Origin: an uncultured Planctomycetaceae bacterium
GTDB taxonomy: Bacteria; Planctomycetota; Planctomycetia; Planctomycetales; Planctomycetaceae
DNA length: 64,000 nucleotides
Direction of reading: 5' to 3'
NCBI GenBank assembly: GCA_963813715.1
Contig: CAWFAK010000009.1
Location: 1 to 64,000, forward strand
The position numbers were made by a program, and so were the translations under genes. The notes beneath the pieces were generated by a model that saw only the letters and a list, made by a program, of their open reading frames with translations, ran no database searches and had not been told where the DNA came from. Below, piece by piece: positions 1 to 64,000 of the stretch (the first letter of the stretch is position 1; every line of letters starts with the position of its first letter).

Positions 1-912
1 TGCACGATCTCTTCTTTCTTGACGATCAGGTCGGCGTCGTACCGCAGCATGTCGGGCTTGTCGAGGTGGTCGAAGTCGCCCGTCGCCAGCGCAAAGGCCG
101 TCTCCACGTCGCGGCCCGTGGTGTAGTCCCTCCAGGTCCGTCGAGATGCCGCTTAAACTCTCCCGCAACTCGCTGATGCTGCGGCTGCGGGCCTTGAGCT
201 TTTTCGGCTCCTCGGGCAGAGGAAATTCCCAAGTCTCCTCGTGACCGCGAAAGCTCTCGTGGTCCGGCACGACTCCGTTGAGGTTCACCAGCGTCACGCG
301 GACCATGCGCTTGGCCCATACTGTCCGAAGTGCAGCGTCGCCTCGTCGGCAAAGATGTGGATCGTCTGGCCGCCCCGCGGGGTGTAGTGGAACGTCGGCT
401 TGATGAGTTTCCGCCCCTCTCGACGATGTTCTGCACCGAGATCGTCAAAGCCGGGTCGCGGCGCATGAAGATATGGTGCGCCCGAAGGATGTCGAGAAAG
501 ATGTTCTCGAGCATTTGGGCCACGCGGTTGTCGATGCTCGTCATCGCCCAGGCAATCGACCTGGTCCGTGAGCAAGAGCGACGTCAGACCGAGCACGATA
601 CCCATCACGAACGACGGCATGAGCAGCGATGGGGCCGCCGACGCCGGCCGCCTTGGCCGCGGTGACTTCGTGGTCCGCGGCGATCCGCCCGTAGACGAGC
701 GTTACCGTCAACAGCATCGTCGCGGGAATCGTGAAGGGGAGCAGGCTCGGCACGAGGTAGGGCAGGATCTGCAGAATCTCGCCGGGCCCCAGGCCGTCTT
801 CACTGGCTTTGGTGAAGGTGCCGAGAAACACCAGCAAGATGGTGAGCACGCTGACCACGAGCAGAAAGACGCGGATCAGCTCGCCCAAGACGTACTTCTG
901 CAGCAACCGCAT
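1..912 (-). CDS. LptF/LptG family LPS export ABC permease (frameshifted, runs off window)
   Basis: MRLLQKYVLGELIRVF...PSLLPFTIPATMLLTVTLVYGRIAADHEVTAAKAAG is the YjgP/YjgQ N-terminal signature; continues in ORFs 294..620 and 26..544. Confidence 0.8.
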
Positions 913-1392
913 CGACGAACCTTCCGGCCGAACCACTCGTCACGCGTGCGCACTAGCGACCACTCGCTTGGCCCGCCCCAAATCCCAGCCTGGCCGTATC
1001 TGCCAACCGGCGCCCTTAAATGCCCATCAGAGAATGACATAGGCGCTGTCTATATATGCCAAACCGTGCGGACGGGCCATGTGCAACTGTTCGCCCGAGG
1101 GCGCAGTTCCCCGAACTTCATCAGCCTCTCCAAAACTGGAAATCGGAGCGATCGAAGCGATGGCTAGAGTGGGGCCGCGTCCGCACAATTGCAATCTTCT
1201 GCGCGTGAATTGTCGGCCGAGACTCTGGCGCGACCAGCCGACGTGCAGCCATCGCCAAGCCCGGTCCGAAAAAGAAAGACGAGCCAGCCGAAAGACGATT
1301 TGTCGATGCGGCAGTAGTCGGCAACGAACTGCCGGCGGTAGGCAATCAAACAGACTTCATCTTACCAGAGGCCACCCACGCGAGGTCCGTTC

Positions 1393-1620
1393 ATGTTCGA
1401 GATCTTTAACAACTTCGTCGGACGATCAGATCGCTCTCGTCGGATGTGCGGCTGCCCTCACCGTCGCGGGGACGATCATGTCCCTGAGCTACTACATTGG
1501 TCGCGGCCGCATGACGGGTGTGGCTAAAAGACCAGCCAACCGCTGGTGCTGGCTGCGTCAATCGCCCGTCCTCAACGGATGAATTCGGAAGTCGCCGCCG
1601 AGCGCCGTGAAGCGGCCTAG
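1393..1620 (+). CDS. small single-TM hypothetical protein (frameshifted)
   Basis: GAGG RBS, ATG at 1393, DDQIALVGCAAALTVAGTIMSLSYYIG hydrophobic segment. Confidence 0.45.
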
Positions 1621-2725
1621 GGCGGTGCCACGGGGGATAGGTCGCCCGGCGGACTGGGGTCTGGCTCTGCGCCTGGGCGGCCGCCAGCTGCGAGCGCCCG
1701 ACCGATCTCCCGCCGTGACGAGAAGTAGTAGACGGTGCCCTACTGGTGCAATCACCAGCGTGACGATCCGATAGGCCAGCGCCGTCGCCACTCCGGCTCC
1801 TCCGGCTGCCGTCGCCGCCGGCACGGGCATTCCCGCTCCGTCGAGCGGCCAGCTCGTAGCAACTCGCGACGAGCTTCTCCATCGTGCCGATCGCCCCCGG
1901 TACCGGAATAAAGACGGCAGCCAGCTCTGTGCCGGGAATGAGCAGCAGATGCTCCCAGTACCCCGGGGCTGCCGGCCCCGCTTTTACAGCCAGTGGGAAA
2001 AAGTAGAATCCCGACAGCATGCCGATGTGGCCCACCACGCTGATCGCCACGCAAAAGACCAGCACGCGACCGCGAGCCTGGTAAAGTAGCACCGCGTTGA
2101 CCAGGGTGCCGATCATCGGTCCGACTTTCGGCAAGGCCACCAGCTTCCGCATGGGGGCCGATCGCGGCACGGCCGGATGCAACAGCACGGCCAAGCCGAT
2201 GACCCGCCGTACGTCTGCGGGCCCACAGCACGATCAGGTACGTCTGCACCACGGGTTGCTGTAACAGGGCCGGCGGTTGAAAGAACATGGTCATGGCACC
2301 GACCACAAAGAGTGCCTGCACTCCCAGAATGCGGTCTAAGAGCACGCCGGCCATGGCGATCCCCTTGCGGGATTTCTGTTCGGTCGCAATCAGCCCGGCC
2401 CGAATGATGTCGCCGCCGGTGGCCCCGGGGCCCAGATAATCGCAGGCATAGCCGATAAAGCTCAGCCGCACCGCATCCTTGAGGGTGAAGGGAAAGTCCT
2501 GCGCCCAGACGAGCAGGTACCAGCGATAGAAAGTCACCGCGTGGACGCGGCGACCACCAGCAGGGCCAGGCCCAAATAAGACCAGTCGGGCCGCTGGGCC
2601 AGCAAGCTCGCCAGCGGCCCCCAGTACGCGTAAAACAAGTAGCCCAGCACGGCGGCGGCGACCAGCCATCGCAGCCAGCCCCAGTTTCGCCTGACTGCCT
2701 GAATTGCCAGTTTCAGAATGCGCAA
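1617..2725 (-). CDS. lysylphosphatidylglycerol synthase TM / UPF0104 flippase-like membrane protein (frameshifted)
   Basis: RWYLL, LGPGATGGDIIRA, LDRILG, PVPGAIG, ALAYR motifs spread over ORFs 2534..2725, 1752..2669, 1406..2194, 1558..1830. Confidence 0.75.
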
Positions 2726-2981
2726 TGCCGGGGCCCTATCTTCCGAGGTTCGCAGCGTTCTAGACGATCAGCCAAAGGCCTGCAATCGAGAAGCCTTGCC
2801 AAGCCAGGTAAGTGGAGGGTATCTTTCCGCTCCCGCCGGATGGGATCCGACATCATGCGGCGGCAATGTCCCCCTCCGAGGAACGGTTGCCGACGCCCGC
2901 AAATGATTGACTCTCGCGATCGACCTCTCCACTGTTTGTGAAAGGGCTCAAGGATGAGCCGGCTCACGGCACTTCTCGCGC

Positions 2982-4107
2982 ATGTCCATTCGCCCCCGGT
3001 TTCGCGTCTTCCGTCCGGAAGGCGACGCCATCATTCTCAGTTCCCCAGCCGCGAAAACGGCGCCCCGGCCTCGATGCGGGATGAAACCCCGCTCGGCCGA
3101 AGGCACCGTCTCGCTGGCCGACTTCAAGTTGCCACCCGGACGCGAAGCCGTGCTGGCTCGGCTTGCGCGCTGCACCGCAATCGCTGCTGCCCGCATTGCC
3201 ACCGCGGCGGAGTCATTCCCGTCGACCTGGGCGACGGTGACGACTGCTACCGGGCGATGCCCGTCCCCGGCACGGCCACGCTCGTCGGCTTCTACTGCGG
3301 CGGTGCGGCGCCGAGTGGTCTGCCTAACGCAACGTCGACCGCTCCCTGTTTCGAGTGGCCGGGGCGCTCTGCTTCGCGGAAGCCCCGGATTTGCCACTCC
3401 GTTACTTGAGCTCCCTTCCCTCGAAGCGCTCTCCGCTCGGGGGCTTCCGCAAAGCGGAGCCCCCGCCACCCGGTCGTGATCCCTCAACCGGCTGGCGAAC
3501 ATTCAGCGTTGGAAACGGTCCCTCGGCGGCGCCGCGATCTCAATTTGATTTCCCACGGGCACGCCTCCATACTTGGGCGTCCGCTCCAGGCGACCTGGTG
3601 CCGGCGCCCAGCTCTAGTCCGATGGCGAGCTCGTGGCGAAATCGCGACCCCCAGCCGAACAACCTCTGTCCGACGATGATCTGCCCGCGGCCCCCAACGT
3701 GCGGCGCAAAAAGAAGAAATCGGGCGAGGCGGAGGAAAAACTCGCGCGGCCGATCTGGATCGCTACGCGACCTGGGTCGTGATGATCCTGTTCACGGCCG
3801 GTGCGATCGTCGAATCCGCGCCGAATATAACGACAAACATAATTTGCGGGTCGCTGAGGAGGGGCTCGAGCGGATCCAGGGCAGCCCGACCAAAGTGACC
3901 TACGACGACATCAAAGATCGCTTCTGGGGCACGCCCGAATCGAGCACCGGCACGTCCGCTTTGCGCCCAACGTCATCTATACGTGGCGCTGGCACGGTCT
4001 TCGCAAGTACGTCGTCCGTCTGTACGTCAGTCCGAAGGACGGCCAGTCGCGCAAGGTCGAGTCGGAACGTGACGCCCTGTCGATCCGGCACCGATCGGCC
4101 AGACTAA
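2982..4107 (+). CDS. hypothetical protein, heavily frameshifted
   Basis: Protein-like fragments ([39 protein letters not shown]); boundaries uncertain. Confidence 0.3.
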
Positions 4108-4167
4108 CACCGATAAAAAGCGGCCCAAACCCGCGGTACCCCGCGGCCTGTCGCCGAAGGGAACACA

Positions 4168-5436
4168 ATGCAATCGATCGTCGGCCTGGTGCTCGGTGGC
4201 GGCAAGGAACTCGCCTGCTGCCGCTGACGCAACACCGCTCCAAGCCGGCCGTGCCCCTGGCCGGCAAGTACCGCCTCATCGACATCCCCATCAGCAATTG
4301 CATCAACAGCGGCATCAACCGGATCTACGTCCTGACGCAGTTCCTCGGTGAGCCTGCATCGGCACATCGCCACACCTACAAGTTCGACCCCTTCAGCCGC
4401 GGCTTCGTCGAGATCCTGGCCGCCCAGCAGACCAACGAAGCGGCCGACTGGTACCAGGGCACCGCCGACGCCGTCCGCAAGCAACTCCGCTACGTCGAGA
4501 GCCCTGGATCGAACACGTGCTGGTCCTTTCCGGCGACCAGCTCTACCGCATGGACTTCCGCGCCATGCTCGGACCCATCGCGGCGAAAAGGCCGACGTCA
4601 CCATCGCCGGCTGCCCGTCACCCGGGAGGCGGCACGCCACTTCGGCATCATGCGCATCAACGAGACGGGCCGGGTCGTCGGCTTCCTCGAAAAGCCGAAG
4701 ACCGAACGAAGAATTCGACCCGTCCGCAGCGACCCGGCCTGGCTCGACGCGCACGGCGTCGTCAGCCGCGGCCGCGACGGTCTGGCCAGCATGGGCATCT
4801 ACCTCTTCAATCGCAGACGCTGTTCGACTTGTCTAAAAGCCGGACTACCAGGACTTCGGCAAGGAAGTCTTCCCGATGCGATCCGCGCCGAGCGTGCAGG
4901 CCCACCTGTTCGACGGCTACTGGGAAGACATCGGCACCATCCGGTCCTTCACGAGGCCAACCTGGCCCTGGCCAAAGTTCCGCCGCCGTTCGACTTTCGA
5001 GTCGTGCTCCGGCCCGATCTACACGCACGCCCGCTCGCTGCCGCCGGCCCGCGTTGACGGGGCCACCATCCGCGAATCGCTCCTGGCCGACGGCTGCGTG
5101 ATCGAGGCGGGAGCCACCATCGAGCACAGCGTGATCGGCGTCCGCTGCCACATCGGCCGCAATACGGTCATTCGCAATTCGATTGTGATGGGCGCCGACT
5201 TCTACGCCTCCGACGGGCCCCACAACGGCACAGCTTCCGACCCGTGCTTGGAGTGGGCGACGGCTCCGTGATCAGCGGCGCCATCATCGACAAAAACTGC
5301 CACATCGGCCGCAACGTGCGGATCGAGAGCCGCCAGCCAGCCCGACGCCGACCACGACAACTTCTCCATCCGCGACGGCATCATCGTGGCCCACAAAGGG
5401 GCCGTCTTCCCCGACGGCTGGACGCTGCCGAGCTAA
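4168..5436 (+). CDS. glgC: glucose-1-phosphate adenylyltransferase (frameshifted)
   Basis: [68 protein letters not shown]. Confidence 0.93.
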
Positions 5437-5518
5437 GCAATCCGGCGCCACGACGGCGCATCCGTGACAGTTGGTAGTGCTGCGTGGAGCCGCCCGGGGA
5501 ATCCCTCGCAGCATTCCC

Positions 5519-5552
5519 CTTTCCCAAGCCGACGGCTCCGCCGTCGGATCTT
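5519..5552. repeat. dispersed palindromic repeat TTTCCCAAGCCGACGGCTCCGCCGTCGG (further copies ~9362-9392 and ~13251-13283)
   Basis: Three similar intergenic copies containing a GACGG..CCGTC hairpin. Confidence 0.7.
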
Positions 5553-5666
5553 CGATTCCTCGATTGCACTGACAGTCAGAACAACAGACGGTGCGAATCG
5601 AGCCCTGCGCATGCAAGGGAGGGCGACAAAATCGCCCTCCCGTCGCATTCAAGAAGTCACCTGCCG

Positions 5667-6434
5667 TTAGTCGGCCGGCGGTTCTGCGAACGTCTTCGGA
5701 TCGACCTTGTCGAGCGGTTTGACGTCGGTGATCTCGATGTTGATGAACTTCTCGCCGTTGTGCTTGGTGTCGATCTTCGTCGCCCGCTTCACGCCGTCGA
5801 AGTCCTTGTATTTGCTGTAGGTCGTCTCCTGGGTGAACTCTTCCCCCTGAAAGCCGGAGACCTTCGCCACCAGCTTTACCGGCAGCCCGGTCTCCTTGTC
5901 GAACCACAGCTGAAAGCTCTTCTTGTCCGGGCCATCGATCTTGAGCACCACGGCCGGCTTGTTATCGACCTTGTCCTCTTTGGCCGATTCGATCGTGAAG
6001 TCCTTCCCCTTCAGCGGCAGCAGCGTTGCCGGCGCCAGCGACAGATAGGTGGACCGCTTCTGGGCGGCGAGCTGGTCATCCTCGAGCTTGCCCGACTGGC
6101 CGGCGAAGTTCCGCCAACCCTTGTCGCCGTCGACGACGGTGACGCCCTTGATCTGGTTGCCGGCGATGTCCCCGTCAAATTCCTGGCGGAAGCGATTGAT
6201 CCCCTGGGTGACCGACCGGGTGTGGAAATCGCCGTCGGCCCCGCCGTAGCTCAGGCTGCCCTTCGCTTTCGTCTCGATGGCCTTCGACTCGAGGGCCGAG
6301 AGCTTGCTCTCGCCGCCGGCCGCCGCAATGGCCTTGTCGAGCACTGCCTTGGCATCGGGGTCCGCCGCTTGCACGCCGCCCCGGATGCTCAACACGAGCC
6401 CGGTGGCCAACACCACTCCAAAAAGCCTTCTCAT
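5667..6434 (-). CDS. exported hypothetical protein (possibly LolA-like/lipoprotein-sorting fold)
   Basis: Signal peptide MRRLFGVVLATG..VQA, KAIAAAGG, LWFDKETGLPVK, YSKYKDFDGVK. Confidence 0.65.
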   Translation of the reverse strand: MRRLFGVVLATGLVLSIRGGVQAADPDAKAVLDKAIAAAGGESKLSALESKAIETKAKGSLSYGGADGDFHTRSVTQGINRFRQEFDGDIAGNQIKGVTVVDGDKGWRNFAGQSGKLEDDQLAAQKRSTYLSLAPATLLPLKGKDFTIESAKEDKVDNKPAVVLKIDGPDKKSFQLWFDKETGLPVKLVAKVSGFQGEEFTQETTYSKYKDFDGVKRATKIDTKHNGEKFINIEITDVKPLDKVDPKTFAEPPAD

Positions 6435-6723
6435 GGGATGCACTGCCTTTGTTTGCTGCCGATTGAAGAAACGCTCGCCGCAGAGAGGAGCCGCAACGCA
6501 GACCATCCGCGTGCCGATCGAGCGTGCTAGAAAATGAGCGAACCGGAAACCCGCCGTCCCAAAATCCTAGCCAGAACGCGGGCGAATTGCCACGAGAAAC
6601 AACGCCAGCCCCCGCTGACAACTGCGCCGCGAAATTGCCCTTCCAAACCTTCGCATGTCGATGCCAACGCCGGTCTTGCCGGTGTGGATCGGCTCGGCCG
6701 CCATGGCTCCAAATAGCCGTTCG

Positions 6724-9196
6724 TCATGCCAAATTCCCGCTCTCGAGGGTCAGTGTCGTCGTAAACTGCCGGGCCGCCTCGGCTCGATCAAGCGGCACGA
6801 AGTGATAGTCGCCCTCCAGCCACGTGGGGAGCTGGTCGCGATAATGCGGACTGCCGCAATGGCCCGATTGGCTCTGCCCATCGACCATCCACAATCCAGC
6901 CGGCGATTCGCCCAAGTCGCAGATCATGCGGAAGCCGGCCCCCATGGCCGCCTCGAAATCGGGCCCGCGCCCTGTGTTGCACACGGTGGTCGCGTCACCC
7001 CGCACGCCCGGTCCGTTTTGGTCCAGCAGTAGTCCCAAATCGCCGCGGGCCGACAGAAAATGCTTGAGCCCCATCCGATGCAGCCGGCCCCACGTCCACT
7101 CGGCGACCGCAGGACCCAATCGTTCCGCCAGCCGATCGAGCGTGCCGCGAAACGTCTCCCGCACTGCGCGACGGCAGTTTTCACGGGCTGACTGGCCGTT
7201 GCCCGCAAACCAGTCTCGCGCCGACTTCGCCTCGGTTGCAGCGGGCGTCGCCCCCTCTTCGAGCAGCAGCGCGGCCAGCCCCTCGATCCCGAAGGCCAGC
7301 AGCGGCACGGCCTCTTCCGCAAACCGTTCTGCCGCGACCCGCCGGCACCAATCGACGAAGAACACGTTGAACACCAGCGGTGCGACCAGCTCGGGCAGGC
7401 AGTCGCCGTTCCAGTCTTTGAGCAACGCCACGGTCTGTCGCACGTCCGCTCGCTCGCTCTCTCTCGAACTGTCGTCATCCATCATCGCACACAGTCCGGG
7501 GACGCAGGCGACCGCGCGGAGCGAGCACGCGTCCTGCTGCAGCCGCCGATGATTGTCGCGCGTGTGCGTCGGCCGTGCTTCGAGCTGCTTTGCGAATCCG
7601 CTGCGCCCGGTGCCCGCTCGTCCATGTGCCGGCCAGCGGATACGGAAAACTGTCGTCGGCCACGCGGTTGTTCGCCGTCACCACAAAACCCCGCGACGGA
7701 TTGATCACGCCCGGCATATGCTCGAACGAAATCAAACCGTCCCACTGGTCCGCCGCGTCGGCCGCCGCGCGATAGCCGCGCTCGGGCCGGTGCCGCAGCG
7801 GAATGCGACCCGTCGCCTGGTAACCGATGTTCCCGTCGACGTCGGCAAACACCACGGAAAACGTCGGCACGTGCCAGGGCTCGAGCGACTGGCGGAAGGC
7901 CGCACAATTCTCGGCCCGGTTCATCTTTAGCAGCGCCGTCAGCCAGCCGCCGTGCTCGGCCCCCAGCCACCGCAGCGAAACGGGACCCGTGCGATTGGCC
8001 GGCTCGGGCAGCACCTCGTCGACGATCGGCCCGATCGCCGAGCGAACCACCCGCTGCGACACGGCGGCCTGCCCGCGGACGGCGATCGTCTCCACTCGCT
8101 CCTCTGCCGGCCGCCACTCGCCCGCGTGCAAAAAGCAGCAGGGATGCTCGGGGCTCGTCTCCTCTTGATACAGGTCCCGCTGCGAGCAGATGTTGTTAGT
8201 GATGCCCCACGTCATCCGCCGATTGCGGCCGATGATCACGGCCGGCATCCCCACGTACGCGCAGCCCGCCACGTCGAACGAACCGCCGGCCAGATGCACC
8301 TCGTACCAACACGAGACGGCTTCCATGGCGATGTGCGGATCGCTGGCCACCATCGGCCGGCCGCTCGCACTGCGTTTGCCGTCGATCACCCAATTGTTAC
8401 TGCCGACTGCCGCGTCCGGATCGCCGACCGCCTGCCCAACGCGTGAATCTTTTTGTCCATTGCGGGCCGGCCGCGGCGCGGCAGTCCACGCCGGGTCCGT
8501 TTCCAAAATACTTTCGTCGTCCGCCTCGGCCGTGAGGAACGCGCGATAGAGCGGACCGTCCCCCAGGCTCCGCCTGGCCAGCTCAGGCATGGCAATCACC
8601 GGAAATCGGCCGGTCAGGTACCAGCGGAATTCCCCCTCGATCACCAGGCAATCGACAGGCCGCCACGGCTCGGGCCGATAGTCGAGCAGATCGAACTCGA
8701 TCGGCAGCCCATCGCCCGCATCGTTGATCGCCGCATTGATGCCCCGGCTGAACGAGTCGAGCACGTTTTGCGTTTCGCGCGGCAATTTTCCCCACTCGGC
8801 CTCGGCAATCCGCGGCAGCCCGACCGTCCGCGCCAGCCGATCCTGCGGCAGCCCCTCCGGGCCCAGGATTTCGCTCAATCGCCCGGCCCCCTTGCGACGC
8901 AGCCAATCGAGCTGAAACAACCGGTCCTGCGCGATGGCGTAGCCGAAACCGAAAAACAGGTCGGCATCCGACTTCGCAAAGATGTGCGGCATGCCCTGGC
9001 GATCGCGACAGATCTCGACCGGCCGCTCGACCGCCGCCCGCCGCACTCCATCCATCCGCGGCACCCGCGCGGCGGCCGTCCGCGTCCAGCGCTCCAAAAA
9101 CTCCGCCTGCCCAATCCCCGCCGCCCGGCAGACCACCTCGATCGACCGCCCAGCCCCCAACTCGGCCAGACGGCTTTTCTCCAAATCCCGATCCAT
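6724..9196 (-). CDS. penicillin acylase family Ntn-hydrolase (frameshift near 7500-7580)
   Basis: RDRQGMPHI, AQDRLFQLD, catalytic GSNNW, ASDPH, ADVDGNIGY, TANN, GQSQSGH..SPHYRDQ. Confidence 0.9.
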
Positions 9197-9455
9197 AGCC
9201 GGCGCATCTCCACGACGACAAGACAGCGATCCTCGGTGCGGCAACTCGCCTGGAGCGTAGGCTGCGTCGCCACGGTTGTCCACGAATGAACGCGACCAAC
9301 GCACAGGATCCCCGACCTACGTTGACGGGCGAACTGCTACCGGAATCGTGACCGCCACCCGTTTCCCAAGCCGACGGCTTGCCGTCGGTCTTTCTTCGTT
9401 TTCCCGTTTTCATCTGGGTCGCCAGCTCCCACTTTTCCGTAGGGCAAGCTGCCAG

Positions 9456-10807
9456 TGTTGAGACCGGACACATGGGTGACAAGTGTTCGGACACATGGGT
9501 AACAGGTTTGGCGGGGAAGGCAAAGGCTGCGTGAGCGTAGCGAATGCAGGCTTTGCCTTCCTCGCGTCGGAAAATCACGTCCCCTCCGCGTTCCGGTCTC
9601 GCAGATCAATGCGGGCAATCTTCTGCCAGCAATAAAACACCTGCCAGACTCCCTCGGTCGTCGTCGGCCGAAGAGCGACGGCTTCGCCCGAGAACGCCTC
9701 GCTGATCTTGATCACTTGTCCTCGAAAACTCAGTTGCCCCACGGGATTCACCTTGCGGACTTCGTCTCCCTCGTCGTATTCGATCGGCGGAAGATGCTCC
9801 GGAAACTCACGTCGGCTGACCACGTAACGACTACCAGGCACTCTCAGCCCCAAGGCCTCGTGAGGACGCTCGTGGTTATACGTCTGACGCCAACGATCGA
9901 ACTCCCGCTGCACCTCCCCAGAGTTCGCGAAGGCCCGGCCGCGCAACACTTCCGCCTGCAGCGTGCGGTGAAATCGCTCTTCCTTCCCTTGCGTCTCGGG
10001 GTGGTAAGGGCGGCCATGGATCACGCGAATGTTGTGTCGCAACAACCAGACCGACAGCTTCGTGTAACCTCCGCGACGGTGGGTGACCGCCCAGGGCGTC
10101 CCGTTGTCCATCAACATCGACCAGGGAAGGCCGTAACGTCGAAAGACGCCCTGCAGACTCTCCCGAACGGTCTCGGATCGCTGGTTCAAACAGGCCCGCA
10201 GCCCCAAGGAGTAGCGCGAGTGATCGTCTGTGATCGTCAACGGGTGGCAGCGACGACCGTCGACCATGCGGAAATCGCCCTTGAAATCCATCTGCCACAG
10301 CTCGTTGGGCGCCTCCCGCTCGAACCGCTGCACGGGGGCACGCCGAAGTGACTCCTCCTGCTCGATGCGACCATGACGACGCAAAATCGCCGTGATCGTG
10401 CTGGCGGCCGGGACCGCTTGACGCCCCAGGGCCAACAGACGGGCTCGCAGCTTGCGACCTCCCCAAACCGGGTGCCGATCCCGCAGCTCCAGCACCTCCG
10501 CCTCAATGGCCGCGCTCGTCGGCTCGCGAAAATGCCGAGGACGACGCGAACGATCCACGCACGGTTCGCCCAACCGAACTCGGCCTAACCACTTGTAACC
10601 CGTCTTCCGCGAAATCCCAAACCGCCTGCACAGCACAGCGACCTTCGAATCTGGCGACGACGCCAAACGGCAAAACTCTTCCCGCATCGACACAACGTCA
10701 CACTCCTGCCACGGCATCCGTCTCCCTCCTGGAAAGGAAGACCTCAGCCTACAAAAAGTGTTACCTATGTGTCCGAACGACTGTTACCTATGTGTCCGGT
10801 CTATACA
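9456..10807 (-). mobile_element. complete IS481-family insertion sequence
   Basis: TGT...ACA ends; ~49-bp imperfect terminal inverted repeats (9456-9504, 10759-10807), each with two internal CGGACACAT(G/A)GGT(G/A)ACA units; 7-bp direct repeat CTGCCAG on both sides. Confidence 0.92.
9575..10717 (-). CDS. IS481 family DDE transposase
   Basis: MPW start, HTH (FGISRKTGYKW), WQMDFKG, DDHSR, MDNG, PETQGKEERFHRT, YNHERPHEAL. Confidence 0.95.
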   Translation of the reverse strand: MPWQECDVVSMREEFCRLASSPDSKVAVLCRRFGISRKTGYKWLGRVRLGEPCVDRSRRPRHFREPTSAAIEAEVLELRDRHPVWGGRKLRARLLALGRQAVPAASTITAILRRHGRIEQEESLRRAPVQRFEREAPNELWQMDFKGDFRMVDGRRCHPLTITDDHSRYSLGLRACLNQRSETVRESLQGVFRRYGLPWSMLMDNGTPWAVTHRRGGYTKLSVWLLRHNIRVIHGRPYHPETQGKEERFHRTLQAEVLRGRAFANSGEVQREFDRWRQTYNHERPHEALGLRVPGSRYVVSRREFPEHLPPIEYDEGDEVRKVNPVGQLSFRGQVIKISEAFSGEAVALRPTTTEGVWQVFYCWQKIARIDLRDRNAEGT

Positions 10808-10892
10808 CTGCCAGCTTGCCCACTGATTCCAGTCCCGTCCTTCAAGTCCCAGTGAAACCGTCGACACCGGACAAGCTGGCAGGTTGCCCTAC
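10808..10892. repeat. GTAG-type REP doublet (left copy split by IS481; inverted partner 10869-10892)
   Basis: Reconstituted GTAGGGCAAGCTGCCAGCTTGCCC and inverted GGACAAGCTGGCAGGTTGCCCTAC. Confidence 0.75.
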
Positions 10893-11001
10893 GGGCTCCA
10901 TCATCATTCCCCGACGAGACGCCCGATCGCAGCCGGCCGCCGGCGTCGTTTTTCAATCCCGTCCCGACCTTTGGGTCCAGATCCCCAAACGGAGGTTTCG
11001 G

Positions 11002-11074
11002 GTGGCACTGGCGGCTTGTCCGCCAGTGTCTTCCGACGCGAAAAAACCACTGGCGGACAAGCCGCCAGTGCCAC
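11002..11074. repeat. REP-like inverted doublet GTGGCACTGGCGGCTTGTCCGCCAGTG (second locus 59800-59886)
   Basis: Two inverted 27-bp palindromic units separated by a spacer; similar copy between the PNP gene and ileS. Confidence 0.8.
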
Positions 11075-11312
11075 ACGCGATACGCATCGCTCGCGGTACG
11101 CACCGTGTCCGGATGCCGCGGCTAGCAATCAGCAGCGACGCGCGTTTTCAACAACAGATTTTCGATTCGACTGATTCCGCTCAACTGGCTCCGTTCGATA
11201 GGGCGACGACTCGGACGCGTGACCGACACGCGTCCCCGGCGACAGTCGTTAGCTGGCTTGTCCCGTCCCGCTTGCCGGTTCAGGCGCCGGCTCGGGCTTC
11301 GGCTGTGATTCG

Positions 11313-12843
11313 CTAGTCGGACCCGGTTCGACACTTGGGCACGCCGCGAGCGGCGAGCTCACGGCGGATTTGCGCGAAGTTCGGGCAACGCGACGGGGCC
11401 GGGCGTTCGACGAATTGGCCGGTCGCCACGTCGTAGACTTTCGGATCGGGCTTCACCGGTCGCGACTTGAGTGCCTCGGCCGACAGGTCGAAGGCTTGCA
11501 CGCGGCTGTAGGTGATCTTCGGCCGGCGGCGGTCGATGATGGTGTCCACCGTTTTCACGACGACGCCCCGCTCGATCAGGCCGTCGAGCACGCGGTTGAT
11601 GCGGTCGCCGCTCATGCCCAGCGTATCCCGCAAGTTGCGGCACGTGCAGCCGTCGGGGAACGCCGTCAACATTTCGAGCGTGCGCTGACACTGCCGTTCG
11701 AACGTCAGCGCCCGGCGACGCAGATGCCGATCGGCGTTCGCCGCCACCCACTGCTCGTCGGCCCGCATGTCGAACGACGTGACTTCGCGGACGGTCGTCT
11801 GCCAGCGGCGTGAGTTCGCACCGCGATCGCCGGGGTTGTCGATCGCGAGCGTTTCGTCGACGTCGATTTCCCACAGCCCCTGGTCGCCGAGCCGGTTGCC
11901 CGTGGTGAGCCACAGTTCGTGCCCGCTGCCGACGGCGAACGGCCGACGCCGCGAGACCAGTAGCCACTGCCCGGCGCACTCGGCCAGGCCGTTGCCGGCC
12001 AATTCGTCGAGCGTGGCCGGATCGCCGGCCCGTCGCGGCGGTTTCGAGTGCTGCACGATGAGCACGGTGCAGCCGACCGCATCGGCCAACCGCGTCAACT
12101 CGCCCAACATTTGCCGCACGTCGGCCGCGATCGCCTTTACCGCGAGATTTGCCGCCGAGTGCGAGGTCGGCCGGATCGATCACCAGCAACAGCGGCTTCT
12201 GCACGAGCAGCAGTTCTTCCAGAGCCATCATGTCGAACGGACTGTCGAGCCGCGGCACCTGGGGAGAGATCACCAGATTGTCGAGCGCCGCCAGCGACAA
12301 GCCGCGAGCCGCACAAATCCGCCGAGCCTTCGCCTGCAGAGCGGGGAGGCCGGCATCGCCTGCCAGAAAGAGCACCCGCCCGATCTCAGCCACGGGGAAC
12401 CGACCAAGAAACGGCGTGCCGCTGGCCAGCGCAATCGCCAGGTCGAGGGCGAGCGACGTCTTCAACGTCTTGAACGACCCCAGCATCGCACTCGTCTGTC
12501 CGGCCGCCAGGATGCCGGGGATCAGGTAACGAGTCTCATGCGCGACGGCATTGAGCGCGGAGCCGGTGAAGAGCGGGAACCGTTGGGCGAAGACTTCATC
12601 GACGGCAGTCGAGATCGGCCAGGCCGGCTCCGGGTTGTACGACTCCGGCGCGGCGTCGTCGGGGACCACGCGGAGGGCCAGATCCTCCTCCGGAGCGACG
12701 CCACCGCACCGCAGAAAGGCCTCGAACCGCCGATCTTGCGCCTCGACCGCCTCCTTGTAGGTGCCATACGCCCGCCCGCCGACCATGAATTGTGCCGGGG
12801 CGGGCTGACCGTTGCCGTTTTCGTTGACCGTGCCGTTCACCAT
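11313..12843 (-). CDS. AAA_25 / RepA-like SF4 helicase-type ATPase with probable C-terminal HTH (frameshift near 12130)
   Basis: YLIPGIL, GSFKTLKTSLALDLA (Walker A variant), LLVIDP, GCTVLIVQH; GGAGG RBS. Confidence 0.75.
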
Positions 12844-13118
12844 GGGAACCTCCAGTTGGGTTGGGTGACGGCCGTCGCCCATCGGGAGGCTTCGAAACAA
12901 ACAAAGCCATCGCCCAGACAGGCGACGGCTTTCGTTAAGAAACTTGCGGCGCGTTAAGCGCCTCCGTCATGCGGACATTCAGAATGTGCGAGAAGCGGCC
13001 TTCTCAGCTTCCATTATATCTGCTGTGACGCCGGCGACGCAGGCGAATTTTGTAGGGCAGGCTGTGCCTGCCGCGGTCTTCCGCCCCGGTCCTGAGCAGA
13101 ACTCGGACGGAAGAAAAG

Positions 13119-13183
13119 AGCCCTCGCTGACCGCTTCGGGTTGGTAGGTCGAATTCACTAACCCGAAGCGAGTCAGCGAGGAC
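13119..13183. repeat. REP-like inverted pair CCCTCGCTGACCGCTTCGGGTT / AACCCGAAGCGAGTCAGCGAGG (second locus 26572-26632)
   Basis: Long hairpin; related copy upstream of cysT. Confidence 0.7.
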
Positions 13184-13575
13184 GCCCGCCGGACGGTCGA
13201 ACGGCTCAGCGCGGTCAGATTGGCCCGCGGAATCCGAGAAACGATTCTCCTTTCCCAAGCCGATGGCTCCGCCGTCGTTTCTTTGCCACTCGTCAGGCCG
13301 AGGTGATCGCGCGAGGATAAGCCACAGGGTCGCGATGTTGGCGGCGAGCGCAACAAGAAGCCCGCGGGGAAAACGGCCTCTCGCGGGCTTTGTTGTGAAT
13401 TCCTGTCACCAGAAAGCGAGCGTCACTTCGCCGTCAGGACATTCACCGCGTCATTGAAACCATACCCGCGTGCAGGCTGGTACAGGCGGTCAAACTCTGA
13501 AGACTGCCTGATCTCGATGTTTCTTTTTGGCAACAAAACCTTAAAGGCGTGGCATTCGGAGACGATCGGCGCGGC

Positions 13576-13755
13576 TTAGCCGAAGAGCCATGGAAAGACT
13601 TTGCCCATCCAGGGCTGAATCGCTCGAGCAAGCAGTGGAATGCCAGCGAAAATTCCGCAGACGATGGCCCAGGCCATGAGTGGATGCAGCTCGCCGCCAT
13701 CGTCATACCACTTCCGTTTGCGGCCAAAACCTGGCTTGGTCTGTTCGTTGCTCAT
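13576..13755 (-). CDS. 59-aa membrane microprotein (not in the supplied ORF track)
   Basis: MSNEQTKPGFGRKRKWYDDGGELHPLMAWAIVCGIFAGIPLLARAIQPWMGKVFPWLFG*, preceded by TAGAAT-GACGGT-ATG. Confidence 0.6.
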   Translation of the reverse strand: MSNEQTKPGFGRKRKWYDDGGELHPLMAWAIVCGIFAGIPLLARAIQPWMGKVFPWLFG

Positions 13756-13833
13756 ACCGTCATTCTAGCCGCGGATCACGCCCGGCCACTTCCGCGATGC
13801 GGCGTCAGCCGAGGGTCGTGTCCGTGTTCGAGT

Positions 13834-14145
13834 TCAGTGGAACAGACTCTGAAAACGAGAAATAAGTGACGCCCCCAATTCCTCCTGCAGGTCCTGTTTT
13901 TCTTCAATGAGCCGAATCGTCTCTTCCAGCATTTCTCGCCGTCGTGCGGTGTCTGATGCCAGCTTTACTCGATTGGCTTTCTTTGCCATGTTGATTTCCA
14001 CGATTCGGTCGTCGATTTCCCGAATCCGTTGCCGCTCGCGGTCCCGCCTGGCAGCTTGGCGTTGCATCCCCCAGAGGAAGACTCCGACCAGCAGAGCAGC
14101 ACTCGCGAGCATTACGGCGACCCAGAGGAGCAGCTTCCGCCTCAT
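13834..14145 (-). CDS. hypothetical protein, N-terminal TM + coiled coil
   Basis: Hydrophobic N-terminus then charged helix; TAGAAT-GGCGGC-ATG header. Confidence 0.6.
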   Translation of the reverse strand: MRRKLLLWVAVMLASAALLVGVFLWGMQRQAARRDRERQRIREIDDRIVEINMAKKANRVKLASDTARRREMLEETIRLIEEKQDLQEELGASLISRFQSLFH

Positions 14146-14289
14146 GCCGCCATTCTACAGAGTGCCGGATCCACGGCGCGAATCACGGGGCAATCCAAGC
14201 GGAGCCTGGGACCGAGGAAAAAACACCCGCTGGGCACCGAGGAAAAATCGATCGTCCCCGCCGGGTGCTGGAAAAAGTAAGATGGCAGA

Positions 14290-16560
14290 ATGTCGCAGAT
14301 GAATCGGCCGGGGGCTGAGGCGGGAGTTTGTTCGCAGTGCGGGGCTGCGCTGCCGGTCGAGGCCGTCGACGGACTGTGCCCGCAGTGCTCGCAGCAATCC
14401 GCCCGCGAGGCGACCGGCGATACCACGCACGACTTTCGGCCCGAAGCGGCCAACATGGCCACGCTGGCCCCGCGGACCACCGAGCCGCGCAGTCCGGAAT
14501 TCGCCAGCGCGGCGGACGGCCCGCGGCGGTTTGGCGATTACGAGATCGTGAGCGAGATCGCCCGCGGCGGCATGGGCGTCGTCTGCAAGGCGCGGCAGAT
14601 CAGTCTCGATCGAACTGTCGCACTCAAGACGATTCTCTCCGGCCAGTTCGCCTCCGACGACGACGTGCAGCGGTTCTACACCGAGGCCCGCGCGGCGGCC
14701 AACTTGCAGCATCCGAATATCGTGGCCATCCACGAGGTTGGGCAGCACGCCGGCCAGCACTATTTTTCGATGGATTATGTCGAGGGGCGGAGCCTCGCGG
14801 CACTCGTGGGAAAAGGCCCGCTGCCCGTCCCGCAGGCGGTGCGCTATCTCAGGTCGATCGCGGAGGCCATTCACTTCGCTCATCGCCTGGGTATTTTGCA
14901 TCGCGACCTCAAGCCCTCGAACATCCTCATCGACTCGTTCGATCAGCCGCGGATCACCGACTTTGGACTCGCGAAGCGGATCGGCGTGCGGGATGTGCCG
15001 GCCAGCGCGGGCTCGAGCGATCCGATCGACTCGGGGCTGACGACCGCGGGGCAGGTGCTGGGGACGCCGAGCTACATGCCGCCCGAGCAGATCGACGCCG
15101 ACCCGGCCCAATTGGGACCGGCAAGCGACGTTTATTCGCTGGGGGCGATTCTGTACGAGTTGCTCACCGGCCGTCCGCCGTTTCGCGGTCGCACGGCCCG
15201 CGACACGCTGCTGGCGGTGTTGCAATCGCCGCCCGTCGCGATTCGGCGGCTCAATCGCAGCGTGCCGCGCCGCCTGGAGCGGATTTGCCTGAAGTGTCTC
15301 GAAAAGGATCCGAGCCGGCGTTACCCGTCGGCCGCGGCGCTGGCGGACGACCTGGAACGCTTCACGCTGGGCCAGGAAACGCAGGCGGGCGCCGACCAGA
15401 AGGCGCTGACCCCGCGGATTCTGCTCGGCTCGCTGCTGGCGTGTTGCCTGTTCTGCTGCGGCGGGCCCGTGATGCTGTTCGCCGTGTTTCGTTCGGCCGA
15501 TTTTCACCGGATGGAGGAGGGATTCACCCAGACGGTCGACAAACTTTCCACGTCGGTGGGCAGCAAACTGGTGTTACACAAACTGGCCCAGGCGTGGCGA
15601 CCGCCGGCCGACGGCGCGAAGGGAGGCGGCCTTTTCCCCGAACACGTCGCCGCCTACACGCGGGCCGCGCGCGACGAGAATGTCGTCATTCCCGAATTCC
15701 GCATCGAGCTCCCCGGCTCGCGGGCGGTGTACCGATCGCCGCCAGGGCAGATCGAATTGTTCATCTATCTCGCGACGGCTCCCGAATGCAGCAAGATCTT
15801 TTCGCGAGTGGGTGCATCCTTCAACGACGAACATCTCCGCGTGGAGGGGGAGGGCTTCATGAACTACGCCTATGGGTTCGGCGGCCGCACGCACACGGGG
15901 ATGTTTCTGAAAGCGGCCGACCGCCTGCTCCTGGCGCGGACGACCGACGCCGTCGACCCCGAGCAGTTTCTCCGCGACTATCTCACCGCCACCTCGCCCG
16001 CCCAAATGGCGGCAGCCCGAAAGACGCCCGTTTCAAAATCGCCTGACCAGACGAGCTCTGACGAAAAGACAAACGATGAAACGGCTCCCGAGACCAAGCC
16101 GGGTGACGCCGTCGTGACGCTGACCAACAAGGGATTCAGCCTCGCCGAACTGGACAAGCTCGCAGCCGACGACGGTCCGCCCGCGTCCCGCGCGTGGGAA
16201 GCCGCGAAGGCGTTGACGATCTTGGCTCTGCTCGGCGTGGCCGCGGTCGGCATGTGGCGCGTGTTCGTGAAGGCGGGCCTCCCAGGCTGGGGGGCGCTCG
16301 TGCCGTATTACAACCTGGTGCTGCTGATGCGACTGGCCGGCAAGCCCGGCTGGTGGGCGATCTGGTTCCTCGTGCCGTTCCTCAACATCATGATCTACAC
16401 GATCGTCACGCTGGAGATCGCGAAGAACTTCGGCAAAGGCGTCGCCTACACGCTCGGCCTGCTGCTCCTGCCGATCGTCTTCTACGCGATCCTGGGCCTG
16501 GGCCGAGCGGAGTACAACCCGACGCTCTTGCGGCTGCGACAACAGGCGGCCGCGGTGTGA
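14290..16560 (+). CDS. Hanks-type Ser/Thr kinase with N-terminal CxxC pair, TM, extracytoplasmic domain and C-terminal DUF5684-like membrane domain
   Basis: ARGGMGVV, VALK, HRDLKPSN, DFGLAK, GTPSYMPPEQ, SDVYSLG; C-terminal MWRVFVKAGLPGWGALVPYYN. Confidence 0.92.
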   Translation: MSQMNRPGAEAGVCSQCGAALPVEAVDGLCPQCSQQSAREATGDTTHDFRPEAANMATLAPRTTEPRSPEFASAADGPRRFGDYEIVSEIARGGMGVVCKARQISLDRTVALKTILSGQFASDDDVQRFYTEARAAANLQHPNIVAIHEVGQHAGQHYFSMDYVEGRSLAALVGKGPLPVPQAVRYLRSIAEAIHFAHRLGILHRDLKPSNILIDSFDQPRITDFGLAKRIGVRDVPASAGSSDPIDSGLTTAGQVLGTPSYMPPEQIDADPAQLGPASDVYSLGAILYELLTGRPPFRGRTARDTLLAVLQSPPVAIRRLNRSVPRRLERICLKCLEKDPSRRYPSAAALADDLERFTLGQETQAGADQKALTPRILLGSLLACCLFCCGGPVMLFAVFRSADFHRMEEGFTQTVDKLSTSVGSKLVLHKLAQAWRPPADGAKGGGLFPEHVAAYTRAARDENVVIPEFRIELPGSRAVYRSPPGQIELFIYLATAPECSKIFSRVGASFNDEHLRVEGEGFMNYAYGFGGRTHTGMFLKAADRLLLARTTDAVDPEQFLRDYLTATSPAQMAAARKTPVSKSPDQTSSDEKTNDETAPETKPGDAVVTLTNKGFSLAELDKLAADDGPPASRAWEAAKALTILALLGVAAVGMWRVFVKAGLPGWGALVPYYNLVLLMRLAGKPGWWAIWFLVPFLNIMIYTIVTLEIAKNFGKGVAYTLGLLLLPIVFYAILGLGRAEYNPTLLRLRQQAAAV

Positions 16561-16613
16561 AGATATTCGCGCAAGTGGTCGGGGACGCGGTGATCCGCCG
16601 CTAGAACGACGGC

Positions 16614-16919
16614 ATGAGCGACGAACCGGACATCACGCAACGGCCTGGGTGGAAGGCGGTTGAGCGCTGGTTAAGCGAAAACGAATCGCCACCGCCCAAG
16701 CCCCCGATGCACAAGCCGATCGCGAAGTGGGGCACGCGAGGGCTCCTTGGCGGATGCGCGGTCGGATTTATCTTTGTGTTGGCAGCCCTCGCTTACGACG
16801 GCGACCCATCCGGGAAGGCGCTGCTCGCGTTCCCGATCGTCATGGGATTGCTGGGGATTCCCTGCGCGCTCGTGGGAATGCTCATCGGCTTCGCGGTCTG
16901 GCTGTTTCGTCGCGACTAA
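16614..16919 (+). CDS. small 2-TM hypothetical protein
   Basis: Two hydrophobic segments; TAGAAC-GACGGC-ATG header. Confidence 0.6.
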   Translation: MSDEPDITQRPGWKAVERWLSENESPPPKPPMHKPIAKWGTRGLLGGCAVGFIFVLAALAYDGDPSGKALLAFPIVMGLLGIPCALVGMLIGFAVWLFRRD

Positions 16920-16949
16920 AGCGTCTGACAACAAATACAAGGAGATTTT

Positions 16950-17029
16950 CACCACCAAGGCACCAAGACACCAAGAAATTTCTGATTATTTGATCGAGGT
17001 CGACTTCGTGCCTTTGTGTCTTTGTGGTG
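16950..17029. repeat. inverted repeat CACCACCAAGGCACCAAGACACCAAG / CTTCGTGCCTTTGTGTCTTTGTGGTG
   Basis: Imperfect inverted pair between convergent genes. Confidence 0.55.
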
Positions 17030-17789
17030 AATCATCCTGTTCGATGAGGTTTAGCAGGAACTGGTTGTCGACGAACGGGCGATCGCCCGCGCAGCCCCAC
17101 ACGATGCGGCCGCTCGGGTCGATCACGAATGTGCCGTGCTTGAGGTCTTCTTCGTGGTCGTCTTTCGCCCGCGTGTAGACGCCGTATTGCTCGGCCACCT
17201 TGTTGGCCCGGTCGGAGAGGACCGGAAAGTGAAAGCGGCCGTATTGTTTGAAGCGGGCGGCCGTTGTCTCCGGCGGATCGGCACTCAGGGCGACGACGTG
17301 CGCGCCGGTTTTCGCGAATTTTGGCAGGTCTTCCTCCAGAGCGAAGAGCTGGGCGACGCAGTGGCTGCAGTAATAGCCGTAATAGAAGACGACGACCACA
17401 GGGCCGTCGTGCCGCAGCTCGTGCAGCGCGACGTGATGCCCATCGGTGTCGACCAGCTCGAAGTCGGGAGCCGTCTTGCCAACGAGCGGGCTGGGCAGCT
17501 GTTGGGCCAGCGGGTTGTCGGCCGGTTTTGTTGCCGTCTCGCCGCGGGCCGCCGACAGAAAGGCCTTGGCATCCGTGGCGACGTCGCCCGTCGGGACCAG
17601 GCCATACTCGTCGGCTCCGCTGGGAACCCGGGCAGCGATAGACGATCAGCGCGACGCAGCAAACGGCACCGACAGCCGAGCAAGCCGAGAAACAACCAAG
17701 TGGCCGCCGACCGCCGCGGCCGCCGGACCCTTCGCCGCGAGGGAGGCCGCGTCGGTTGTTGAGCCGGTTGCCGATTCTGTTGAAAGCAT
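16986..17789 (-). CDS. membrane-anchored AhpC/TSA peroxiredoxin-like redoxin (frameshifted)
   Basis: APDFELVD, VVVFYYGYYCSHC, ALSADP, FPVLSD, TFVIDPSGRI. Confidence 0.8.
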
Positions 17790-17865
17790 CGCAGCACTTT
17801 CTCCGTCGACGTTCGTCCGTCAGGTCCGGGCGGCGTCGTGGTTCGAACCACCAGCCGTCCACCTT

Positions 17866-17951
17866 GGGTGGCTGGGGTCGAGCCGCCAGGCGAGCCCCCA
17901 GGTCTTGCGACGTAGGACTGGGGGCGGCGAGGACGCCGACCCCAGCCACCC
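17866..17951. repeat. REP-like element GGGTGGCTGGGGTCG...CCCCAGCCACCC (inverted copy 21421-21483)
   Basis: 32-bp arm matches the reverse complement of 21452-21483 with one mismatch. Confidence 0.75.
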
Positions 17952-18115
17952 GCTGAATCGATCGCGCACGACTTTGGAGCCTCGGCCGTGCGCCCCCTCA
18001 CCCCCAGCCCCACTCCCGCGAGGGGCTTTGCACAAAAACGCCCGTTTGCACAAAAACCCGCGCGGCTGCACAAAAACTATGTTAGCGGCGCGCGACTGTG
18101 TTGACGCTCCAACGG

Positions 18116-18514
18116 TCACCCTCCCGGCCAGAAACAGAGGCATACGGCCGCCAGATGGACAAAGAAGATTATCGCTGCAGAAAATGCGGCGCGGCCACTT
18201 GACCCGCTGCCCCCGATAATCGCACCGTAGGCCGGAAATTGCGTAAGTCCCCAAGCCGCGATCGTTCCCATACCGATCACCCCTCGCTTCATGAGTAGCA
18301 AAAGGCCCGGATAGAAAACGCCGAAATATCCGTAGTCCCCGTGCCCGGCTCCGGTTGAATAAATCGCCAGGAAAAAAGTAACCGGCGTCACGAGGATGCC
18401 AATCACAGTTCCCCAAAAAGCTCCTTGATAATTCTTCGGTTCGTCGCTCATGCCGTCGCGCCCGATTGACGTGAGCCACGGCGGAAACCCAGCACTGTGC
18501 TGTTTGTCGCTCAT
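18116..18514 (-). CDS. hypothetical membrane protein (GAGHG motif)
   Basis: Several TM segments; TAGAAT-GACGGC-ATG header; alternative start at 18451. Confidence 0.6.
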   Translation of the reverse strand: MSDKQHSAGFPPWLTSIGRDGMSDEPKNYQGAFWGTVIGILVTPVTFFLAIYSTGAGHGDYGYFGVFYPGLLLLMKRGVIGMGTIAAWGLTQFPAYGAIIGGSGSSGRAAFSAAIIFFVHLAAVCLCFWPGG

Positions 18515-18523
18515 GCCGTCATT

Positions 18524-18733
18524 CTAGCGGTCTTCGCGGACCACGTAGAAGACGATCGCAGGCGGGGCGGATTCGCGCTTGATTGCCTCAATCGCGTCCT
18601 GCGCGTCTGGCATCCGCTTGAACAGCGCCGCATCCGCTCTGGCCGATGATAGCCCATACTGGCCGTTCGCATTCGGTGCCGTGAGCCAGACCGTTCCGGC
18701 CGGTCCCCCGACGCCCATCACCACGTATGCCAT
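18524..18733 (-). CDS. 69-aa hypothetical protein
   Basis: TAAAAT-GCCGGC-ATG header; protein-like composition. Confidence 0.5.
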   Translation of the reverse strand: MAYVVMGVGGPAGTVWLTAPNANGQYGLSSARADAALFKRMPDAQDAIEAIKRESAPPAIVFYVVREDR

Positions 18734-18900
18734 GCCGGCATTTTAGGGAGCGCCGGACCAGCGGCGAGTGCCGGGGCGAGCGTCGGACCCAAGCTCGAAT
18801 TCGATGCGGTCCTGATCGGCTTCAAGGGCCTCAGACTCCGCGGGCTTTGCACAATAACCCGAGCTTTAGCTCCCGTCCCCGCTCCCGGTACAATCGCGGC

Positions 18901-19077
18901 ATGAGCGGCGAGGCGAAAACGCCTTGGGATGAACGCCTCGTGAAGCGGCTGAAGTTGGCCGCAAACGAAGGCCAGATTGCCAGGATGATCTCTCACGCCG
19001 TCGGCCTCGCAGTCATCGTCATCCTTTGGGTCGCCTCTCTCGACTTCATCTGGCAGTCGCTTCGTCCTCCCGACTAA
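18901..19077 (+). CDS. 58-aa membrane microprotein
   Basis: TACAAT-CGCGGC-ATG header; MSGEAKTPW...AVGLAVIVILWVASLDFIW. Confidence 0.5.
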   Translation: MSGEAKTPWDERLVKRLKLAANEGQIARMISHAVGLAVIVILWVASLDFIWQSLRPPD

Positions 19078-19179
19078 GACGCCCGCCCCAGATTTTTGTA
19101 CAGCAGCCGGACCTTTGTGTAGGACGGGGTCCTTTGTGCAAAGCCGGTTGCGTGCAGCACGAACCTTCGATCCCTGCAA

Positions 19180-20151
19180 TCAGTCGGCGAACGTGCCGGT
19201 GTTCATTTCGCCGCCGGCGCGGCTGGCCAGGGCGTCGTAGACGCTGAGGTCGATTTGGCTGCCGATGTATTGCACGCTGCCGTCGCCCAGCAGAAACAGC
19301 ACGCCCATCGGATGCATGCTGGCCAGTGCGTCGGCGTCGGTGACGTTGGGGTTGTTGGGGGCGTGCGGGCCGCAATGGCCGAGCACGAGCGCGGCCGAGC
19401 CTTCGATCGCCGAGGGAGAAGAATCGCGATTGTCGAAGACGCCCGCGCCCGTGACGGCGCCGGTCCAGGTTGTGTCCGACATGTTGTGGCAGCGCTCGCT
19501 GATGAAAAAGGTGTTGCTCAGCCCGTCGGTGATGTCCTTGGGGCTGAAGCTGTGATCCTCGAGGAACGCGCCGTCGTTGGTGGCCTGGTTGCCTGTGACG
19601 CCGTTATTCCCGTTCACCCCGATGTAATTGCCGCGGGCCACGGTGATCGGCGGGTTGAGCGGATTGCCGTTCGGGTCGACGTTGATCGTGAACTTCTCGA
19701 TCAGCGTGTCGGACGGGCAGTTGAACGACGGCAGCCAGGTGGTGGCGGGAGTCAGGTTGTGCGGATCGCTGATCTGCACGCCGAAACTGATCTCCTTCTT
19801 CAGGCCGGACTGCTCCAGATCGGCCAGGAGAAACGAGGCCCAGCCCCAGCCCATGCCCGTGTCGTTGCCGTTGACGTCGTAAGCCGACGCGTAGGCCGGA
19901 GGCCAGACGCGCATGCGATCGAGATAGTTACCCAGCGCCAGGCCGATTTGCTTGAGGTTATTGCGGCACGTGGTGCGGCGGGCCGCCTCCCGCGCCGCCT
20001 GCACGGCCGGCAACAACAACGAAATCAACGTCGCGATGATGGCGATCACCACCAACAACTCGATCAGGGTGAATCCGCTCCGAGATCGCTGCCGCTGATT
20101 CGCATGACACTGATCCGTCTGAAACTGATCCGTTCGACGCTGTCCGTTCAT
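19180..20151 (-). CDS. DUF1559 prepilin-type N-terminal cleavage/methylation domain protein
   Basis: [61 protein letters not shown]. Confidence 0.92.
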
Positions 20152-20464
20152 GATGACCTCGCTCGCCCGGCTTGCCGCTGGATCAATCTCCGCGCCGACA
20201 TGCCGCTGCGGTGCGCTCTGCAAAAACCAGCTTCCGCTTGAGAAAAACCGTCGATCGGCCGGCGGGAGGCTTGCCCCACGGCGTCTTGTCACGCGCTCAC
20301 AAAGAATCCAACCGCGGAAGAACAGTGAGGGTTCGGACCGCAGCGGCGCTTCGTCGAGCGCGCGGCGAGCACGCCGTGAATCAGGCAGAGCTTTCCCGCG
20401 CGACCAGGTACGCAGCCGTCGGCCGCGCGCCAGCAAGGGCGCGTCGGTGCGGCTGCAGCACGAC

Positions 20465-21237
20465 TCAGGCGGCCATGCCGCCGGCGAGCTTGGGCGGCGG
20501 AACAGGGGCGCAAGCTCGGCGCTCGCGCAGGTGACGGGCACGTCGACCAGATATTCGACGAGCGTTTCGACCGGCTTCCACTGCGGGCGGTCGACAAAGG
20601 GCAACGCGTCGCACAGGAGCGAAATCACCGTGGGCATGCCGCCGCAGCGGCGAGCCAGATCGCTTAGCACGAATTTGACGGTCGCTGTCTTATCGGGCGT
20701 TTGCGATTTGTCGCTCGCTTGCGAATCGTGATCAGGTCGAGCGTGTTCGGCCTCGGCGACGTTTTGATGGGCATGCCGTTTCCGGCAGCAGGCGGGTTCT
20801 TCGCTGTGGCCCGCGCGGGTCGCACAGCAGGCACAGGCGCCGTGCGCGTCGTGTTCGTCGTTATCGGCGGAGCAGATGGTCTCCCCCTGGTCGTTGCCCC
20901 GATGATGGTCGCCGGCAGCGACCGCGTCGGCCTGTTCGCGCTCGGCGGCTGCAAAAACAAAGTCCGGTGGCGTGACGCCGTTATCGCGGGCCCACGCCAG
21001 CTTTTGCTTGTTCGTCATGCAGCAGCAGTGGTGCCAGCACTGGTCGGCCGAGGCGCAGCCGCAGGGCCGGTTCTGGCACGGGTAGGGACGCGAACGGTCC
21101 TTCATGGTGACCGTGATGACGGGAACGCCGGCGATTCCCAGCAGCAATCCGAGCAGGAGGACGACCGCAATCGCCCGCTGCAGCAGAGTGCTCGCGGTTC
21201 GCAGATGGCTGACGTTTCGCGGAAACCGAATGCGCAT
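20465..21237 (-). CDS. Cys/His-rich exported protein with Pro-rich C-terminus (apparent fusion to DUF1559 attributed to a 1-nt indel)
   Basis: [32 protein letters not shown]; restoring one base in the G-run at ~20505-20508 gives [17 protein letters not shown] ending at 20465. Confidence 0.65.
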
Positions 21238-21562
21238 GCCGATGTTCCGCCTCGTTCACGGGAGGCGACCAAGCGCGCCGCTTCGGTCCAAACCCTCGCC
21301 CGCCACAATACGCAGACCGCGGCGCCAGCGTCAATCATCTGCCAGGAATTTCCCAAGTTTGGGTGGCTCGCGTGCCGTCGCGAGCGGCGTCGAGCAGCGG
21401 TGGAATTGGGCCCGGCGTTTGGGTGGCTGGTTTCGGCGTCCTCGCCGCCCAGGGCTTGCCTGGCGGCTCGACCCCAGCCACCCGACAGCCGCCGGCCCTT
21501 TCGTTGCTTTTCCCAGATTTTTTCAGAACGACTGCTCTTGACGATGCTTTGCTGTGTCCTCT

Positions 21563-21592
21563 ATATATCACTCACCAACATGGTCATTGTTC
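21563..21592 (+). promoter_or_regulatory. candidate Rrf2 operator (box 1, autoregulatory position)
   Basis: ATATATCACTCACCAACATGGTCATTGTTC; shares ATATATCACTCA with box 4. Confidence 0.5.
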
Positions 21593-21611
21593 AAGACCCA
21601 CCCAGCCGCCC

Positions 21612-22076
21612 ATGAAAGTCTCCCGCAAATCCGACTATGCCCTGCGAGCCCTGTTCGGGCTGATGGCCACCGACGGCACGTCGCCGGTCTCCATCCGCGA
21701 GCTGTCCGAGAAGTATGACGTCCCGCGGCGGTTCCTCGAGCAGATCATGCTCGAGCTCAAGTCGAAGGGCTGGGTCCGCAGCATCGCCGGCCGTGACGGT
21801 GGGTTCGTGCTGGCCAAGAGGCCCGACGAAATCACGATGGGTGAAGTCGTCCGCCATTTCGATGGCGTGCTGGCGCCGATCAGCTGCGTGTCGACCACGC
21901 ACTACGAGCCGTGCAGCCAGGAATCGGTGTGCCGGTTCCGGCGAGTGCTGCTCGACATCCGCAACTACACGGCCCGGCGGATGGATTCGGCCACGCTGGC
22001 CGCCGTCTACGAAGCGCCGATCGTCACGCGAGAAGAGGTCTTTTCGTTCGAGTTTGTCGGCGGAGAAGGAATCTGA
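21612..22076 (+). CDS. Rrf2 family transcriptional regulator (IscR/CymR-like, three-Cys motif)
   Basis: MKVSRKSDYALRAL, FLEQIMLELK, GRDGGFVLAKRPDEIT, PISC..EPC..SVC. Confidence 0.92.
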   Translation: MKVSRKSDYALRALFGLMATDGTSPVSIRELSEKYDVPRRFLEQIMLELKSKGWVRSIAGRDGGFVLAKRPDEITMGEVVRHFDGVLAPISCVSTTHYEPCSQESVCRFRRVLLDIRNYTARRMDSATLAAVYEAPIVTREEVFSFEFVGGEGI

Positions 22077-22104
22077 ACCAGCGGCCGCATTTTTTTGTCC
22101 TGAT

Positions 22105-22134
22105 AATAATCACTATGCAAGTCGTGATTATTTA
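22105..22134 (+). promoter_or_regulatory. candidate Rrf2 operator (box 2), perfect 9-bp inverted arms
   Basis: AATAATCAC-N10-GTGATTATT immediately upstream of sbp. Confidence 0.65.
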
Positions 22135-22169
22135 ATTCCTGCGAAAACTTAGCTCTAAGGACCACGCCC

Positions 22170-23241
22170 GTGAGCCGTTTCCTGCAGCCTGTGCTCCTTC
22201 CTCGTCTGCAGCTCGTCTTCGTCCTGGCCATCGTCGTGTGCGCCGGGTCGGGCTGCGGCGGATCGTCGGCCGGCGAGCGGGCGGGCGTCGAGCTGCTCAA
22301 CGTTTCCTATGACCCGACGCGTGAGCTGTGGCGCGACCTCAACACGCAGTTCATCAAGCAGCAGCGGGCGGAGAACGGGACCGATCTCTCGATCAAGCAG
22401 TCGCACGCCGGCTCGTCGAGCCAGGCCCGCGCGGTGATCGATGGCCTCGAAGCCGACGTCGTCACGCTCGCCCTCTGGTCGGATATCGACGCCATTCGCA
22501 AGCGGGGCCTGATCAAGGACGGCTGGCAGGAGCGGCTGCCCAATCACTCGCTGGCCTACTTCTCCACGATCGTCTTCGTCGTCCGCAAAGGGAATCCGAA
22601 AGGGATCAAGGACTGGCCCGACATCGTCAAGCCGGACGTCGTCGTGATCACGCCTAATCCCAAGACCTCGGGCAACGGCAAGCTCAGCTTTCTGGCCGCG
22701 TGGGGCAGCGTGCTGCAAACGGGCGGGTCGGAGGCGGACGCCCGCGCGTATCGTGAGCAGGCTCTACAAACAGACGCCAGTGCTCGAGACCGGCGCCCGC
22801 GGCGCCACCACCACCTTCGCTCAGCGCGGCATCGGCGACGTGCATCTCACCTGGGAGAACGAGGCCCATCTGGAGGTCGACGAATCGGCCGGCGCCCTCG
22901 AGATCGTCTACCCGCCCCGCAGCATTCGCGCCGAGCCTTTCATCGCGGTCGTCGATGCGAACGTCGAGCGGAAGGGGACGCAGGCGGTCGCCGAGAAGTA
23001 CCTGAAATTCCTCTACACCGACGCCGGGCAGGAAACGATCGCCAAGCACTTTTACCGCCCCACGAACGAAGCCGTGCTCGCGCGGCACCACGACTCGTTT
23101 CCGGACATCCATCTCTTTTCGATCACGGCCGTGGCCGCCGACTGGGACGCGGCCCAGCAGAAATTCTTCGCGGACGGCGGCGTGTTCGACGCGATCTACG
23201 GGCCGGGGGCCGTCGCCCCGCCGCCGCGTGAGAAGAGCTGA
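22170..23241 (+). CDS. sbp: sulfate/thiosulfate ABC transporter substrate-binding protein (frameshift near 22755)
   Basis: [49 protein letters not shown]. Confidence 0.93.
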
Positions 23242-23394
23242 GGCGCGCCGCGGCCGCCTGCATTTCAAGGAGGAAGGGCCATGTAAGCCATCAATCCATT
23301 TGTGATTTCGATCGACACACCACCGATTTCGCAGAGCTGACCCCAGACGGGCCAGCTGGCACTTTCCTTGTTTTTTTCAAGAGGAGCATGACGA

Positions 23395-24664
23395 ATGAAG
23401 ACACCGTTTCGCACGATCCGGCCGCGATCGCGACGATCGGGGTTCACCCTGATCGAGCTGTTGGTCGTGATCGCCATCATTGGCGTGCTGGTCAGCTTGC
23501 TGCTGCCGGCGGTTCAAGCCGCGCGAGAAGCGGCGCGACGCACGTCGTGCCGCAACAACATGCGGCAGCTGGCCCTGGCCGCGCTCAATTTCGAGAGCGC
23601 GCAAAAAGTGCTGCCCACTGGCGGCCAGCTGAACGACTTCACGACGCCGACCAACCCGTCCTCGGGCCAGGCCGAGCCTTTCCCCACGTTCTCGCTCTAT
23701 TCATTCTTCACGGCGATTCTGCCGTACGCGGAAGAGACGACGATCTCCGTCCAGTACGACTACACGCACGCGTACAACGACGCCAACTCGCCGCAGAACC
23801 AGGTGGCCGCCAAGACGCAGATCCCCTGGTTCATCTGCCCGACCAGCTCGATCGATAACCCCGATCCGGACGGGTACGGCACGGCCGACTACTTCCCCAC
23901 GATCGGCACCGACATCGATCCCGACCTGGGTGTGCGGAATCAGCTTTCGATCGTGAACGGCGCGCTCGGCACCACCAAGCCGCCGACAATCGCGTCGATC
24001 AGCGACGGCACGAGCCACACGATCCTACTGGCCGAAGCACCGGGCCGGAACTTCGAAACGACTGCAGTACGGCCAACTGGGCAAGTACAACGATCCGGTC
24101 TTCGGTTCGTCGTCGGCCAGTTCGGCAAAGGAGGGCTGGTATTGGAACGGCACCGCCACCGTGCTCTATACGGGCGGCATCGTTCCCACGGGCGATACAA
24201 TTCCTCCCAGCGGCAAGCGGATTCCCGGTCGCTGGGCCGAGCCGGATAACGGCAACATCGTTTCGGGCCAGGCCAACGCCTACTACATCTCGGCGACCAG
24301 CTTCTACATCCCCAACCCGATCAACGGCAACGGGTATCCGTTGGGCGGGCCGGGCGGATTCACGCAGATTCCCACGAATCCGTACACGGGGACGCAGGGC
24401 GAGCCGTACCAGATCATCAATCCGACCGCGCCAGCCACCGGCGTCTACACGGCCGCTCCGCCCACCGGCAATCCATGCGGCTGGTACTGGAATCACTGCG
24501 GCCCGAACGGCGAGATCTTCGCCTTTCACCCGGCCGGAGCGAACGTTGCCATGGTCGACGGCAGCGTTCACTTCCTTAGCAACCTGACAGACGTGTTCAC
24601 GCTGCGAAAGTTGGTCTCGGCCAACGAGCAGATCCCGGTCGAGGGAGGCACGTTCCTGCAGTAG
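23395..24664 (+). CDS. DUF1559 prepilin-type protein (frameshift near 24060)
   Basis: [39 protein letters not shown]. Confidence 0.9.
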
Positions 24665-24913
24665 CGACGTTCCAGAAAACGACGGGGATTGATCGTCCCT
24701 TTGCCCGTCGTAAGGAGCCGGCGCCGGACGCACTGTGAGGTGCGTCCGGCAGCCGGTCTGTTCCGAGCCTCTGTGATCTGGCAATCGCTCAGAGGCCCGT
24801 CCTTCTCCATTGTGTGGCTTTTATCCCGGCTTGCAACGCCCAATCAGTGTTCAATCCGTCGCACGGACGATCCCTCGCGGCGATCGGTCGCGGCGACGGT
24901 TCTGGAGTAATCG

Positions 24914-25213
24914 ATGAAATACCTTCCGCTTGCGCTCGTAATCCTCTGCTCGGTTTCGCTCGGCTGCGGCCAGAGCACTCCCGTGATGACCAAGGCTCCC
25001 CCGGGATACCACGGCGGCCAGCCCACTCCGCCTGCTCCGGAGGAGGCCATCACCAAGCTCGAAACTCCCGAAGACAAGGCCCAGTACCTGCGCCAGCTGG
25101 CGAGCGACTCTTCGTTCAATCCGCAGCAGCACACAGACCTGCTCAAGAAGTACGCCGGCGACAGCAACGAGGAAGTGGCCTCGGCTGCGAAAACGTTGCT
25201 CGAGCGCCAGTAA
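24914..25213 (+). CDS. small lipoprotein
   Basis: MKYLPLALVILCSVSLGC lipobox; GGAG RBS. Confidence 0.7.
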   Translation: MKYLPLALVILCSVSLGCGQSTPVMTKAPPGYHGGQPTPPAPEEAITKLETPEDKAQYLRQLASDSSFNPQQHTDLLKKYAGDSNEEVASAAKTLLERQ

Positions 25214-25259
25214 CTTAAGTGCGAGTGACGCGCGTCACTCGCAACGGAGACCGACCGAA

Positions 25260-26525
25260 ATGAAATGGTTTCGCATCGTGTTGGGCAGTGCCGTGGCGCT
25301 CGCGAGCGTTTCGGCCACCATCTGGTGGGCGCGCTACGCCACCGGGGTCGAGCGTCCGGCGGCGCCACTCGATCCCGTCACCGCGCGGTATCGGGCGATG
25401 AAAGCGGGAGCAGCGCGGCAGGCGGGCCAGCCGGAATCGGAGACGGCGGACGCGGCCGCTACGCAAAGCGTCGATCCCTCGGTCGATCCGCGGCCCGCGC
25501 TCGTCGACCGAGCCCCCTTCCCCAAGGCCGTCGTGCACGAGCGGATTTACGAATTCGGCCGGATGGGGATTGGCGAGCACAAAAACCATCACTTCCGCAT
25601 CGAGAACCAGGGAGCCGGTCCGCTGGCGATCGCCAAGGGGCCGACCGAGTGCAAATGCACGATCAGCAACTTGGCCACGCGCGTCGTGCCGCCCGGGGGT
25701 TCTGCCGAGGTGGAAGTCGCCTGGGCGCCGCGCGAAGCCGATCCGACGTTCGAGAAGTCGGCCATTATTTGGACCAACGATCCCGACTTGCCGGAGATTC
25801 GCTTTCGCGTCGCCGGCAAGGTCGCTCGTGCGCTGGCCGTGACGCCGGTGGCCTGGCACGCCGGCCTCGTCGCCGAAGATCAGGAGGGTAAAGCCGTCGG
25901 CTCGGTGGTGTCCGATCTCGAGGCCGACTTCAAGATCCTCTCGGTCGAGACGCCCGATCCCAACGTGAAGATCAGCTACAAGCCGCTGTCGGCAAGCGCC
26001 CTCGATCGCCTCGGCATGCTGGGCGGCTACGAATTCACGGCCCGCGTCGGCAACGGCATTCCGCTCGGCACGTTTCGCACGCGGCTCAAGATCCTCACGT
26101 CGCTGGAGCCGAAGACGCCGCTCGCGGTCGAACTGACGGCTACGCGGCCGGGGCCGATCCACATTCTGTCGGCCGGCACGGCCCATTGGAGCCCGGAGAA
26201 GAGTCTGCTCAATCTGGGCCGCTTTCGACACGAGGACGGTTATCGCACCGAGGTGCCCGCCTACATCTACCACATGCCGGGCCCCTTCCGCGTGCTCGGC
26301 GTGAAGTCGAGCGACGGCTTCGTGAAGGTCTCCGTTGAGCCGAACCCGGGCAGCGGCAGCGAGAGTAAGTCGGGCGATCGGCAAGGCGTGCGATTCGTGT
26401 TCGAAGTGCCGCCTGGCTCGCCGCCGGTCAACTACTTCACGCAAAAGCCGGTGCACGTCACTCTCGAAACCAATCATCCCGTGTTGAAGACGATCGACTT
26501 CGATCTGCAGTTCGTATCACTGTGA
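25260..26525 (+). CDS. DUF1573-like Ig-fold exported protein
   Basis: YEFGRM..HHFRIENQGAGPL..ECKCT..VPPGGSAEV..WTNDP. Confidence 0.75.
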   Translation: MKWFRIVLGSAVALASVSATIWWARYATGVERPAAPLDPVTARYRAMKAGAARQAGQPESETADAAATQSVDPSVDPRPALVDRAPFPKAVVHERIYEFGRMGIGEHKNHHFRIENQGAGPLAIAKGPTECKCTISNLATRVVPPGGSAEVEVAWAPREADPTFEKSAIIWTNDPDLPEIRFRVAGKVARALAVTPVAWHAGLVAEDQEGKAVGSVVSDLEADFKILSVETPDPNVKISYKPLSASALDRLGMLGGYEFTARVGNGIPLGTFRTRLKILTSLEPKTPLAVELTATRPGPIHILSAGTAHWSPEKSLLNLGRFRHEDGYRTEVPAYIYHMPGPFRVLGVKSSDGFVKVSVEPNPGSGSESKSGDRQGVRFVFEVPPGSPPVNYFTQKPVHVTLETNHPVLKTIDFDLQFVSL

Positions 26526-26688
26526 GCGGTTCAATCGTGAGCAGATCAGTTGTGAGCGTATTCGCCATGCGTCCCTCGCCAACGCTGCGGGTTGGTCAGA
26601 CGCATTCACTAACTCGAAGCGTGAGCGAGGGCTCTTCGTTCACACCGAATTCCCCCGCGCCTAATCCCCCGACGGTCGCGAGGCGTTC

Positions 26689-27530
26689 ATGAACGGTCTC
26701 GGCCGGCCGCTGGCCCCCAATCATCGCATCCTGCCCGGCTATCGCCTGAGCCTGGGTTTCACGCTTTTGTATCTCACAGTGCTCGTCGGCATTCCGCTGG
26801 CCGCTTGCCTGGCGAAGGTCAGCTCGTTGTCGGCGGCCCAGTTTCTGGGAGCCGTCTGGACCGAGCGGGCCCGCGCGGCCTACCTGCTCACGTTCGGCGT
26901 TTCCTTCGCAGCGGCGGCCATCAACGTGCCGCTGGGACTGCTGCTGGCCTGGATCCTGGTCCGCTACGAGTTCCCGCTCAAGCGGGTGCTCGATTCGCTG
27001 ATCGATCTTCCGTTCGCGCTGCCGACGGCCGTCGCCGGGCTGGTCTATGCGAACCTGTACGTGCAGAACGGCTGGTTCGGCCGCTTCCTGGTGCCGCTGG
27101 GCATTCAGGGGGCCTATTCGCGGTTGGCGATTGTGCTCGTGCTGACGTTCATCGGCCTGCCGTTCGTCGTGCGGACGGTGCAGCCGGTGCTGGAAACGAT
27201 CGACGCGGAGATCGAAGAGGCGGCCGCCTCGCTGGGGGCGACCCGGCGCAAACGTTTAAGCGGGTGCTGCTGCCGTCGCTGCTTTCCGCACTCACCACCG
27301 GTTTTGCCCTGACGTTCGCCCGTTCGCTGGGCGAATACGGCTCGGTGGTCTTCGTCTCGGGCAACATCATGTTCAAAACCGAGATCGCCCCCGTGCTGAT
27401 CGTCAACCAGCTCGAGGAGTACCACTACGCCGAAGCCACGGCCATCGCGCTCGTGCTGTTGGCCGGTTCGTTCGCCACGCTGGCGGTGATCAACTCGCTC
27501 GAACGCTGGAGCCGCCGCCATGAAGGCTGA
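26689..27530 (+). CDS. cysT: sulfate ABC transporter permease CysT (frameshift near 27245)
   Basis: DLPFALPTAVAG, LPFVVRTVQPVL, EEAAASLGA, RSLGEYGSVVF. Confidence 0.92.
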
Positions 27531-28601
27531 GCCCGCCGCGGCGAAATTGCCCGCGCGGCGCGATCGGCAGGATCCGCTCTATATTCGCGTGCCGCTGATT
27601 CTTGCCGGCTTCGCGATTGTCGGCATCCTGATCGTGGTTCCCATCGTGAACGTCTTCTACCAGGCGCTCGGCCAGGGGTTGGAGACCTATTGGCACAACC
27701 TGGTCGACGACCCCGACACGCGGAGCGCGATTTGGCTGACGTTGATCGTGGCGCCCGTCTCCGTCGCGGCGAATCTGCTCTTCGGCATTGCCGCGGCCTG
27801 GGCCGTCACGCGATTTCAGTTCCGCGGCCGCACGCTGCTCGTCACGCTGATCGACTTGCCGTTCGCCATCTCGCCGGTCGTCGCCGGGCTGATGTTCGTG
27901 CTGTTGTTCGGGCTGCAGGGATATTTCGGCCCCTGGCTCCGCGAGCACGGCGTGCGAATCATCTTCGCCCTGCCCGGCCTGATTCTGGCGACGACGTTCG
28001 TCACGCTCCCCTTCGTCGCCCGCGAATTGATCCCCGTGATGGAGGCGATCGGCCCCGACGAAGAAACAGCCGCCCTCAGCCTGGGCGCGTCGGGCTGGCA
28101 AATCTTCTGGCGGGTGACGCTGCCCAATATCAAATGGGCCCTGCTCTACGGCGTGATCTTGTGCAACGCGCGGGCGATGGGCGAGTTCGGGGCCGTCTAC
28201 GTCGTCTCCGGGCACATCGCCGGCCAGACCGACACGATGCCCCTCCGCGTGCAAAAACTGTTCGACGAATACAACAACCCCGGTTCCTTCGCCGTCGCCT
28301 CGCTGTTGACGTCACTGGCCTTGTTGACGCTGTTCGCCAAGGTCTGGCTCGAACGCAAAACGCGGCGGGAAATGGCGGCCGGCGCGGGCCGGTGCGATCG
28401 ATCCGAGTGCAAACCGTCCGAGTGCACTCGTCGAAAGCCCGATAGTTGCCGAATGCGCCCGTCGGCAGCGACCCGATCGCCGGCGAACTCGTGGCGAGCG
28501 ATTTGGTTTCGCCCGTGCCCGTCGAGCGCGTTCCCGTCCCGCACGTTCCTGTCGCACGAATTCCGATCGCAGCTGTCCCCGTCAGCCGGGAGATCCCGTG
28601 A
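27520..28601 (+). CDS. cysW: sulfate ABC transporter permease CysW (3' tail frameshifted)
   Basis: [48 protein letters not shown]. Confidence 0.92.
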
Positions 28602-29659
28602 GCATCGCCGTCCGCAACGTGGTCAAAAAGTTCGGCACCTTCACGGCGCTCGACGACGTGAGTCTCGACGTGCCGCACGGGTCGCTCGTGGCGCTGTTGG
28701 GACCGTCGGGATCGGGCAAGACGACGCTGCTCCGGATCATTGCCGGCCTGGAAGGTCCCGACGGCGGCAGCGTGCTCTATCACGACGAAGACGTGACGCA
28801 TCGCTCGCCCCGCGACCGCAACGTCGGCTTCGTGTTTCAGCATTACGCCCTCTTTCGCCACATGACGGTGTTCGAGAACGTGGCCTTCGGCCTCCGAGTC
28901 CGCCGGGCTCCCAAAGGCCAGGTCGATTCACGCGTGCGGGAACTGTTGCACCTGGTTCGCCTCGATGGGTTCGCCGGCCGCTATCCGCCGCAACTCTCGG
29001 GCGGGCAGCGGCAGCGGGTGGCGTTGGCGCGGGCGCTGGCAGTCGAGCCGGGCGTGCTGCTGCTCGACGAGCCGTTCGGTGCGCTCGACGCCAAGGTTCG
29101 GCAGGAGCTGCGGCAATGGCTCCGGCGGTTTCACGACGAGATCAAGGTCACCACGCTCTTCGTCACGCACGACCAGGAAGAGGCCTTCGAGGTGGCCGAT
29201 CGCGTCGTCGTGATGCACAACGGCCGCATCGAGCAGCAAGGCACGCCGCAGGAGGTTTTCGATCATCCCGCCAACGCGTTCGTGATGGATTTTCTGGGCA
29301 ACGTGAACGTCTTCCAGGGGCGAATTCAGGACGGCAAGATGCACTTGGGGAACATCGAAATGGCCTGCCCGGAATACACCAACGGCGAATCGCGGGCGGC
29401 TACCGCCTATATCCGCCCCCATGAGCTCGACATCGACCGCAGCCCGGCCGTCGCCTCGAGTCTGCGAGCCAAGGTGCTGCAGATCAATCCTAACGGCTCG
29501 GTGGCCAAGGTGCGGCTCGCCTCCGAGGAAGCGGCGTTTGAGCTGAACGTCGAAATCAATCTCGACCGCTATGCCGAGCTGGGCCTGCAGCCAGGCGACC
29601 TGGTCCACGTCGCCCCGCGGCGGTTTCGCGTTTTCTTCCCGGAGGATTATGCGATCTAA
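28598..29659 (+). CDS. cysA: sulfate ABC transporter ATP-binding protein
   Basis: [40 protein letters not shown]. Confidence 0.95.
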
Positions 29660-30243
29660 TGGCGGCGGACCGGGTTGACGACGTCTGCGCTCACCGGCGC
29701 CGGCTCGGCCGGCGGCGGACCGACCAGGTCGCCGAAAAGCTCGCCGCCGCCGAAGCCGAACGGCACGGCCGGCGAGTGCGGTTCGGCATTCGGCTGCACC
29801 TGATCGTCCGCGAGACGACGGCCGAGGCCTGGGCCGACGCGAATCGCCTGATCTCGCACCTGGACGACGCCACCATCGCCGCCGCTCAGTCGGCCCTCGC
29901 ACGGCACGACTCGGTCGGCCAGCAGCGGATGCTGAAGCTCCACGCCGGCAATCGCGACGCACTCGAGATCAGTCCCAACTTGTGGGCCGGCGTGGGACTG
30001 GTGCGGGAGAGGCCGTCGTCGGCGACCCCCGACGGTCGCCGCCCGCATGGCGAGTACGCCGAACTGGGCATCGACACGTTTATCTGCTCAGGCTATCCGA
30101 TCTCGAAGAGCCTATCGGTCGCCGAGCTGCTCTTCCCCACTTGCCTCTCGATCACGGCTCTGAACCCACTCGCCCTCTCGGTCCGCGGCGAAGTGATCGG
30201 CAATCACCTCGTGCCCGACTTCAAGGTCGAGGCGAAGAGCTGA
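29659..30243 (+). pseudogene. ssuD: C-terminal half of FMNH2-dependent alkanesulfonate monooxygenase
   Basis: [48 protein letters not shown]-terminal half absent. Confidence 0.75.
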
Positions 30244-31933
30244 TCGGCCAGGCCGTCCATCGCTTTGGCGACGGGCGGACGCAAAAGCGGGCCGGCGAGC
30301 GAATCGTGGAGGAAGCGTGCGACCGGATGGTCGGCTTTGTACGCCCGGCCGCCGCACAGCATGGCGGCCTGCGTCGCCGCCTCGACGGCCGTGATCGCGG
30401 CAAACGTCTTGCGCGGACCGTGCGATCACGGGCTGACGCGGGAAGCGGCCAACGCTCGTCACGGGCGACCGCCTCGACCAGTCCGGCCGCCGCGTCGAGA
30501 TTGAGCGCGCAGCGGGCCAGCGTGGCACGAATGTAGGATGACGCCGCGCCCGAGCCGCCGACCCCCTGCGTGGCCGCGTCGAGCGCCCCTTCGCCGATGC
30601 CGACGAACACCGCGGCAAACAGCACCGTCGACCAGTGCCGCGCGTTGACGCCTTCGAGACAACCGGAAAATCCCAACACGTTCGCCGCCGGCGCCTGGTC
30701 GAGACTCAGCCCGACGCTGGCCGTGGCCCGCATGCCGAGCGGATCCCAGGCATTGTCGAACGTGACGCCGGGTGCGGTGCGAGCCACGAAGAACCCGTCG
30801 ATCACGTCCTTGCCGTCATGTCCCTCGCCCACCCGCCTGGCCGCACAGAGAAAATAATCGGCGTCAGGGCCGATCGTCGCGAAGGATTTTTTGCCGGAGA
30901 GTCGATACGTGCCGTCGGCACCGCGGGCGGCCAGCGTTTTGGTTTGTGCGAGGTCGCCGCCCGCTCCCGGCTCGGAGTTCGCCACCGCCAGGATGCGGCC
31001 AGCCAGGCACTGCTCGGCGATCCAGCGCCGTCCGGCCGCCAGCTCATTGCGCCGATCCTCCGGAACGACCGCGTCGGGGATGCGGGCCGTGGCGGCGTTC
31101 CCCAACGGCATCGCCAGCGCGAGGGCCGTGGCGGGCGCTCGCCGCGCCAAATTGCGAATTGCCTGCGCGTTCTCGGCCAGCGAACAACCCCAGCCACCCA
31201 ACTCGACCGGCACAGGCGCGGAGAGGATGCCGCTCGTGCGAAAGTCGGCCAGCGTTTCGGCGGCGACGGTCACTTCGTCGCGGGCGTTCTGCTCGTCCTC
31301 GCGTCGCGCCCAGTCGTCGAGTCGCTGGGCGATCGCGTCGACAATCGATTTCCGCGCGGCCGCGTCGCCGTTCGAGTTCGGCGCGGCGCAAACGTTCGCG
31401 AGCGGCGCGAGCAACCGTTGCCGCGCGGCTTCGAGCACGGGCCGCAACTCGGTCGGAACGGGCGACGTGGCATCGGCCGGCGGCGGCGAAAACGCGTGCA
31501 GCGTGACGGCGTCCTTCAAACAGTGCAGGCGATGAAACGCCCCGCGCGGCAGAAAGCTCTCGTGCCCCTTCTCCAGCGTTTGCAGCTCGAAGCGATAGCC
31601 GCCCTGGCCGTCCGGCAGGTAGCGCTCCTCGACGAGCGTCCCGGAAACGACGCGGAGCAGCACGTGGCTCTCGCTATGTCCGTGTAGCACGCACGAGCGG
31701 CCGCCCACCCAGTGAGCGCGGGACGTCTCATGCTGCTGGGTCCGCTCGATCAGCGTTCGCAGATAGGCGGCTCCCGGCGCCGGCGAACCGACGGGACGCG
31801 CGACGGGCGCGGCCAGCTCATCCAACAAGTCGCGGAGGTAGAGGCGGACATCGAGCGTCTTCGGTTCGGCGGCGGGACGACTTTCCGAGCGACCACGAGC
31901 TGCCTCAGTTCGGCCGGTGAACAGAAGGGACAT
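30204..31933 (-). CDS. cysteine-dioxygenase-like cupin fused to acyl-CoA-dehydrogenase-fold flavoprotein
   Basis: Cupin: [72 protein letters not shown]; an indel near 30410 shifts the C-terminus (..[15 protein letters not shown]..) to a stop at 30204. Confidence 0.8.
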
Positions 31934-32010
31934 GCTGATGTTCTCCAGAAGGAACGCGTGCGAGCGCGGATCTTCGATAAGCGCGACTCTGGTTACGCGA
32001 ACGCCGTTCA

Positions 32011-32026
32011 CGCAAACCGCGTGCCC
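32011..32026 (-). promoter_or_regulatory. sigma-54 -24/-12 promoter candidate
   Basis: gGGCACGCGGTTTGCg (GG-N10-GC) ~80 bp upstream of the cupin-ACAD ATG, next to a divergent bEBP gene. Confidence 0.65.
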
Positions 32027-32249
32027 CCATCCTGAGGGCTGCATAAACCGGCACAATCGGCCGGTTCGCACCGACAAAACGGACAAATAGGCAGACTGGG
32101 GCCCCAAACGGCTCGCCTCCGCAGTCAGAAAATCCAGGAAGGCACGGAAAATCTGTTATATTTCCTGGGAATGGCTCATCGGCTGGATGCGCCTTTTGGA
32201 TCCCCGGCTGATCGATGCCTACAGGACGAGTCGCGAGGGAAACCCGAAC

Positions 32250-33881
<1,632 letters not shown>

Positions 33882-33921
33882 CGGATAAGCGAATCGCCGG
33901 GCTCGAACTCTCCGACCGCGC

Positions 33922-35329
33922 CTACGCGAAAATCTCCGTCACCACATTGCCGGCGACGTCCGTCAGGCGAAAGTCGCGGCCGGCGTAGCGGTAGGTCAGC
34001 TGCTCGTGGTCGAGGCCCATCAGGGCCAGGAGCGTGGCGTGCAGATCGGTCGTGTGCATGCGGCCGTCGACGGCGCGGATGCCATACTCGTCGGTGCTGC
34101 CGTACGAATAGCCGGCCTTTACGCCGGCGCCGGCCAGCCACATCGGATAGCCGGTGATGTTGTGGTCGCGGCCGTCGGGACCTTGCGCCGTCGGCAGGCG
34201 ACCGAACTCGCTGCCGAAGAGGACGAGCGTATCCTCGAGCAGGCCCCGCTGCTCGAGATCGGTCAGCAGCGCGGCCGTCGGCTGGTCGGTCATGCGGCTC
34301 TGCGAGATCAACCCTTTGTGCAAATTCGAGTGGTGGTCCCAGCCCGACTGGCAGACCTCGACGAAGCGCACGCCCGCCTCGCTCAGGCGCCGGGCCATCA
34401 GGCACTGCCGGGCGAAGCTCCCCTCCGGGCCCGGCTTCACGCCGTAGGCCTCGCGTACGGCTTCCGGCTCGCGGGAGATGTCGAGCAGGTTGGCGACTTT
34501 GCCCTCCATGCGAAACGCCAACTCGAACGATTGGATCACGCCGTCGAGTTCGTCGGGGGCGCCGGGGCTGGCGGCCAGGTCGCGATTCATCGCCTGGATC
34601 AAGTCGATCTGGCGGCGCTGCAGTCCGCGGGCCGTCTGCGCCCGCAGGTTGGGCATCTCGCCCGGTGTCGTTGATCCGCGTGCCTTGAAAGTGGGCCGGC
34701 AGAAACGCGCTGCCGTAGTTGAGGGCGCCGCCGAAATTCGGGGGCGGGTTGATCGTGATGTAGCCGGGCAGATCCTGGTTCTCGGTCCCCAGCCCGTAGA
34801 GCAGCCAGGCCCCCATTGACGGCCGCACGAGCGTGGCGTTCATCGCGCCGGTGTGCAGCTGCACGACGGCTTGTGGATGGGCCGGCGTGTCGGTGTGCAG
34901 TCCGCGAATGAAGCAGAGCTGATCGACTTTCTGCGCCACGTGCGGATAAAGTTCGGAAACCCACGTGCCGGTCTGCCCGTGCTGGGCGAAGCGAAATTTC
35001 GAGCCGGTGAGGGTGCCGCCGCCGGGGCCGACCTTGCCGTGATCAGCCTGCAGCTTCGGCTTGTATTCCCACGTATCGACCTGCGACGTGGCCCCTTCCA
35101 TGAAGAGGAAGATGATCCGCTTGGCCTTCACGCGCAACTGCGGCGGCTTGGGGGCGAGCAGTGCGCCGGCCGATGGACGCGAGACGCCGGCGGTCGCGCG
35201 GCGCGGGGCCGTTTGACCCAAGAGCCCGGCGAGCGCGACCAGACCGAAACCGCCGCTCGCGCTTTTGAGCGCTTGTCGGCGGGAGAAAACAGGATTCGCA
35301 GGCAGCCAGGGAAGCGGAGAACGGGACAT
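33922..35329 (-). CDS. DUF1501 domain protein with Tat-like leader (frameshift near 34660)
   Basis: SRRQAL, KAKRIIFLFMEG, PSMGAWLLYGLG, ARRLSEAGVRFVE, GWDHH, EFGR, GRDH. Confidence 0.9.
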
Positions 35330-35360
35330 TGCTCGGACCTTTGGCGGATCGAGCCCAGCA

Positions 35361-38124
35361 TTAACGGACATAACGAAACTCGGCCGCGCTCAATAATGCC
35401 TGACAAAAACTCTGCCACGCCACCGTGCGCGGATCGACGGACGACGACGCTTGTGCCGCGCTCGACTGTTCGACGTGCGGTTGTTCGACGCTCAACTGCG
35501 GGCGCGGCCCCGCGGTCGGCTTGCTCGAACGAACCACGGTCTGACTCACTTTGCGAATCGCCGGCCGGGCATTCTTGGACCGATTGGTTTTGGTGGGAGC
35601 CGTCTTGCTCGGCGAGGTTTTGCCGGCGACTTTCGCGGTTCGCGGGGCTTGTTGTCCGTCGTTGACGGCGACGGCGTAGGCCGCGAGGTAATCGGCGGCC
35701 CGCGCGGTCTCGGTTCCGCGGGCCGGGCGACCGAACACGAGGCGATAGGCCCGATCGATCCGCTCGGCGTCGGAGCGTTGCGTGGCGGCGAGCAACTGCG
35801 CGGCGAGTGCCTGCGACTCGGTCCGCACAAACGGATCGTTGAGCAGATAGAGGGCCTGTGGCGCGACGGTCGTCGTGTCGCGGGCGCCGGTCACCATTCC
35901 CTGCTCGGCAAAATCGAAGGCCGCCAGCGAATTGGGCGTCAGCCCGCGCAATAGCGGCAGGTAAACGCTGCGATGACGGCTGGCGGCGGCCGCGGCGGCC
36001 ATGCGTTGTGCCGGCGGGCCGTTGTTGGCCAGCTCGATCACCGGCAACTGCATCGCGGGCGAACCGACGGGCCGCGACAGATCGAGCTGGCCGGCGACGG
36101 CTAGCGTCGCGTCGCGAATTTCCTCCGCATCGAGCCGTCGCGGACTGTGCCGCCAGACGAGCCGATTATCCGGATCGATGCTCTCGGGCTCTGCCGGCGC
36201 GCTCGCGCTCAGCCGATAGGCCCGCGTGAGCATGATCGAACGGACGAGTTTCTTGAGCGACCAGCCGTCGCGAATCAGGCGATTCGCGAGGTGATCGAGC
36301 AGCTCGAGATGCGAAGGGACATCCCCGTTGATGCCGAAGTTGTCGACCGTCTTCACCAGCCCGCTGCCGAACAGATGGTGCCAGACGCGATTGACGATCA
36401 CCCGCGAGACGAGCGGATTCTGCGGACTGGTGAGCCACTGGGCCAGCTCGAGCCGGCCGCTGTGCCCCGGTGCGATCGTGGGCTGGCCGGCGAAGTGGAC
36501 CACGCTCAAGAAGCCGCGGGGAACGACGGCGCCGTGCTTTTCCGCCTCGCCACGAATGCGGATGGCCGCGTCGGCGACGATGGCGGCGTCGCGTGCTCCC
36601 TGCGCCACGGGTCCGTAGCCCGCCGGATCGGTCACGCGGGCCATTTGCGCTTGCAGCTCCTTCACTTTCTGACGGGCCCTCGCGCAGTTTGGCCGGATCT
36701 TTGGCCGCCTTCGCGGCGTCGAGCTCGTCGCGGGCCCGGCCCAGGTCGCGCCGCAAGCTGCGGATCTGCTCCGACGACGGCGGCGCCGCGCCGGTCCGAG
36801 GTGCCAGCGGCAGGAGCAGCCGCGGTTCGTAATAGTCGAGGTTTCCGCCTCCCATCTGGTTGCGGAGGGCCGCGCACAGGTCGCTGCTCTGGAAAATGCC
36901 GGCCAGGGCGTAATAGTCGGCCGTGGGGATCGGGTCGAATTTGTGATCGTGGCAGCGGGCGCAGCTGGCGGTGAGCGCCAGCGTGGACCGCGTCACCGTG
37001 TCGATCTGCTCGTCGATGTTGTCCATCACGAAGCGGACTTTGAACCGCTGGTTGACATCCTTCACGCCGACCGCGAGAAAGCCGGTGGCGATCAGGTGCT
37101 CGGCCCGTTCGGCCGCGGTCTTCCCCGGCAAGAGGTCGCCGGCGATCTGCTCGCGGAGAAATTCGTCGTAGGGCTTGTCGGCATTGAGAGCGTTGATGAC
37201 ATAGTCGCGATAGCGCCAGGCATGCGGATACGGCAGGTTCCGCGCCGAGCCCGTCGATTCGCCGTAGCGGGCCACGTCCAGCCAGTGCCGGCCCCAGCGT
37301 TCGCCGAAGGCGGGCGAAGCCAGCAAGCGGTCGACGAGCCGCTCGAACGCGGTGTCGGACTGATCGGCGAGAAAGGCGTCGATCTCGGCGAGCGTCGGCG
37401 GCAGACCGGTCAGGTCGAAGGTTGCCCGGCGGATGAGGGTCCGCTTGTCGGCGTCGGGCACCGGCTTGAGTCCCCGCTCGGTCATCCGCGCGAGCAGGAA
37501 ACGATCGATGGGGTCGCGCGCCCAGTCGGCGTCGCGGACGACCGGAACTTTTGGATCGCGGAGGGGCTGCCAGGCCCAGTGCTCTTTTCGCAACTTGGCA
37601 TAGTCGGCGACGATTTGCCGATCCGTCGCGACGGCTTCGACGCGGGTCCAGGCGGCCCCGTCACGAATCCACTGCTTCAAGATGGCGACGTCGGCCGCGG
37701 CCAGCGGTCGCTCGGGCGGCATCTTCAATTCGCCAACGCGAGTGACGGCCTTGATCAGCAGGCTCTCGTCCGGTTTGAAGGAAATCACCGCCGGCCCGCG
37801 ACTGCCGCCAGTGAGCAGGCCGTTGCGATCGTCGACGCGAAGGCCGCCGCGGGAATTCGTGTCGGCCGAGTGGCACGTGTAGCAGTTGGCGACCAACAGC
37901 GGCCGCACGCGCTTCTCGAAGAATTCGACAGCCGCTGCGTCGTTCGCGTTCACATCGTTCTTAGCCGCGTGGTGGCGAGCCGGCGGTTTGGCGATCGCCT
38001 GCGCGGGAACGAGAGCCGAGCTCAGCGTGCAAAGCGCGAGCGGAAGCACGGCAGCGAAAATGGAGCGAGTGGACACTCGGCAGCGGAGGCCGGCGTTCGG
38101 CAGTCGTCTTCCGAATTGCCGCAT
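35361..38124 (-). CDS. planctomycete cytochrome c + DUF1549/DUF1553 (PSD1) protein (frameshift near 36670)
   Basis: FFEKRVRPLLVANCYTCH, HWAWQP, DLTGLPPT, GERWGRHWLDVARY, CARCHDHKFDPI, RVIVNRVWHHLFG. Confidence 0.92.
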
Positions 38125-38494
38125 GGCAACGCCTTCTGGAAGGCCGCGATCACTTACGGGCGGGACGGACGCGTACGGGTGAGAGCCAGCGCGAGGCAGG
38201 TGAGTCAGCAGGGCTTACCAACAGGATCTTATCAACAGCGTGCCATTGAACAGCTTCCCATTAAACCGTGAGTCAGCCTAAACAGCGAGTCTGCGTCGGA
38301 GGGCACGTCGGAGAGCAACTTGCGGAGCCCCCGAGTGCCCGCGATTTGTCTAACGCCGGCTCGGCTCGAAACCGACCGTGGCTCCGCGGATCTAACCATC
38401 GGCTCTTTCCGCAGGCAGTTTTGGCTCTTCCGATTCGGCCGGCTACGCCGACGCAATTCGTGCGGTTGACGGCCTGGCGATTCGGAAGATAGAT

Positions 38495-38524
38495 TAAATA
38501 TTACCAAGTAGACTAGTGCGATAT
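38495..38524 (-). promoter_or_regulatory. candidate Rrf2 operator (box 3) in the divergent PSD1 / cysE region
   Basis: Reverse complement ATATCGCACTAGTCTACTTGGTAATATTTA aligns without gaps to boxes 2 and 4. Confidence 0.55.
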
Positions 38525-38638
38525 ACAATCCCGGGTGTCACTTTTCAGCCTCGGATTGTCCAGATTTCAAAGGAGAAACCATGCAGCCAAAACGACTTGC
38601 GAACAATCAGCCAAAGGAGCCTGGCTGTGCCGCAACTC

Positions 38639-38998
38639 ATGCAATGCAATCAAAATACGGTCAGTTGGGGGCTAGTTTCAACGCTTAAATCGGGCTGGAG
38701 CCCGGTCTTTGCCGGGATCCTGGTCTACGTCGGCGCAGTCTCGTTTTACGACGGTTACCTGGTGATTCGCACGGGCGACATGATTCGCGACATGGAGAAA
38801 AACCCAGTCGGCCTCGCGCTCATCGACTACAACGGCGGCGATCCGTCGCTGTTCCTGGAGGCCAAGGCCGCGGGGACGCTCGTGGTGCTGTTCGCACTCG
38901 ACGTGCTCAATCGGCGGAGTGCACGGATTGCCCGCCCGGTGGCGCTGGCCGTCGCCCTGTTTCAAAGCGGCTTATTGGTTTTTTTGGAGACCTGTTGA
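38639..38998 (+). CDS. small membrane protein (DUF5658-like)
   Basis: VSFYDGYL..MEKNPVG..KAAGT, three hydrophobic segments. Confidence 0.55.
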   Translation: MQCNQNTVSWGLVSTLKSGWSPVFAGILVYVGAVSFYDGYLVIRTGDMIRDMEKNPVGLALIDYNGGDPSLFLEAKAAGTLVVLFALDVLNRRSARIARPVALAVALFQSGLLVFLETC

Positions 38999-39075
38999 CG
39001 CGCCGGCCTGCCGCAGAGAGCCCTAGCGCATTTCTCGAATAGACGCACGCTGCACCCTCGCAGCGCGAATCGTCT

Positions 39076-40055
39076 ATGCAGCCTATGAAGGATCCGGCTA
39101 TGTCCCTATCGACAGAACCTGTCGCGCAGGCCGCGGCGCCTGCGCCTCCCGTTGATCGCACGATGGAGGCCGTGGTGGCCGAACTGCGCGAGCTGCGGAA
39201 CGCGTCGCTCGCCGCGCGGCGTCGCTCTTCGAACCCGCTCAAGCTGCCGTCGCGCAAGTCGCTCAACGCGATCGTCGAGGGGCTGAGCACGGTGCTCTTT
39301 CCCAATCGGCTCGGCTCGCGGCAGCTAGCCCACGAAAGCATCGACTATTACGTCGGCCACACTCTCGACGATTCGTGCCGCGACCTCGTCGAACAGGTCG
39401 CGCTCGAGCTGCAGTTTGTCGGTGAACAGACCGACCCGCGCTGGCGGCCGCAAGGCGGAGGAGCTGGTCCGCGATTTCGCCCGCGGTCTGCCGCAAATTC
39501 GCCGATTGCTCGAGGCCGACATTCTGGCCGCTTACGAGGGGGACCCGGCCGCGCGAAGCATCGACGAAGTGCTGGCCTGCTACCCGGGTATCACGGCCAT
39601 CATCCACTACCGGCTGGCGCACTGCGCTACACGAGTTGGGGCTTCCGCTGATCGCGCGGATGATTGCCGAAATCGCCCACTCGGCAACGGGGATCGACAT
39701 CCATCCGGGCGCGCAGATCGGCAGTAGCTTTTTCATCGATCACGGTACGGGCGTCGTCATCGGCGAGACGGCCGTCCTGGGCGAGCGGGTGCGGCTCTAT
39801 CACGGCGTGACGCTCGGCGCCAAACGCTTCACCGTCGATGAGAGCGGCGTCCTGGTCAAAGGCACGGCCCGGCATCCGATCGTCGAAGACGACGTGGTGA
39901 TCTACGCCGGCGCCACGATCCTCGGCCGCGTGACAATCGGCCGCGGCTCAATCATCGGCGGCAACGTCTGGCTCACGCACAGCATCCCGCCAGGCAGCCA
40001 AATCTCGCAAGCCGCGCTGCGTGTCGAAGTCTTCGACGACGGCTCGGGGATCTGA
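39076..40055 (+). CDS. cysE: serine O-acetyltransferase (EpsC-type), frameshifted
   Basis: [59 protein letters not shown]. Confidence 0.92.
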
Positions 40056-40087
40056 AGACCGGACGACACTGCCCTGAACGCGAGCAA

Positions 40088-43000
40088 CTATTTCGGCGAC
40101 CACTCGGCCAGGAAGGCTTTGAGCTTCGGAACCGAGTAGTCGTCGTCGATTTCGAAGGCCTTCGTGTCGTCGTTCTTCAGCACTTTTCCGCTGGCATCGA
40201 GAACCGCCAAGTGGGGGATGCTGTTTTGTTGCCGCTTGGGCACGTACTTTTCTTGAAGTTGGCGGCCGCTTTCCGTACTCGGTGTTGACGAACACCAACA
40301 CGAAGTTTTTCTTTAATGCCGCTGAGACCTCGGCGTTCTCCTTCAAGCACGGACTCCCAGAACGCAACATTCGGAGCACCAATTGGCTCCAAACACAATC
40401 AGCACCCGCTTGTTCGTTTCCCGCGCGAGTTTGAACGCCGCGTCGAGGTCGGCCGTCGCATCGGCAAACGGATCATAAACCAGTTTGTGCTTCGGTTTCG
40501 GGCGTGCTTTTTCCTTCGCTTCCTTCGCCGCGACGATCGGCCTCCGTTTCGCCAGCGCCAAGGCCGCTCGCGCGGCTTTCCGGCGTGCCTCGAGCGGGTC
40601 GATCCGCCAGTCTTGGACTTTCACGTCGGGGGATGCTCGATCTTGAAGATCGGACGCTGGGATCGGTTGATTGATCGTGAAATCGGTGACGGTGTCGGTT
40701 ATCGGGTTGCAAATCGCTCCGCCCATTCCGACGGTCGAATCCGTCCAGCCGGTTGGAGCCCACCCGCACGTCGGATCGGCCCTGTAGGAAATATCCAGCC
40801 GTTCTCGATCTTCGCCGTTGAGCGATGCGGTGCTGCCGCAACGGGATATAGTCGCGGGCCGGATCAAGCCAATACGACAGCTGCATTCCGGGATTCGAAT
40901 CGGTTTCGATGACCACGCACGCAGACGTTGCCGATTTGTCCCCTTTTGCTTGCGGACGCGGAACTTGGCGGGATCCCGCATTTCGGCAACGCCGCATGCC
41001 TCCGAAGTTCGCGTCGAACGGGCGGAATACGAGCATCAGATAACGGTCGCCGGCTGCCCACGTCATTACGCTCCGGTTGGAGCCGGCCGTGATGTTCAGG
41101 ATCCCGCCAGGCCACCGCGGGTTGTCGCTGAGGGACAGCGTCGCCCGTGGCGAAGCCATCGAACACGGTTTTCGATTGATGAATCGGCCACCCTCTTTTG
41201 CCCCAGACATTGCGATCGTCGCGTCCCTTTTGGTCGGGCGGCGACGTGGGCTGCCAGTGCGGCGTTTTGAATTCCGACATGAACTTCTCGCCATCGACGC
41301 AGAAGCGTGTTGATCGTTTTGCTCGCGCCGTCCCGGCGCCAGGTGTACTTGAAGCGCTTCGCTTTGGCTTGTCTTTGCAGCCACGCTTCGGCGATCGCGT
41401 TGAGGGTGCCCCGCGCCTCGTCGGGAGGAAGCATTCCGGACTGGTCGTCACGTCTCGTAAATCGGCAGATCGACGCTCGCGTCGTAAACCTGCGTCCCAG
41501 GGGGATAGTCCGCGGCGAAAGTTGCGTCCGGCAGTTTTTTGTTGACCATGTGGCGGGTCACCGTCGCCTCGAATGATGCCGCCCGCCTGCCGGGGCCCGC
41601 CGCAAGTCGCCACGACCACCGCTCTGGCAGCCATTCGTGGTCAGGACCTTGTTGCACGTCGATGGCGACATCGAGGGGAGCCAATTCGCGTTGTCGTCGC
41701 TCCCAACGCACAACGCTGTAAGTCGCGCTGCGGGTCGACCCAGCACCGCTCGGAATGATCCACTTTGTCCATCTGGAGTTCGATGCAGTGCACATTGCCG
41801 AGGAGCGTGTCCTCGGCGAGGACCCGGCAGTTCTCCGGCGACCAATTGGAAGCGGTACTCGAGGGGCGCAGTGCCAGGCGCAGCGGAGTCAAATCGATCT
41901 CGAGATCCTCGAAGAGGTAATCCCCTGAGCTCGACATATCGGACGGATGCTTGACCGGGACCTTGCGCCAGATGGCGATCCTCGGCGCCTCGCCGAGCGT
42001 GCTGGGCACATGCAAGCGGGAGTTCACGCTGCCCGCCTGGGTAATACGGAAACGTCCAGTCTCTTTCCAACCCTCGACCGCGCTGTAGACGAAACTCAGT
42101 GAAATCGCTTCGCAGGCGGTCCAGCCCCTCGCTCGACCATTCCGACTGCGGGACTGTGAATTCCACGTCGTTGTCTTTATCCAGAGTCACATTCCCTTTG
42201 TCCACGCCGGCAAGCCCCCGTAAACGGACAATTCGGAAACTCATAGCCCTTGGGCAAAGCGACGCGGAGATTCCAGGCAAAGTAGAACGACTTGATGCGT
42301 TCCTCCCGCGCCTTCCAGGCGGCGAAGACTTTGCGCAGGCGTCGCGCGATTTGGCGGCGGGTTGAGCCTCATTCACTCCTTGGGTCGCTGCCGAACCGAT
42401 CGTCGGGGATTCTTGCGGCTTTGTCGGCGCGGGGGAGGGCTGCACTTGCGCGGCGGCCGCTTTCGGAGGGGCCGCTTTCGGCGGCTCCGCTTGCGAAGGG
42501 ACGAACGCCAGTCCGCCCAGGACGGCGATCGCGGCGGTGGCGATGGAAACGGTTAAAGCCGCGCATCGGCGCGACAGGCCGGTCCGAAAGACGTGCCGTC
42601 GCACGGCTGCGATCCGCCTCTCGACCGACGAGACGCGGGCCATCGCCAGGCCGGGAGCGGCGCCGGCCTCTGTAATCCGCAGCGTCAAACGGGCCAACGT
42701 GCGGCCGTAAATGCCGGCGTCTCCCACATAGTCGCTCGCGAGCGCATCGCAGACGGCGTCGCAGGCGTCGGCGTGAGCCAGCCTCATTCGCCAGGCCAGT
42801 GGATGAAACCAGAGCCCGATCGCCAGCGCGTTGAGCCAGGCATTCCAGAAGAGATCGCCCCCTTTGAGATGGGCCAGCTCATGCGCGAGAATCGCCGGCA
42901 GCTCGTCGCTGTATTGCGATTCGCATTGCCGCGTGGGCAGCAGAATCATCGGCCCCAACACTCCGACGAGGCACGGGGTTTGGAGCGACTGCGTCTGCCG

Positions 43001-43702
43001 CAGCTCGAAACGGCGGGCGATCCCCATCGCACTGGCCACGCGGGCCGACTCGCACTGAACCCAATCGGGAACCAAGCCGGCGCTCGCGCGAATGGCTCTG
43101 AGCCGTAACAGACCGATGATTGTCATGAACGCGCACAGCCCCGCGCCCGCGCACCAGAGAGCGAGCAGCCAAAACGCAGATGGCCGCCAGGCAACCCCTG
43201 CCGGTTTGTCGTCCGAAAAAGCCGGCTGCTTTTCCGGCATCGCATCGACTGCGCACGGGGCGGCGAGTGTCCGATCAGCGTGTGCAGTTCGAGGACGAGC
43301 GAGGCGGGGTGTCCCGTCGGCGCCGTCGGGATCGGTCAATTGCTCCGCCTCGGTCGCAGTCGCGTCAGATGCCGCCGGAATGCGGCGGTTCGGGTCGCGG
43401 AGTTCCGCGCGGTCCTCCAGCGACGTCGCAGGATTGGCGGCGTCGCCGGCCGCCAACTCAGGCGTCGGTCCCGGCAGAATCGCCAGACGCACAAAGGGCG
43501 GAGAGATCGCCAAGACGCAAAGCAGCACAATCGCGCTTCCCGTAACGCGCCACACAAGCACGCGCCAGCGCGGATTGAGGCGTCCGAGCGCCGCCTGAAC
43601 GAGCCACGCAGCCGCCAATAGCAGCGTGATCTTGGCGAGCAACATGGGAATCGCCCCCAATTCCGCCGGAACCACAACGAGCCGAGCGAAGTGTGCGTTC
43701 AT
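40088..43702 (-). CDS. BlaR1/MecR1 M56 peptidase with long extracytoplasmic region ending in a thioredoxin-like domain (multiple frameshifts)
   Basis: ILAHELAHLKGGD, WFHPLAW, ACDAVCD; C-terminal KRVLIVFGANWCSEC. Confidence 0.8.
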
Positions 43703-44103
43703 CTCGTTCTCCTCGTCCGCGGACGCGTTCGGGCGGGCGGGGATTCCTCTTCCTCCGCCAGCCGCTTGAGCCGCAACAGTTCCGCCTCGGACAGCCGCTC
43801 GGACTTGATGAGGGCCATCAAGAGCGCTTGCGGCGAGCCCTCGCAGTAGCTGTTGATGATTTCCTTGAGCGTGCGGAGAAAGGCCGATTCGCGCTTGGTT
43901 TTGGCCTTGTAGAAGTAGGCCTTGCCGACCTGCCGCCGCGTGACATGCCCTTTTTCGACGAGAATCGAAAGGTAGGACCGCAGCGCGGCGTTCTTGATCG
44001 GCCGGGGAAAGCGGCGTTGAATCTCCGCGGGCTTGAGCTCGCCGTGTTCCCAGAGAATCCGGATCACATCGAGCTCGCCGGTCGTCAACGGAATTGTCGG
44101 CAT
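43699..44103 (-). CDS. BlaI/MecI/CopY family repressor
   Basis: LTTGELDVIRILWEHG, LRSYLSILVEKGHV, LSEAELLRL; overlaps the M56 start. Confidence 0.9.
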   Translation of the reverse strand: MPTIPLTTGELDVIRILWEHGELKPAEIQRRFPRPIKNAALRSYLSILVEKGHVTRRQVGKAYFYKAKTKRESAFLRTLKEIINSYCEGSPQALLMALIKSERLSEAELLRLKRLAEEEESPPARTRPRTRRTR

Positions 44104-44125
44104 GCGAACCTCCCTAAGGACGACA

Positions 44126-44182
44126 TGCAGGCTAATCTGCACATTGGTGGCAGTCAAGTGATGTGCAGAGCATTCTGCACAT
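44126..44182. promoter_or_regulatory. two TGCAG-N6-CTGCA palindromes, candidate BlaI operators
   Basis: 44126-44141 and 44161-44182 (ATGTGCAGA-GCAT-TCTGCACAT) directly upstream of the repressor. Confidence 0.6.
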
Positions 44183-44242
44183 TGATGTCTTTGAATGTCG
44201 TGTTGCCTCCATGCGTGGGCTTAAACGTAAGGGCCGACGCGG

Positions 44243-44381
44243 ACCATCCTCGGCCGCGTGAGGATCGGCCGCGGCTCAATCATCGGCGGCAACGTCTGGC
44301 TCACGCGCAGCATCGCGCCACGCAGCCAAATCTCGCAAGCCACCCTCCGCAGCGAAGTCTTCGACGACGGCTCGGGGATCT
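44243..44381 (+). repeat. 139-bp direct repeat of the cysE 3' end (39915-40053)
   Basis: Hand alignment gives about 12 mismatches in 139 bp, no gaps. Confidence 0.9.
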
Positions 44382-45012
44382 CAACGCTACGGCCGCGCAG
44401 GCGCGGCGGCCGGGATCGCCGCCAGGGCCGAACGCATGCGGCTTGCCGAGCTTGGTCTACGTAGAAGCACCGATGGCGCGGCGGCAAGATCGCAACAGTT
44501 TCCGCAATCTCTGGAATCGCCGCAGCTTCATTGTTGATTTCTGTTCACGGCCGAGTTACGCATGGCAGTCACCATCTCGCGATCGGGAAAGACTCGCGTC
44601 ACTTTGATCGCGCCCTTTCACACCCCAACTCGCGCCTTGCGATTTCCGTCCAACGCGGCGGTTTCGGCGCTCAATTGGAATGCGCAGATGGTCAATCTCA
44701 GTCTGGCCGCGACATTCGGGAGCGTCCCGCCGACGAAACGACGTGATCGCAGTCTCGGAAGCGACTCCCGGCCTGCTCGTTCTCGAGCTCGATGCGGTCT
44801 TCCCGATCGTCGTGTGACTTCCCGCGCGTGCCGGCAACACGCGCCTTTCCGAAGACCAGAACGACGCAGACTTTGGAAAGCTGTCCCTGCCGACTCCGCC
44901 CCAGGCACGTTGCGCATGACGATCTCTGCGGGCCCGACTGATCTGGTGATTGTGTCGTCCATCTTTGCGCTCTTGTTTGTGATGGCTCCGGCCGCAAAAA
45001 GGAAACAGAACC

Positions 45013-46631
45013 GTGTCTAAAAAAGCCGCTTCCACAACAAAACCCACCCGCCGACGTGCGAAGCCGACGCCGAAGAAGAGTGCACAAAGCAGCTCGGCGC
45101 CGTCATCGAAGCTCAATTGCATCGTGCAGTTGATGTTGGAGAACCGATCGTTCGATCAAATGCTCGGGTTTCTGTACCCCAATGGCGCACCGGGGAACCA
45201 ACCGTTCGACGGCCTCACCGGAAATGAAACGAATCCGGACGAGGATGGAAATTCCGTCCAGGTATTCAAAATCGGTCAGCCGAATCCGAAAGTCCCGGCC
45301 GCCACGGGCCATCCCTATCTGATGCCCGGCTGCGATCCCGGCGAACAATTCCAAGATACGAATGAGCAGCTGTTCGGCGTCGATCCTGCTCCCGTGAACG
45401 GCGTCCCGGACAATCAAGGGTTCGTCAAGAACTTTGCCAAGGGCATCGTGACACACCACAAGTTCACTGACACGCTGCCGGGGACGGTGTCGGCGGAGAT
45501 CATGGGCGTGTATCCGCCGGGAATGCTCCCCGTCATGACGGCGCTCGCCAAGGGGTTCGCTGTTTGCGACCGCTGGTTTTCCTCCGTGCCGACACAGACA
45601 TTTCCGAACCGCGCCTTCGCCAGCGCGGGGACCTCGCTCGGGTATTTGAAGGACCACAGTGGCATGGTCTTCAACTGCCCCAGCATTTTCGGTCGCCTCT
45701 CCGACGCGAACCTCGACTGGACAATCTACGGATACAACGGTCGACCGCTGACCCGGACCGATTTCCCCGATACGAAGATTGCCGAGAGGACGCATTTCGG
45801 AACATTTTCCGATTTCAAGAATCGGGCCGCGGCGGGCACTTTGCCCCCGTACACCTTCCTTGAACCCGAATGGGGGGCTGCGGGAAACAGCCAGCACCCG
45901 AATTACGACGTCTCACTGGGCGAGCAATTGATGCTCGACACCTACCGAGCCTTGCGGGGCAGTCCTCAATGGAACGAGACGCTGCTTCTCATCACCTATG
46001 ACGAGCATGGGGGCAACTACGATCACGTCCCACCGCCGTCCGGAGCGGTGCCCCGGATGATCACATCGGCGAGTTCGAGTCGTTCGATTTCACGCGGTTC
46101 GGCGTGCGGATTCCCGCCCTGTTGATTTCCCCCTGGATTCCGGAAGGAACGGTGTTCCGCGTGATACAGGGAACAATCGACCACACGTCCGTCCTGAAAA
46201 CGATCGAGGACCGTTGGGGAGTTCCGCCCCTCACTCAACGCGACGCGGCGGCGCCGAGCCTGGCCGGCGTGTTGTCTCTCAGTGCACCACGGACCGACGA
46301 TCCCCTCGAGAATGTTCAAGCACCCGTATCGCATCCCGATGTGCGACGGAATCTCGATCTGCCCTCGCACATTGAGACCATGCATGCTGAGCGAGTCGCC
46401 GCCTTGGATCTGCCGAACGAACATGGGTTTTATAGCGAGCAGGCAGACCCCGATTTGTCGACGAGTGCCAAAATTCACAACTACATCGAGGCTCGAATGC
46501 AGCAGTGGGACAAATACCTCCAGAAGGATGGTCGAGGTAAAGAATTGCGGCGTCGCCGGAGCACGGCAGAGAAGAAATTGGTCGCTGCGGCAGCATTGAA
46601 GCAGCCCCGGCCGCCGGAAAACGGTGATTGA
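45013..46631 (+). CDS. phosphoesterase / phospholipase C family protein (frameshift near 46055)
   Basis: MLENRSFD, DRWFSSVPTQTFPNR, TYDEHGG.YDHVPPP, RIPALLISPW, DHTSVLKTIE. Confidence 0.9.
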
Positions 46632-46704
46632 AAATCCGGCTCCGAACGGGTGATGCCTCAACATCTCCGGTTCGAGCGCCCAGTGGCAGCCAGAGAACGA
46701 CCGC

Positions 46705-49029
46705 CTACGGCCGAGCCCAGACGACGCTGCCTTGCTTCTTGTACCACACGACTGGGTTGCCCGGGTCGCGTTCCCAGGTCTTGCCGTCGATCACGAATTT
46801 GTATTCGTGCCGGCCCTCGGGGAGCTCGAGCGTCGTCGTGTACCAGCCGTCGCGGTCTGGGCCCTGCATCAGGTGCGAGTCGGGCTTCCAGTGATTGAAT
46901 GAGCCGGAAAGCGCGACCGTCTTGCAGGCAGCGGCCGGGTGATAGCGAAACTCGGCGCGGTACTTGCCGTCGCTCGTCTGTGTGACGGTCGGCGGATGAA
47001 GCGGGCCGACCACGACCACGCCGTTGCGATAGACGTTCGTCCGGTCCCGGTTGCCGGGATCGGTCTTCCAGACTTTGCCGTCGATCACGAATTTGTATTC
47101 GTGCCGCCCGATCGGCAACCGCAGCGTCGACATGAAATAGCCTTCCTTGTCGGGGCCCAACATCGCGAGCGCCGTCGGCTTCCACTCGTTGAAGGTGCCG
47201 GCGAGATAGACGGCTTTGGCGGGCTGCGGCGGACGATAGCGGAAGGCCACGTCGTAGCGGCCGTCGTCGGCCCGCGTCACTCGCGGCGGACCAATTGCAA
47301 AATCCTGCTCGGCCGGGCTGTAGTCGTACGAGCCGATCATCATCTCGTCCCAGGTCTGGTCGCCCCAGTGGACCTCGCTCGTCGGGTCGGGATTCAGCAA
47401 ATTGTTCTCGGAGTTGTCGAAGGCGGCGTGGCAGTCGATCCGCGTGCCCGCTGGCAGAACCTTGGGCTCGGCCAGGCGATAGGTGTTCTGCCAGTTGAAG
47501 TCGTAGCGCGGAACGTCGAGCAGAATCTCTTTGCGACCGTCGGGATATGCGGCGGTGAACGAAAACGCTTTGCCGCGGAGGTGCATGTGCGGCACGAGTT
47601 CGTAGAGGAAACGGTCTTCTTCGATCTGTTCTTGCGCGTCGACGCGATAATCGGCCGCGCCCGGCGGGATGGAAAACTGCCAGTTGTAGATGCCGCCGAC
47701 GGAAACTTCGTGCCGCACGGTCTGCGGGTCGGCAAACAGCAGCCCCGCCTCGCTCAGGTCGGTCTGCTCGCTGCCGTTGGGCGTGTAGTGCATTTGAAAG
47801 ACGAGCCGCGAGCCGGCCGGAATTCGCCCCGCGTAGCCGAGGGTCGGGGCTGTCGGCGGCAGTCCGGGGGCGAACGCGGCGACCGCGTTGAAGAGCGCGT
47901 CTTCCGGCTTCGGCCCCGCTTGTTCGGGCGGCACGTAGAAGAGCAGCATGTGATGGACGATGCTGCGATTGCCCGGCCGCGCTTCGGCACCGCGAATCCA
48001 CATGTCGTGCGTGAATCCCGGGTCGACGATGAAATACTTGTAGTCGACGACGCCGCTCGCCGGCACCATGAACGGCTCGGGCATTTTGACGATTAAATCG
48101 GGCTTGGGGATGCGCCAGCCGTCGGGAAAGGCGGCTTTGGCCGGCAACTGCGACGCGTCGCCCTCCGGCACGCCGTTGTCGATCCAATCGCGGATCAGCT
48201 GCTTGTCTTTTTCAGCGAGGCGGGCGTCGTTCAAGAATTTGCCGTGGGCGGGGTTCGCGCGCCACGGCGGCATCCGTCCCTGGTCGACCACTTCGCGGAT
48301 CGTCTCGGCCCAGGCGGCGGCGTCCGCGTACGAGGTCAACGCAAACGGAGCCACTTCTCCCGCCCGATGACACTCGACGCAGTTGGCCCGAAAGATCCGC
48401 GCGATCTGATTCGAGTACGTGACGTCCCCTTTCGGCGGGAGGCGATTCACGCGAGCGATGCGACAGCCGACCGACGGCGTCGAAGGCGTCCGCACTTGTC
48501 GCCCGGCGAGAATGTCGGCGAGTGCGTCTTCGACGAACGCCTTCTTGGCTTTGTCATGCGCGTAGCCGATGCCGAACTGGTCGTCGATCAGCCCGCAATA
48601 GCGGACGACGCCGGCGGAGTCGATCACGAAGGCCTCGGGCGTGCGAAGCGCGCCGAGCCGATCGGCGACCTGGTTGCCTGGATCCTTGCAGACCGGAAAC
48701 GGAATCTTATGCAGCTGCACGAAGTGCGAAATCGCGGCCAGCGAATCCTGTTGGTTGGCGTCGATGCCGAAGAACCGCACGCCCTGCCCGTGATATTTTT
48801 GTGAAAGCTCGGCCAGGCGGGTGGTGTAGCGTTGGGCGAGCGGGCACTCGGTCCCCAAAAAGACGACGACGTTGGCCCGGCTCTGCTTCCAGCCGGCAAC
48901 CGCATCGGCCCCCAGACAATCGGTTAACGCCGCCGGTTCGATCCGTTTACCCACCGGGCTCGGCGACGCATCCGTGCCGGCCGTTAACAGCAGGCCGACC
49001 AGGAGCGACGAGCAAGCGAATCCAGACAT
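46705..49029 (-). CDS. exported redoxin + CxxCH + copper-monooxygenase-like domain + two CBM48/AMPK-type glycogen-binding domains
   Basis: FLGTECP, CVECHR, IVHH, PHMHLRG, DEMMIG; twice GxFNxWKP..GRHEYKFVIDGKxWxxDPGN. Confidence 0.8.
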   Translation of the reverse strand: MSGFACSSLLVGLLLTAGTDASPSPVGKRIEPAALTDCLGADAVAGWKQSRANVVVFLGTECPLAQRYTTRLAELSQKYHGQGVRFFGIDANQQDSLAAISHFVQLHKIPFPVCKDPGNQVADRLGALRTPEAFVIDSAGVVRYCGLIDDQFGIGYAHDKAKKAFVEDALADILAGRQVRTPSTPSVGCRIARVNRLPPKGDVTYSNQIARIFRANCVECHRAGEVAPFALTSYADAAAWAETIREVVDQGRMPPWRANPAHGKFLNDARLAEKDKQLIRDWIDNGVPEGDASQLPAKAAFPDGWRIPKPDLIVKMPEPFMVPASGVVDYKYFIVDPGFTHDMWIRGAEARPGNRSIVHHMLLFYVPPEQAGPKPEDALFNAVAAFAPGLPPTAPTLGYAGRIPAGSRLVFQMHYTPNGSEQTDLSEAGLLFADPQTVRHEVSVGGIYNWQFSIPPGAADYRVDAQEQIEEDRFLYELVPHMHLRGKAFSFTAAYPDGRKEILLDVPRYDFNWQNTYRLAEPKVLPAGTRIDCHAAFDNSENNLLNPDPTSEVHWGDQTWDEMMIGSYDYSPAEQDFAIGPPRVTRADDGRYDVAFRYRPPQPAKAVYLAGTFNEWKPTALAMLGPDKEGYFMSTLRLPIGRHEYKFVIDGKVWKTDPGNRDRTNVYRNGVVVVGPLHPPTVTQTSDGKYRAEFRYHPAAACKTVALSGSFNHWKPDSHLMQGPDRDGWYTTTLELPEGRHEYKFVIDGKTWERDPGNPVVWYKKQGSVVWARP

Positions 49030-49257
49030 CGGCAGACTCCCTCGTTCCCTCACGCAGCATTTGATTCTGTGATAGCGCTTCTGCAGGGTGAGATTCTAAA
49101 GCGATCCCGGTCGAAGGACCAAGAGCAGGAGGGACCGGCTTTGATCGGCTAGGTGGCTGGGTCGAGCTGAAGGCTCGCCCCGGGCGGCGATGACGCCGAC
49201 CCCATCCCTGACATTTTGCGGTGAGCCGGAGTAGTTCCCATTGCCCCGCGCGGCGGC

Positions 49258-49860
49258 TCAGGCGGCGCACTTCGGGGCGCTGTCCGTGGTCGCACTCGGC
49301 GACGAAGTGCTGGGGGCCGTGCGAGTGTTCCAGGGCATCTTGGCGAGCATCATGCCCATGCCGCAGGTGTCGGTCACGCCGGCGAAGACCAGACCGGCTC
49401 CGATGAAGGCCGACAGTCCGTACAGATAGGGATGGACGAGCGAACCGAGCGCGACGCCGACGAGTACCAGCGAACCGGCGGTGATCCGCACTTGCCGCTC
49501 GAGCGACATCACTTTCTTGCCGCGAACGAGGGGCAGCCCGGCTGTTTCACAAGCCGCCGTTCCGCCTTCGATGTTGATCACGTTGGCAAAGCCGGCTTTG
49601 GCAAATCGGTCGCACGCCTGCTGGCCGCGGCCGCCGGCCTGACAAATCACGTAGAGCGGCTCGTTGGCCGAGCCGTTCCGGGTCCGCACGACCTGCGCGG
49701 GGTCGAGGTCGGAGAGCGGGATGTTCCGCGCGAACTCCACGTGAACTTGCTGAAACTCGGCCGGTGTCCGCACGTCAATCAGGTCGATGCCTTGTCCCGA
49801 GCGGTGGAGCTGGGCCAGCGCCTGGGGAGAAATTGTTCCGAGAGAAGTTGACGCAGCCAT
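49258..49860 (-). CDS. rhodanese-domain sulfurtransferase with DUF2892 membrane anchor (YgaP-like)
   Basis: IDVRTPAEF, ICQAGGRG, SLERQVRI, TDTCGM..MPWN; AAGGAG RBS, start 13 bp after the desulfurase stop. Confidence 0.92.
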   Translation of the reverse strand: MAASTSLGTISPQALAQLHRSGQGIDLIDVRTPAEFQQVHVEFARNIPLSDLDPAQVVRTRNGSANEPLYVICQAGGRGQQACDRFAKAGFANVINIEGGTAACETAGLPLVRGKKVMSLERQVRITAGSLVLVGVALGSLVHPYLYGLSAFIGAGLVFAGVTDTCGMGMMLAKMPWNTRTAPSTSSPSATTDSAPKCAA

Positions 49861-49873
49861 CGTGCTCGCTCCT

Positions 49874-51682
49874 TCACCTGCGTTGGATCCGGCGGATTGC
49901 GTCCGCCAACCGGTCGATTTCGTCTTTCTTATTATAGAAAGCCAGGGAGGGACGAACTGTAGCCTCAAGTCCAAAACGCCTCAAGGAGGGTTGTGAGCAG
50001 TGGTGGCCGGCCCGCACGGCGATCCCCTCCAGGTCGAGGAGCCGTCCCACTTCGATCGTGGGGCGATCCTGAAGCACGAAGGACAGCACGCCGACCTTTT
50101 CCCGGGCCGTGCCGATCAGCCGCAGGCCGTTGATCCGCGACAGGGCCTCCGTTGCGTAAGCCAACAGCTCGTGCTCGTACTGGGCGATATTGGGCAGGCC
50201 GAATTGGCGGACGTAATCGAGCGCGGCCCCCAAGCCGACGGCGTCGGCGATGTTGGGCGTGCCCGCCTCGAACTTGGCCGGCGGATCGGCATAGGTGGTG
50301 TCTTCGAAGGTGACGTTCTTGATCATGCTGCCGCCCCCCTGCCAGGGAGGCATGATGTCGAGCAGCTCTTCGCGGGCCTGCAGCACGCCGATGCCTGTTG
50401 GGCCGAAAATCTTGTGGCCCGAGAAAACGTAGAAATCGGAGCCCAGCTGCTGCACGTTCACCGGCACGTGGGCGACCGTTTGCGCCCCGTCGATCAGCAC
50501 GCGGGCCCCGTACCGCTTGGCCATCTGCGTCATCTCGGCGATGGGCAAGAGCGTGCCGATGCTGTTGGAGGCGTGGGCCAACGCGACCAGCTTGGTCCGC
50601 GGCCCGAGAATCTTCTGGTACTCCTCGAGAATGATTTCGCCCCGATCGTTGACGGGAATCACCCGCAGGCGAGCGCCGGTCTCTTTCAAGATCAGCTGCC
50701 AGGGGACGATGTTGGCGTGATGTTCGAGCGTCGAGAGGACGATTTCGTCGTCCGGCTGCAGGAACTTGCGGCCCCACGTTTGGGCCACCAGGTTGATCGC
50801 TTCGGTCGTGCCGCGGACGAAGACAATTTCTTTGGACGACGACGCGCCCAAGAAGTCGCGGACCTTGTCGCGAGCCTGCTCGAAGCCTTCGGTCGCCCGT
50901 CCGGCCAGCGTGTGCGCGCCGCGGTGGATGTTGGAATTGTCGTGCTCGTAAAAGTACGAGAGCGCGTCGATCACGCTTTGGGGCTTCTGCGTGGTGGCCG
51001 CGTTGTCGAGCCAGACGAGCGGCCGGCCGTGCACGCGCTGGTGCAGAATCGGGAAGTCGCGACGGACCGCGTCGACGTCGAGCGGCCGCGCGCCGTAGCC
51101 GTTGGCCGCGTCGTCGCGCGGGTAAGGGGCCGGCTCGAACGTCGGGAACTGCGGCGCGGCCGGACGCGAGTTGCCCGGAGCGTGGTTGGTTGTCGCCGAG
51201 GCGGCCGTCGGAGCCGAAGTCGATTTGGGCTCGCCGTTGGGAAACGCCTCGGTCGACGAGCGAAAGTCGGAGCGACGAATGCTCTGGACGAACGCGCGCA
51301 GTCCATCCGTTTGCGATCCGCTGCTTGATGTCGCGGGGAAACCGGACGGACTCGGTGATGACCCCGCGCCGAACGACGGCGCGTGCCCGCCGAATTGGCT
51401 GCCAAATTCCGTCGGCCCGCGGAACGCCTCGACCGGAGCTGCCGAGGCGACGGGAGCCATGGCCGGAGCCTGGCTCTGAAAGATCGGACTGTCGAACGCC
51501 GGCAAAGTTTCCGGAGGCAGCGGCGTTGCCGGCGCTTGCACTTGCTCTCGCGCCATCGAATCGGCGGCCGGATCGACGGGAGGCAGCGGTCCGCCGCCCA
51601 GGCCCGCTCCGTGGCCCCCCGGACTCTCGCTATACAGTCGGCTCGCCAACTGGGCGATGTGATCGGGTGTGAGACTGGTCAT
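49874..51682 (-). CDS. SufS-type cysteine desulfurase with ~200-aa disordered N-terminal cargo-loading region (encapsulin cargo)
   Basis: WLDNAATTQKP, EHHANIVPWQ, DGAQ, SGHK, RAGHHCSQP; Pro/Ser/Ala-rich N-terminus with IAQLASRLYS; alternative TTG start at 51712. Confidence 0.93.
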   Translation of the reverse strand: MTSLTPDHIAQLASRLYSESPGGHGAGLGGGPLPPVDPAADSMAREQVQAPATPLPPETLPAFDSPIFQSQAPAMAPVASAAPVEAFRGPTEFGSQFGGHAPSFGAGSSPSPSGFPATSSSGSQTDGLRAFVQSIRRSDFRSSTEAFPNGEPKSTSAPTAASATTNHAPGNSRPAAPQFPTFEPAPYPRDDAANGYGARPLDVDAVRRDFPILHQRVHGRPLVWLDNAATTQKPQSVIDALSYFYEHDNSNIHRGAHTLAGRATEGFEQARDKVRDFLGASSSKEIVFVRGTTEAINLVAQTWGRKFLQPDDEIVLSTLEHHANIVPWQLILKETGARLRVIPVNDRGEIILEEYQKILGPRTKLVALAHASNSIGTLLPIAEMTQMAKRYGARVLIDGAQTVAHVPVNVQQLGSDFYVFSGHKIFGPTGIGVLQAREELLDIMPPWQGGGSMIKNVTFEDTTYADPPAKFEAGTPNIADAVGLGAALDYVRQFGLPNIAQYEHELLAYATEALSRINGLRLIGTAREKVGVLSFVLQDRPTIEVGRLLDLEGIAVRAGHHCSQPSLRRFGLEATVRPSLAFYNKKDEIDRLADAIRRIQRR

Positions 51683-51769
51683 CGTCGACGCTCCGCTGGC
51701 CGCTGATTTCAAAGCCGCTCATTCGAACGGGGGCTTATTTTTCGAGCAGGGCTTCTTTCGAACTGGGGC

Positions 51770-53209
51770 TTATTTGAATTTCGTCATGCGATGCTCGTAG
51801 TCGTGGTAGTAGCCCACCTCGACGTTTTCGAGGATGCCCAGCGCGTCGTCGGTCAACACGGCGCACGAGAAGTAGAGTGTGAGCAGGTACGAGGCGACGC
51901 CCAGGCTGTCCAAGCCCATCAACCGGGCCGACAGGCTCGGCTTGATCTCGCCCGGAATGCCCGCTTGGTGCAGGCCGACGACTCCCTGGTCTCCCTCGCC
52001 GATCCGCAGCAGCAAGATGTTGGTCGTGCCGAACCACTGGTTCGACTGGTTGCGGCTGTAGACCTCGAGCTTGTCGCAGGGCACCAACGGCACGCCGCGC
52101 CACGTGATCACCGACGTACCGAACAGGTTGATCGTCACCGGCGGCACGCCGCGCCACGTGCACTCCCGCTCGAACGCGGCGATCGCCTTCGGATGGGCGA
52201 GGAAGAACGCCGGCTTCTTCCAGACGAGGGCCAGCAAATCGTCGAGATCGTCGGGCGTCGGCGCTCCGTAACGCGTGCTGATCCGCATGGCCGGGTCGGC
52301 CGAGTGCAACAGGCCGAACTTCTTGCTGTTGACGATCTCCCACTCTTGGCGTTCCTTGATCCCCTCGATCGTCAGCCGCATCTGCTCTTCAAGCTGATCG
52401 TAGGGGCCGTTGTAGAGATCGGACACGCGCGTATGCACGCGGACCACCGTCTGCACGGCGGAGAGTGAATATTCCCGCGGGTTGGCCGAGTAATCGACGA
52501 AGGTCTCGGGGATCTCGACGTTCTCGGCAAAGCCTGACACGAGGTCGATGTTGCGTTCGCCGTACCGATTGACGGTCGAGCGCAGCTCTTGGTGTTCCTC
52601 GATCGCCTTTCTGAAATCGTCCTGCAGGTTGGGCTCTTCGGCCAGCACGGCGTCGAGGTCTTTGCGGGACAGGGTGAGCAGCACGCATGGCGTGTTCGTG
52701 CGAACGGTGACGTCCGACGGCTTGTCGGAGACGAGATCGGTCTCGCCGAAGAACTCGCCTTCGCTCAAGAGGGCGATCCGCAGGTCGGACCCGTGAATGC
52801 CCTTGCTGAGCACCTCGACCTGCCCCTGGGCGATGATGAAGAACTTGCTCAGATCCTCGCCTTCGACGAGGAGCTTGTTGCCCAGCGACACGTCTTCCGT
52901 CTTAAAGCGGCTGGCCATTCGCGTGATGATGGCCTCGGGCAGCTTGGAGAAGAGGGGCACGCTTCGCAGCGATTCGGACGGGAACGAGGCCGTCTCACCC
53001 GACGCATCCACGCCAATCCGCTCTGCCTTGGGCAGCTCGACCTTCGTGCGATTGACGCGGTACACGCCGCCGTGCACGTGCACCCACGGCAGCAGGCTCA
53101 AGAGCCAGCGCGGGGTGATCGACATCATCTTGGGCGACGTTTTGGTCGTATCCGCCAGGTTCCTGGCGACCGACGTCGTCACACTACGCTGCAACAGACC
53201 GTTCGACAT
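51770..53209 (-). CDS. Family 2B encapsulin shell protein with cNMP-binding-like insertion (copy 2)
   Basis: ARNLADTTKTSPKMMSITPRWLL, YRVNR, TFVDY..PREY, VHTRVSDLYN, GAPTPDDLDDLL, WRGVP, ~140-aa CBD with EGEFFGE. Confidence 0.92.
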   Translation of the reverse strand: MSNGLLQRSVTTSVARNLADTTKTSPKMMSITPRWLLSLLPWVHVHGGVYRVNRTKVELPKAERIGVDASGETASFPSESLRSVPLFSKLPEAIITRMASRFKTEDVSLGNKLLVEGEDLSKFFIIAQGQVEVLSKGIHGSDLRIALLSEGEFFGETDLVSDKPSDVTVRTNTPCVLLTLSRKDLDAVLAEEPNLQDDFRKAIEEHQELRSTVNRYGERNIDLVSGFAENVEIPETFVDYSANPREYSLSAVQTVVRVHTRVSDLYNGPYDQLEEQMRLTIEGIKERQEWEIVNSKKFGLLHSADPAMRISTRYGAPTPDDLDDLLALVWKKPAFFLAHPKAIAAFERECTWRGVPPVTINLFGTSVITWRGVPLVPCDKLEVYSRNQSNQWFGTTNILLLRIGEGDQGVVGLHQAGIPGEIKPSLSARLMGLDSLGVASYLLTLYFSCAVLTDDALGILENVEVGYYHDYEHRMTKFK

Positions 53210-53340
53210 GGCCTCTCCTCAACCTTTTTCCGTTCGGTTATTCCGTTCCGTGATTTCAGTCGTCCGCTAATTCACTCGTCCGCTAACCGCCGTGCAAATC
53301 CCCACCGCCCCCAACAGAAAACTCAAACCAATCGCTTCAC

Positions 53341-54798
53341 TTAGATCCCCAGCCCGTCCGCGAATCGTCGGGGCTCGCGACTTTCGTAATCGTGGTAGTA
53401 GCTGACCTCGACGTTTTCCAGAATTCCCAGCGCGTCGTCGGTCAACACGGCGCACGAGAAGTAGAGCGTGAGCAGGTACGAGGCGACTCCCAGGCTGTCC
53501 AAGCCCATCAACCGGGCCGACAGGCTCGGCTTGATCTCGCCCGGGATGCCCACCTCGTGCAGCCCGACGACTCCCTGGTCGCCCTCGCCGATCCGCAGCA
53601 GGATAATGCTCGTGGTGCCGAACCATTGGCGAGCCTGGTTGCGGCCCTGGATTTCCAGCTTGTCGCAAGGGATCAGCGGCACGCCCCGCCATGTGATCAC
53701 CGACGTACCGAACAGGTTGATCGTCACCGGCGGCACGCCCCGCCACGTGCACTCGCGCTCGAACGCGGCGATCGCCTTCGGATGGGCCAGGAAGAAGGCC
53801 GGCTTTTTCCAGACGAGGGCCAGTAGGTCATCGAGATCGTCGGGCGTGGGCGAACCGTAACGCGTGCTGATTCGCATGGCCGGGTCGGCCGAGTGCAAGA
53901 GGCCGAACTTCTTGCTGTTGACGATCTCCCACTCCTGCCGTTCCTTGATCCCCTCGATCGTGAGGCGCATCTGCTCTTCGAGCTGATCGTAGGGACCGTT
54001 GTAGAGATCCGAGACGCGCGTGTGGACCCGCACGACCGTCTGCACGGCGGAGAGCGAGTATTCCCTCGGGTTGGCCGAGTAGTCGACGAACGTCTCTGGA
54101 ATCACGACGTTCTCGGCAAAGCCCGAAACGAGGTCGATGTTGCGTTCGCCGTAGCGATTGACGGTCGAGCGCAGTTCAAGGTGGTCCTCGATCGCCTTCT
54201 TGAATTCGTCCTGCAGGTTGGGCGTTTCGGCGAGGACAGCTTCGAGGTCTTTCCGCGAAAGCGTCAGCACGACACAGGGCGTGTTCGTGCGGACGGTGAC
54301 GTCGGACGGCTTGTCGGAAACGAGGTCGGTCTCGCCGAAGTATTCGCCTTCGCTCAACAGGGCGATCCGCAGGTCGCTGCCGTGCACGCCTTTGCTCAGC
54401 ACTTCGACCTGCCCCTGGGCAATGACGAAGAACTTGCTGATGTCTTCGCCTTCAACCAATAGCTTGTTGCCCATCGACACGTTTTCGGTCTTGAAGCGGC
54501 TGGCCATCCGCGCGATGACCGCTTCGGGCAGCTTGGAGAAGAGAGGCACGCTCCGCAGCGCCTCGGGGGCGAAGGAGGCCGTCTCGCCCGACACGTCGAC
54601 GCCGATCCGCTCCGCCTTGGGCAGCTCGACCTTCGTGCGGTTGACGCGATAGGTTCCGCCGTGCACGTGCACCCAGGGCAGCAGGCTCAACAGCCACCGC
54701 GGGGTGATTGACATCATCTTGGGTGACGTCTTGGTCGTGTCGGCCAGGTTCCTGGCGACCGACGTCGTCACGCTGCGCTGCAACAGACCGTTCGACAT
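53341..54798 (-). CDS. Family 2B encapsulin shell protein with cNMP-binding-like insertion (copy 1)
   Basis: Same motifs; about 33 substitutions versus copy 2 by hand count, plus a different C-tail. Confidence 0.92.
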   Translation of the reverse strand: MSNGLLQRSVTTSVARNLADTTKTSPKMMSITPRWLLSLLPWVHVHGGTYRVNRTKVELPKAERIGVDVSGETASFAPEALRSVPLFSKLPEAVIARMASRFKTENVSMGNKLLVEGEDISKFFVIAQGQVEVLSKGVHGSDLRIALLSEGEYFGETDLVSDKPSDVTVRTNTPCVVLTLSRKDLEAVLAETPNLQDEFKKAIEDHLELRSTVNRYGERNIDLVSGFAENVVIPETFVDYSANPREYSLSAVQTVVRVHTRVSDLYNGPYDQLEEQMRLTIEGIKERQEWEIVNSKKFGLLHSADPAMRISTRYGSPTPDDLDDLLALVWKKPAFFLAHPKAIAAFERECTWRGVPPVTINLFGTSVITWRGVPLIPCDKLEIQGRNQARQWFGTTSIILLRIGEGDQGVVGLHEVGIPGEIKPSLSARLMGLDSLGVASYLLTLYFSCAVLTDDALGILENVEVSYYHDYESREPRRFADGLGI

Positions 54799-54991
54799 GG
54801 TGGGAATCTTTTTCTTGTTGCCCGCTTATCGGTGTTTGAGAAATCCCAGGTTGGTTGCTGACGACAGCCGTCGAGCCCGCGAGGAATCGGCGCGAGCCCA
54901 CGGACTCGGCAGACTGCGGTTGAAGCGGCGTGGCGCGAACCGCGCGTCGAATGACGACCCGAGCGTCGGCTCGGCGATCAGCAGTTGGGGC

Positions 54992-55079
54992 TGCAAACGG
55001 GCATCCATTTCCGCGGCCCAAATCAGGGTCGTGCCACAAGGGCACGGGCACGAGTTCAGACCCGTGCCGCTCGGGCACG
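54992..55079 (-). promoter_or_regulatory. possible sigma-54 promoter plus two CGTGCC-N5-GGCACG palindromes
   Basis: TGGATGCCCGTTTGCA (GG-N10-GC, 54992-55007); palindromes at 55030-55046 and 55063-55079. Confidence 0.45.
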
Positions 55080-55367
55080 AGGCGCTTCCCGGCGCGGGCC
55101 TCTGCTTTGTTCCGCTTGGCGTGCGAAACGCGTGCAGCAGCGCGCGGCCGGCCGACTCCAGGTTCTCTGCGAAGACCGACAGGAATGTCTTCTCCCAAAT
55201 CACCAGTCGTTCCCGCTTGCCGCGTCGCGCATGCGCGAAGTGTCGAAGCCAGTGGTTGACGAGAAGACAAAGTCTGCCAGGGCTGCGAGGATACCCCGTT
55301 TGACCCAAACACGCATCGAATAGAGCCCCCATTGAGACAAGATTTCGAGAATTTCCGGCCTCACGCT

Positions 55368-55397
55368 TAAATATTCTCGATCAAATGAGTGATATAT
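55368..55397 (-). promoter_or_regulatory. candidate Rrf2 operator (box 4) upstream of the encapsulin operon
   Basis: Reverse complement ATATATCACTCATTTGATCGAGAATATTTA. Confidence 0.55.
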
Positions 55398-55631
55398 TAG
55401 AGCGAAGCGAGGGTGTGTCAAGCAGTAAAGCTGGGAGGGCGGGAATATTGGGCGATGGATGGAAGTTCTCAGCGAAGGGCGCGGACGGGTGGCCCGGGGT
55501 GCTCCGCATCGCGCGGAAGCCACCGTCTCGCTCATCGATTCGCCCAACAATCCGGATCTTCCGGGGCTTCCGCTGCACGGCCACCCTGACACTTAGCGGC
55601 ATACCCACCCCTGCAAACCACGCGGCTGCCG

Positions 55632-56348
55632 TCACTCGTTGTCGAGGGCCAGGTCGCGGAGTTGGCTCAGGGCTTCGTCGAGCTCCGGCACCTTAGCGCC
55701 GGGGACGCGGCCGGCCAGGTCGCATTTGGCGAGCAGAATCAGCTCGTCGTAGTCGGCCGATTGTTGCAGCCGGCGGCGGGCGCGCACGCCGATCCGACCG
55801 TCGAGCAGATCGAGGGCCAGCGAGTGCTGTTCGATCAGCCAGGCCGTGCGCTCGGAGATTGCATCGCCGAGTGCCCTCAGGCCGGCCGTCACGTGCTCGT
55901 GCGGATCGATGCCTTTTCCCACGTCGTGCAAGAGGGCGGCCAGGCGGAATTCCTCGTCGTAGGGCAGCAGGTCAGAAGCCAGCGTGAAAACCTGCAGGCT
56001 GTGATAGAGCACGTCCCCCTCGGGGTGCCGCCTGTGGTCCTGCTCGATCTTGGCCAAAGGCGCCAACAAGTTGCGATAAATGCGAAAGCGGTCCGTGCTT
56101 TCGGACAGTGGCCGCTCGGGATCGTCCCGCTGGTCGGCCAAGAGCGCGGGGCAGGCGTAACCGTTTGAGAGCCGCTCGAGCTCTTCGCGAATCTCGCGAT
56201 TGGTCGGTAGTTCGGAGGGCCGCAGCCTTTGGCGACAGAGCGTGCGGGCCGCCCGCTGCCTGGCCCGGCCGTATTCCTGCTCCTGCCGCTGATGCATCAG
56301 GCGAGCGGCCTCGAACAGAATCAGTTGGCGCAGCTTGTCGGCGGACAT
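55632..56348 (-). CDS. HD domain protein
   Basis: HPEGDVLYHSLQV, AALLHDVGK, CDLAGR. Confidence 0.85.
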   Translation of the reverse strand: MSADKLRQLILFEAARLMHQRQEQEYGRARQRAARTLCRQRLRPSELPTNREIREELERLSNGYACPALLADQRDDPERPLSESTDRFRIYRNLLAPLAKIEQDHRRHPEGDVLYHSLQVFTLASDLLPYDEEFRLAALLHDVGKGIDPHEHVTAGLRALGDAISERTAWLIEQHSLALDLLDGRIGVRARRRLQQSADYDELILLAKCDLAGRVPGAKVPELDEALSQLRDLALDNE

Positions 56349-56447
56349 GATTGAGGGCGAGGCCCCGGGCGCAGGCGAGTGAAAGAAGTGGTTCGCCGCG
56401 GAATTATATGCCGAGAGCCGCGCCCAAACCTGAGCAAGAGGCGGCTA

Positions 56448-57044
56448 TTACGGATCGAGCTCGACGTTCCAGTAGGCTTCGCTGATGAATTTAGACCAGC
56501 TGTCGATCCGCGTGTGCTGCGTCGCGTAGAGCGGTTTCCAGTCGGGCCGGCAGGGCTGCTTCTTGAGCGGCATCTTGGCTCGCTCGGGGGTTTTATCGGC
56601 CTTCCGCTTGTTGCAGGAGACGCAGGCCAGCACGCAGTTTTCCCAGGTCGACAGGCCCCCTTGCGAGCGGGGCATCACGTGGTCGATCGTCAGCTCTTCG
56701 CTGCCGGGCTGAATGCCGCAGTACTGGCAGGTGTAGCGATCGCGCTTATAGATGTTGCGGCGGCTGAAAGTCACCGCGCTCGTCGGCATACCCGAGTAGT
56801 GGATCAGGGCGACGACTTCGGGGACGCGGATGCGGCTGCGGACTGTGGAGACGAACAGTTCGCCGGCCCGAGGCGCCAGCTTCGACCAGTCGAGCCAGCC
56901 GTACAGTTGATAGTCATCCGGGTCGACGACGCGAGCCGTCTCGTTCCAGACCATCACGAGAGACCGGGCCACGGAGGCAACCCCGACGGGTTGCCAATTC
57001 CGGTTCAGGACCAGTGTCGGTCGTTCCAAGACCATCGAACTCAT
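56448..57044 (-). CDS. McrA-like HNH endonuclease
   Basis: LVLNRNW, FSRRNIYKRDRYTCQYCG, TIDHVMPRSQGG, WENCVLACVSCNKRK. Confidence 0.92.
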   Translation of the reverse strand: MSSMVLERPTLVLNRNWQPVGVASVARSLVMVWNETARVVDPDDYQLYGWLDWSKLAPRAGELFVSTVRSRIRVPEVVALIHYSGMPTSAVTFSRRNIYKRDRYTCQYCGIQPGSEELTIDHVMPRSQGGLSTWENCVLACVSCNKRKADKTPERAKMPLKKQPCRPDWKPLYATQHTRIDSWSKFISEAYWNVELDP

Positions 57045-57467
57045 CGTGGTTTCTCCGGCGCTCTGGGCGTCGCTCGGGGGATTGTTCGGGTTGGTTCGCC
57101 TGGCTTTCTCTCGAGTTGCGGCTCCGTCCGTTTGATCCGTCGCTGTCACAAGTCAGTCGCTGTGCCCAGCGAGTCCCTGGGACGTTCGATCTCGCACTCC
57201 CCCGGAGGCACGCGATCGAACCGGCATCGGCCTGTCACAACTCGGCCGACCTGCATCGGCCGTCACAAATCGGGCCGAAAATCAGCCTCTGAATAATAAG
57301 TGTGCGCGATTGGGTTGTCGAGCGCGGACGCGCTTTGCAGGGTCAAAGGCGCGTTAACTTTCCGTGAAGCGCGGCGCGCGTCAACACACGACGGGCGTGC
57401 AACTTGCGTTGAAAGACATGCGGCGAATCGCGAGCTTAACGGCCGAGCGCGGGCCACGATTCGACGC

Positions 57468-57887
57468 TCAGGACGTGCGCGGGTCGCGGCGATTGATCAG
57501 CGGCGGCTCGGGGCGAATGACGAATTGGGCGAAGCGTTCGTACCCGCCGGACGTCAGTCGATCGCACACGAGCTGCCGCCGTTCCGCTTCGGGCAGGCCG
57601 TTCAACACGCCGAAGACCAGGCACCCCAGCACGATGGTCGCCACGTCGACGACGGCGGCCGGCAGGCGAAACTCCTTGAGGTCGGCGAAGATCTCGTCCT
57701 TGCTGCAATACTCGCCGAATTTCTTGCCGGCATACATCAATTCCACGCCGGCGAAGTCCTGGCTCCACTCGTAGTCGAAGGGGCCGTAGTCGCGCCGCCG
57801 GTGCAGCACCCAGAAGCGGCCTCCCTCGAAGAGGATGCCATGCGTCGGCGCCGAGTCGGGGGCGGGGGCGGGGGCGGGCGGATCCAT
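57468..57887 (-). CDS. hypothetical protein
   Basis: Globular-looking sequence (YGPFDYEWS, GKKFGEYCSKDEIFADL). Confidence 0.6.
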   Translation of the reverse strand: MDPPAPAPAPDSAPTHGILFEGGRFWVLHRRRDYGPFDYEWSQDFAGVELMYAGKKFGEYCSKDEIFADLKEFRLPAAVVDVATIVLGCLVFGVLNGLPEAERRQLVCDRLTSGGYERFAQFVIRPEPPLINRRDPRTS

Positions 57888-58550
57888 CCGTTGCCTTGTG
57901 GTCGGGGCCTTGTGGCCCGGATCTTTTGGCCGAGGCCTTGTAACCGAAGGCTGGTGCGGCCCGATTCCCGAAGACGATCCGCCGCGCAGAGTGGCGCAGA
58001 CAGTTCGCCCAAATGAAACCGGGAACGCCAAATCATTGCGAAAGGACGCAAGCCGGGCAAGATCTGCATGGCCGAGATTCGACGATACGGTGGACGAATC
58101 GTGGCCGTCTTCTTATATCTTCGCCGACCGGCTTCGGTCGCAGAACCGGAGTTGGGGGCAGGCTTTTCACGATAACGGCCGCCGAGCTGTGCTCAAGAAA
58201 GCAGGCCGGGGAGTCGATGGATTTTTGCCGGGTTGACGGCCGCCGGACCGGCGGTGGAATTCCGCGAGAAATGGCGTGCCAAGCCGGGAATTCTGCGCGT
58301 CGAACAATTCGCGAAAAACGCCGCACCCAGCCGACTTGGGCGCTTGACAACCGGGAAAAACTTTAATACTTGAAGGGGCCGTTCCTCGGCCAAAGGGACC
58401 GGGCACGACGCCGGGCCGCTTCGATTGGCGTACTAGTCCATAGGTTTCCGGTTCGAGTGAGTGCGAACCGGTGCCTCCGCCCGCGAGTGATTTCTCAGGA
58501 CGACCGTTTTACAGAACGATCGCTTTACCGACAGTGAGGGGCTCACACAG

Positions 58551-58871
58551 ATGGCATGGCAACGGAGCGACGAGCAGTCGTGGTCAGGAACCCTGTTCGC
58601 AGAGGGGCAGGCGTCGGTGACTTTCCCAGGCGTGGAGCAGTTTCCCGTCTGGACTTCGACCTTCGACGTGCGCCTGGCCGACGAAGAGGAAGAAGCAGAA
58701 GAAGTCGAAGACGACGATGACGACGAAGAGGACGACATCGACGACGAAGAATTCGATGACGAAGAACTCGACGACGAAGAGTTCGACGACGAAGAATTCG
58801 ACGACGACGACGACCTCGACGAGGATGAGGACGAGGAGGAAGAGGAAGAGGAGGAAGACGAGGATTATTGA
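58551..58871 (+). CDS. small protein with a ~60-residue Asp/Glu tract
   Basis: GAGGGG RBS; GAC/GAA/GAG-rich tract 58680-58866. Confidence 0.6.
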
Positions 58872-59791
58872 GCCTCCCTCGATCATCGTCGGCTGGACCA
58901 CCTGCAGCAGGCGCATCTGAAGCGGACGCCACCGCAGCCGCGCGGCCTGCCCACACTCTCGACGACCAGCTGCTGCACGACCAGATCGGAGCCGCCGCCA
59001 CGGCCATCCGCGGGCGGTGGGCTTCGGTCCCCAGGGTGGGGCTGATCCTGGGGACCGGGCTGGGGCGGTTCGCCTCGTTGATCGAGACCGACGCGCGGAT
59101 CCCTTACGCCGACATCCCGCACTTCGCCGCCTCCACCGTCGCTTCGCACACGGGTCAGCTCGTCTGCGGACGGCTGGCCGGCGTGCCGCTCGTGGCGCTC
59201 GAAGGACGCGTCCACTTCTACGAGGGCTACACGATGCGCCAGGTCACCTTCCCGGTGCGCGTGATCAAGGCCCTCGGCGCGGAAACGCTCATCGCCACCA
59301 ACGCGGCCGGCGCGATGAATCTCGACTACGAGCTGGCCGACGTGGTGATCGTCGACGATCACATCAACCTGATGCCCGACAATCCGCTCCGCGGCATCAA
59401 CGACGACCGCCTGGGACCGCGCTTTCCCGACATGAGCGGCCCCTACGACCGCGAACTGACGAACGTCGCCCGCCAGGCCGCCACCGAGCTGGGTGTGCCA
59501 ACGCGGACCGGCGTTTTCGTCGCGGTGCCCGGGCCGAACCTGGAGACGCGGGCCGAATATCGCATGCTGCGGAACCTCGGAGCCGACATTGTGGGGATGT
59601 CGACGGTGCCCGAGGTGATTGTCGCCGCCCACGCCGGCTTGCGGACGCTCGTGCTGTCGATCGTCACTGATTTGTGCGATCCCGATTCGCTCGAACCGGC
59701 CACGCTGGAAAAAATGCTCGCTGTCGCGGAACGCGGAGCCGGCCACCTGGAACGGCTGATCCCGCGAATCGTCGCCCACCTGGGGCCATGA
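58868..59791 (+). CDS. purine-nucleoside phosphorylase (trimeric PunA/XapA type)
   Basis: [42 protein letters not shown]; start uncertain. Confidence 0.92.
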
Positions 59792-59968
59792 GCGATTTCG
59801 GGTGGCACTGGCGGCTCGTCCGCCAGTGGCGTTCTTCGCGACGAGAACAACACCAGACACTGGCGGACCAGCCGCCAGTGCCACCCCGGACGAATCGCCA
59901 AGAGACTAAAACTGCCAGAACCGGCGGGCTTACACCCGCCGCTCGCCTTGGCATATCATCGGCCAATC

Positions 59969-62900
59969 ATGTTTGAAAAAGTCACCAGTTCCGAATTCGT
60001 CCGTGGCGAGCATCACGTGCTCCGCTTCTGGCGGGAGCGCGCGATCTTCCAGCAGCTCCGCGCGAAAAATGCCGGCAAGCCGCGGTGGAGCTTCATCGAC
60101 GGGCCGATCACCGCCAACAACCCGATGGGCGTGCACCACGCCTGGGGACGCACCTACAAAGACGTCTTCCAGCGCTACTTCGCGATGACCGGGCACGACG
60201 AGCGCTACCAGAACGGCTTCGACTGCCAGGGGCTGTGGGTCGAAGTCGAGGTCGAGCGCGAGCTCAAGATGGGAGCCAAGGCGGCGATCGAGGCGTACGG
60301 CATCGACAAGTTCGTCAACGCCTGCAAGCAACGCGTGCTGCAGTTCGCGGCCCGGCAAACCGAGCAGTCGATCCGCTTGGGCTATTGGATGGACTGGGAC
60401 GATCCAACCACGCTGCGAAAACTTTCCGAGACCGTCGGCACCGAGCAAACCGTCAGCATCACGACGCCGTCGGGCCAAACAGTGAGCGACAAGGCCGACG
60501 CGATTGTGGCTCGGCTCGGCAACCCGCAGTGGGGCGGCAGCTACTTCACGTTCTCCACCGAGAACAACGAGACGATCTGGGCGTTCCTCAAGAAGTGTTT
60601 CGAGCGGGGCAAGCTCTACAGCGGTCACGACGTGATGCCTTGGTCGGGCCGCGCCGGCAGCGCGTACAGCCAGATGGAAGTCGCGGACGGCCGGCGGCTC
60701 ACCATCCACCGCTCGTGCTTCGTGCGGTTTCCGCTGGCAGACGCGGAGAACGAATACCTGCTCGTCTGGACGACGACTCCCTGGACGCTGACCAGCAACG
60801 TCGCCTGCGCGGTCAATCCCGACCTCGACTACGTGCAGCTCAAAACGAACCGCGACGGCGCCACTTATTACTTCGCCAAGGACAACCTGCACTTTCAGCG
60901 GCTCGAGCGCGAGTTCAAAGAGGGATTCGGTCGACCCGAATGGGGTTGGCCGTCGAACGTGCCCAAGCTCAAAACGATTTCGCAAATCTTCAAGGAGCAG
61001 GGCGGGTTCGAGATCGTCGCCGAAATCAAAGGGGCCGCGCTGGTGGGACGGCCGTATCGCGGACCGTTCGACGATTTGCCCGCGCAAAACGCGAAGGGAG
61101 GCATTCCCGAGGATGCCAATCTCAAGAACCGGACGGCGGCCGAGTCGCACCGCGTGATCGACGGCGGCCGCGATTCTCGCGGCAATCCCAACGTGGTGGC
61201 TGGCGAGGGAACGGGCATCGTCCACATCGCGCCGGGCTGCGGCGACGTCGACTATGTGCTCGGCAAGCAGCAGGGCCTGGTCGGGCTGGCGCCGCTGGAT
61301 GAGGCGGGGCAGTTCGTCGCCGGTTTCGGGCCGTTCGAAGGGCGCGAGGCCAACGATCCGCGAGACGGCCCAGCTCGTTTTCGATTCGCTCAAGGCGAAG
61401 CATCTGCTGGTCAACGTCGAAGAGTATCCGCACATCTATCCGTTCTGCTGGCGGACGGGGGACGAGCTGGTCTTCCGCCTCGTCGACGAGTGGTTCATCA
61501 ACATGGACTGGCGGGACGAGATCAAGGACGTCACGCGGCAGATTCGGTGGCTGCCGCCCAGCATCGACGGCGAAGAGCGCGAGGTCGAGTGGCTCACGAA
61601 CATGCGCGACTGGCTGATCTCCAAGAAGCGATTCTGGGGGCTGGCGCTGCCGATCTGGGTCGACGAGAAAACGGGCGAATTCACCGTCATCGGCTCCCTC
61701 GCCGAGTTGAAAGAGCGGGCCGTCGCAGGCTGGGACGAATTCGCGGGGCACACGCCACACCGGCCCTGGATCGACCGCGTGAAGATCAAGAACCCGAAGA
61801 CGGGCAATCTGATGTCGCGTGTGCCCGACGTCGGCAATCCGTGGCTCGACGCGGGAATCGTTTCGTTCTCGACGCTCGAATACAACACCAACCGCGACAA
61901 CTGGCGGAAGTGGTATCCGGGCGACCTCGTGCTCGAGTGCTTTCCCGGCCAGTTCCGCAACTGGTTCTATTCGATGCTCTCGATGGCGACGATGATGGAC
62001 AATTCGCCGCCGTTCAAAACCCTCTTCGGACATCGCCTGGTGATGAACGAAGACGGGAAGCCGATGCACAAGTCGGACGGGACGGCCATCTGGTTCGAAG
62101 AGGCGGCCGAGCAGCTGGGCGTCGACACCATGCGCTGGATGTACCTGGCGCAGAATCCGGCGTCCGACCTGCGGTTCGGCACGCGGCATCCCAACCATCC
62201 GGTCGTGCTGCAGACACCCGAAGGTCCGATCGAGCAAACTCGCGAAGGCGTGCCGACCTGCGAAGTCGTCAGCAAGCCGGCCGACGAAATCCGCCGGCAG
62301 GTGCTGATCCCGCTGTGGAACACGTACGCGTTCTTCGTCAATTACGCGCGGCTCGACGAATTCGATCCGCACGCGCCGGCTGTGCCCGTTGCCGAGCGGC
62401 CGGAGATCGACCGCTGGATCCTCTCCAACCTGCAGTCGCTGATCGCCGTCGCCAACAAGGGATTTCAAGAGTTCGACACGGCTTCGGTTTGCCGACAGGC
62501 GGCCGAATTCATCGACGACCTGTCGAACTGGTACATCCGCCGCAACCGCCGCCGCTTCTGGCGCTCGCGTGACGCGGGCGATCGCGACAAGCTGGCCGCG
62601 TATCAGACGCTCTATTCCGTGCTGGTCGAGCTGACGAAGCTGCTCGCGCCGATGATTCCGTTCCTCACCGAGCGGATGTACGCGAACCTCGTGAAGAGCT
62701 GGCGGCCCGACGCGCCGGAGAGCGTGCACCTGTGCGACTATCCGCAGCCGGACCAGAAACTGCTCGACCCGGAGCTCAACACGCGGATGGCCGCCGCCCA
62801 GCGGCTCGTGCGTCTGGGTCACAAGCTGCGCGACGACGCGAATCTCCGCGTGCGGCAACCACTGGCCGAGTGCCGCTTCGCCTGCGCGACGCAGCAGTCG

Positions 62901-63533
62901 CCGACTCGATCGAGCGACTGGCCGACGTCGTCGAGGACGAGCTCAACGTCAAGCAGCTCACCCGTTGCGACCACCTCGACGGCCTGGTGAGCTATACTTA
63001 CAAGCCGAACCTCAAAACGCTCGGGCCGAAATACGGCAAGCTGCTCGGCGCAGATCGGCAAGGCGCTCGACCGCGCTCGCCCGCGAGCGAGTTCGATCCG
63101 CTCCGCCGGGGACGAATCGATGCACGATTGCCGGTCGGCGGAACCGAGGTCGCTACTCGCTCCGACCGGACGTGCTGGTCTCGACGCAGCAATCGGCCGG
63201 CTGGGTGACGGCCGAAGACCGCGGCCTGCAGATCGCGCTCTCGACCGAACTGACGCCCGAACTCGTCCGCGAAGGAATGGCTCGCGACTTCGTCCGGCAG
63301 GTGCAGCAGCTGCGCAAGGATGCCGATCTCGAGATCGAGGACCGCATCCGCATTTGCTCATCCAGGCCGACGATTCCGATGTGAAGCAGTCCCTCGCCGA
63401 GTACCGCGAGTACATCGCGAGCGAGACGCAGGCCGATGCGATCGAGTCGTCGGCAAGCGTTCCCGACGGCGTCAAGGCCGTCTCGATCGGCAACGCCAAG
63501 GTCTTCATCTGGATCGCCAAGGTGTCGAAGTGA
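59969..63533 (+). CDS. ileS: isoleucine--tRNA ligase, type 2 (several frameshifts)
   Basis: [84 protein letters not shown]. Confidence 0.93.
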
Positions 63534-64000
63534 CGCACGTCGACGTGACCGGCCGAGCCCCTGCTGCACGTGGTGCTGCATCAGCCCGATATTCCGCAGA
63601 ACACGGGGAACATCGGCCGGACGTGCGTCGCCGTCGGGGCCAAGCTGTGGCTGATCCGGCCGCTCGGGTTTCGGCTCGACGAGAAGTTGCTCCGCCGCGC
63701 GGGCATGGATTATTGGGAGCTGGTCGACTGGGAAGTCGTCGAGAGTTGGGAGGAGCTGAAGCAACGACTCGCGGGCCGTCCCTGGTGGGCGCTCACCAAG
63801 TCGGGCACGCGGCTGTTGTGGGACGCCCCCTTCGCCCGCGGCGACGTGCTGGTCTTTGGCAGCGAGACCCGCGGACTACCGCCGTCGATTTTGGCCGAGC
63901 AGCCCGAACGGAATCTGAAGCTGCCGATGCGGAGCGAAGTCCGCAGCCTCAACCTCGCCAGCACGGTCAACACCGTCGTCTACGAAGCGGTGCGACAGTT
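63530..64000 (+). CDS. trmL: tRNA (cytidine/uridine-34-2'-O)-methyltransferase, SPOUT family (runs off window)
   Basis: [45 protein letters not shown]. Confidence 0.9.

What the first reader, a model, noticed from the sequence alone, without database searches (positions are those of the whole stretch)
30204..31933. Thiol-dioxygenase-like cupin fused to an ACAD-fold flavoprotein under sigma-54 control
Seen: one frame joins a cupin with HxH plus a third His to an acyl-CoA-dehydrogenase fold. The CDO outer-sphere motif SLHxYSPP reads TLHAFSPP (Tyr to Phe). Known: ACAD-fold enzymes include sulfur-oxidising monooxygenases (DszC/SfnB type) and the 3-sulfinopropionyl-CoA desulfinase that acts downstream of thiol dioxygenation. 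Inference: a bifunctional thiol-oxidation/desulfination enzyme for organosulfur scavenging. I do not know of a characterised example of this fusion.
Basis: partly seen in the sequence, partly recalled or inferred. Interest (0 to 1): 0.72.

Follow-up and report, generated by a model that had tools for sequence, protein, structure and literature searches.

The report
Thiol-dioxygenase cupin fused to flavin oxygenase
A soil planctomycete carries a conserved, uncharacterised gene that joins an iron cupin of the cysteine-dioxygenase family to an acyl-CoA-dehydrogenase-fold flavoprotein under a sigma-54 promoter, probably for oxidising a thiol during sulfur acquisition, and its broken reading frame in this assembly looks like a sequencing error.

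Summary
The fusion is real, but the gene (minus strand, ATG 31933, stop ending 30204) is not one open frame here. One base is missing after 30410. Relatives and independent soil-metagenome contigs carry that base, and the 3' part shows dN = 0 against its nearest relative, so I read it as an assembly indel.

All 78 full-length homologues I aligned (514-589 aa, Planctomycetota MAGs) keep both halves. Two MAGs encode the halves as adjacent separate genes.

The N-half is a divergent cysteine/thiol-dioxygenase cupin. It keeps the 3-His site and the Tyr-x-Arg carboxylate pocket. Its best structure matches are B. subtilis CDO, ergothioneine dioxygenase and rat CDO. The outer-sphere Tyr is Phe in the window's clade (26 of 78) and co-varies with a new Cys.

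The C-half has the ACAD fold but lacks both catalytic Glu positions. It resembles the ACAD-fold oxygenases (nitrososynthases, DszC).

A -24/-12 sigma-54 element and a divergent GAF-type activator are conserved across the fusion loci. Stand-alone orthologues of the C-half sit beside SsuE, SfnG and SsuD.

Best reading: a two-step thiol-to-sulfinate-and-beyond oxygenase for sulfur scavenging. The chemistry is inferred, not shown.

The parts
30204..31933 (-). Whole cupin-ACAD fusion gene including the stop codon. About 575 codons once the missing base is allowed for.
   Evidence: tblastn of the 94%-identical P0002 gives two HSPs, 31966-30410 and 30410-30213, that together cover residues 2-586.
30410..30411 (.). 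Site of the single missing base (-1 frame break). The gene strand reads GCG-CAAG where relatives read GCGCCAAG or GCGCGAAG.
   Evidence: blastn against L003, L001 and L005. Contigs of runs X1 and X2 have one extra base behind 30410. The 3' part gives dN 0 / dS 0.24 against L003.
31394..31858 (-). Cupin domain (residues about 26-180) of the cysteine/thiol-dioxygenase family, with an N-terminal helix and a C-terminal linker helix.
   Evidence: AF2 models with pLDDT 88. Foldseek top hits are B. subtilis CDO 4qm9/3eqe at 5.5e-9, ergothioneine dioxygenase 8qfp at 5e-8 and rat CDO at 3.5e-7. Profile against PDB: 3eqe 7.4e-10.
31757..31765 (-). Tyr57-x-Arg59, which align with CDO Tyr58/Arg60 (substrate-carboxylate pocket).
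   Evidence: Alignment to CDOs. Tyr 78 of 78, Arg 74 of 78 with Lys in the other 4. The role of the Arg is taken from passages of bioRxiv 10.64898/2026.05.19.726356.
31676..31684 (-). His84-Gly-His86, the first two metal ligands.
   Evidence: 77 of 78 and 78 of 78 conserved. They align to the CDO HxH.
31520..31534 (-). His134 (third metal ligand) through Cys138 (the clade-specific Cys that co-varies with Phe148).
   Evidence: His 78 of 78. Cys accompanies Phe in 24 of 26 Phe sequences, and Ala accompanies Tyr in 51 of 52 Tyr sequences.
31481..31504 (-). TLHAFSPP, the outer-sphere Ser-His-Tyr motif of CDO with Tyr replaced by Phe148.
   Evidence: The column holds Tyr 52 and Phe 26 of 78.
30207..31366 (-). 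ACAD-fold flavoprotein half (residues about 190 to the end): N-alpha, beta and C-alpha domains.
   Evidence: Pfam Acyl-CoA_dh_N 1.5e-5, _M 1.7e-16, _1 1.1e-4. Foldseek: DnmZ/KijD3/ORF36 at 3e-19, DszC/TdsC at 2e-17.
30273..30287 (-). LLRPP, the stretch aligned with the ACAD 'YEGT' that holds the catalytic Glu. No acidic residue is present.
   Evidence: MAFFT alignment with this genome's own ACADs (YEGT in L021) and with DszC-like proteins (VHDP). The role of the Glu is recalled, not taken from a call.
32011..32026 (-). Sigma-54 type -24/-12 promoter GGGCACGCGGTTTGCG, about 80 nt upstream of the ATG.
   Evidence: The same element stands upstream of the gene in all 8 fusion loci (L001-L008) as well as the window, and it forms an invariant block in alignment A4.
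32128..32153 (-). Conserved direct repeat GATTTTC-N12-GATTTTC, a candidate activator-binding site (inferred only).
   Evidence: Conserved columns in the intergenic alignment of window, L003, L001 and L005. Sequence.
32187..33881 (+). Divergent sigma-54-dependent activator (weak GAF-like N-domain, AAA+ domain, HTH).
   Evidence: Pfam Sigma54_activat 5.2e-69. An orthologue lies divergently next to the fusion in 7 of 7 fusion loci that have upstream flank.
29659..30243 (+). Context: 5'-truncated remnant of an alkanesulfonate monooxygenase (ssuD) gene, convergent with the fusion gene and overlapping its end.
   Evidence: NCBIfam PRK00719 1.1e-53, profile positions 198-373 only. It is the only SsuD match in the genome.
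26689..29659 (+). Context: sulfate ABC transporter genes cysT (frameshifted near 27247), cysW and cysA.
   Evidence: The L001 orthologues were annotated by Pfam.

Best explanation
The gene encodes one polypeptide of about 575 residues with two catalytic halves.

The N-terminal half is a 3-His iron cupin of the cysteine/thiol-dioxygenase family. It keeps the Tyr-x-Arg pocket that holds a substrate carboxylate. It most likely adds O2 to a small carboxylate-bearing thiol (cysteine-like) to give a sulfinate.

The C-terminal half has the acyl-CoA-dehydrogenase fold but no catalytic base. It most likely works as a reduced-flavin-dependent oxygenase, like DszC, MsuC and the nitrososynthases. It would process the sulfinate further, either by S-oxygenation to the sulfonate as MsuC does, or by C-S cleavage that frees sulfite.

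Transcription starts at a sigma-54 promoter and depends on the divergently encoded GAF-type activator, as part of sulfur acquisition.

The frame break at 30410/30411 is an assembly error, not a feature of the gene.

Shown: the domain identities, conservation of the fusion, the active-site residues, the promoter element, the gene neighbourhoods and the indel. Inferred: the substrate, both reactions and the regulatory signal.
For: Fusion:
- All 78 aligned full-length homologues have invariant residues in both halves.
- The halves are separate adjacent genes in L014 and L016.
- The same cupin subfamily is also fused to a different FAD/NAD(P)-binding protein, P0147.

Cupin:
- Profile against PDB: the top 26 sequences are all CDO-labelled entries; among the PDB codes there are 8qfl/8qfo/8qfq/8qfr, whose entries titles ergothioneine dioxygenase. 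Best hit is 3eqe at 7.4e-10.
- Foldseek gives the same families.
- Metal ligands 77-78 of 78, Tyr58 78 of 78, Arg60 74 of 78.
- dN/dS of the cupin is 0.07-0.21 within the Phe clade.

ACAD half:
- Best matches are nitrososynthases and DszC/TdsC.
- There is no Glu at either ACAD base position.
- The C-domain fits Acyl-CoA_dh_2 better than _1 in L001, L002, L005 and L012.

Sulfur and flavin context of the 52-56%-identical stand-alone orthologues:
- An FMN_red gene (Pfam) and ribBA in L009 and L019; the L009 gene scores as SsuE (207 bits against a cut-off of 164).
- SfnG (631 against 383), SsuD (617 against 518), two DszC/SfnB-like genes and a sigma-54 activator in L012.

Context of the fusion itself:
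- cysTWA in the window, L001 and L003; a CysE/EpsC-like gene in L001; an ssuD remnant in the window.

Regulation:
- The -24/-12 element is present in the window and all 8 fusion loci, and also in L009, L010, L012 and L013.
- The activator is adjacent in 7 of 7. rpoN is present in the genome.
- Known precedent: SfnR/sigma-54 control of the sfn/msu genes, and MsuC as an ACAD-fold sulfinate oxygenase (PMC8234197, passages).

Indel.
Against: - No activity, metal or flavin has been measured.
- The window's clade has Phe where CDO has Tyr157. Human CDO1 Y157F is used as a catalytically inactive control (PMC6584702, passages).
- Pfam CDO_I is below threshold.
- The ACAD half reaches no named family: DszC 51 of 850 bits, SfnB 49 of 431, desulfinase 60 of 600. 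True ACADs score nearly as well as the oxygenases.
- MsuC itself is a weak match (3e-11, partial).
- No flavin reductase or LLM monooxygenase lies beside the fusion gene in the 6 fusion loci scanned with Pfam.
- The own genome (82.6% complete) shows only one weak FMN_red hit and no intact ssuD.
- Apart from the activator, the neighbours of the fusion vary between loci.
- Oxidising cysteine itself makes little sense under sulfur limitation, so the real thiol is unknown.
Confidence: 0.5

Rival explanations
1. One reading: a fused Mdo-Acd pair. The cupin makes a sulfinate (for example 3-sulfinopropionate). A housekeeping CoA ligase or transferase activates it. The ACAD-fold half then acts as a non-redox sulfinyl-CoA desulfinase that releases sulfite.
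For: In Advenella mimigardefordensis the desulfinase gene acd and the thiol dioxygenase gene mdo are adjacent, next to a CoA transferase (PMC5373536, passages). A dioxygenase plus ACAD-fold partnership therefore has a characterised precedent. The ACAD half lacks the catalytic Glu. P0002 aligns over the whole desulfinase model at 1.4e-16, slightly better than to DszC or SfnB. In Advenella the activation is done by SucCD, a housekeeping enzyme, so a missing neighbour gene is weak evidence against.
Against: 60 bits against a cut-off of 600. The solved desulfinase 5af7 ranks far below the nitrososynthases, the ACADs and DszC (7.3e-13). There is no CoA ligase or transferase in the 6 fusion and 2 split loci scanned. 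The stand-alone orthologues sit beside an SsuE-type FMN reductase and ribBA, which a non-redox desulfinase would not need. The cupin has the Arg-type (CDO-like) pocket; the Gln-type entry 4qma scores only 0.02.
Confidence: 0.2
2. In the Phe clade the cupin is catalytically dead. It serves only as a substrate-binding, scaffolding or regulatory domain, and the protein acts solely through its flavin half.
For: Tyr157 is replaced by Phe in the window and in 26 of 78 homologues. Y157F is treated as inactive in human CDO1. The two split-gene loci have also lost the outer-sphere His and Tyr.
Against: The three His ligands, Tyr58 and Arg60 are kept throughout the Phe clade. The cupin's dN/dS is 0.07-0.21. 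Phe co-varies with a new Cys four residues after the third His ligand (24 of 26). That looks like a remodelled active site rather than a decaying one.
Confidence: 0.1
3. The gene is a true pseudogene in this organism, and the 1-nt deletion is real.
For: The window sequence as given is broken. Copies in three related long-read MAGs are also broken: L003, L005 and L004. The adjacent ssuD is a remnant.
Against: Each broken copy is broken at a different place. All four short-read MAG copies are intact: L001, L006, L007 and L008. Contigs of two other soil runs, one 251 of 252 identical, have the extra base. The 3' segment shows dN 0 / dS 0.24 against L003. At least three other genes within 14 kb carry frameshifts, as expected of an error-prone assembly.
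Confidence: 0.1
4. The enzyme is not a sulfur enzyme. The ACAD-fold half is an N-oxygenase like the nitrososynthases, acting with the cupin on an amine or another metabolite.
For: The best sequence-profile and fold matches of the C-half are DnmZ, KijD3 and ORF36.
Against: Identity to them is only 22-25%. No sugar-nucleotide or natural-product genes lie nearby. The cupin has the thiol-dioxygenase site. Sulfur genes recur around the family.
Confidence: 0.07

Closest known systems
Bacterial and mammalian cysteine dioxygenase (CDO; B. subtilis YubC 3eqe/4qm9, rat CDO1) and other thiol dioxygenases (ergothioneine dioxygenase 8qfl, MSDO, MDO)
   Same: Cupin fold. 3-His metal site. Tyr58/Arg60-type carboxylate pocket. 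Ser/Thr-His outer-sphere residues and the SPP turn.
   Different: Only about 20-28% identical and below the Pfam CDO_I threshold. Fused to a 390-residue flavoprotein. Tyr157 is Phe in the window's clade, paired with a new Cys. There is no Cys93 equivalent.
ACAD-fold (group D) flavin-dependent oxygenases: DszC/TdsC, MsuC, SfnB, and the nitrososynthases DnmZ/KijD3/ORF36
   Same: Three-domain ACAD fold without the catalytic Glu. A Pro-containing motif stands in place of YEGT. Orthologues are linked to SsuE, SfnG, SsuD and sigma-54 activators.
   Different: 18-25% identity. Scores are far below the DszC and SfnB cut-offs. It carries its own conserved motifs ([23 protein letters not shown]). It is covalently joined to a dioxygenase. 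The flavin type and the reaction are unknown.
Mdo-Acd pair of Advenella mimigardefordensis (3-mercaptopropionate dioxygenase plus 3-sulfinopropionyl-CoA desulfinase)
   Same: A CDO-family dioxygenase partnered with an ACAD-fold protein that is not a dehydrogenase, for releasing sulfite from a thiol. The two genes are adjacent.
   Different: In Advenella these are two proteins with a CoA-activation step between them. Here it is one polypeptide, with an Arg-type rather than Gln-type pocket, no CoA-activating neighbour, and 60 of 600 bits to the desulfinase model.
SfnR / sigma-54 controlled sfn-msu sulfur-scavenging genes of Pseudomonas
   Same: A sigma-54 activator next to ACAD-fold and LLM oxygenase genes used under sulfate limitation. 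L012 has SfnG, SsuD, DszC/SfnB-like genes and a sigma-54 activator around the stand-alone orthologue.
   Different: The activator here has a GAF-like N-domain. No SfnG or intact SsuD accompanies the fusion gene. Its cupin has no counterpart in the Pseudomonas pathway.

Membership tests
Cysteine/thiol dioxygenase family (Pfam CDO_I, PF05995) | Sequence passes the Pfam CDO_I gathering score | tested here: not met
   15.3 bits against a cut-off of 23, E 0.015. Stand-alone members of the same subfamily are also borderline.
Cysteine/thiol dioxygenase family (Pfam CDO_I, PF05995) | Cupin fold closest to solved thiol dioxygenases | tested here: met
   Foldseek with the cupin-only model: 4qm9/3eqe at 5.5e-9, ergothioneine dioxygenase at 5e-8, rat CDO at 3.5e-7. 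Profile against PDB: the top 26 sequences are all CDO-labelled entries, several of them ergothioneine dioxygenase by PDB code.
Cysteine/thiol dioxygenase family (Pfam CDO_I, PF05995) | 3-His facial triad (CDO His86, His88, His140) | tested here: met
   Window H84, H86 and H134. Conserved 77, 78 and 78 of 78.
Cysteine/thiol dioxygenase family (Pfam CDO_I, PF05995) | Arg-type substrate-carboxylate pocket (Tyr58, Arg60) | tested here: met
   Window Y57 and R59. Tyr 78 of 78, Arg 74 of 78 plus 4 Lys. Alignment.
Cysteine/thiol dioxygenase family (Pfam CDO_I, PF05995) | Outer-sphere Ser-His-Tyr triad (Ser153, His155, Tyr157) | tested here: not met
   The window reads Thr-x-His-x-Phe. The family has Tyr in 52 of 78 and Phe in 26 of 78, and His in 76 of 78.
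Cysteine/thiol dioxygenase family (Pfam CDO_I, PF05995) | Fe-dependent thiol dioxygenation activity | not testable with these tools
   Needs purified protein.
True acyl-CoA dehydrogenases | Three-domain ACAD fold | tested here: met
   Pfam N, M and C domains. AF2 with Foldseek, target TM about 0.75-0.81 to ACADs.
True acyl-CoA dehydrogenases | Catalytic Glu base (YEGT position, or the alternative helix-G position of the IVD type) | tested here: not met
   LLRPP aligns with YEGT of the own-genome ACAD L021. NAR aligns with ESE-R of the IVD-like L020. The identity of the base positions is recalled.
ACAD-fold two-component flavin oxygenases (DszC, SfnB, MsuC, nitrososynthases) | Reaches the curated NCBIfam score of a named member | tested here: not met
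   DszC 51.1 of 850, SfnB 49.2 of 430.9 for P0002. Similar for the window.
ACAD-fold two-component flavin oxygenases (DszC, SfnB, MsuC, nitrososynthases) | Closest solved structures are members of the group | tested here: met
   DnmZ 9e-27 (profile). Foldseek ranks 1-10 are nitrososynthases, followed by DszC/TdsC. True ACADs follow closely.
ACAD-fold two-component flavin oxygenases (DszC, SfnB, MsuC, nitrososynthases) | A separate flavin reductase partner | tested here: inconclusive
   An FMN_red gene (Pfam) lies beside the stand-alone orthologue in L009 and L019; only the L009 gene was scored with NCBIfam and passes as SsuE. L010 has ORFs of the same sizes but was not scanned. None lies beside the fusion gene in the 6 fusion loci scanned. 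The own genome has one weak FMN_red hit.
3-sulfinopropionyl-CoA desulfinase (NF042439) | Reaches the curated score | tested here: not met
   60.2 of 600 bits for P0002 and 44 for the window piece.
3-sulfinopropionyl-CoA desulfinase (NF042439) | Acts on a CoA thioester, with a CoA-activating enzyme in the pathway | tested here: inconclusive
   No CoA ligase or transferase among the neighbours in L001, L002, L005-L008, L014 and L016. L003 and L004 were checked only by tblastn with window proteins. A housekeeping SucCD could serve.
Sigma-54-dependent gene | -24 GG / -12 GC promoter element upstream | tested here: met
   32011-32026 (-). Present in the window and all 8 fusion loci (L001-L008) with at most 3 mismatches and an intact GG/GC core. 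It forms an invariant block in A4. Window-wide counts are not above chance, so position and conservation carry the argument.
Sigma-54-dependent gene | Cognate enhancer-binding protein and rpoN present | tested here: met
   Activator at 32187-33881, adjacent in 7 of 7 loci. rpoN at C8:320178-320651.
Sigma-54-dependent gene | Transcription actually depends on sigma-54 | not testable with these tools
   Needs genetics or in vitro transcription.

The most novel reading that the evidence does not exclude
A self-contained 'thiol-to-sulfite' enzyme. The iron cupin dioxygenates an environmental thiol to its sulfinate and hands it directly to the fused ACAD-fold flavin domain. That domain frees the sulfur as sulfite, or as a sulfonate ready for cleavage, without CoA activation. 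This would be a new route for sulfur scavenging in soil Planctomycetota, switched on by sigma-54. In the window's clade the catalytic Tyr of all known thiol dioxygenases would be functionally replaced by a Cys (the Phe148/Cys138 pair), giving a new outer-sphere solution for this enzyme family.
Probability: 0.2. Interest if true: 0.75.

Novelty: new variant of a known kind. Interest (0 to 1): 0.56.

Why it matters
Thiol dioxygenases are known as small stand-alone enzymes. How their sulfinate products are processed differs from case to case: spontaneous decay, transamination, or CoA activation followed by a desulfinase.

A natural, conserved fusion to an ACAD-fold flavoprotein says that in a whole group of soil bacteria the two steps are coupled in one protein. 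That gives a direct handle on the unknown function of a distinct ACAD-fold subfamily found in sulfur-starvation clusters.

The clade-wide Tyr-to-Phe change with a co-varying Cys is a natural experiment on the disputed role of the outer-sphere Tyr.

For annotation, these proteins are currently named 'AidB-like acyl-CoA dehydrogenase', which is almost certainly wrong.

Tried and rejected
- The ESM Atlas look-up of P0004 gave only generic ACAD clusters at 0.86-0.87, below the 0.9 lead level, and no structure search.
- Earlier-findings look-ups by place and by sequence returned nothing.
- The window-wide count of sigma-54-like sites (8) is not above shuffles (mean 11.2), so enrichment was dropped as an argument.
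- The small DUF6016 cupin next to the stand-alone orthologue in L009 and L010 is not demonstrably the same cupin (hhalign E 0.011 and 0.04, probability under 4%).
- The extra N-terminal 220 residues of P0109 are not this cupin and have no Pfam hit.
- The own genome has no intact ssuD and only one weak FMN_red hit. The assembly is 82.6% complete and has many indels, so absence is not shown.
- Literature searches found no paper on the fusion: CDO + ACAD + fusion + cupin (one unrelated paper); thiol dioxygenase + ACAD (two unrelated papers listed); CDO + Planctomycetes + sulfinate (none). The SfnR + sigma-54 + sulfur search found nothing, probably because papers write sigma as a Greek letter.
- My first 'acad' query was cut out of frame, so its hits are meaningless and are not used.
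- My GC3-based ORF picker chose a wrong-frame ORF for the ACAD gene of L014 (protein 57). tblastn was used instead.
- Parts of the gene without contig cover in single runs were not interpreted.
- The contigs in RNA run X17 that match the gene show presence in an RNA library only, not transcription.
The Cys138-to-metal distance and the domain interface could therefore not be measured.
Full report
WHAT IS IN THE SEQUENCE

The feature is a gene on the minus strand. Translation from the ATG at 31933 gives a cupin with HGH (H84/H86), a third His (H134) and TLHAFSPP (residues 144-151). Acyl-CoA_dh_N and Acyl-CoA_dh_M domains follow in the same frame.

The frame from 31933 loses homology after about 30411 and runs on to 30221. 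The genuine ACAD C-terminal domain (68 codons, 30410-30207) is in the -1 frame. tblastn with the 94%-identical P0002 gives two abutting HSPs, 31966-30410 and 30410-30213, that together cover residues 2-586.

THE FRAME BREAK IS MOST LIKELY AN ASSEMBLY ERROR

- The window lacks one base after 30410 relative to L003, L005 and L001. The gene strand reads GCG-CAAG where they read GCGCCAAG or GCGCGAAG.
- Contigs from two other soil metagenome runs carry an extra base at exactly that place. X1 has one mismatch in 252 nt; X2 has 8 in 320 nt. X1 could be the source sample, which would make the point stronger, not weaker.
- The 62 aligned codons downstream of the break show dN 0 / dS 0.24 against L003.
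- The same gene is broken at different places in three related long-read MAGs. L003 and L005 have one frameshift each, and L004 has two compensating indels enclosing a stop.
- The gene is intact in L002 and in all four short-read MAG copies: L001, L006, L007 and L008.
- cysT, a DUF1501 gene and a CysE-like gene within 14 kb of the fusion are also frameshifted.
- The genome is 7.49 Mb in 18 contigs at 82.6% estimated completeness.

The cupin-ACAD junction is not affected. It is continuous in the window and is bridged without gaps by X2 record 14 (30705-31464) and X1 record 7 (31370-31702).

THE FUSION IS A CONSERVED FAMILY

The word-index search returned 244 proteins at E <= 0.001, of which 120 were listed. 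I aligned 78 of those 120, covering 514-589 aa. I left out the shorter or partial rows, P0003 (aberrant internal deletions), P0109, and four rows of 517-521 aa (P0048, P0056, P0065, P0072) that I simply did not include.

All 78 have invariant columns in both halves.

In species-representative genomes the fusion occurs in Planctomycetaceae, Gemmataceae and Pirellulales MAGs (L001-L008).

In two MAGs labelled Thermoplasmata (L014, L016) the cupin ORF ends with a stop and the ACAD gene follows in another frame. These are true adjacent genes.

Stand-alone orthologues of the ACAD half, 48-56% identical, occur in Polyangiales, other Myxococcota and Bdellovibrionales.

A profile of the cupin alone, searched against 1.84 billion representatives, found 143 proteins at E <= 1e-10. 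They include stand-alone cupins of 160-210 aa, a different fusion (P0147: FAD/NAD(P)-binding domain plus this cupin) and, further out, bona fide CDO_I proteins.

THE CUPIN HALF

Pfam CDO_I alone is sub-threshold (15.3 bits against 23). Other evidence places it in the CDO family:

- A profile of 11 cupin domains hits only CDO-labelled entries in its first 26 PDB sequences. B. subtilis YubC 3eqe scores 7.4e-10, the 8qfl/8qfr entries about 4e-8, and rat and human CDO1 from 1e-8 to 1e-6. The Gln-type 4qma scores only 0.02.
- titles the 8qfl/8qfr entries ergothioneine dioxygenase.
- A cupin-only AF2 model (pLDDT 88.4) has the same families as its top Foldseek matches.

Residue by residue, in P0004 numbering:

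| Position | Role in CDO | Count in the 78 |
|---|---|---|
| Tyr58 | carboxylate pocket | 78 |
| Arg60 | carboxylate pocket | 74 (Lys in 4) |
| His85 | metal ligand | 77 |
| His87 | metal ligand | 78 |
| His135 | metal ligand | 78 |
| Thr/Ser145 | outer sphere | 77 |
| His147 | outer sphere | 76 |
| Pro151 | SPP turn | 78 |

According to passages of a 2026 preprint on thiol dioxygenases, the Arg is the carboxylate-binding residue shared by CDO and mercaptosuccinate dioxygenase, and Ser-His-Tyr is the conserved outer-sphere motif.

This is a divergent but recognisable Arg-type thiol dioxygenase domain.

THE TYR-TO-PHE CHANGE

The Tyr157 column holds Tyr in 52 and Phe in 26 of 78. The Phe is therefore a trait of the window's clade, not of the family.

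Phe goes with Cys at the position four residues after the third His ligand in 24 of 26 Phe sequences. Tyr goes with Ala there in 51 of 52 Tyr sequences.

Within the Phe clade the cupin is under purifying selection, with dN/dS of 0.07, 0.21 and 0.16 against L003, L001 and L002.

Human CDO1 Y157F is used as an inactive control (PMC6584702, passages). The change therefore matters for canonical chemistry. I read the Phe/Cys pair as a remodelled site rather than a dead one. That is an inference: I could not measure distances because model coordinates are not exposed.

THE ACAD-FOLD HALF

The full-length AF2 model is confident (pLDDT 88.7, pTM 0.84).

By sequence profile, the best PDB matches are the nitrososynthase DnmZ (9e-27), ordinary ACADs (1e-26 and down) and KijD3. 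DszC/TdsC score about 1e-15, the desulfinase 5af7 scores 7e-13, and MsuC scores 3e-11.

Foldseek ranks the nitrososynthases first, then DszC/TdsC, with ACADs close behind.

No NCBIfam equivalog is approached: FadE16 74.5 of 600, desulfinase 60.2 of 600, DszC 51.1 of 850, SfnB 49.2 of 431.

I aligned the half with ACADs of the same genome and with DszC-like proteins of L012. The family has LLRPP where a canonical ACAD has YEGT and DszC-like proteins have VHDP. It has NAR where an IVD-like ACAD has its alternative Glu. That these are the base positions is recalled knowledge. The half is therefore not a dehydrogenase.

The same alignment shows a gap where the own-genome ACADs L020 and L021 carry a short extra segment. 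I recall that segment as part of the FAD-ADP site. This weakly suggests non-ACAD flavin binding.

REGULATION

GGGCACGCGGTTTGCG at 32011-32026 (-) has the GG-N10-GC core and two mismatches to the sigma-54 consensus. Window-wide counts are at chance (8 observed against 11.2 expected), so the argument rests on position and conservation:

- An element with an intact core and at most 3 mismatches lies upstream of the gene in the window and all 8 fusion loci.
- It also lies upstream of the stand-alone orthologue in L009, L010, L012 and L013. It is absent in L014.
- At 2 mismatches or fewer, chance expectation is about 0.03 per 400-nt strand, and 10 of the 15 regions scanned have one.
- The element is an invariant block in the intergenic alignment. 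A GATTTTC direct repeat about 110 nt further upstream is also conserved.

A sigma-54 activator (Sigma54_activat 5e-69, weak GAF) is encoded divergently. It is adjacent in 7 of 7 fusion loci with upstream flank, and also in L009 and L010. rpoN is present.

CONTEXT

Around the fusion gene only the activator is constant. Other neighbours are:

- cysTWA in the window, L001 and L003.
- An EpsC/CysE-like serine acetyltransferase in L001.
- A 5'-truncated ssuD remnant in the window.
- Unrelated genes elsewhere.

L003 and L004 were compared only by tblastn with window proteins.

Around the stand-alone orthologues the picture is sharper:

- L009 and L019 have an FMN_red gene next to ribBA. The L009 gene scores as SsuE (207 bits against a cut-off of 164).
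- L012 has SfnG (631 against 383), SsuD (617 against 518), two DszC/SfnB-like genes and a sigma-54 activator fused to an SsuA-like domain.
- L013 has an LLM monooxygenase, a GST and an ABC exporter.
- Four more distant loci have only a Dus gene upstream.

This matches the Pseudomonas sfn/msu system, in which sigma-54/SfnR controls SfnG, the ACAD-fold sulfinate oxygenase MsuC and MsuD, all fed by an FMN reductase (PMC8234197, passages).

MECHANISM AND RIVALS

The best-supported model is a coupled two-step oxidation. The cupin turns a carboxylate-bearing thiol into its sulfinate. The flavin half, using reduced flavin and O2, oxidises the sulfinate further or cleaves it.

It loses on three counts: the reductase context of the orthologues, the lack of any CoA-activating neighbour, and the low score to the desulfinase model.

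I cannot tell S-oxygenation from C-S cleavage. The actual thiol is unknown, and cysteine itself would be an odd substrate under sulfur limitation.

The dead-cupin, true-pseudogene and N-oxygenase readings are less likely, for the reasons given in the rival entries.

NOVELTY

Both halves belong to known superfamilies and the regulatory logic has a precedent. The architecture does not. My searches found no description of it, and databases name these proteins 'AidB-like acyl-CoA dehydrogenase'. Supplementary files were not consulted.

I class it as a new variant of a known kind, of moderate to good interest. It is a testable, widespread soil enzyme with a natural variant of the thiol-dioxygenase active site.

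Noticed in passing
window 29659-30243 (+): A 5'-truncated remnant of an alkanesulfonate monooxygenase gene (SsuD profile positions 198-373 only). It starts right at the cysA stop and overlaps the 3' end of the fusion gene. It is the only SsuD match in the assembly. Contigs of runs X1, X2 and X17 diverge from the window left of 30225, and X4 has 15 extra bases in 30132-30176, so this junction differs between strains.
   Followed up: partly
window about 27247 (cysT); 33497-35371 (DUF1501); 39082-40052 (CysE/EpsC-like): Three further genes near the finding are split over two or three frames when compared with intact orthologues. This fits an indel-rich long-read assembly.
   Followed up: partly
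A1 columns for P0004 residues 139 and 149 (window C138 at 31520-31522, F148 at 31490-31492): Near-perfect co-variation. Phe at the CDO Tyr157 position goes with Cys four residues after the third His ligand (24 of 26). Tyr goes with Ala (51 of 52). P0080 has Tyr with Cys.
   Followed up: partly
L014:4327-8130: In one MAG with the split cupin and ACAD genes, the ergothioneine biosynthesis genes EgtD (Methyltransf_33, 3e-107) and EgtB (FGE-sulfatase + DinB_2) lie directly upstream. Ergothioneine dioxygenase is among the closest solved structures of the cupin. This is a single locus and could be coincidence.
   Followed up: no
P0147 (687 aa): A second kind of fusion of the same cupin subfamily: an N-terminal FAD-NAD(P)-binding domain (PF13454, 1.8e-33) with the cupin at residues 512-635. 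This suggests repeated coupling of this cupin to flavoproteins.
   Followed up: no
P0138, P0139, P0164, P0167 and others (600-900 aa): Proteins made of three or four tandem CDO_I domains (CDO_I up to 4e-109 with 4 stretches). Origin and function unknown.
   Followed up: no
L009:5980-6594 (+) and L010:2337-2867 (+): A small DUF6016-type cupin gene sits between ribBA/SsuE and the sigma-54 activator, next to the stand-alone ACAD orthologue. Its similarity to the fused cupin is not significant (hhalign E 0.011 and 0.04).
   Followed up: yes
P0080 (550 aa): A full-length fusion homologue (47% identical) is filed in NCBI and UniRef as an acyl-CoA dehydrogenase of the eukaryote Gregarina niphandrodes, on a 343-kb contig. 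It could be contamination or gene transfer; this was not examined.
   Followed up: no
window 24990-26522 (+): The ORF upstream of cysT, conserved next to cysT in L003, matches only an 'OS_HP2 family (seleno)protein' domain (6.6e-15, below cut-off). It does not match a classical sulfate-binding protein.
   Followed up: no
window 30428-30771 and 31777-32100: A rhizosphere metatranscriptome run (X17) holds contigs identical or near-identical to parts of the gene (0 and 7 differences). This shows presence in an RNA library only. Transcription is not shown.
   Followed up: partly
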